From assembly GCA_049510745.1 (NCBI GenBank), contig JBEKYR010000058.1, positions 1-27,890 of the forward strand: a stretch of DNA of 27,890 nt. The letters run 5' to 3'. The translations under genes and the position numbers were made by a program. Every line of letters begins with the position of its first letter. Positions within the stretch are counted from its first letter, which is position 1. Shown piece after piece: positions 1-27,890 of the stretch. The notes beneath the pieces were generated by a model. It saw only the letters and a list, made by a program, of their open reading frames with translations. It was not told where the DNA came from and made no database searches. The DNA comes from Verrucomicrobiota bacterium (GTDB taxonomy: Bacteria; Verrucomicrobiota; Verrucomicrobiia; Limisphaerales; Palsa-1400).

Positions 1-1
1 C

Positions 2-862
2 CATGGGCGAGCGGCCGCTTTCGAGGCTAGCACCGGGAAGGAACTGTGGGCGGTGGACATCCTCCAGCGGTTCGGAGGGCACGAGCTTGCGTGGGCCTTT
101 GGGGAGTGTCTTCTGCTGGATGGACCGCGGGTCCTTGTAACTCCCGGCGGGAGCAAGGCCCTCATGGCCGCGCTGGATAAGGCCACCGGAGAAACCGTTT
201 GGGCCTCCGAACCCGGCGGGGTGCCAACCTACACTTCTCCCATCCTTTTTCGCCAGGGAGGGCGCCGCGTCGTGGCTAACTGCTCCGCCGAGCACGGCTT
301 TGGCTTGGACGCGGACACAGGAAAAGTGCTCTGGACCGTGCCTTTGGCCAACCCCTACGGCGTCACCGTTTCGACTCCCATTTATGGCGAAGGTTGCGTG
401 TTCTACGTCAGCTCTGACGGGGTGGGCGGCTGGCTCTATCGCCTGGCGCCTGGCGACACTTGGGCCACGCTAATTTGGAAAACACCGGTTGATGCATTGA
501 CCGGCAGCGGCGTGCTGGTGGATGGCGCGTTGTATACCAGTGGCTGCATGCGGACCAAATCGTTGCACTGCTTGGACTGGAAGACTGGCCAGGAACTAGC
601 CGTCATGAAGTTGGCCACGGCCAACTCCGCCTACGCCTCGGTCGCGATGGTTTGGGCTGACGGGCGGCTCTACTGTCAGGTCCAGGACGGCACGGTCGCC
701 CTGCTCAAGCCCCAACCTTCCGGGTTCGAGGTTACGGGCCGCTTCCAGTTGGTGGACGCGCGCAACGGCGACGCCTGGGCGCATCCGGTTCTTGTCCATG
801 GCCGGCTCTATCTGCGCTACCACGAGACCCTCTGGTGTTACGATGTCCGCGGACGAGAGTGA
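2..862 (+). CDS. PQQ-binding-like beta-propeller repeat protein (BamB-like), 5' end outside window
   Basis: Frame open from base 2 (HGRAAAFEASTGKELWAVD...). Repeated 'ALDKATGETVW', 'GLDADTGKVLW', 'CLDWKTGQEL' blades and C-terminal 'WAHPVLVHGRLYLR...LWCYDV'. Confidence 0.88.
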   Translation, partial: HGRAAAFEASTGKELWAVDILQRFGGHELAWAFGECLLLDGPRVLVTPGGSKALMAALDKATGETVWASEPGGVPTYTSPILFRQGGRRVVANCSAEHGFGLDADTGKVLWTVPLANPYGVTVSTPIYGEGCVFYVSSDGVGGWLYRLAPGDTWATLIWKTPVDALTGSGVLVDGALYTSGCMRTKSLHCLDWKTGQELAVMKLATANSAYASVAMVWADGRLYCQVQDGTVALLKPQPSGFEVTGRFQLVDARNGDAWAHPVLVHGRLYLRYHETLWCYDVRGRE

Positions 863-1090
863 ATGAGTTTCCACCACAGGAGAATCCCGCAGGAGGGAGG
901 AACCGACAAAGGGTTAGGCAGCGGGCAGCGTAGCGGTCGCCGCCCTCCGCGGGCGACCAGATCGACGCCACAACCTTTGGTTTCCAATTTTAGTATGCGA
1001 GTGGACTACATGTACCTCCTTAAGTGCTTTCCGCCTCGCGCCGGACATTACGAGGCCCTATAGTCAAATTGACCTGGATTCGGGTCGATT

Positions 1091-1453
1091 ATGAATCAGA
1101 TCGAATTCTTGAACCTGACGACGCAGCCGGCGATCTGGGACGCCGAGCAGACCGGCTGGTTTCTGAATATGTCGCGCGAGGACGTGTTGCTCCTGTGCCG
1201 GCGGAAGCACCTCCCGGCTTTGGCCGATCCGCCGCCGGGAGCGCAGCGGTACTTTTGGGGAAAGCGCGTGCGTTCTTTGGCGGAGGATGAAAAGTGGCTT
1301 AAAAAAGCCATCCTCATCCTCCGAAAGAACGTCACTGAAAAAAACGCCGCAGTCAAACGGAGGCAATCTCCAGCGGACGGCAGCGGTGGCGACGGCCATA
1401 ATGACGCAGCGAAAACATCAGATTCCCGAATCCGGTCCGGGAACATCCCCTGA
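1091..1453 (+). CDS. Excisionase-like (MerR/Xis-type HTH) hypothetical protein
   Basis: 'DAEQTGWFLNMSREDVLLLCRRKHLPALADPPPGAQRYF' fits an Xis-type winged HTH. Resembles small proteins recalled beside verrucomicrobial integrases. Confidence 0.6.
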   Translation: MNQIEFLNLTTQPAIWDAEQTGWFLNMSREDVLLLCRRKHLPALADPPPGAQRYFWGKRVRSLAEDEKWLKKAILILRKNVTEKNAAVKRRQSPADGSGGDGHNDAAKTSDSRIRSGNIP

Positions 1454-1500
1454 TTTGCGGAAAAAGTCCGAATGGTGCGATTATGTGTTGCGCTCGAAAC

Positions 1501-1550
1501 ATTTGTGCCCATACGGGCGCAAACGTTGGACAAATCCGGCAATTGCCTTT
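1501..1550. repeat. Cluster of GGNCAAAT-like putative integrase arm-type sites
   Basis: atttgtgccc (inverted, 1501-1510), gggcgcaaac (1515-1524), ttggacaaat (1526-1535), aattgccttt (inverted, 1541-1550). Confidence 0.45.
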
Positions 1551-1730
1551 GGCTTTCAACATCCCGGACTCGATCGGATGCAATCAAACGGTCGTCACAT
1601 TGCTGGAATCAAAATCGCAAGCCGCCCTCGTTTTTCACCAGTCAAGGCCCTTTCCGTTGCCGGGCCTAAACCACCACTCACTGAAACTCACTGGAGCGGG
1701 ATTCAAAGGCGGCGGGCGAACGCGTGCCTA

Positions 1731-1952
1731 CTAGCGGGGCTGCCGCGCCCGGAGTGCCCGCAGACGGTCGCGCAATTTCGCTGCGCGCTCAAACTCCTGG
1801 CGCTGAATCGCCCGGTGCAACTGCCGTTCGAGCTGTTCCAACGGGGAAACCGGCTGTCGCTGCCGAACCTGCGCCTCCAATTCCCGCAACACCGCTTGCG
1901 ACCGTTTGCGCTCAAAGTGAAAGACTTCGTCGTCCATCACCTTTACGCTCAT
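1731..1952 (-). CDS. Small stand-alone UvrB/UvrC (UVR) motif protein
   Basis: 'LEQLERQLHRAIQRQEFERAAKLRDRLRAL' is a canonical UVR coiled-coil motif. Co-oriented behind the Xis-like gene. Confidence 0.8.
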   Translation of the reverse strand: MSVKVMDDEVFHFERKRSQAVLRELEAQVRQRQPVSPLEQLERQLHRAIQRQEFERAAKLRDRLRALRARQPR

Positions 1953-1976
1953 CTCGCGGACCGCTGCACGCCGGAT

Positions 1977-2345
1977 TTATTTCTGCTTGACTTTCCATTT
2001 TTGATCCAGATGCCGGCGAACCTCGGCAGGGCAGAACCAAACGCGCGCACCGAGTTTCAAAAATGGAATCGCGCGGCGGCTCTGCTGCTTCCGCAACCAT
2101 CGAATGCTGGGACGACTTTCTGCCGTCCACAACATGCGGAGCAACTCTTCGGCGCACACCAGCCGATTTTGATCTTGCGCTTCACATGTCGGAGAGATTT
2201 TGGCTTCAGTAGCGTTTTGGCTAAGCCTATCTTCGCCATGCGGCGTTGATCGAATACCGTGGTTAAGATCGGTGGGTTCCGCTGGAGGGTTGCCTTTGAT
2301 CGTCATTGGGATATCAGATTCGTTTGTTCCCATAATACTTTTCAT
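1977..2345 (-). CDS. Excisionase/AlpA-like HTH DNA-binding protein (true start may be downstream)
   Basis: 'LVCAEELLRMLW...RPSIRWLRKQQSRRAIPFLKLGARVWFCPAEVRRHL' is an Xis-type fold. Directly downstream of the integrase. Confidence 0.75.
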   Translation of the reverse strand: MKSIMGTNESDIPMTIKGNPPAEPTDLNHGIRSTPHGEDRLSQNATEAKISPTCEAQDQNRLVCAEELLRMLWTAESRPSIRWLRKQQSRRAIPFLKLGARVWFCPAEVRRHLDQKWKVKQK

Positions 2346-2492
2346 GTTGCGACGGCTTCTCGCTAAGCCTATCTCATCCGATCTTTTGTTAGGCGGCTTT
2401 TTCCTCGTTCGCTGCGCACCAGAAATGGCAAAGGCCTCGGGAAAAGCTTCCCGAAGCCGTTGAATAGGATCTATTTGAAGGGATTCGTTCGC

Positions 2493-4667
2493 CTAAGCGG
2501 TTTCATTGGTTGAGAGATCGCCCCAATGCCGATAGTCCTTCTTGTCCAGTTCTGTGTGAAGATCTTTCGCGTTTAATGCGAAGAGATATCGGATAGGCAA
2601 CGGTATGCCCCTGAGTTCGGGCTTTTGGTGCCAGTACCATGGCGCGGGTGTAGGAAGCTTCTGGCGCTCCGCTTCTCGAAGGACGGTTCTGCCCGAGCAG
2701 CCCAGTTTGGGTCCGATTTTATTTGCGTCCTCTTTCCACAATTGTTTGAGGAAGTCATCCAATGGAGGCCAGATCACTTTGGATTTGCGTCCCACCGGGC
2801 CAGAGTATTCGGGCAGTCCTTCGGGAAACAACCTCGCAACTTCCTCCGGCAGGGTCACCGGCACGCCTGCTGCGCGTTTTTGCCAATACCCGACCGGAGG
2901 AACTTCGATCCCACGATCGGCAAACGCGAGGGTGAGAGTGCCTCGTGTGACGCCATATTGCTCCGCCAATTCCTCGAGTTTTTTCGTGTAAACGAGCAGG
3001 AGGAGGTCTTCCCGTTTCTCCGGCAGCGGAAGCGTGCGGCGCTTCGTCCAAACATTTTCGCGGGTTGGCCGCTTCGATTCGGGAATCGCGGCTTCCGGGC
3101 ACTTGACAAGAAACGCGCGGCGCATTCTCTCGAACTGGTCTTTGTCCATGAAAAACGTGTTCGGAATGTTGACCGGGCATTTAAGCCGCTTGAGTTCGGC
3201 GTCCGTGGCTCCGAGTGGAATGCCCCTCTTCTTCAAGTCTTCCACGTCTGGAATTCTGAGTTTGTCGGCAATTCCATAAAACTCGCGTGTCTCCTCGTCC
3301 GAAGCCTTTCCCTTGTAGTGCTTGAAAATCATTCCAGGCGAATTACCAGCCCAGAGCGCGGTTTCGTGTTCGTTCTTTGATCGGTTTAGGTGGTGTGTGA
3401 TTCCCACGTGACGCAGAACATCCGACTCCCACTCCTGAAGCTGCTGCGAAAACAAATAGTCCGGAATCAGGTCTTTCCGACCAAGAAAGCCGATCCTCGC
3501 GCGCAACGTGGTCCAGTCATGAGCGAAACCGCGGGGAATTATTGGGTATCCTGCCTCAACGTAAGTTTGGACAATCGGCACAAACTCGTCGGGTATTTTG
3601 ACGTCGCGCAATTGACGCGTCTTGCCGATAACCGAAATAAGCGACGGCTCGGACTTTCGGAATTTAAACGATTCAATTCCCAGAATTTTCCGCAAAGCCT
3701 GGATTCGGGCGAGTTCAGCAAGACGTAACGCTGCGACAATTGCAATGACACAGAACAAGAATAACCTGCCTCCCTTGAATGCCTGGGCTTCCTGAAGCAG
3801 ATTCACCACGACGCTATTCGGCAAAATTGTCGGGACCTTGTAGTCATCCTTTCGCTTTTGTAATTTAACGAGCTTCACCGGATTCGAAGGACAATGGCCG
3901 CGCTCTCTGTCCGACGCCCAGTCGAAGAAGGTGCTGAAATCGCTTTTATACCTTTTCCAAGTTGACTTTTTGGTCCCGGAGTGGATGAGTTTGTGCAATA
4001 GTTCAGATGAGACCTGATGCACCATGCATCCGGAGGGACAGGCCTTAACCAATCGCCCTAAACTGGTCTTCTTCGTATCCATTGTGCCAAACCGGAGATT
4101 GGCCTTTTCCTCGGAATCAATGAATTCTGTCACGGCGATAGCCAGCGGCTTTGGATTTGTGCATGGTTGAAAGTGCTTTATCACGTAATCAACCACCTCG
4201 CTGAGTGTCCACTTGCTCTTCGTCCAATCCGGTTCCGGCAGTTGTAACATCATCACGACGGCTTTCTCCGCGTCCCTTACCTGGTCCGCGTTGAGTTCCG
4301 TTTGGACCAAATGAAACCGCTTTGCAGCGTTTCCGTCCTCCCGTAAGAGTTCATCGCGGTAGCCGTCCGCCTGTTCGAGATTGTTAAAGTTGTTTTTGCG
4401 GACGCGTCGGGCATCCGATTCTTGTTTGGTGTCTTGGCCGCCGTTGCTACCGGATTGGATGTTCCCGGCGGGATCCTTGCCGACCGAGCCTTTCGGCCGG
4501 TAGCCGCTGACTTTTGGGACAAGTTCCCCCGACGGATTGCGGAAAGGCTTGATCGAATACCTCCCCATTGTGACGCGACAGGCAAACGCGCCGTCAGTGA
4601 TTAACTGTATGCCATCATTCTCGATGACTCGCAGCCTGGTCCGCTCATTTTCGTTCAAAGCCGGCAT
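2493..4667 (-). CDS. Tyrosine recombinase/integrase with long C-terminal extension
   Basis: SAM-like core-binding region ('FFDWAS...SNPVKLVK'). Catalytic motifs ALRLAEL (R), GKT (K), DVLRH, WAGNS and FKHY (Tyr at 3315-3317). Confidence 0.88.
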   Translation of the reverse strand: MPALNENERTRLRVIENDGIQLITDGAFACRVTMGRYSIKPFRNPSGELVPKVSGYRPKGSVGKDPAGNIQSGSNGGQDTKQESDARRVRKNNFNNLEQADGYRDELLREDGNAAKRFHLVQTELNADQVRDAEKAVVMMLQLPEPDWTKSKWTLSEVVDYVIKHFQPCTNPKPLAIAVTEFIDSEEKANLRFGTMDTKKTSLGRLVKACPSGCMVHQVSSELLHKLIHSGTKKSTWKRYKSDFSTFFDWASDRERGHCPSNPVKLVKLQKRKDDYKVPTILPNSVVVNLLQEAQAFKGGRLFLFCVIAIVAALRLAELARIQALRKILGIESFKFRKSEPSLISVIGKTRQLRDVKIPDEFVPIVQTYVEAGYPIIPRGFAHDWTTLRARIGFLGRKDLIPDYLFSQQLQEWESDVLRHVGITHHLNRSKNEHETALWAGNSPGMIFKHYKGKASDEETREFYGIADKLRIPDVEDLKKRGIPLGATDAELKRLKCPVNIPNTFFMDKDQFERMRRAFLVKCPEAAIPESKRPTRENVWTKRRTLPLPEKREDLLLLVYTKKLEELAEQYGVTRGTLTLAFADRGIEVPPVGYWQKRAAGVPVTLPEEVARLFPEGLPEYSGPVGRKSKVIWPPLDDFLKQLWKEDANKIGPKLGCSGRTVLREAERQKLPTPAPWYWHQKPELRGIPLPIRYLFALNAKDLHTELDKKDYRHWGDLSTNETA

Positions 4668-4759
4668 TGGCGGGGCTTATTGTTGCTCCTGTCAGCGACG
4701 TCATTTGCTGTATGAGGAGGAGTTTTCACGAATTCGGCGAAATCGAGTCAGGCCGGGTT

Positions 4760-5044
4760 TTGGGCAAATCGTGGTCAAATCCGATTTGTCCGTAGGAAAA
4801 GCCGGTGAATACGAGGGAATGCGTCAGGCTGCAACCTTCATCATCATTGAAGGTCACGCCTCCATGCTTCTGTCGGGAAGCAATCTCGTTATAAGTTGTT
4901 GCGTTTCTTAGGCTTAAAACAACAGAGTTCTCGGCAAAAAATGCCGGGTTTTGGCCTGAAGTCCGGCGCGGGAGGCACTGAAGTGTCGCGCGCTGCAGCT
5001 TCGTGAACGTTTGTGGACAAATTTGTAGGCAAATAATTGTCCCT
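4760..5044. promoter_or_regulatory. attP-like recombination site: arm repeats - core palindrome - partial IHF site - arm repeats
   Basis: ACCTTCA-tcatcat-TGAAGGT at 4834-4854. Arm-like repeats at 4760-4793 and 5013-5044. CAACAACTTA on the minus strand near 4892-4901. Confidence 0.55.
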
Positions 5045-5335
5045 TGCGCTTCGACCCTGGGTTGATTCGAAATCGTCATGGAAGTCCCTCCTTCTTCTGT
5101 CCAGCGGAAGCAGCCACCAACTCGGCGATTGCAGGGAATATGGAGCCGATGCGTACCGCCGAGAACGGCTGTGCGAATACGGCTACGGTGATGTTGCCAG
5201 CGGTCTGAATCCATGCGACGCCGCCGCAATCCGGCGGAGTTGTCCCGGTCGTCGCGGCCGGCGTTGGAGACGGGGTGGACGGGACGTCAGGCATGGTCCC
5301 CCTTCCTTGGGCTGAGGTTTTGCCGGTTCGGAGGA

Positions 5336-5435
5336 AATCGCCCAAAACCGCTGGCAATCGGCGCCGTTGACCACGGCCCGATAGTGGCGATGCACCATTT
5401 CCGGCGGGTTGCCCAAACGCACCTCCGCCACTTTG
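5336..5435 (-). pseudogene. C-terminal remnant of a tyrosine integrase
   Basis: 'VAEVRLGNPPEMVHRHYRAVVNGADCQRFWAI' aligns with 'TALWAGNSPGMIFKHYKGKASDEETREFYGI' of the 2493-4667 integrase. Upstream domains are absent. Confidence 0.7.
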
Positions 5436-5641
5436 GGGTTCCGCCCCGTTCCACGGGCCGTTGGCCCAAAATCCCCGGTTTCGGCATGGAAGGGACAGGA
5501 AAGGAAACTTTTTGGTTCCGCAGGTCTTCCGCAGGACACGGTCGCGCCCCGCTTCGCCCCGTTTCAGGCTGTCAAGCGGCGCCGATCCGGGCGGCTCCGC
5601 AGTCCCTCTCCGATCAGCGTCGGCTTGGAGCAAGGGGTTTC

Positions 5642-6952
5642 TCATGGTGTCCTCTCCTTGGATTTTGAGTGCATCCCTGCGGCAGCCGGGTTGCGTGTCC
5701 TTGCGGTAAGCTGGATCTTGCGGGCGACGGCGAGCAAATGATCGGGGCGGACGTCGCCATAGACTTCGGCGATCAGAGTCGGCCCTGTCTTGTCGCCAAT
5801 CAGTTGGGCGATTTCGGCGTCGGTCAGGCCAGACTGCCGCGCCTGCGTCACAAAGTACGAACGCAGCCCCTGTGGCGTCACGTGGGTCAAGCCGCAGGCC
5901 GCGGCCGCCTGGCCCAGCCGGCGGCGGTATGACGAATCGTCGCGCGGCGCCGCCTTGTCGAAGGGCGAGGGAAAGAGCAGATCGCTTTTGGCTTTTGTTT
6001 TCATCCGGCGCAGCAGTTGGGCCAGTTCCGGCAGAATCAGGACAAACGGGAACACTCCTCTTTTCGATCGCTTGACGTGGATCAGTTCCTCGGCCCAGTC
6101 CACCTGCGACCAGCGGGCGTTGAGTCCTTCGTTCAGGCGGAGGCCGCTGTAGGCCAGGTACCGCGTGATGTCCGCATCCTGTCCAAAGCCCTTCCCTCCC
6201 ATCCAGTTGGCGATGCGCACCAGGCCGTCGGGGGTGGGCGCCACTTCGCGGCAATGGCGGACCGTCGAATCATCGGCGTACCGGCCTCGGTCCCGGATGG
6301 GATTGGACTTCAGGACGCCCTGCCGCATAGCGAACTCCAGAGCGTTGGAGAGGACGATCAGGTTCAGATCGACGGCCCGGTCGCCCCCTTGTGCCTTCTT
6401 TTGGATCGGCTTGCCGCGGCACATGAATTTGGCGACGTAGCCCCCGTTGCACCGCCAAACGTGGAACGCATCGCAATCGCCGAGGGTCAGCTGTTCGGCG
6501 ATCTTGCCGCCGAAGTAAACTCTCAGCGGTGGCAGGGTGTATGTCTCGTTCTCAACCGAACGGGGAGACTTGCGCTTGAGCTTCCGCTTCTTGACGGTGG
6601 GATGCCCGGCCGCCACATAGTTGTCTATGATCTGGTTGATCGTAACCGGAGGAGATTTTGAACTTGCCGCCTCCGGCGAAGAACCGCTCTGGCCGCCGTC
6701 AGCCGTTGGAGGTTTCCCGGAAGCGGGCTCGGTCTCCTCTTTGGCGATGTAGCCTTGCCGCTGGAGCCATTGCTTTTCCTCCCACTTCTTCTTCCACTTC
6801 CGGGCCAGCTCCGGGTCGTCCGTCTTGGTGCTCTTCCAAGTGCATTTGCCTGCCAGCCGGACACGGGCGTAAATGCGGTTCCCGTTCCTCTTTCTGGCCA
6901 GGCCCGGCTCGATCAGGATGAACGCGGCGTCGTTGGTATCTTGATTTGCCAT
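5642..6952 (-). CDS. Tyrosine recombinase/integrase (second type); ORF extends in frame to 7378
   Basis: N-terminal arm-binding-like 'RIYARVRLAGKCTWKSTKTDD'. Catalytic YSGLRLNE, RSK, QGLRS, IGDKTG, EVY. Start at 6952 (MANQD) is inferred. Confidence 0.88.
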   Translation of the reverse strand: MANQDTNDAAFILIEPGLARKRNGNRIYARVRLAGKCTWKSTKTDDPELARKWKKKWEEKQWLQRQGYIAKEETEPASGKPPTADGGQSGSSPEAASSKSPPVTINQIIDNYVAAGHPTVKKRKLKRKSPRSVENETYTLPPLRVYFGGKIAEQLTLGDCDAFHVWRCNGGYVAKFMCRGKPIQKKAQGGDRAVDLNLIVLSNALEFAMRQGVLKSNPIRDRGRYADDSTVRHCREVAPTPDGLVRIANWMGGKGFGQDADITRYLAYSGLRLNEGLNARWSQVDWAEELIHVKRSKRGVFPFVLILPELAQLLRRMKTKAKSDLLFPSPFDKAAPRDDSSYRRRLGQAAAACGLTHVTPQGLRSYFVTQARQSGLTDAEIAQLIGDKTGPTLIAEVYGDVRPDHLLAVARKIQLTARTRNPAAAGMHSKSKERTP

Positions 6953-7402
6953 CACGCCGTTCTTGTCAGGCTCTGTTTTCTGGAGCGCGGCAGAATCCTC
7001 CCGGCTCTCAAGCGGCGGCGGCACAGGATATGGAGTTGGGGGGAGGGAATTCATGCCTGGTTCGGTCCTTCGTGGATAAGACGTTGCCGGCGATCCCATC
7101 TCTTCTTCCAACTTCGCGCCAGTTCGATATGGCCAGCCCCCGCCCTCCTCCAGACGGGGGAGGCCGTTCCCGCGCCCACGCGCATAAAGGCGGCCGTCCT
7201 TTCTCGAAAGACCTGGCTCGGCAAACTCAAACGCAGCGGGTTTTGTCTTTTGCCTGTCTTGCACGACGCTGAATGTGTTTGGTCCGGTTTTGCCGTTCCC
7301 GTCCCTTTCAAACTCCCTGCACTCCCGGATGTCACCCATCTGCGACAGCCGGATCGAGTTAAGGGAGAGTGCGTTCATCGGCGCCGAGAGTTCGGCTTGG
7401 AT

Positions 7403-7603
7403 TTATTCGCTGTGATCACCGACGTACCGGTCCAGGTCCGACTTACGAATCCGCACCAATCCCCCAATACGCACCCTGCGCAGGCCATTCTTGCACATGC
7501 GCCAGAGGGTGGTCCGGCTGATGCTGAGCATTTGGCAAACCGCCGTCTGCTTGTAGAAGACCTCTCCGCCGCTGCCCGAATCCAATTGTGAATTGTTCGA
7601 CAT
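7403..7603 (-). CDS. Excisionase-family HTH protein (HTH_17/AlpA-like)
   Basis: 'YKQTAVCQMLSISRTTLWRMCKNGLRRVRIGGLVRIRKSDLDRY'. Upstream of the integrase. Confidence 0.85.
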   Translation of the reverse strand: MSNNSQLDSGSGGEVFYKQTAVCQMLSISRTTLWRMCKNGLRRVRIGGLVRIRKSDLDRYVGDHSE

Positions 7604-7673
7604 GGCTCATTTTATAGCGACGCTGTGCCGTTCGCTTAATCCCTTGAGGACCAGCCTGGTCTATCTACCTATG

Positions 7674-7686
7674 AATCAGAAGCTTA
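7674..7686 (+). promoter_or_regulatory. IHF consensus site
   Basis: AATCAGAAGCTTA matches WATCARNNNNTTR, in the AT-rich gap at the edge of the xis-int module. Confidence 0.4.
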
Positions 7687-7768
7687 CATCTCCTCCAGGA
7701 GGATCAAAGAATTAGGAATTAGGCAGATTCTTGCTGCTGAGGCGCATTTTCCGATCCTCCCATGCTAT

Positions 7769-7837
7769 GTGCGCATTGGCGACGGCTACAAAGGCTGGCC
7801 TGAGGCGGCGCCATTTGACGCCATGATTGCCACTTGC
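7769..7837 (+). pseudogene. pcm: Internal fragment of protein-L-isoaspartate O-methyltransferase
   Basis: Translates [23 protein letters not shown], the Pcm signature region. No recognisable Pcm sequence on either side. Confidence 0.8.
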
Positions 7838-7856
7838 CAACTGCGAGGGGCTGGAG

Positions 7857-8492
7857 TCATGGGCGAGACCTGCCGATAGGCATCAGGCATAGCGGCTCTT
7901 CGTTCGCAGCGAGAGACAACACCTGTTTCACCTCGGCATCATCGAAGGCGCCGACCACAACCGTGCCAAGATCAAGCGCAACGGCCTGCAGATGGACGTT
8001 CTGAGCCGCGTGCCCGACCTCCATAAGCACGTAACGTTCAGCCCGCTGTCGGTACCTCCTGGCCGTCCGCTCGAAGACCGCTGCCAGGACAATCGTCACC
8101 GGCGCGTCCACCAACCAGTCCTGTCCCAGCGCGGCGGTGGCCAGCTTGGCTCGCTGGTCCCCTTGGGCGATCAGGAGCAAATCGTGGCCCTCAGGCCGGT
8201 ATCGGTAAACGCCGGCGGGCAGATCGCCTGCCTTCCCCGCCACAACATAAACTTCCAATGGATAAAGCGCCCCAGCCGAAGGCGCCGTGCGCTTTCCCTC
8301 CGGGCCAGTAAGGCCCTGGGCGGCCCAGAGGAGTTGCGAAACCTCTGGCAACGCCAGTGGTTTCTTGTCGAATTCCCGAACGGACCTTCGCCGGCGCAAG
8401 GCCGATTCAATGGAGGTCTGGCTGTCCAGGCGTGGTTCCGGGAGCTTGATCGCGCCGGCGGGCTTGCGGGCGACTGGAGGGTCGTTTGCCAT
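7857..8492 (-). CDS. SagB/ThcOx-family nitroreductase-like dehydrogenase
   Basis: 'RRRSVREF', 'LLWAAQG', '[13 protein letters not shown]', '[13 protein letters not shown]', 'VGAFDD'. Confidence 0.92.
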
Positions 8493-8656
8493 ACGAATCT
8501 TGACGTCAAGCTATGGCTTGCCGTCTGGAGAACAAGGCCAAAAGGAGCCGGGGAGGTGTTTCCGCTGGTTTTGATGTCCCGTTCAGCGACCGGTGCCAAA
8601 TCTTCCAGTAGCCGGTGAACACTTTAGCCGGACGGGCAGTAGCGCAAGAAATCCTC

Positions 8657-8821
8657 TCAACTCTTCCTGGAAGTGGTCACAGAGACCGAAGTGATGACGT
8701 GTTTCACCTTCTCGCCCTTGCACTTGGGGCATCGCACTTTCTTCTTCTCATGTTCGTCCATCGCCATGGTCAGTGAGAACTCGTGCCCGCACTTCTTGCA
8801 TTCGTACTCGTAGGTTGGCAT
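8657..8821 (-). CDS. FmdB-family zinc-ribbon protein (54 aa, not in ORF track)
   Basis: MPTYEYECKKCGHEF...VRCPKCKGEKV with two CxxC motifs. AAGGAG ribosome-binding site upstream. Confidence 0.9.
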   Translation of the reverse strand: MPTYEYECKKCGHEFSLTMAMDEHEKKKVRCPKCKGEKVKHVITSVSVTTSRKS

Positions 8822-8950
8822 AAGTTTCCGTCTCCTTTTAGCAGCTTATGGTCATTATTAGCTCATGGTTGCGCATCCAGCACTCCCGGAAGCGTTTGTG
8901 ACGCAATTGTACTCAGCCCCAACGGATGAGGCAACCGAATTTGCGCAGGA

Positions 8951-9196
8951 TCACCCTCTTTGTCCCAGGTACCATTCATCCGACTCCAAGTCATGTTTGA
9001 GCAGGTATTCACGCTGATCCATGCCCCGCACTTTGAAGTAATCCGCACGGGGCCACTGGGGTTTGCTCTCAACTTGGTACCAACGATCGAGGACTTCTTC
9101 CACTTCGATGGGCCGTTCGTCCCAAGTGAATCGGCGCGGCGTCTCGTCGGCTTTGATTCCGGCGTAGCATTCGACTTTGATCGGGATCAGTCTCAT
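8951..9196 (-). CDS. Conserved small hypothetical protein (DUF6504-like)
   Basis: 'VECYAG.KADETPRRF...VEEVLDRWY...DYFKVR...YLLKHD...W' pattern. Confidence 0.7.
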   Translation of the reverse strand: MRLIPIKVECYAGIKADETPRRFTWDERPIEVEEVLDRWYQVESKPQWPRADYFKVRGMDQREYLLKHDLESDEWYLGQRG

Positions 9197-9294
9197 GTCG
9201 GCCTTCCAAGCCATCCCTCTACATCGGCGGATGCGGTTCAGTCGTGTCTATTCGCCGATGCGCACAAGGCAGGCAATAGGCCTGCGACGCGCCC

Positions 9295-9693
9295 TCAGAG
9301 TTTGTATCCAATCTGGCGAAGGAATTGCTTTCGCCATTCGATGTCCGCCTCCCCTTCAACCCCCTTGGGCGGCAGACCATCCACGACGCCCACGATGGCG
9401 CGCCCCTGATCGGTTTCCGCCACCAGCACCTGAACTGGATTGGCCGTAGCGCAGAAAATCCGGCAGACCTCGGGCACCATTTTGACGGCATTGAGCACAT
9501 TGACCGGATAAAAACCCTCCGCAAGAAAAAGGATAAAGCTGTGCCCGGCCCCGATGGCCAAGGCGTTCTTCTTGGCCAGTTCGATCATAGCCGGATCGGT
9601 GCCGGTCCAGCGCACCAGGCATTTGCCGGATGATTCGCAAAATGCCAGCCCAAACTTGATGCCGGGCACGGCGGTGACCAAGGCCTCATGGAT
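9295..9693 (-). pseudogene. Adenosine-specific kinase family (DUF355) protein, 5'-truncated
   Basis: Similarity starts at IHEALVTAVPGIKFGLAFCE and continues through HSF...CATANP. The usual N-terminal segment (GQxHFIKTVED) is absent, and there is an in-frame TGA at 9754-9756. Confidence 0.8.
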
Positions 9694-9738
9694 GGCCAAC
9701 CCGGATTCACCCGGGACAACCCCAAGCGACGCAACGGC

Positions 9739-9824
9739 TTTGGCGCCGCTGATTCACGCGTGGCGCCGCGAGCGTTCAAATCAATCGACCGTCAACGGGC
9801 GCAGACCCGCTGCCGGACGCGTTT
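9739..9824. repeat. 86-bp direct repeat, copy 1
   Basis: 73/86 identical, ungapped, to 16588-16673. Confidence 0.92.
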
Positions 9825-10149
9825 ATCCTGGGGCAGATAGCTCGTGCCAAGTAGCAGGGTGCAATCAGGGTACAAGTAATGACCGGCTCGTGGCGCTCTA
9901 GCTCCTCACGATATGGAGGCCGGCTCGGTCCTGGGCCAGAGATCTTGCGTGCGGCGACGCCTGCATGAGCTTCGTCTTTGCCTCATCAAAGTTCATCGAA
10001 CCGACGATACCATCGCCGTTAATACCCAGGGGACCGGTCGTGGATGAATCAAGCATCTTGCAGGGAGGAATTCTGCTGCTCCCCAGACCGGACGAACCGC
10101 GTGCTGGAAATCATTGTCAGGGAGATGGGCCTAGGCTATTGTGAAACAA

Positions 10150-11139
10150 ATGAAGGCGGCGTTGATCAAGCGTTTATTCTCGGCCGTTCATCAAGGGCTG
10201 ACCCCTGATGTTGAGGTGATTTGTGCCCGCATCATCGAGAGTGAGCGAGCGCATGGTCACGAGAAACTTGCTGCCGACCTCGAAAAAATCGTTAAAGAGT
10301 CTCGGCCAACGAAAGCCTCAGGCGGAGTGCCACCCCAGGATGTCCGTGGGCTACAGCCCCTCCCTTCAAGCAAACGCGAGGCCACGCCATTGGTGGTGGT
10401 CATTCCTCACGATAGGTTGCGCCACCAAATGGTGCTGCCAGAAATGGTTGAAAGTCGATTTCTTCGAATCGAAAAGGAGTACGCCGCCCGCAGCCGGCTG
10501 GCAATGTTCGGTCTGCGTCCGCGGTCTCGCATTATGCTGCATGGTCCACCTGGCTGTGGAAAGAGCCTGGGAGCTGAACGGTTGGCGTGGGCCACCGGAT
10601 TGCCCTTGCATAAAGTCCGTTTCGACACATTGCTCTCGTCCTATTTCGGGGAAACAGCGGTGAATCTCCGGCGGGTGTTCGATTCGGCAGAACAAACGCC
10701 TTGCGCCCTTTTTCTCGACGAGTGCGATACTATTGCACGAGCACGAGGGGACCGCAACGATGTTGGCGAGGCACAGCGAATCGTGAACATGCTGCTCCAA
10801 TTGTTGGAGGAGTACCATGGCAATGGGTTCGTCATTGCCGCGACGAATTTGCAGGAGTCGTTGGACCGGGCGATCCTTCGGCGCTTCGATGAAGTGATTG
10901 AGATTCCCAAACCGGCATTGCCTGAAATCGTGAGGCTGCTGAAGCAAACGCTCTCGTCGATCAAGACCGACCCCGCAATTCTGTGGGAGCAGGTGGCGGT
11001 GCAAATGGAGGGACTCAGGTGCTCAGACGTGACAAGGGCTGCCGAAAATGCCGCAAAACGAACGGTGATGAGCAATCGAGATACTGTCATTGCAAAAGAC
11101 TTTGAAGGCGCGATCTCGGAGTTGAAACGGCACTGCTAA
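10150..11139 (+). CDS. ietA: AAA+ ATPase, IetA-like
   Basis: Walker A GPPGCGKS, Walker B LFLDE, AATN sensor, RRFD arginine finger. 14 bp upstream of the S8 protease gene. Alternative GTG start at 10141. Confidence 0.85.
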   Translation: MKAALIKRLFSAVHQGLTPDVEVICARIIESERAHGHEKLAADLEKIVKESRPTKASGGVPPQDVRGLQPLPSSKREATPLVVVIPHDRLRHQMVLPEMVESRFLRIEKEYAARSRLAMFGLRPRSRIMLHGPPGCGKSLGAERLAWATGLPLHKVRFDTLLSSYFGETAVNLRRVFDSAEQTPCALFLDECDTIARARGDRNDVGEAQRIVNMLLQLLEEYHGNGFVIAATNLQESLDRAILRRFDEVIEIPKPALPEIVRLLKQTLSSIKTDPAILWEQVAVQMEGLRCSDVTRAAENAAKRTVMSNRDTVIAKDFEGAISELKRHC

Positions 11140-11153
11140 GGGATTCCTCTGCG

Positions 11154-13751
11154 ATGGCATTCCCACACCTCAGACTGCTGGCGATCGAACGAGGCCGAGC
11201 CAAACTTCAAGGAGGCGGCAAAGAAGCCCCAGAAGTGAAGGCCAACAAAGCAAGCCGCCACCAACATGCGGGATTGATCCGCCAAAAGTTGGGGGACATC
11301 ACTGCATATTGGCAGCGAGTCCAGCTTGATCGGGAGCAGAGGGGCTTGCCCCCGATTCCCGGTGGTATTCCATTCCTATTGCGAATACCCGAGCGGGCGG
11401 AAGAATTGCTTTATCGTCTCGAAAAGGACTTTGGGGTGACGATTGTGGCCCAGTTTGAAGAGGGCTTTCTGATGGTGGCCTCAGAAGACATATCCCTGGC
11501 AGCCTTCCAACAGCTCACCACGGAATTTGAAAATGAGGTTCACGGGGCGACGGCAATGGCGTCAATCCTGGACGTTTATGACGATGGCAGATCCGATGAC
11601 CGGCTGAAGAAAATTCTCTCTCCTGAGCTTTTGACCATCTGGCCCTTGGTTGACACAAACACGTATATCCTGGATGTCAGCATTCAGACGGCGGGGCTCG
11701 GCACCGAGGTTAGCAACCCGCCAAAGCAGCGGAAAAAAGAGAGCCAAGAGGAGTTTGAGCACCGAAGGCAGGAATGGGAAGCGGAGTGGCGGGCGACAGA
11801 GGTCAAATGGGATGAGAATCAAATCGAGACGGAAGACGATTTGGGCAGGTTTCTACGTCCGTATGGTGGCCAGATCATCGATCAGGTAGGGGGGCAACCG
11901 ACAATTGAGGGCGGCGTGGTAAAGCTGCCAGATAGTTTCTCCGTGCGGATTCGGATGAGTGGTCAGGGCTTTACTGACCTCCTCAAGAACTATGCCCGGG
12001 TTTTCGAGGGCAATTTGCCAGAGGACATCGAACAGCCTGATCCCATACCCCAGATGGCTCAACCTGGCGATTATCCCCCCGTGGGCGTCCCACAGGAGAA
12101 CGCACCGGCCGTTTGCGTCATCGACAGCGGCATCCAGGAAGGCCATAGGTTATTGCAGCCCGCGATTGACGCTGGCAACTCCCGGTCTTTCTTAGCTGGC
12201 CAAGATGTGGCAGATCGAGTTGCACCAGATGGGCATGGTACACCCGTAGCCGGAGCAGTGCTCTACCGGGATTTTTTCCCAGGGAACCAGAGTGGCGAAG
12301 CAGTTTGCTGGATACAAAATGCCCGCTTGCTGAACGACCAAAAAACCCTGCCCACAGACGTTTATCCACCGCTGGCGCTACGGGAGATCATTACCCACTA
12401 CCGGAATGGCAACCGGCGGACGCGCATTTTCAACCATTCCATTGCAGCCAATGGGCCGTGTCGGCCGGTGCGCATGAGTACATGGGGCGCGGAAATTGAC
12501 TTATTGAGTCACGAACTTGATGTTCTTGTCATTCAGGTTGCAGGAAACATTCCTGGGCGTACGAACTCAGTCCAGCGCCCGGGGATCATCGAAAACATTG
12601 CCGCTGGGCGTCCGTATCCGGATTATCTGAGGGAATCGTCTTCCAGAATCTCAAACCCTGGACAAAGCTTGCAGGCGATAACGGTTGGATCCGTTGGAAT
12701 GGCAACAATCGACGATGGCAACCGGGCGACGATTGGCGGCGAGACTCGCCCATCGGCGTTCTCCCGGTCGGGCTGGGGCCTCTGGGAGACGTTTAAGCCG
12801 GATGTGGTTGAAATCGGCGGAGATTATCTAATTGATGCGAGCCGGACCAACCTTTCGACAACGGAAGCGGCCAGCCCGGAATTGGTTCGCTGCACGTTCG
12901 CGACCCCTGGCGCTGCCACGACTCGAGCTTTGGTTGGCACTTCGTTTGCCGCCCCACGGGTGGCGGGAATCGCGGCCGCCCTTCAAAGGGTTTTGCCCGA
13001 TCAACCAACATTGCTGTACCGTGCGCTGATAATCCAGTCAGCACGGTGGCCAGATTGGATGGAGAGGCTCTCTCCCGACGAGCAGATCAAGTGGATGAAG
13101 TCCCTGGGATTCGGCATCCCTGATCCGGCTCGTGCAACCTCAAACACGGACCGACGGGTAACGCTCGTCACGGAGGGGTGCCAGGCCGTTCATGCTCTGG
13201 AAGCTGCCATTTACATTGTGGATATCCCTGCTGAGATGAGATCGCCCGGCAGCGAGTTTGACGTGAGAATCGAAGTCACGTTGAGCTATTCCAGCAAGCC
13301 TCGGCGCACGCGCAGTTCGCGGAAAGGCTACCAGGAAATTTGGCTTGACTGGATTGCCTCGAAGAAGGGTGAGAGCCTCGACGCTTTCAGGGCTCGGGCG
13401 ATCAAAGGATTTGGGGAGACGGAGGATTCGGACTCAGTGGATTGGATGCTGCACGAGCGAAAAGACTGGGGAATCCTGCGGGGAATTCACCGGCAGGCCA
13501 GCACCGTACAAAAGGACTGGGTGGTGCTAAAGGCGCATGAGCTTCCTGAAACCTTCGCCGTCGCGGTGCGCGGGCACAATGGATGGAGCAAGGACCCTAA
13601 TTCGACTGCCAAGTTTGCGCTGGCCGTTACGATTGAGGCCGAGGCGTGCCCAGTGCCGATTTACGCGATGATTCAGCAGGAACAAGCGGTGCAGCTGGAG
13701 CAGATACAGACAAAGAACCAGGTGAGGGTTTCTTCGCAGGCGACCTCCTGA
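11154..13751 (+). CDS. ietS: S8 (subtilisin) family serine protease, IetS-like
   Basis: Catalytic triad in VIDSG, GHGTPVAG, GTSFAAP, plus AGN oxyanion and KPDVV motifs. No signal peptide. Paired with the AAA ATPase. Confidence 0.88.
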   Translation: MAFPHLRLLAIERGRAKLQGGGKEAPEVKANKASRHQHAGLIRQKLGDITAYWQRVQLDREQRGLPPIPGGIPFLLRIPERAEELLYRLEKDFGVTIVAQFEEGFLMVASEDISLAAFQQLTTEFENEVHGATAMASILDVYDDGRSDDRLKKILSPELLTIWPLVDTNTYILDVSIQTAGLGTEVSNPPKQRKKESQEEFEHRRQEWEAEWRATEVKWDENQIETEDDLGRFLRPYGGQIIDQVGGQPTIEGGVVKLPDSFSVRIRMSGQGFTDLLKNYARVFEGNLPEDIEQPDPIPQMAQPGDYPPVGVPQENAPAVCVIDSGIQEGHRLLQPAIDAGNSRSFLAGQDVADRVAPDGHGTPVAGAVLYRDFFPGNQSGEAVCWIQNARLLNDQKTLPTDVYPPLALREIITHYRNGNRRTRIFNHSIAANGPCRPVRMSTWGAEIDLLSHELDVLVIQVAGNIPGRTNSVQRPGIIENIAAGRPYPDYLRESSSRISNPGQSLQAITVGSVGMATIDDGNRATIGGETRPSAFSRSGWGLWETFKPDVVEIGGDYLIDASRTNLSTTEAASPELVRCTFATPGAATTRALVGTSFAAPRVAGIAAALQRVLPDQPTLLYRALIIQSARWPDWMERLSPDEQIKWMKSLGFGIPDPARATSNTDRRVTLVTEGCQAVHALEAAIYIVDIPAEMRSPGSEFDVRIEVTLSYSSKPRRTRSSRKGYQEIWLDWIASKKGESLDAFRARAIKGFGETEDSDSVDWMLHERKDWGILRGIHRQASTVQKDWVVLKAHELPETFAVAVRGHNGWSKDPNSTAKFALAVTIEAEACPVPIYAMIQQEQAVQLEQIQTKNQVRVSSQATS

Positions 13752-13813
13752 TGGCGAGAACAGTACCGAAGCTCCTCAACGGGGGCGGCGTTGTAGGGTC
13801 GGCGCAACCGGCT

Positions 13814-16563
13814 TCATAGGACGTCAAACTGGAGAGGCCGGTTAGCGATGCCTACACGGCTGTGGAGTTGGTTTTCGACGTCTACCTGGAGCATGGCACC
13901 GACGGAGGCAACACGACCCGTGCGGAGTTGACCGTCCTGACGCCATTGGATACGGGAGCCGACCTTTGGAACGTTGGGCTTGAAGGTGTTTGGCGGGGCA
14001 GCAACGGTTTTCCACCCACAATCGAAGCGATGCTGGGTGATCTTTTGAGCCGGATTTTGGATGGTGTGGATTTTGACCTTGTCCGGCTCCCGAGCGTACT
14101 CGACCACGTAGAGCCAAAAGTCATCGCCATGCTGCCGGGCAAAGTCCATTTGGGCCGGGTAGAGCGGGACACCGTCCACCTCCCAAGCGCCACCAATTCC
14201 CTTGACTTCAATGTAGCGAGGCCGCCCTTGCTGCAGGGCTTTTACGGGGCAAAATACGTCGAACCCAGGTTTGTTGTGGATGTGGTTGGAGGCATCAGGA
14301 TTGCGCCCTTGGGATCGCTCGTACTGGAGGACCCAGTGGACGGCCCAGTCGCCGATTTCTTTGTTGGGGCGCAATTCATCGTCGGCGTTATCACCGTCAC
14401 GTTCGGCTCGCTGACGCTGGGCCTCTGTGACTTCATAGCTCAGAAGGCGGCCTTTTGGTTTCTGCTCGGCGCGGGAGGCACCGGCGGAGCGGCGGTCGGT
14501 TTTGCGCTGACCGGGTGTTGAGGAACTACCGCCGGAGCCCCGCCCGCCGCCTTGGCGGCCCGAGCCTCTGGTTTGGCCGGATTGGGAACCGGCCTGACTG
14601 CCGCTTCCTCCGGTGCCGCCTGGTTGCTGCTGGCCACCCGGTTGCTGGCCGCTCGGTTGCTGGCCGCTCGGTTGCTGGCCGCTCGGTTGCTGGCCGCTCC
14701 GCTGTTGGCCCACACCGTCACCTGGCTGTTTTTTGGAATCGCCGCTTCCCTCGGCAGGTTTCTCTTGGCCGTTCTCGTCGAAGATGGTTGAGCGACCTTC
14801 CTCGGGTTTCTCCTCTTCATCGCTGGTGGCCTGATTATCCTCCACCCGACGGACTCGGAGCTTGTCGAGGATGGATTCGATACGGTCCGGGGCGCACTGG
14901 AGGATTTTGGTGAGAGGGCTGAGGTCCTGGAGGTCCTCTGCTCCGATCCAGTGCTGAAGTGCCGAGGCTACCTGCTCATAAAGCACGTCCGCCCCGGCTT
15001 CAGAAAGGGTAAGGGCGTAATCGGTGGAATCTGGTGGAGTGTGGAAGAAGAGTTCCTCGGATGTCGCGAGAAGAACTTTCTTGCCGTCGTCAAGCACATG
15101 ATGGGAGCACTGGAGGGTTTTTGCAGCGTTGACGCGGATCTCGGAGACCCAGTCAAGGTCGAGGTCGCTGGTGGCAATGGAACTGCGCGAAAGGATTCGT
15201 CGGAGGCCAGCGGCGAACTCCTGGGTTTTGAAGAGATTTTCGATGGTTGCGCAACGGTCGAGAAACTCTAGGTTCTGGGACTCAGGCCAGAGACCCTCCG
15301 GCTCGGTGATGATATAATCTGAGAGACGCCTGAGGTTGAGCCTCGCGAGGAGTTTGGTTGGGATTTGGGGATGATGAAGGTGGACAGGACTTTCTTCCAG
15401 TTTTTCGTCGAGCCACGTGGCGTCGTGAAAGAAAAGTTCGCTGGGAAGAACAGGGCAGCCGTCGCGGTCGAGGAGACGCATATCCGGCAGCGGGTCCTGG
15501 TCGGGGAGCAGTTCCTCGATGCGCACCAGTGTGCGGATGAACTGAGCCTCTTGTTTCCCGTCCAACTGGCTTGGAGTGGACTCGTGGATTTCGCGGGTCA
15601 AGCGGCAGAGGTCGCTGAGGTCGGGTTTATCCTTGCGGCCGAGAGCGGATAGGCCAGCCTCGATTTCTGCCGGGCCGAAGTAGGCCTGAGACCACCAGGG
15701 GGCGGCGAACGGAACTGATTCACGGAACGTGTCTTTGGGTTTTCGGAAGCGGCCTTCATTGCCGACGTAAATGCAGTCGTGGCCCGCAAAGGCGGCATGG
15801 AGGGGAGCTGACTCTGTGGGTTCAAGCTGGCCGAAGTAAGAATAGATGCGCTGAAGGGGGGTCTTGATGACCTTTGGGTCGGGGCAGCCACTGCCGTCCA
15901 GGGTGGTGAGCAGGTTGCAGAAGTGGATGGTGACGATAGCGACGGTGGGCAAAACGACTTCGGGCACGATTTCGCGAATGGCTAGCGGGATGCCTTCCCT
16001 CTGGTCGGCACTTAGTGGCAGGAGGTGTTTGACGCTGGCAACCAGGTGGCCAACCGATGGCGGATAAAGCTCGGTCAGGCGAAAGAGCTGCATTGGTGGA
16101 TCGGCGGCGACGAGGAGGTGTTTGAGATTCTTGTCGCCGCGCAGTGGGGGGCACCAGGTGCGGGTACGCAGGAACTCTCTGAAGGAGATGTTCGTCTTGT
16201 CCTGGAGATCGACCCGCCCGTCTCTGAGGGATGACCAGTTCTGGACGATGTGCTGGAGTACGGACACGAGCTGTTCCTCCGCGGCAGCCAAGGTTTCGGA
16301 CACAGGGGACGGACCGCTTTCTTCCTTGGTTACGAATATCTGCTTTAGTCTTTCGATGTGGCAGGCCAGATCCTGCGGGCGCGGTGTTTTGCAGATGTCC
16401 AGACGGTCGAAAAATGGGAACCAGCGGTCCCATTCTTTGCCGTAGCAGTCGTCATCCGGGACAACAGCGAGGTCACCGAGAACGTCGCGGATGGTTTTAT
16501 TATTGGGAATGTAGAGGTGGCGGCACTGCGACAGGACATTGTTGCTGCCGAGAACCAGTGCGG
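13814..16563 (-). pseudogene. Sacsin-like protein with DUF3883/NOV_C (PD-(D/E)xK-type) C-terminal domain, probably 5'-truncated
   Basis: 'PGFDV...RYIEVKG...Q...A...GDDFWLYVVE' and sacsin-like 'PSELFFHDATWL...HLHHPQIP'. No HATPase N-terminus. The ORF-track start (TTG 16633) lies inside the 86-bp repeat. Confidence 0.7.
14624..14710 (-). repeat. 15-bp tandem repeat encoding (QQPSG)n linker
   Basis: ggttgctggccgctc units, about 5-6 copies including degenerate ones. Confidence 0.9.
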
Positions 16564-16587
16564 AGGAGCGTAAGGAGCAGGGGCAAG

Positions 16588-16673
16588 TTTGGCACCGCCG
16601 ATTCACGCGCGGTGCCGCGAGTGTTCGAACCAAGTGACCGTCAAGGGGCGCGGGCCCGCCGCCGGACGCGTTT
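16588..16673. repeat. 86-bp direct repeat, copy 2
   Basis: 73/86 identical to 9739-9824. Contains perfect GGCACCGC/GCGGTGCC stem. Confidence 0.92.
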
Positions 16674-16753
16674 GGTCGAACGGAAACAATTGGGGACCTC
16701 GAGGCAAACGGCAGGTCAAAACATCCCGAAACGGCCGGAAACCGGGAGAAAAG

Positions 16754-16776
16754 TGTGACTACTCCTGTGACTACTC
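16754..16776. repeat. Tandem TGTGACTACTC x2, putative integrase arm-type sites
   Basis: Perfect 11-mers at 16754-16764 and 16766-16776, 45 bp from the tRNA 3' end. Confidence 0.6.
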
Positions 16777-16804
16777 GAGGGGCGACCTTTCTTGACAGTT
16801 AACG

Positions 16805-16817
16805 TAAGTCGTTGATA
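16805..16817 (-). promoter_or_regulatory. IHF consensus site adjacent to tRNA att
   Basis: TATCAACGACTTA matches WATCAANNNNTTR, starting 3 nt after the CCA. Confidence 0.6.
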
Positions 16818-16820
16818 ATG

Positions 16821-16897
16821 TGGCGCATCCGGCAGGACTTGAACCTGCAACCTTCTGATCCGAAGTCAGAAGCTCTATCCAATTGAGCTACGGATGC
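16821..16897 (-). tRNA. tRNA-Arg(TCG)
   Basis: GCATCCG acceptor stem, D arm, TCTGA-CTTCGGA-TCAGA anticodon arm, GGTTCAAGTCC T arm, encoded CCA. 77 nt. Confidence 0.96.
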
Positions 16898-16929
16898 GTC
16901 GAGAAAACATTGGCGCACTTCACGCCGCA

Positions 16930-16959
16930 ACCTTACCCCTGAAGCGCTATCGAGGTCAA
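16930..16959 (-). promoter_or_regulatory. Putative sigma70 promoter of tRNA-Arg
   Basis: TTGACC-N18-TAAGGT on the minus strand. Confidence 0.45.
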
Positions 16960-16988
16960 TACAACCGCAGAGACATCGCACGCCTGGC

Positions 16989-17591
16989 TCACTTGGGCCG
17001 AATCATTTCGAAACGGTCGCGCGTGCGGCAATACCAGTGCGGCGAGGCCATGCGGCCAATGAGAAAGAGCTTGTCGCTCCGAACCCGCTTCTTCTCCACA
17101 TCGAACAGTTCATCGCGCAGATGAAGACGTTTGACCAGGCCGATCACGACGCGGTTGTTCCCAATCTGCAGCGTCCCCCATTCCTGGCATTCCAGGCTGG
17201 CCGGCGACTCGAGAATGCGGGGCGGTTTTACCACCGACGAGGGCGCTGCGTGCAGGCCGGCGGGAATGAGTTCGTTTTCCCCGTAGGGCAACGGGGCGGC
17301 ACATTGGTTCATCGCTTCCGCGATGGCTTCATCGACCAGGTTCACCACGAACTCGTGGGTGAGGCGGATGTTCCGGGCCGTGTCCTTGGGTGTGCCATCG
17401 TCGCGGTCGCTCGGGGCGAACGCCAGGATGGGAGGCGCCGCCCCAAGCAGGTTGAAGAAGCTGAACGGAGCGGCGTTGACCTTGCCCTCCGGGCTGACGG
17501 TGGTCACAAGCGCAATCGGGCGCGGCGTCACCAGGCTCGCCAGAATCGGATATGCGCGGTCGGCAAAATGACCTTCCAAATCAAGTTCCAT
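16989..17591 (-). CDS. Flavin reductase family protein (DIM6/NTAB)
   Basis: 'VTPRPIALVTT...VNAAPFSFFN...KDTARNI...EFVVNLV...PPRILESP'. Confidence 0.92.
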   Translation of the reverse strand: MELDLEGHFADRAYPILASLVTPRPIALVTTVSPEGKVNAAPFSFFNLLGAAPPILAFAPSDRDDGTPKDTARNIRLTHEFVVNLVDEAIAEAMNQCAAPLPYGENELIPAGLHAAPSSVVKPPRILESPASLECQEWGTLQIGNNRVVIGLVKRLHLRDELFDVEKKRVRSDKLFLIGRMASPHWYCRTRDRFEMIRPK

Positions 17592-17673
17592 GACCGGCAG
17601 AATGCCACTGCCCCGGCAGGGGAGTCAACAGGCGTGGCAACAAGCAGATTCCCGTGAGAAACGGACCGGACAG

Positions 17674-20600
17674 CTATGCCGTGTTTCGGATGATTTCCAA
17701 TTGTTGATCCAATCGCTTGGGGGAAACCGGCGCGGCCGTGCCAAGTTCCTGCGCGAACAGGGAAATCTTGAACTCTTCAATCATCCACCGAAAGGCTTCG
17801 ATCTGACGTTGCGCTCCGGGTGATCCTGCCGGTTGGGCTTGCAGTGTCTTCAAGGCGTCCTGGTAGGGTGTGAGTTGGCGGAGACGTTCCTGGTGTTTGG
17901 CGGGGTTCAGGGCCGCGCGCTCGGCGCGGATGAGCAGCCCCTTGAGATAACGCGCCAGATGTGTCAACCGGTCATACGCGATCCGCTCCAGAAAGCGCGA
18001 TGGCACGAGATTGGCCAGTTCATCGGCGAGCGGATTGGCGGCGCGAAGGGCGGGGGGTGATCCAAGCTGGCTGAGCGATGAAAGTGTTCGGGAGCGGGGG
18101 AGCGCAGGAACGGCGGTCGCGCCAATGCGTTGTTGCGCTTGCTGCCGCAACTGCAAAATCAGCCCAAGCCGATCCAGGAATTGCGGCGCGAGTCCGGGCA
18201 GCCGGCGGCGCGCTTCCGCTACGGCCGTTTCATAATAGGCCCGCGTCAAAGCAGGCCAGGGTTCAGCCGGGAGGAGGTGGCGCTTCAGATGTTCCAGCGA
18301 AGTTTCCCGCAACTCGGCGCTGTCACCCAGCGAGGAGTAGAGCGCGTCGTAGCGGCTCAAGGCGCGCAGGTCTCTTTCCAGCCAGGCGAGGTCTTTTTGG
18401 ACGGCAAGCTCCACGAGACGTTGCACGCCGGTCAGCGAGGCCGCGCGCGCCAGGTCCCGGCCGCGGAACAGGCGCATGTTCACGCTGCCTTCGGCGAACT
18501 CTATGGCGGGCCAGGCATAGACCGGCAGTCCCGGACCTTCGCTCACGGTGATGCGTTCCGGCAGATCGCCGCAGGTCCAATCCGTCAGTCCGAAGCGTTC
18601 CCATTGTTCGGCGGCGCGAGTCCATTCGGCGGAATCGGATTCCGCGGCGGGATCGAGCTTGGTTTGCTTGAGGCGTTGCTGGAGTTGCGCGAGGTCGCGC
18701 CCCACGGCGAGTCTTTTCCTTTCGTTGTCAACAATCTCAAGGCGCGGGCGCAAATGCGCGGGCAAGGCATTGGCCGGCCAATCAGCCGCCTGCACCGCCA
18801 CGCCGTATCGGCGGCGAAGAAAGGCGGCAAAGTCTTGCAGAAAGGACGTTCCAGCCGGCAGAAACTCGCGCACGATCTCGGGCACTTTCGGAGGAAAGGG
18901 CATCAACTCGCGGCGGATGGATTTCGGCAGCGCGCGGAGCAACTCACTGATCATTTCCTCGCGCAGCCCCGGCACGGCCCATTCAAGCAGCGCGGAGGAA
19001 GCGGTTTGGGCGAGGGTAAAAGGCAGTTCAATCGTCACTCCGTCGTGTTCCTCACCGGGAGCGTAGGCGTAGGCGAGTGCCACCGATTGACCGCTGACGG
19101 GCACGGCATCGGGAAAGGCCTCCGCGTCGTAGCCCAACAATTGTCCACCGGCCAGCTCGGCTTCGGAGATGTAAAGACGTTCCGGCATCGCCGGGTCGCG
19201 CAACAGCCGGTTCAACTCGTGCAACGACGAAACATCGGTGATATGCCGGGCGTAGAACGCGGCCAAGGATTCATCAAGATCAGCCAAGGCGTGATGGCGG
19301 ACGCGCGTGCGCCAATTCTCAATTTTCTCCCGGATGCTCCGGTTGTGGGTCAGGAACCGGTATGCCGGCGGCAATTCGGGTTTTGCCACCGCCACGGACG
19401 TGAGAACGCGGACCTCATCGCGATCCGCGTCGCTCGGGTCATCCCCGCAGTCGCGCGAGGGCATCAAGTTTTCTTCCACCAAGGCCGAGCGGATGAAGAT
19501 GGCGGTGGCGTCCCGGGAGTTGATCTTGCCATAGGCCACCTTGCGGCGGTGCACTTCCAATCCGTGCAAGGTGACAATCTCTTCAACCAGCACACTTCCG
19601 GCGCTCTGGCTCCAGTGCGGATTTTGGTGCGTGAGCTTACAGCAGTGCGGCGCGAGCTGGAAGATCCATTGCGGATCAATGCCGGCCAGCGTGCGCGCAA
19701 AGAGCTGGGAGGTTTCGACGATTTCACCGGCGACAATCCACGGCGGCTGGTTCGACTTCGGTTTTGCAGACGGCCTGTCCGCCGTAGCCTTGGCGACGGC
19801 GGATTTGTTTCGCGGCTCGCTACGCGCGTAAAGGGAAGAGCCGGGGAAAACCGAAACCAGCCGGTTGCCCGCCGCCTTGTAATTGTTTCTCTCCTCGAAC
19901 CGCGCCACGTGGCCGATCAACCCGGCGAGGATCGAGCGATGGATCGCGTCGTAAGCGGCGTTGCTTTCGTTGAGCCTGAGCGTGCCGAGATCCTCCAGCG
20001 CGTCGTGCAACTGGGCATAAACATCCTGCCATTCGCGCATCCGCACGTAGGAGAGAAAACGCTGTTTGCAGAACTTCCGCCGCTGGCCTTGCGTCCGCAG
20101 CCGGTCCCATTCTTCGTGAACGGCATTCCAGACGTTGAGCAGCGAGAGAAAATCAGACTGCGGATCGGAGAACTGTTTGTGAGCCGCGGCCGCCGTGTCC
20201 TTTTGCTCGAGCGGACGCTCGCGCGGATCCTGCATGCTCAGGCCGGCGGCAATGATCAACAGTTCAGCGGTCGCATGTTCGTGCTGCGACTGGAGCAGCA
20301 TGCGTCCAAGCGTGGGATCAATCGGCAGCCGCGCGAGGTCTTCGCCGAGCCGGGTGAGGGCGCCCTGTTCGTCCAGCGCGCCGAGTTCCTGGAGCAGGGC
20401 GTACCCGTTGGCGATGGCGGCGGGCGCGGGCGGCTGGACAAACGGAAACGTCTCAATGTCACCCAAATGAAACGCCTTCATGCGCAGAATGACTTCCGCG
20501 AGATTGGCGCGTTGGATTTCCGGCTGCGTGAACGGCGGCCGCGCCTTGAAATCCTCCTCCGCGTAGAGCCGGATGCAGATGCCTTCCTCCACGCGCCCCG

Positions 20601-21798
20601 CGCGGCCTTTGCGCTGGTTGGCGCTGCTTTGCGAAACCGGTTCGACCGGCAGCCGTTTGATGCGCGTGCGCGGATTGTAACGGCTGATGCGGGCCAGACC
20701 GGCATCAATCACGTAACGGATGCCAGGAATGGTCAGCGACGTTTCGGCGATGTTGGTCGCGATGACAATCTTGCGGCGCGAAGAGGGCGCGAAGACCCGT
20801 TGTTGTTCGCCCGCACTGAGCCGCCCGAACAGCGGGATGATTTCCGCCCCGCCGTTAAAACGACCTTCGAGTTGGTCGCCCGTCTCGCGAATATCGCGTT
20901 CGCCCGGCATGAAGATCAACACGTCGCCCGAGTGGGTCTCGCAAAGAATGCGTTCCGCCGCCTGCACCGCGGCATCCACGTAACTGACCTCGCCCCGCTC
21001 CTCGGACTCCGCGTCCAACGGTTGATAAACGACCTCAACCGGATACAGCCGGCCGGAGACCTCGATGATTGGCGCGTTGTCGAAATGCCGCGAGAAGGCC
21101 TGCGTATCAATGGTGGCGGACGTGATGATCAACTTCAGATCCTTGCGCCGGGACAGCAGGCCCTTCAAGTGGCCGAGCAGAAAATCAATGTTCAGGCTCC
21201 GTTCGTGAGCCTCGTCAAGGATGATCGCATTGTAGTCCGAGAGGTCGGGGTCGCCCTGGGTTTCCGCCAGCAGGATGCCGTCGGTCATCAGCTTGATGTA
21301 AGTCTGCATGCTCGAACGGTCGTCAAAGCGAATTTTACAACCAACTTCGCGGCCCCAGGTCACGTTCAATTCCTCGGCGATGCGGCGCGAGATCGAGAGC
21401 GCCGCGACGCGCCGGGGTTGCGTGCAGCCGATTTTGGCTTCGATCCCCAGGCCGGCTTCCAGACACATTTTGGGAAGCTGGGTCGTCTTGCCCGATCCCG
21501 TTTCTCCCGCGATGACGAGCACCTGATGAGCACGAATGGCGGCGACGATCTCATCCTTGCGCGCGGTGATCGGCAGTTCCGCCGGGTACGTGGTGTGGGG
21601 AACATTAAGCCGGCGTTCCTCCCGCAACGCGATTGAAGCGTGAACTTGTTGCCGCAACCGCTCCAGCAAAGCCTCACGCTGATCCGGGTGATGATGATCG
21701 CGCAAAAGCCGGGCGAGCCGCCGCCCCAGCCGCACCCAGTCGGGCAACAGGCATTGCGGCAGCAGCGTCTTCAGTTCTTCAATCCGGGCATCAGCCAT
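17674..21798 (-). CDS. hrpA: ATP-dependent RNA helicase HrpA
   Basis: GETGSGKT, TQPRR, DEAH, SAT, TNIAETSLT, QRKGRAGR. C-terminal 'RWMIEEFKISLFAQELGT'. Confidence 0.96.
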   Translation of the reverse strand: MADARIEELKTLLPQCLLPDWVRLGRRLARLLRDHHHPDQREALLERLRQQVHASIALREERRLNVPHTTYPAELPITARKDEIVAAIRAHQVLVIAGETGSGKTTQLPKMCLEAGLGIEAKIGCTQPRRVAALSISRRIAEELNVTWGREVGCKIRFDDRSSMQTYIKLMTDGILLAETQGDPDLSDYNAIILDEAHERSLNIDFLLGHLKGLLSRRKDLKLIITSATIDTQAFSRHFDNAPIIEVSGRLYPVEVVYQPLDAESEERGEVSYVDAAVQAAERILCETHSGDVLIFMPGERDIRETGDQLEGRFNGGAEIIPLFGRLSAGEQQRVFAPSSRRKIVIATNIAETSLTIPGIRYVIDAGLARISRYNPRTRIKRLPVEPVSQSSANQRKGRAGRVEEGICIRLYAEEDFKARPPFTQPEIQRANLAEVILRMKAFHLGDIETFPFVQPPAPAAIANGYALLQELGALDEQGALTRLGEDLARLPIDPTLGRMLLQSQHEHATAELLIIAAGLSMQDPRERPLEQKDTAAAAHKQFSDPQSDFLSLLNVWNAVHEEWDRLRTQGQRRKFCKQRFLSYVRMREWQDVYAQLHDALEDLGTLRLNESNAAYDAIHRSILAGLIGHVARFEERNNYKAAGNRLVSVFPGSSLYARSEPRNKSAVAKATADRPSAKPKSNQPPWIVAGEIVETSQLFARTLAGIDPQWIFQLAPHCCKLTHQNPHWSQSAGSVLVEEIVTLHGLEVHRRKVAYGKINSRDATAIFIRSALVEENLMPSRDCGDDPSDADRDEVRVLTSVAVAKPELPPAYRFLTHNRSIREKIENWRTRVRHHALADLDESLAAFYARHITDVSSLHELNRLLRDPAMPERLYISEAELAGGQLLGYDAEAFPDAVPVSGQSVALAYAYAPGEEHDGVTIELPFTLAQTASSALLEWAVPGLREEMISELLRALPKSIRRELMPFPPKVPEIVREFLPAGTSFLQDFAAFLRRRYGVAVQAADWPANALPAHLRPRLEIVDNERKRLAVGRDLAQLQQRLKQTKLDPAAESDSAEWTRAAEQWERFGLTDWTCGDLPERITVSEGPGLPVYAWPAIEFAEGSVNMRLFRGRDLARAASLTGVQRLVELAVQKDLAWLERDLRALSRYDALYSSLGDSAELRETSLEHLKRHLLPAEPWPALTRAYYETAVAEARRRLPGLAPQFLDRLGLILQLRQQAQQRIGATAVPALPRSRTLSSLSQLGSPPALRAANPLADELANLVPSRFLERIAYDRLTHLARYLKGLLIRAERAALNPAKHQERLRQLTPYQDALKTLQAQPAGSPGAQRQIEAFRWMIEEFKISLFAQELGTAAPVSPKRLDQQLEIIRNTA

Positions 21799-21810
21799 GC
21801 GGGTGAATTG

Positions 21811-21819
21811 ATTATAGCA
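21811..21819 (-). promoter_or_regulatory. Extended -10 promoter of hrpA
   Basis: TGcTATAAT on the minus strand, 12 nt before the ATG, implying a nearly leaderless mRNA. Confidence 0.55.
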
Positions 21820-21882
21820 GGGCGGGACGGTGCGGGAAAGCCGAAGAGCGCCTCGCGCGGTCGCGTCGCGTTATGCCCTGTC

Positions 21883-24800
21883 TCACCAACCGAAGAAGCG
21901 ATAGGGGTCATCCCACTCCGTAGGCCGGGTAAGGTACAGGCCGTTGCCGTTGGCGCTGAAATCACCATTCCTTGCGACCGAAGGCCCCTTGGACCCGCCC
22001 ACCGGCTCGCCGAACCTCTCCAACAGCGGCGTCGAGCCGGACACGCCGAGGTTTGCCAGCAGCCGGCTCACCGCGAAGGAGGTGCGCCCAAAGGTGCGGC
22101 GCAGGTTGAATTGCTCCGGGCCGTGCAACGCGCCCATCACTTGGAACGGCGGGAGTTGGCAGAAGACGACGTTGCCCGTCGCTGCCAGCACCCCGTCGCC
22201 ATAGGCCGTCGCGCCCCCCACCACCAAGGGCAGCTTGCGCGGGTCGCGGTTGTGGATGTCCGCTGGGGCTATCCCGGCCAGCAGCGAATCGGCACTGAAA
22301 GGAGGGAAGAAGGCAGCGATATGCTCCGTGGTCTGCATCGTCACCTTCGTTGGCAGGAACGAGTTGGCCTCCGCCTGGTCCAGTCCGAGGGCTAGGACGC
22401 GCCCTCCCGCTTTCACCCACGCACCGATGGCCGGGGTTTGAGTCGCCAGCTCGCGGCCTCCGCCTGGTCCAACTATCAGCACTTGATCCGCCGCTGGCGG
22501 CCCGGCCTTGAATGGCGCGGCATCGACCCCGCACGCCGCCAGCCAGGCCAGACCGGCGGGTTCTCCGGCGTACACCGCGTTGCGCCGGGGAACTGGGCGC
22601 CAGGCATCGACATACCGGAGGATATTGCCCACCAGTGTCTCGGCCGCGGGGTCGCTCTCGGTTCGCGCCGTCACGTCCATCTGGCAGAAAAGCACCAGCC
22701 CGCGGCCCTCGCGGTATTCGAGCAGCGGGCTGTACTGGAGGGCGTAACCTCCATCGACGATAGGCAGGAAGTCACCCCGGGGCGGCTTCTCAATCAGCAC
22801 TGAGGCTACGTTTCCCCAGTTGCCGCAACGCCACAGCCTGGGGACCTCCAGTCCGCACCACCTTACCGTCGGCGCCCCGTTATACGTCTGACTCAACGTA
22901 TAGGTCAGGGTGGGAGGCAGCAGGGTGGAAGAGCCGCGCCAGTCGCGCAGATTTTCGGTCTTGAGGCCGGCCAGCAGCGGGCTGTCAGGCACGCGGGGCC
23001 AGACCTGCCGCAGGCCGTATACCTCGACCCTGAAGCCGAGCCGCTTCTCGAGCACCTCGGCGGTCTGCTCGAACACAACCACCTTCAGCCCGTCGCGCAC
23101 CCGCTTGAGAACGGGCGCCGGGCCGTCCACAGTCAGGGCGCCTTTGCCGATCAGCAGCACATCGAAGCCCGCAAGCTCTGCGGCGGCATCCACCGGCTGG
23201 CAGGTGACGCCCAGCCCGGCCAGCAATTTGGCCGTCTGCCCGTGCGGGTCGAAGAGCGCGATCTTCGAAACCGGGCGCGGCGGCGCCGAACGCGGGATGA
23301 CCTGCAGGGTGAAAGAATCTTCCTGGCTCTCTCCGGTGCTGAACTTGAAGCTCGCGGTGATCTGATAGTTGCCCGGCGCCAGGCTGGCCGGCAGCTTGAG
23401 TGGCACGGGGATGCGCGCCTGGTCGCCGGTCGGTATGACAACCTGCTTGGCGCCCCCAACCGCTGGACTTAGGTCGGCCGACCATGAGGCGTTGCAGGTC
23501 ACGGTCAGGCGGGAGTTGTTGATCACGATGAGCTGCTTCTCGATGGTTTCGCCGGGGTGGAACGTGTGGTCCTTGGTTGTGAAGTGCTCCGGCTTGCCCG
23601 CGATCCAGGACAGCAGCGGCATGTTATTTCGGAGCAACGACTCGGCTGTGGGCGAGGCGATCCAGTCGGATCGCGCCTCAGCCAAGTCGTAGCGGGCGTA
23701 CGTCCGGTCGATGAAATCCGGACTGTAGCCCGGCTGCTGCAGGTTGTCCCAGTCAACGGGCAGGTCCTGGCGGTGGTGTTGAAACCCGTCGCGCAATTTC
23801 CAGAAGCGGTTGTGCTCCCAAGGCGAGTTGGCCGACAAACCCCAGGTGCGGAACGCCCGCCAGTTGTCGGTCGTGTAGGCGGCTTGCACCGGCTGCAACT
23901 CGTCCAACCGCGCGTCGCCTACCTGGCAGGGGTAATCCCACCGGTGCCAGACGCGCCCCTCGCGGAACTGCTGCGCCTCCCACCGCAGGTTGGCTTTTTC
24001 CCGGTCGCTGATCTGGTAAGCCGCGTCGCCGAGGAACTGAGCGTTCCATTCGGCAATACAATACTCCCACGGCACGGCGGCGTTGCCGAACTCGCGCTGG
24101 CCGTGGTACCAGCCGCGGTACATGGTCCAGTCCCAGCCAAACGGCGCGCCGTACTCAACCAGGACCAGCGGTTTGATCCCCACGGTTGACCAGTGCTCGA
24201 ACCAGTCGTCCAGCTCTTGGATGGGGACGAAGTTAGGATAGAAGTTAAGCGTGTACATCGCGCTGAGGTTGCCCGAGGAGTGATGATAGACGATTCGCGC
24301 GGGGTCCAGGCGCTTGACGATGGCTTCGCAGCGCAGCGCGAGCTTGGCGTTGTTCCCGGCCCACCTCTCCCTGCGAGGATCGTTCAGCCCGTCTATCATC
24401 CGGGGGTTCGCCGCCTCGCTGTAACCTGTGGCATTGTGGCTCATCGCGTAGGCCACCACGGACGGGTGGCTTCCCGCGACGCGCACGTAGAAATCCGCGT
24501 GGCGCGCGTAGCCGTTGATTTGGTCGGCGTCCGGCGTCTTCCAATCGTACGCGCTGAAGTGCGGCTGGGACAACGCCACCAGCATCCCCGCGTCGTCCGC
24601 CGCGCGCAAAATTTCCGCGAAGCTCAGGTGCGAGCCAGGCTCGCAGCCGTAGTTGTGCGTGTACACAAAATTGATTCCGAAACTCTTGAGGCGCAGAAGG
24701 CTCTCCTTGGCCGCTGTGTAGGTCGCCAAGGCTGCTCCCACCTGGGCGTTGTCCAGCGGCACCAACGACAGGTACAAACGGGTGCCGTTCAGATAAAAAT

Positions 24801-25866
24801 CACGGCCCTGGATCCAGAACTCCCGGTATCCGAACCGGACCGGCGTCGCGATGTCCACCACCTGGCCGCCCGCGTCGAGGAGCGACAGCTCGGCGGCATA
24901 CTGGTTTTGGGGCGTGTTGATGTCCCACAGCTTCGGTGGCTTCCACGACACCGTGAACGTCGCGCGGTCGTCTTTCACATCGCGCGCAGGGAAGATGGGG
25001 CCGGTGAACTCCGCCACTTGGCGGCCCTGTTCGTTGATCCGGGCACGCAACCTGTAGCGGCCGTCGGCCGCCAGCCCCTGCAGCCCGGCCTCAAACGTGA
25101 TCTGGCTCTGGCGGAACAAGGTGTCGATCCTGACGTCGGAGAGTCGCGCGCCAGCCGGCTCGCCGATCAGCCAGACGTCGCCGCACAGGCCGCGGCGTTC
25201 GACCGCGCCCTTCCTCCGCTTGGCGCTGCCGGTGTCGTTGTACGACTCCATCACTGCTCTAAGCGGCATCGACACCACCAGCAGACTTAGGACATGCGTG
25301 GCACCCGGACGGACCGCTGCAGAGAGGTCCACCTGGCCGGCCGGGAAGCGGATCTCGCCCACCTTCCGGCCGTCAACATGGACCGCCGCATAGGAATTCA
25401 GGTACTCCACCTCCAGGGCGATGCGCCGGCCGGCCCAATCTTGGGGGATGGTGAGGGTGCGTTCGTACCAGGCGCTCCGGACCTGGCTGAGATTGGTGTT
25501 CGGCCAGCTCGGGTCGGGGTAGAGCGTCTGGTAGTCGCTCTGCATGTAGTCCTGGATGCCGGGCCAGCAGGCGGGCACCTTGTAGTAACCCCAAGCCGCA
25601 GTGGGCACTTGGAGGGCATTATCCGCTGCCGGCTGCCAATGCCACAGCCCGTTGAGACAAAGACGTTCGCGGGTGGGAGTGGTCTCGCGCCAGGCCTTGG
25701 CCGTGTCCCAAACCGCTTTAACGCCGGGCGGCAACGCCGCGCCGGCTTGGTCTTGCGCCGCTGTCAAGCAGGGCCATGCGAACAGCCCCCACGCCGCCGC
25801 GAGCAGCAGGGCCGATGGGAGCTTCGCGGGAGGGCCGTTCGATGGATGGCAACTCAAAGGAAACAT
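21883..25866 (-). CDS. Secreted glycoside hydrolase family 2-like protein
   Basis: Signal peptide. 'LCLNGLW', 'AWYERTLTIPQDWAGRRIAL', 'PKLWDINTP...Y', 'FGYREFWIQGRDFYLNG', 'HPSVVAY'. Confidence 0.82.
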   Translation of the reverse strand: MFPLSCHPSNGPPAKLPSALLLAAAWGLFAWPCLTAAQDQAGAALPPGVKAVWDTAKAWRETTPTRERLCLNGLWHWQPAADNALQVPTAAWGYYKVPACWPGIQDYMQSDYQTLYPDPSWPNTNLSQVRSAWYERTLTIPQDWAGRRIALEVEYLNSYAAVHVDGRKVGEIRFPAGQVDLSAAVRPGATHVLSLLVVSMPLRAVMESYNDTGSAKRRKGAVERRGLCGDVWLIGEPAGARLSDVRIDTLFRQSQITFEAGLQGLAADGRYRLRARINEQGRQVAEFTGPIFPARDVKDDRATFTVSWKPPKLWDINTPQNQYAAELSLLDAGGQVVDIATPVRFGYREFWIQGRDFYLNGTRLYLSLVPLDNAQVGAALATYTAAKESLLRLKSFGINFVYTHNYGCEPGSHLSFAEILRAADDAGMLVALSQPHFSAYDWKTPDADQINGYARHADFYVRVAGSHPSVVAYAMSHNATGYSEAANPRMIDGLNDPRRERWAGNNAKLALRCEAIVKRLDPARIVYHHSSGNLSAMYTLNFYPNFVPIQELDDWFEHWSTVGIKPLVLVEYGAPFGWDWTMYRGWYHGQREFGNAAVPWEYCIAEWNAQFLGDAAYQISDREKANLRWEAQQFREGRVWHRWDYPCQVGDARLDELQPVQAAYTTDNWRAFRTWGLSANSPWEHNRFWKLRDGFQHHRQDLPVDWDNLQQPGYSPDFIDRTYARYDLAEARSDWIASPTAESLLRNNMPLLSWIAGKPEHFTTKDHTFHPGETIEKQLIVINNSRLTVTCNASWSADLSPAVGGAKQVVIPTGDQARIPVPLKLPASLAPGNYQITASFKFSTGESQEDSFTLQVIPRSAPPRPVSKIALFDPHGQTAKLLAGLGVTCQPVDAAAELAGFDVLLIGKGALTVDGPAPVLKRVRDGLKVVVFEQTAEVLEKRLGFRVEVYGLRQVWPRVPDSPLLAGLKTENLRDWRGSSTLLPPTLTYTLSQTYNGAPTVRWCGLEVPRLWRCGNWGNVASVLIEKPPRGDFLPIVDGGYALQYSPLLEYREGRGLVLFCQMDVTARTESDPAAETLVGNILRYVDAWRPVPRRNAVYAGEPAGLAWLAACGVDAAPFKAGPPAADQVLIVGPGGGRELATQTPAIGAWVKAGGRVLALGLDQAEANSFLPTKVTMQTTEHIAAFFPPFSADSLLAGIAPADIHNRDPRKLPLVVGGATAYGDGVLAATGNVVFCQLPPFQVMGALHGPEQFNLRRTFGRTSFAVSRLLANLGVSGSTPLLERFGEPVGGSKGPSVARNGDFSANGNGLYLTRPTEWDDPYRFFGW

Positions 25867-25897
25867 AGGAGTTTATTCTTGTCATAGTTGTCCGACT

Positions 25898-26524
25898 CTA
25901 TCCCGTCTGCTCTTCGAAGCGATCCACCTGAAAGCGCTGCAACACCACTGGTTCGTCCCGTCCGATCCATCCTTTCTTCCGGGCCAGACCCACCTGCTGC
26001 CTGCCGGTCTTGATTTCCGCGATGCCCGGCAGCAGCAGGCCGCGACGCCCGTCCTCAGCGCAAACCACCACCCCGTAGCGCGCGGGGTCAAGTTCGTCGA
26101 TCGACGAAACTCTTTCCAGCGAGTGAAGCACGCTCACGTCAAAACGCAGGTTGGAAAGTTCATCGGCTTTCACCGATGGAAAGCGCGAGTCCTCAAACGC
26201 AGCCAGGCGCGCGCTCCGCCAGGTTTCAGCAACGAGGTTGGCGCAGACGGGAAGGAATGTCCCGGCGCAACCGCGCAGCCTTCCGCTCCGCTCATGCATG
26301 GTCACAAAAACCCCGCGCGGCGCGCTGAGATATGGACCGGAGGCCGCCGGCGCAAGCTCGGAACTGCCGCGCAGCGCCGCGGTCACTGATTGGCGGGCCA
26401 GACCGGGCAGGATCACTCCCTCGCGGTTGGCGTTGTGAGCTGGAGCCGGTTGCATATCGGACGGATCTGATTTTTCCGCGGACAGGATCGCCACGCCGCA
26501 GCCAACGCCGAACGGTCCTGTCAC
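25898..26524 (-). CDS. amrA: AMMECR1-domain protein (AmmeMemoRadiSam protein A), N-terminal domain apparently lost
   Basis: 'GVFVT...LRGCAGT', 'AAFEDSRF', 'DPARYGVVV...RRGLLLP'. Start uncertain (ATG near 26455 possible). Confidence 0.8.
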   Translation of the reverse strand: MTGPFGVGCGVAILSAEKSDPSDMQPAPAHNANREGVILPGLARQSVTAALRGSSELAPAASGPYLSAPRGVFVTMHERSGRLRGCAGTFLPVCANLVAETWRSARLAAFEDSRFPSVKADELSNLRFDVSVLHSLERVSSIDELDPARYGVVVCAEDGRRGLLLPGIAEIKTGRQQVGLARKKGWIGRDEPVVLQRFQVDRFEEQTG

Positions 26525-26643
26525 TGGACAAAATCTTACCCCGGCGCACGCGATTGCAAAGTGAAATCAAGCGATTCGTAGGAGGCGGTTATTTTCTTGA
26601 GGTGGGTGGTTTTGGGGGTTATTGGTTGTCCCGGTGAGATTTT

Positions 26644-27279
26644 ATGAAAGAACCCAATTCCATTAAACCAGCACCGACGGTGTTCCGGGAGGCGCGCGCG
26701 CTCGCGGCGAAGGCCAAGGCGGCGGCGAAACAGGCCAGAAACGCCAAACTCCGGGCGCGGCGGGCGAAGCGGCGGCTCAAGCAGGCGCGGCGTGACTTGA
26801 AGAAAGCGCGCAAGACATCCAAAAAGGCGCGCCAGAAGGCGGAGGAGATGCAGGCAGCGGCTTTGGCGGCGGCGAGGAAGGCGGCGAATTTGAGGCGGCG
26901 CAAGAGCGGCTCCAGAAAATTGGCGGCGGCCCGCAAGCAAGCGGCGGCGGCCCGCAAGCCGGTGGCGAAGAAACCGCGCCCGCCCATGAGAAAGCCGGTG
27001 GAAAAGGCCGGCGCTGCCGCGGCAGCCCGGATGCTTGGGACGAAACCTGCCATTGATGGGAAGACCAAAGCGGGACCCAAGATGAGACCGCGCCGGAAAA
27101 GGACGGCCAAATCCGTCGCATCGCTCCCGGGAAAACTGACCCGCCTAGCGGCGGAAGCGACGGTTCCGGCACAGGGCGCTTCGCCGGCCTCCATGGCCGT
27201 GGAGAGCGCGGGCGAGCCGGCCCCCGCTCCTCCGGCGCCGGCAGGCTGGCCCGAAGGGGCGGATGAACCGGGCGGATGA
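26644..27279 (+). CDS. Lys/Arg/Ala-rich basic histone-like protein
   Basis: Extreme K/R/A bias followed by a Pro/acidic tail. Fills the gap between two minus-strand genes. Confidence 0.55.
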   Translation: MKEPNSIKPAPTVFREARALAAKAKAAAKQARNAKLRARRAKRRLKQARRDLKKARKTSKKARQKAEEMQAAALAAARKAANLRRRKSGSRKLAAARKQAAAARKPVAKKPRPPMRKPVEKAGAAAAARMLGTKPAIDGKTKAGPKMRPRRKRTAKSVASLPGKLTRLAAEATVPAQGASPASMAVESAGEPAPAPPAPAGWPEGADEPGG

Positions 27280-27300
27280 TTGGCGCCAGACCGGGCTGTT

Positions 27301-27888
27301 TCAGGAAGGCGTTGTTTTCGGCGCCGTATCCAGCATCTCGCGCACTTTTCCGACCAGCGTGGCGGGCGTGTAGGGTTTGGGCAGGAACTCCACGCTTGTC
27401 TCAATCATGCCCCAGTCTGTGAGAGTGTCGTTCGTGTAACCCGAGGTGAACAGGACTCTCAGATCGGGATAGCTGGTTTTCAGCCACTCCGCCATCGCTT
27501 TGCCGCCCATCAGCGGCATGATGACATCGGTGATGACCAGGCCAATGGACTGCCCTTTGAATTCGCGCGCCACCCGCAGTCCTTCCTGGCCGTTGCCCGC
27601 CCGCAGTACGCGGTAGCCTTGGGCTTTCAGAACATCATAGGCCAGATGGCGCACGCCGGGGTCATCCTCCACCAGCAACAAGGTTTCCGTCCCGCGCGGC
27701 AACGGCCCGGCCCGGATCGGTCTGGCCGCAACATCGAGCGGCTGCTCGACTCGCGGAAAATAAATCTCGAAGGTCGTGCCTTTGCCCATCTCACTGCAAA
27801 CGCCGATGTAACCGCCGGATTGTTGGACGATGGTCTGGCAGGTCGCCAGCCCCAGACCGGTGCCTTTGCCCTTGGGCTTGGTGGTGAA
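27301..27888 (-). CDS. Hybrid sensor histidine kinase/response regulator, C-terminal part
   Basis: FTTKPKGKGTGLGL (G2 box). Receiver domain LLVEDD, DVIMP, TSGY, KPY. Confidence 0.93.
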   Translation of the reverse strand, partial: FTTKPKGKGTGLGLATCQTIVQQSGGYIGVCSEMGKGTTFEIYFPRVEQPLDVAARPIRAGPLPRGTETLLLVEDDPGVRHLAYDVLKAQGYRVLRAGNGQEGLRVAREFKGQSIGLVITDVIMPLMGGKAMAEWLKTSYPDLRVLFTSGYTNDTLTDWGMIETSVEFLPKPYTPATLVGKVREMLDTAPKTTPS

Positions 27889-27890
27889 AA

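What the first reader, a model, noticed from the sequence alone, without database searches (positions are those of the whole stretch)
9739..16673. 86-bp structured direct repeats flank the defence cargo, and each precedes a decapitated gene
Seen: copies at 9739-9824 and 16588-16673 are 73/86 identical with no gaps (11 of 13 changes are transitions). The hairpin GGCGCCGC-N10-GTGGCGCC versus GGCACCGC-N10-GCGGTGCC shows a compensatory G-C to A-T change, and a minus-strand TTGACG is conserved. Within about 25-45 bp left of each copy a minus-strand gene begins mid-protein (adenosine kinase; sacsin-like). No transposase lies between the copies. Inference: a recombination or cassette-boundary site, element end, or structured RNA/promoter that captures or deletes adjacent DNA. 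This could be an undescribed cassette-acquisition system served in trans by the nearby integrases.
Basis: partly seen in the sequence, partly recalled or inferred. Interest (0 to 1): 0.8.

Follow-up and report, generated by a model that had tools for sequence, protein, structure and literature searches.

The report
Leftover ends of stacked tRNA islands
The two look-alike stretches around this defence gene block are worn-down ends of two related mobile islands that insert at an arginine tRNA gene, and the cut-off genes beside them look like ordinary deletion scars rather than a new gene-capture system.

Summary
The repeat is real (73/86), and both neighbouring genes are cut at the 5' end. It is not a cassette boundary on present evidence.

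The arm runs: tRNA core, IHF consensus, two 12-bp repeats, repeat R, then an excisionase-like HTH gene. That gene stands left of R in 5 of 5 intact relatives with enough flank. A third copy sits in the same arm at tRNA-Arg(ACG). Of 8 independent copies, 7 are arm-attached; copy 1 is an armless fragment.

Copies 1 and 2 are not sisters (AU p=0.018). The four junctions at R all fall at different positions. No repeat-to-repeat joint appeared in 4 runs (contigs only).

Best reading: tandem integration followed by deletions, which also removed the excisionase-like gene at all three copies. Unexplained: copy 1 is more conserved than nearby synonymous sites. An oriT test found nothing. The scan had not noted this repeat before.

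The parts
16821..16897 (-). tRNA-Arg(TCG), the integration target. Its 3' 46 bp (16821-16866) is the core repeated at tandem junctions in relatives.
   Evidence: matches that stop at about 16866 in L037, L038, G003 and contig C80
16805..16817 (-). Perfect match to the IHF consensus (consensus recalled), 3 bp from the tRNA 3' end; the only one in the window
   Evidence: 1 in the window, 142 in 5.6 Mb; present in all 7 proximal arms scanned
16792..16819 (+). sigma-70-like promoter (11/12) pointing across the core; not conserved in L038, G003 or L036
   Evidence: on L043, whose arm is 232/233 identical to the window's; alignment
16754..16776 (+). Two tandem repeats with 12-bp period, candidate integrase arm-type sites. 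The same pair stands on the far side of the core in C80 and L037.
   Evidence: binding is inferred
16674..16753 (.). Conserved arm sequence between R and the arm repeats; missing from copy 1
16588..16673 (.). R copy 2 (c2): inner part of the terminal arm, cut on its left; identical to L043 at 86/86
13814..16587 (-). 5'-truncated sacsin-like TmtA (Tiamat) gene; the frame stays open into R up to 16633; homology starts near 16576
11154..13751 (+). ietS, subtilase of the IetAS system
10141..11139 (+). ietA, AAA+ ATPase, with its own promoter-like site at 10114-10142
9694..9824 (.).
9295..9693 (-). 5'-truncated adenosine-specific-kinase-family gene; frameshifted and with a stop in L040 and L041
5642..7378 (-). 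Tyrosine recombinase with its own HTH_17 gene upstream (7403-7603); not shown to act on R or on the tRNA arm
2493..4667 (-). Second, divergent tyrosine recombinase; not shown to act on R or on the tRNA arm
   Evidence: phrog_1, E 6e-11

Best explanation
R is the non-coding leader between the attachment arm and an excisionase-like gene at the tRNA-proximal end of a family of integrative islands that enter tRNA-Arg genes near the anticodon loop (position shown; function inferred). Such islands stack head-to-tail at this tRNA (shown in relatives). In an ancestor two sibling elements stood in tandem, so their leaders were automatically in direct orientation. A deletion removed the core and arm repeats of the outer element and joined its R to DNA upstream of ietA, leaving copy 1. 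Separate deletions removed the excisionase-like gene left of each R and ended inside genes read away from the tRNA, which leaves 5'-truncated genes (inferred). The island is now probably locked in place (inferred).
For: Third copy in the same arm at tRNA-Arg(ACG), 91% over 310 bp. 7 of 8 independent copies are arm-attached. HTH gene 92-93 or 365 nt left of R in 5 of 5 intact arms with flank: PF12728 E 1.4e-5, TIGR01764 E 2.9e-4, phrog_66 E 6e-6. No homologue in G000 at E<=1e-8. IHF consensus and arm repeats at fixed spacing from the core, 51 and 16 nt in 5 of 5. Tandem junctions of the type arm-core-next arm in L037, L038, L036, G003 and C80. c2 equals L043 at 86/86 but differs from c1 at 13; c1+c2 as one clade rejected, p-AU 0.018. 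Junctions at L043 positions about 9926 (c1 left), 9939-9944 (c3 left), 9984 (c2 left) and 10069 (c1 right). The c3 junction is a plain 0.98-kb internal deletion with a 6-nt overlap. Longest identical run between c1 and c2 is 13 bp.
Against: The tandem intermediate that gave c1 was not seen. No cognate integrase was found: the far-side arm with the same repeats is followed by a methyltransferase in C80 and L037. The HTH scores are below the Pfam and NCBIfam cut-offs. c1 differs at only 1-2 of 131 sites from L040 and L041 while ietAS four-fold sites differ at 47 of 565, which a dead relic does not predict. The c2 left junction lies about where G003-type arms carry about 270 extra bases. The tree has 88 columns and 6 of 7 inner branches are open.
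Confidence: 0.8

Rival explanations
1. R is a cis-acting site with a function of its own (an origin of transfer for a helper relaxase, or a plus-strand RNA hairpin or regulatory site), so it is kept after the arm and the excisionase-like gene are lost and travels with the IetAS block between islands.
For: c1 is conserved far below the synonymous rate. The block kinase stub-c1-ietA(S) also sits in a different island in L040 and L041. Both type-A proximal arms of G000 kept R though both lost the HTH gene. The hairpin keeps 98.7% of cells paired if G-U is allowed on the plus strand (4 of 500 shuffles). TrwC relaxases occur in 21 of 30 family genomes.
Against: No R-like match above noise around 12 TrwC genes or in 20 upstream regions (best E 0.22-0.25). 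No plasmid match better than E 0.7. No TrwC, Relaxase, Mob_Pre, MobA or VirB4-type hit in G000 (94% complete). Alleles recombine in blocks of several hundred bases (L039 against the window), so the conservation P values are overstated. The pairing was derived from these same related sequences, only 1 of 10 pairs has a two-sided change (192 of 500 shuffles), and C>T against G>A in the stem is 4:1 against 9:8 outside. Most copies were found by searching for R, so its retention is partly built in.
Confidence: 0.12
2. One reading: R is a recombination site that bounds a 6.85-kb cassette (ietA-ietS-tmtA), which entered as a circle and can leave again, served by a nearby integrase.
For: The geometry fits: direct repeats flank defence cargo, and the 86-bp overlap lies between the left end of c2 and the right end of c1. 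The c2 left end coincides roughly with an indel between arm types.
Against: c1 and c2 are not sisters, and c2 is not chimeric (86/86 to L043). The four junctions differ. No other locus has two copies. No joint between the copies in 4 runs of contigs. The cassette would carry a beheaded gene at its own edge. The integron-integrase model scores 17.8 against a cut-off of 265.
Confidence: 0.04
3. R is a small dispersed repeat (REP or MITE) that landed twice here by chance.
For: It is short, G+C-rich and holds an imperfect palindrome.
Against: Only 3 copies in 5.6 Mb by BLAST and by profile; 7 of 8 independent copies sit at one fixed place in one arm; no shared ends.
Confidence: 0.02

Closest known systems
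tRNA-targeted genomic islands and tandem arrays (Islander, PMC4383910; passages seen)
   Same: Target is a tRNA gene, the displaced 3' fragment marks junctions, the crossover lies near the anticodon loop, and tandem arrays form at one tRNA.
   Different: The cognate integrase was not found. In this window the far-end tRNA fragment is missing, so Islander's rule (integrase plus fragment) would not delimit it.
Tandem accretion and deletion of ICEs and related islands (SXT/R391 arrays, ICESt1 family; passages of PMC5812530; Pavlovic et al. 2004 seen only as its reference entry)
   Same: Stacked elements at one site that decay by deletion and leave hybrid remnants.
   Different: No conjugation genes were found in G000 with the five families tried, so these are not shown to be ICEs.
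Lambda/KplE1-type att arms with arm-type, IHF and RDF sites (PMC2951348; passages seen)
   Same: Core next to an IHF consensus and tandem arm repeats; a promoter region next to or overlapping the arm.
   Different: In KplE1 the gene beside attL is the integrase. Here it is an excisionase-like HTH gene, and R lies beyond the arm repeats. No binding site was tested.
Grounded (cryptic) prophages (PMC6379469; passages seen)
   Same: Loss of excision functions followed by deletions and gain of cargo.
   Different: No phage structural genes were looked for or seen; relatives carry tRNA arrays, HNH and RtcB genes instead.
iOriT islands, integrative elements with only an oriT (bioRxiv 10.64898/2026.01.13.699239; abstract, section 7 and passages seen)
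   Same: Islands without a relaxase, with defence genes near a short conserved non-coding site.
   Different: Those oriTs resemble sites next to helper relaxases; R resembles none of the TrwC neighbourhoods tested.

Membership tests
tRNA-targeted genomic island (tyrosine integrase) | Island end abuts a tRNA gene; displaced tRNA fragment marks junctions | tested here: met
   tRNA-Arg at 16821-16897; 46-bp 3' fragments at arm junctions in L037, L038, L036, G003, C80 and C21. No far-end fragment inside the window.
tRNA-targeted genomic island (tyrosine integrase) | Cognate integrase in the island | tested here: inconclusive
   Two tyrosine recombinases in the window but no arm-type tandem repeat or IHF consensus beside them; far-side type-A arms are followed by a methyltransferase.
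tRNA-targeted genomic island (tyrosine integrase) | Arm-type and IHF sites around the core | tested here: met
   By sequence only: the single IHF consensus of the window, 12-bp tandem repeats on both sides of the core, fixed spacing in 5 of 5 arms. Binding is not testable here.
tRNA-targeted genomic island (tyrosine integrase) | Recombination directionality factor | tested here: inconclusive
   85-aa HTH left of R in 5 of 5 intact arms, hits below curated cut-offs, phrog_66 E 6e-6; not found in G000 at E<=1e-8.
   Junctions at L043 positions about 9926, 9939-9944, 9984 and 10069.
   11 other loci of 2-20 kb with R hold one copy each; no joint between the copies in 4 runs, contigs only.
Integron attC array | Integron integrase | tested here: not met
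   TIGR02249 17.8 bits against a cut-off of 265 for 5642-7378; no hit for 2493-4667.
Integron attC array | attC end motifs and bottom-strand fold | not tested
   No attC model was run; folds of both strands do not beat shuffles.
REP / MITE | Many dispersed copies with common ends | tested here: not met
   3 copies in 5.6 Mb; ends differ.
Structured non-coding RNA | Rfam match | tested here: not met
   Only the tRNA at gathering score; at E<=10 over the intact arm one chance hit, E 3.8.
Structured non-coding RNA | Covariation beyond relatedness | tested here: inconclusive
   8 related sequences; 1 of 10 pairs with a two-sided change; covariation term +0.84 on the minus strand and -0.78 on the plus strand.
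iOriT (oriT-only island) | Site resembles an oriT beside a helper relaxase | tested here: inconclusive
   No match around 12 TrwC genes or in 20 upstream regions, a subset of the 76 TrwC matches; no plasmid match. Other relaxase classes in relatives were not examined.
iOriT (oriT-only island) | Mobilisation in trans | not testable with these tools
   Needs a mating assay.

The most novel reading that the evidence does not exclude
R is an undescribed cis-acting mobility site, such as an origin of transfer for a helper not present in this genome. It normally sits in the end of tRNA-array islands at tRNA-Arg, is kept under selection when the arm and excisionase-like gene decay, and lets a detached defence block (IetAS) move between islands.
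Probability: 0.1. Interest if true: 0.55.

Novelty: new member of a known kind. Interest (0 to 1): 0.17.

Why it matters
As it stands this is a clear case of islands stacking at a tRNA and decaying, in a lineage with few described mobile elements. It removes a false lead for a new cassette system. It also gives a by-product: a mapped attachment arm (core, IHF site, arm repeats, leader, excisionase-like gene) for islands that carry tRNA arrays with RtcB and HNH genes. My searches found no paper on this element family; one search returned only PMC8421152, on tRNA arrays in general. If the odd conservation of copy 1 reflects a mobility site, it would name a transfer route for relaxase-free defence islands in peat bacteria.

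Tried and rejected
Viral contigs: the R core pattern gave 9 hits, near-identical to each other and with no BLAST similarity to R. The arm-repeat pattern gave 0, and the HTH protein 0 confirmed of 6.

Genome contigs: 9 hits, 1 true (L029, the G003 contig) and 8 dropped as chance. Metagenome contigs: 14 hits, 10 true and 4 dropped as chance.

Order-level samples of 401 genomes: no arm outside G000. G314 gave a 32-nt match at E 1e-3 that I did not inspect, and G271 was a chance match inside a gene. One search scored only 2 candidates per genome, so it is a weak search. The profile search of 31 family genomes gave 4 strong matches (G000 three, G003 one) and 9 at noise level, 16-19 bits against 89-115.

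sigma-70 promoter in R: not called. ECF-type promoter (GAAC-N15-CGT, motif type recalled): not enriched upstream of genes, 25 sense against 27 antisense, while the sigma-70 control was enriched. A coding role for R was rejected because of indels in c1, L038 and G003. The small reading frame between c1 and ietA has no relative beyond its own cluster; the other 4 of 5 hits look like repeats.

Intact donors of the two cut genes: none in G000 or in 30 family genomes, so the donor side of those junctions could not be read. Six HTH-homologue loci from other family genomes had no tRNA, IHF consensus or arm pair in their flanks. No att-like repeats were recognised around the two window integrases. The larger records behind L037, L040, L041 and L043 are not held, so the whole element could not be read.
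Full report
OBSERVATION. The two copies exist at the stated coordinates, 73 of 86 identical without gaps, with 11 transitions and 2 transversions. Both left-hand genes lack their 5' ends. The kinase-family frame covers Pfam PF04008 from position 25 of 154. The sacsin-like frame covers PADLOC TmtA from 718 of 1563 and aligns to a 1214-aa relative from residue 312. Between the copies lie ietA and ietS. The structure claim is weak. Six folds gave z-scores of -0.42 to +0.96, Rfam found only a tRNA, and the 'compensatory' pair is G-T in 3 of 8 aligned sequences.

tRNA-Arg(TCG) lies at 16821-16897, 147 bp right of copy 2. The genome holds exactly three copies of R by BLAST and by profile. The third (c3, contig C30) continues rightwards in the same sequence as copy 2, 91% over 310 bp, into tRNA-Arg(ACG). 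So copy 2 is not a free-standing repeat but the inner part of a conserved island end.

ANATOMY OF THE INTACT END. Pattern scans gave 10 true copies among 14 metagenome hits and 1 among 9 genome hits. L034 and L035 are identical to this genome, L039 is a near-identical strain, and L047 repeats G003. That leaves 8 independent cases. Seven are arm-attached (c2, c3, L036, L037, L038, L043, G003) and one is armless (c1, shared by the window, L035, L039, L040 and L041). Reading away from the tRNA, the arm has four parts: the 46-bp tRNA 3' core; a perfect IHF consensus (motif recalled), the only one in the window and one of 142 in 5.6 Mb; two repeats of 12-bp period; then R. In all 5 intact arms with enough flank an 85-aa HTH gene starts 92-93 nt (or 365 nt in G003 and L036) left of R. 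It scores as excisionase-like, below the curated cut-offs. In L043 it is followed by ssb and, further in, by RtcB, HNH and a tRNA array. The same 12-bp repeat pair stands on the far side of the core in L037 and C80, and other arm types share the core. This is the layout of a tyrosine-integrase att site (PMC2951348, passages), with R outside the arm repeats, in the leader of the HTH gene. The position is shown. That R holds the promoter or operator of that gene is inferred, and no promoter was called.

WHY TWO COPIES IN ONE DIRECTION. Junctions of the form arm-core-next arm occur in L037, L038, L036, G003 and C80, so elements stack at this tRNA, as described for other islands (PMC4383910 and PMC5812530, passages). 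Stacked siblings put their leaders in direct repeat. Copy 2 is identical to L043 at 86 of 86 sites, and its arm at 232 of 233. Copy 1 differs from it at 13 sites and from c3 at 8. A tree holding c1 with c2 is rejected (p-AU 0.018; 10 rows, 88 columns, mostly unresolved; group named beforehand). The pair is therefore not a duplication made at cargo entry. The longest identical run between them is 13 bp, short for homologous recombination (general knowledge). In 4 runs of contigs no joint linked the copies; contigs drop rare forms, so this shows only that such a form is not common.

WHY BEHEADED GENES. In L043 coordinates the four junctions at R lie at about 9926, 9939-9944, 9984 and 10069, so there is no common crossover. 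Where both donor sides can be read (c3), the junction is a 0.98-kb internal deletion with a 6-nt overlap. It removes the HTH gene and ssb and cuts the 5' end off the next minus-strand gene. L037 shows another deletion just past the HTH gene. Genes here are read away from the tRNA, so a deletion that spares the arm and ends in coding DNA leaves a 5'-truncated gene. All three copies in G000 lack the HTH gene, and no homologue was found at E<=1e-8 (a 34% match elsewhere at E 2e-6). This fits a grounded element (PMC6379469, passages). The kinase stub is decaying: frameshift and stop in L040 and L041. The donor sides of the c1 and c2 junctions could not be read.

AGE ORDER. The block kinase stub-c1-ietA-ietS (9251-13544) also sits in another island, on the 5' side of tRNA-Arg(ACG) behind a different integrase, at 96.6% identity (L040; L041 covers 9251-10263). 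No second R is present in those 12- and 9-kb loci. Both c1 junctions therefore predate that split, while c2 is almost unchanged from an intact arm. The two 'boundaries' probably formed at different times (inference).

RESULTS AGAINST THIS READING. (1) c1 differs at 1 and 2 of 131 sites from L040 and L041, whereas ietAS four-fold sites differ at 47 of 565 (nominal P 1e-4 to 1e-3). Alleles are mosaic in blocks (L039), so the sites are not independent, but a dead relic does not predict this. (2) On the plus strand the hairpin stays paired in 98.7% of cells with G-U allowed (4 of 500 shuffles). The structure came from these related sequences, and the strand bias is slight. (3) The c2 left junction lies about where G003-type arms carry some 270 extra bases. 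(4) No cognate integrase was found, and the tandem intermediate is inferred. These points keep open a function of R's own. I tested the oriT version. TrwC genes are common in the family (21 of 30 genomes), but nothing like R lies around 12 of them or in 20 upstream regions out of 76 matches. Plasmids gave no match better than E 0.7, and G000 showed none of five conjugation families.

COMPARISON AND VERDICT. It works like, and by target and arm layout belongs to, the tRNA-targeted islands that stack and decay; the integrase test is inconclusive. It fails the tests for an integron, a REP and a fixed cassette boundary. Paper searches found no description of this element family. All papers were seen as listings, passages or one section, none whole, and no supplements were read. 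The supplements of the iOriT preprint, which hold its oriT families, are closed and may bear on the oriT question. The label 'Verrucomicrobia' comes from earlier scan notes and my own guess, not from a test; the best DNA holders are peat metagenomes. Interest 0.17; new member of a known kind.

Noticed in passing
L043:1-10300, L037:1400-10260; G000 contigs C73, C74, C75, C80: Islands with this arm carry tRNA arrays next to HNH and RtcB genes, and G000 holds matching array pieces with a Ro60/TROVE gene. This ties the array to an att arm at tRNA-Arg and suggests how it moves.
   Followed up: partly
L040:10600-12046, L041:1083-2529; G000 C49:24753-26355: Related integrases (37% identical) lie on the 5' side of tRNA-Arg(ACG) and tRNA-Phe, the rarer reversed orientation. 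In L041 a second integrase lies on the 3' side of the same tRNA.
   Followed up: partly
window 16754-16866; C21, C80, L020, L036, L038: At least three arm-repeat types share one tRNA-Arg core, and the proximal arms share the IHF site. Near-identical proximal arms sit at both the TCG and the ACG isoacceptor genes.
   Followed up: partly
L037:10262-10295, C80 far-side arm, L020:6090-6125: Two or three short repeats of about 11-bp period lie right beside the core on the far-side arms; candidate excisionase binding sites, seen by eye.
   Followed up: no
window 9697-9716 and 9751-9759; L043:9928-9947: A second small hairpin left of R has the same loop letters as the R hairpin, and both motifs persist in G003 although about 270 more bases separate them.
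   Followed up: partly
P0004: A 68%-identical TmtA-like relative is annotated as starting at almost the same residue where the window's gene is cut.
   Followed up: no
window 14613-14710: Five to six copies of a 15-bp unit encode a QQPSG repeat in the TmtA-like linker; the 79%-identical relative has fewer.
   Followed up: no
window 5183-5539, 7403-7603, 1977-2345, 7720-7850: An apparent integrase C-terminal remnant, two further small HTH-like genes beside the two recombinases (only 7403-7603 has a Pfam hit), and an apparent methyltransferase fragment show more nested, decayed elements in the left half.
   Followed up: partly
window 9792-10058 (-): An orphan reading frame runs across the right junction into c1 in a relative (87 aa, P0006) but is frameshifted here; no family.
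   Followed up: yes
L029 = G003:C201: The record title names a Saccharimonadales MAG, while genome search places G003 in the same family as this genome; the label and the placement may disagree.
   Followed up: no
family-wide: TrwC relaxases ring in 21 of 30 family genomes, with up to 21 matches in one, while G000 has none.
   Followed up: partly
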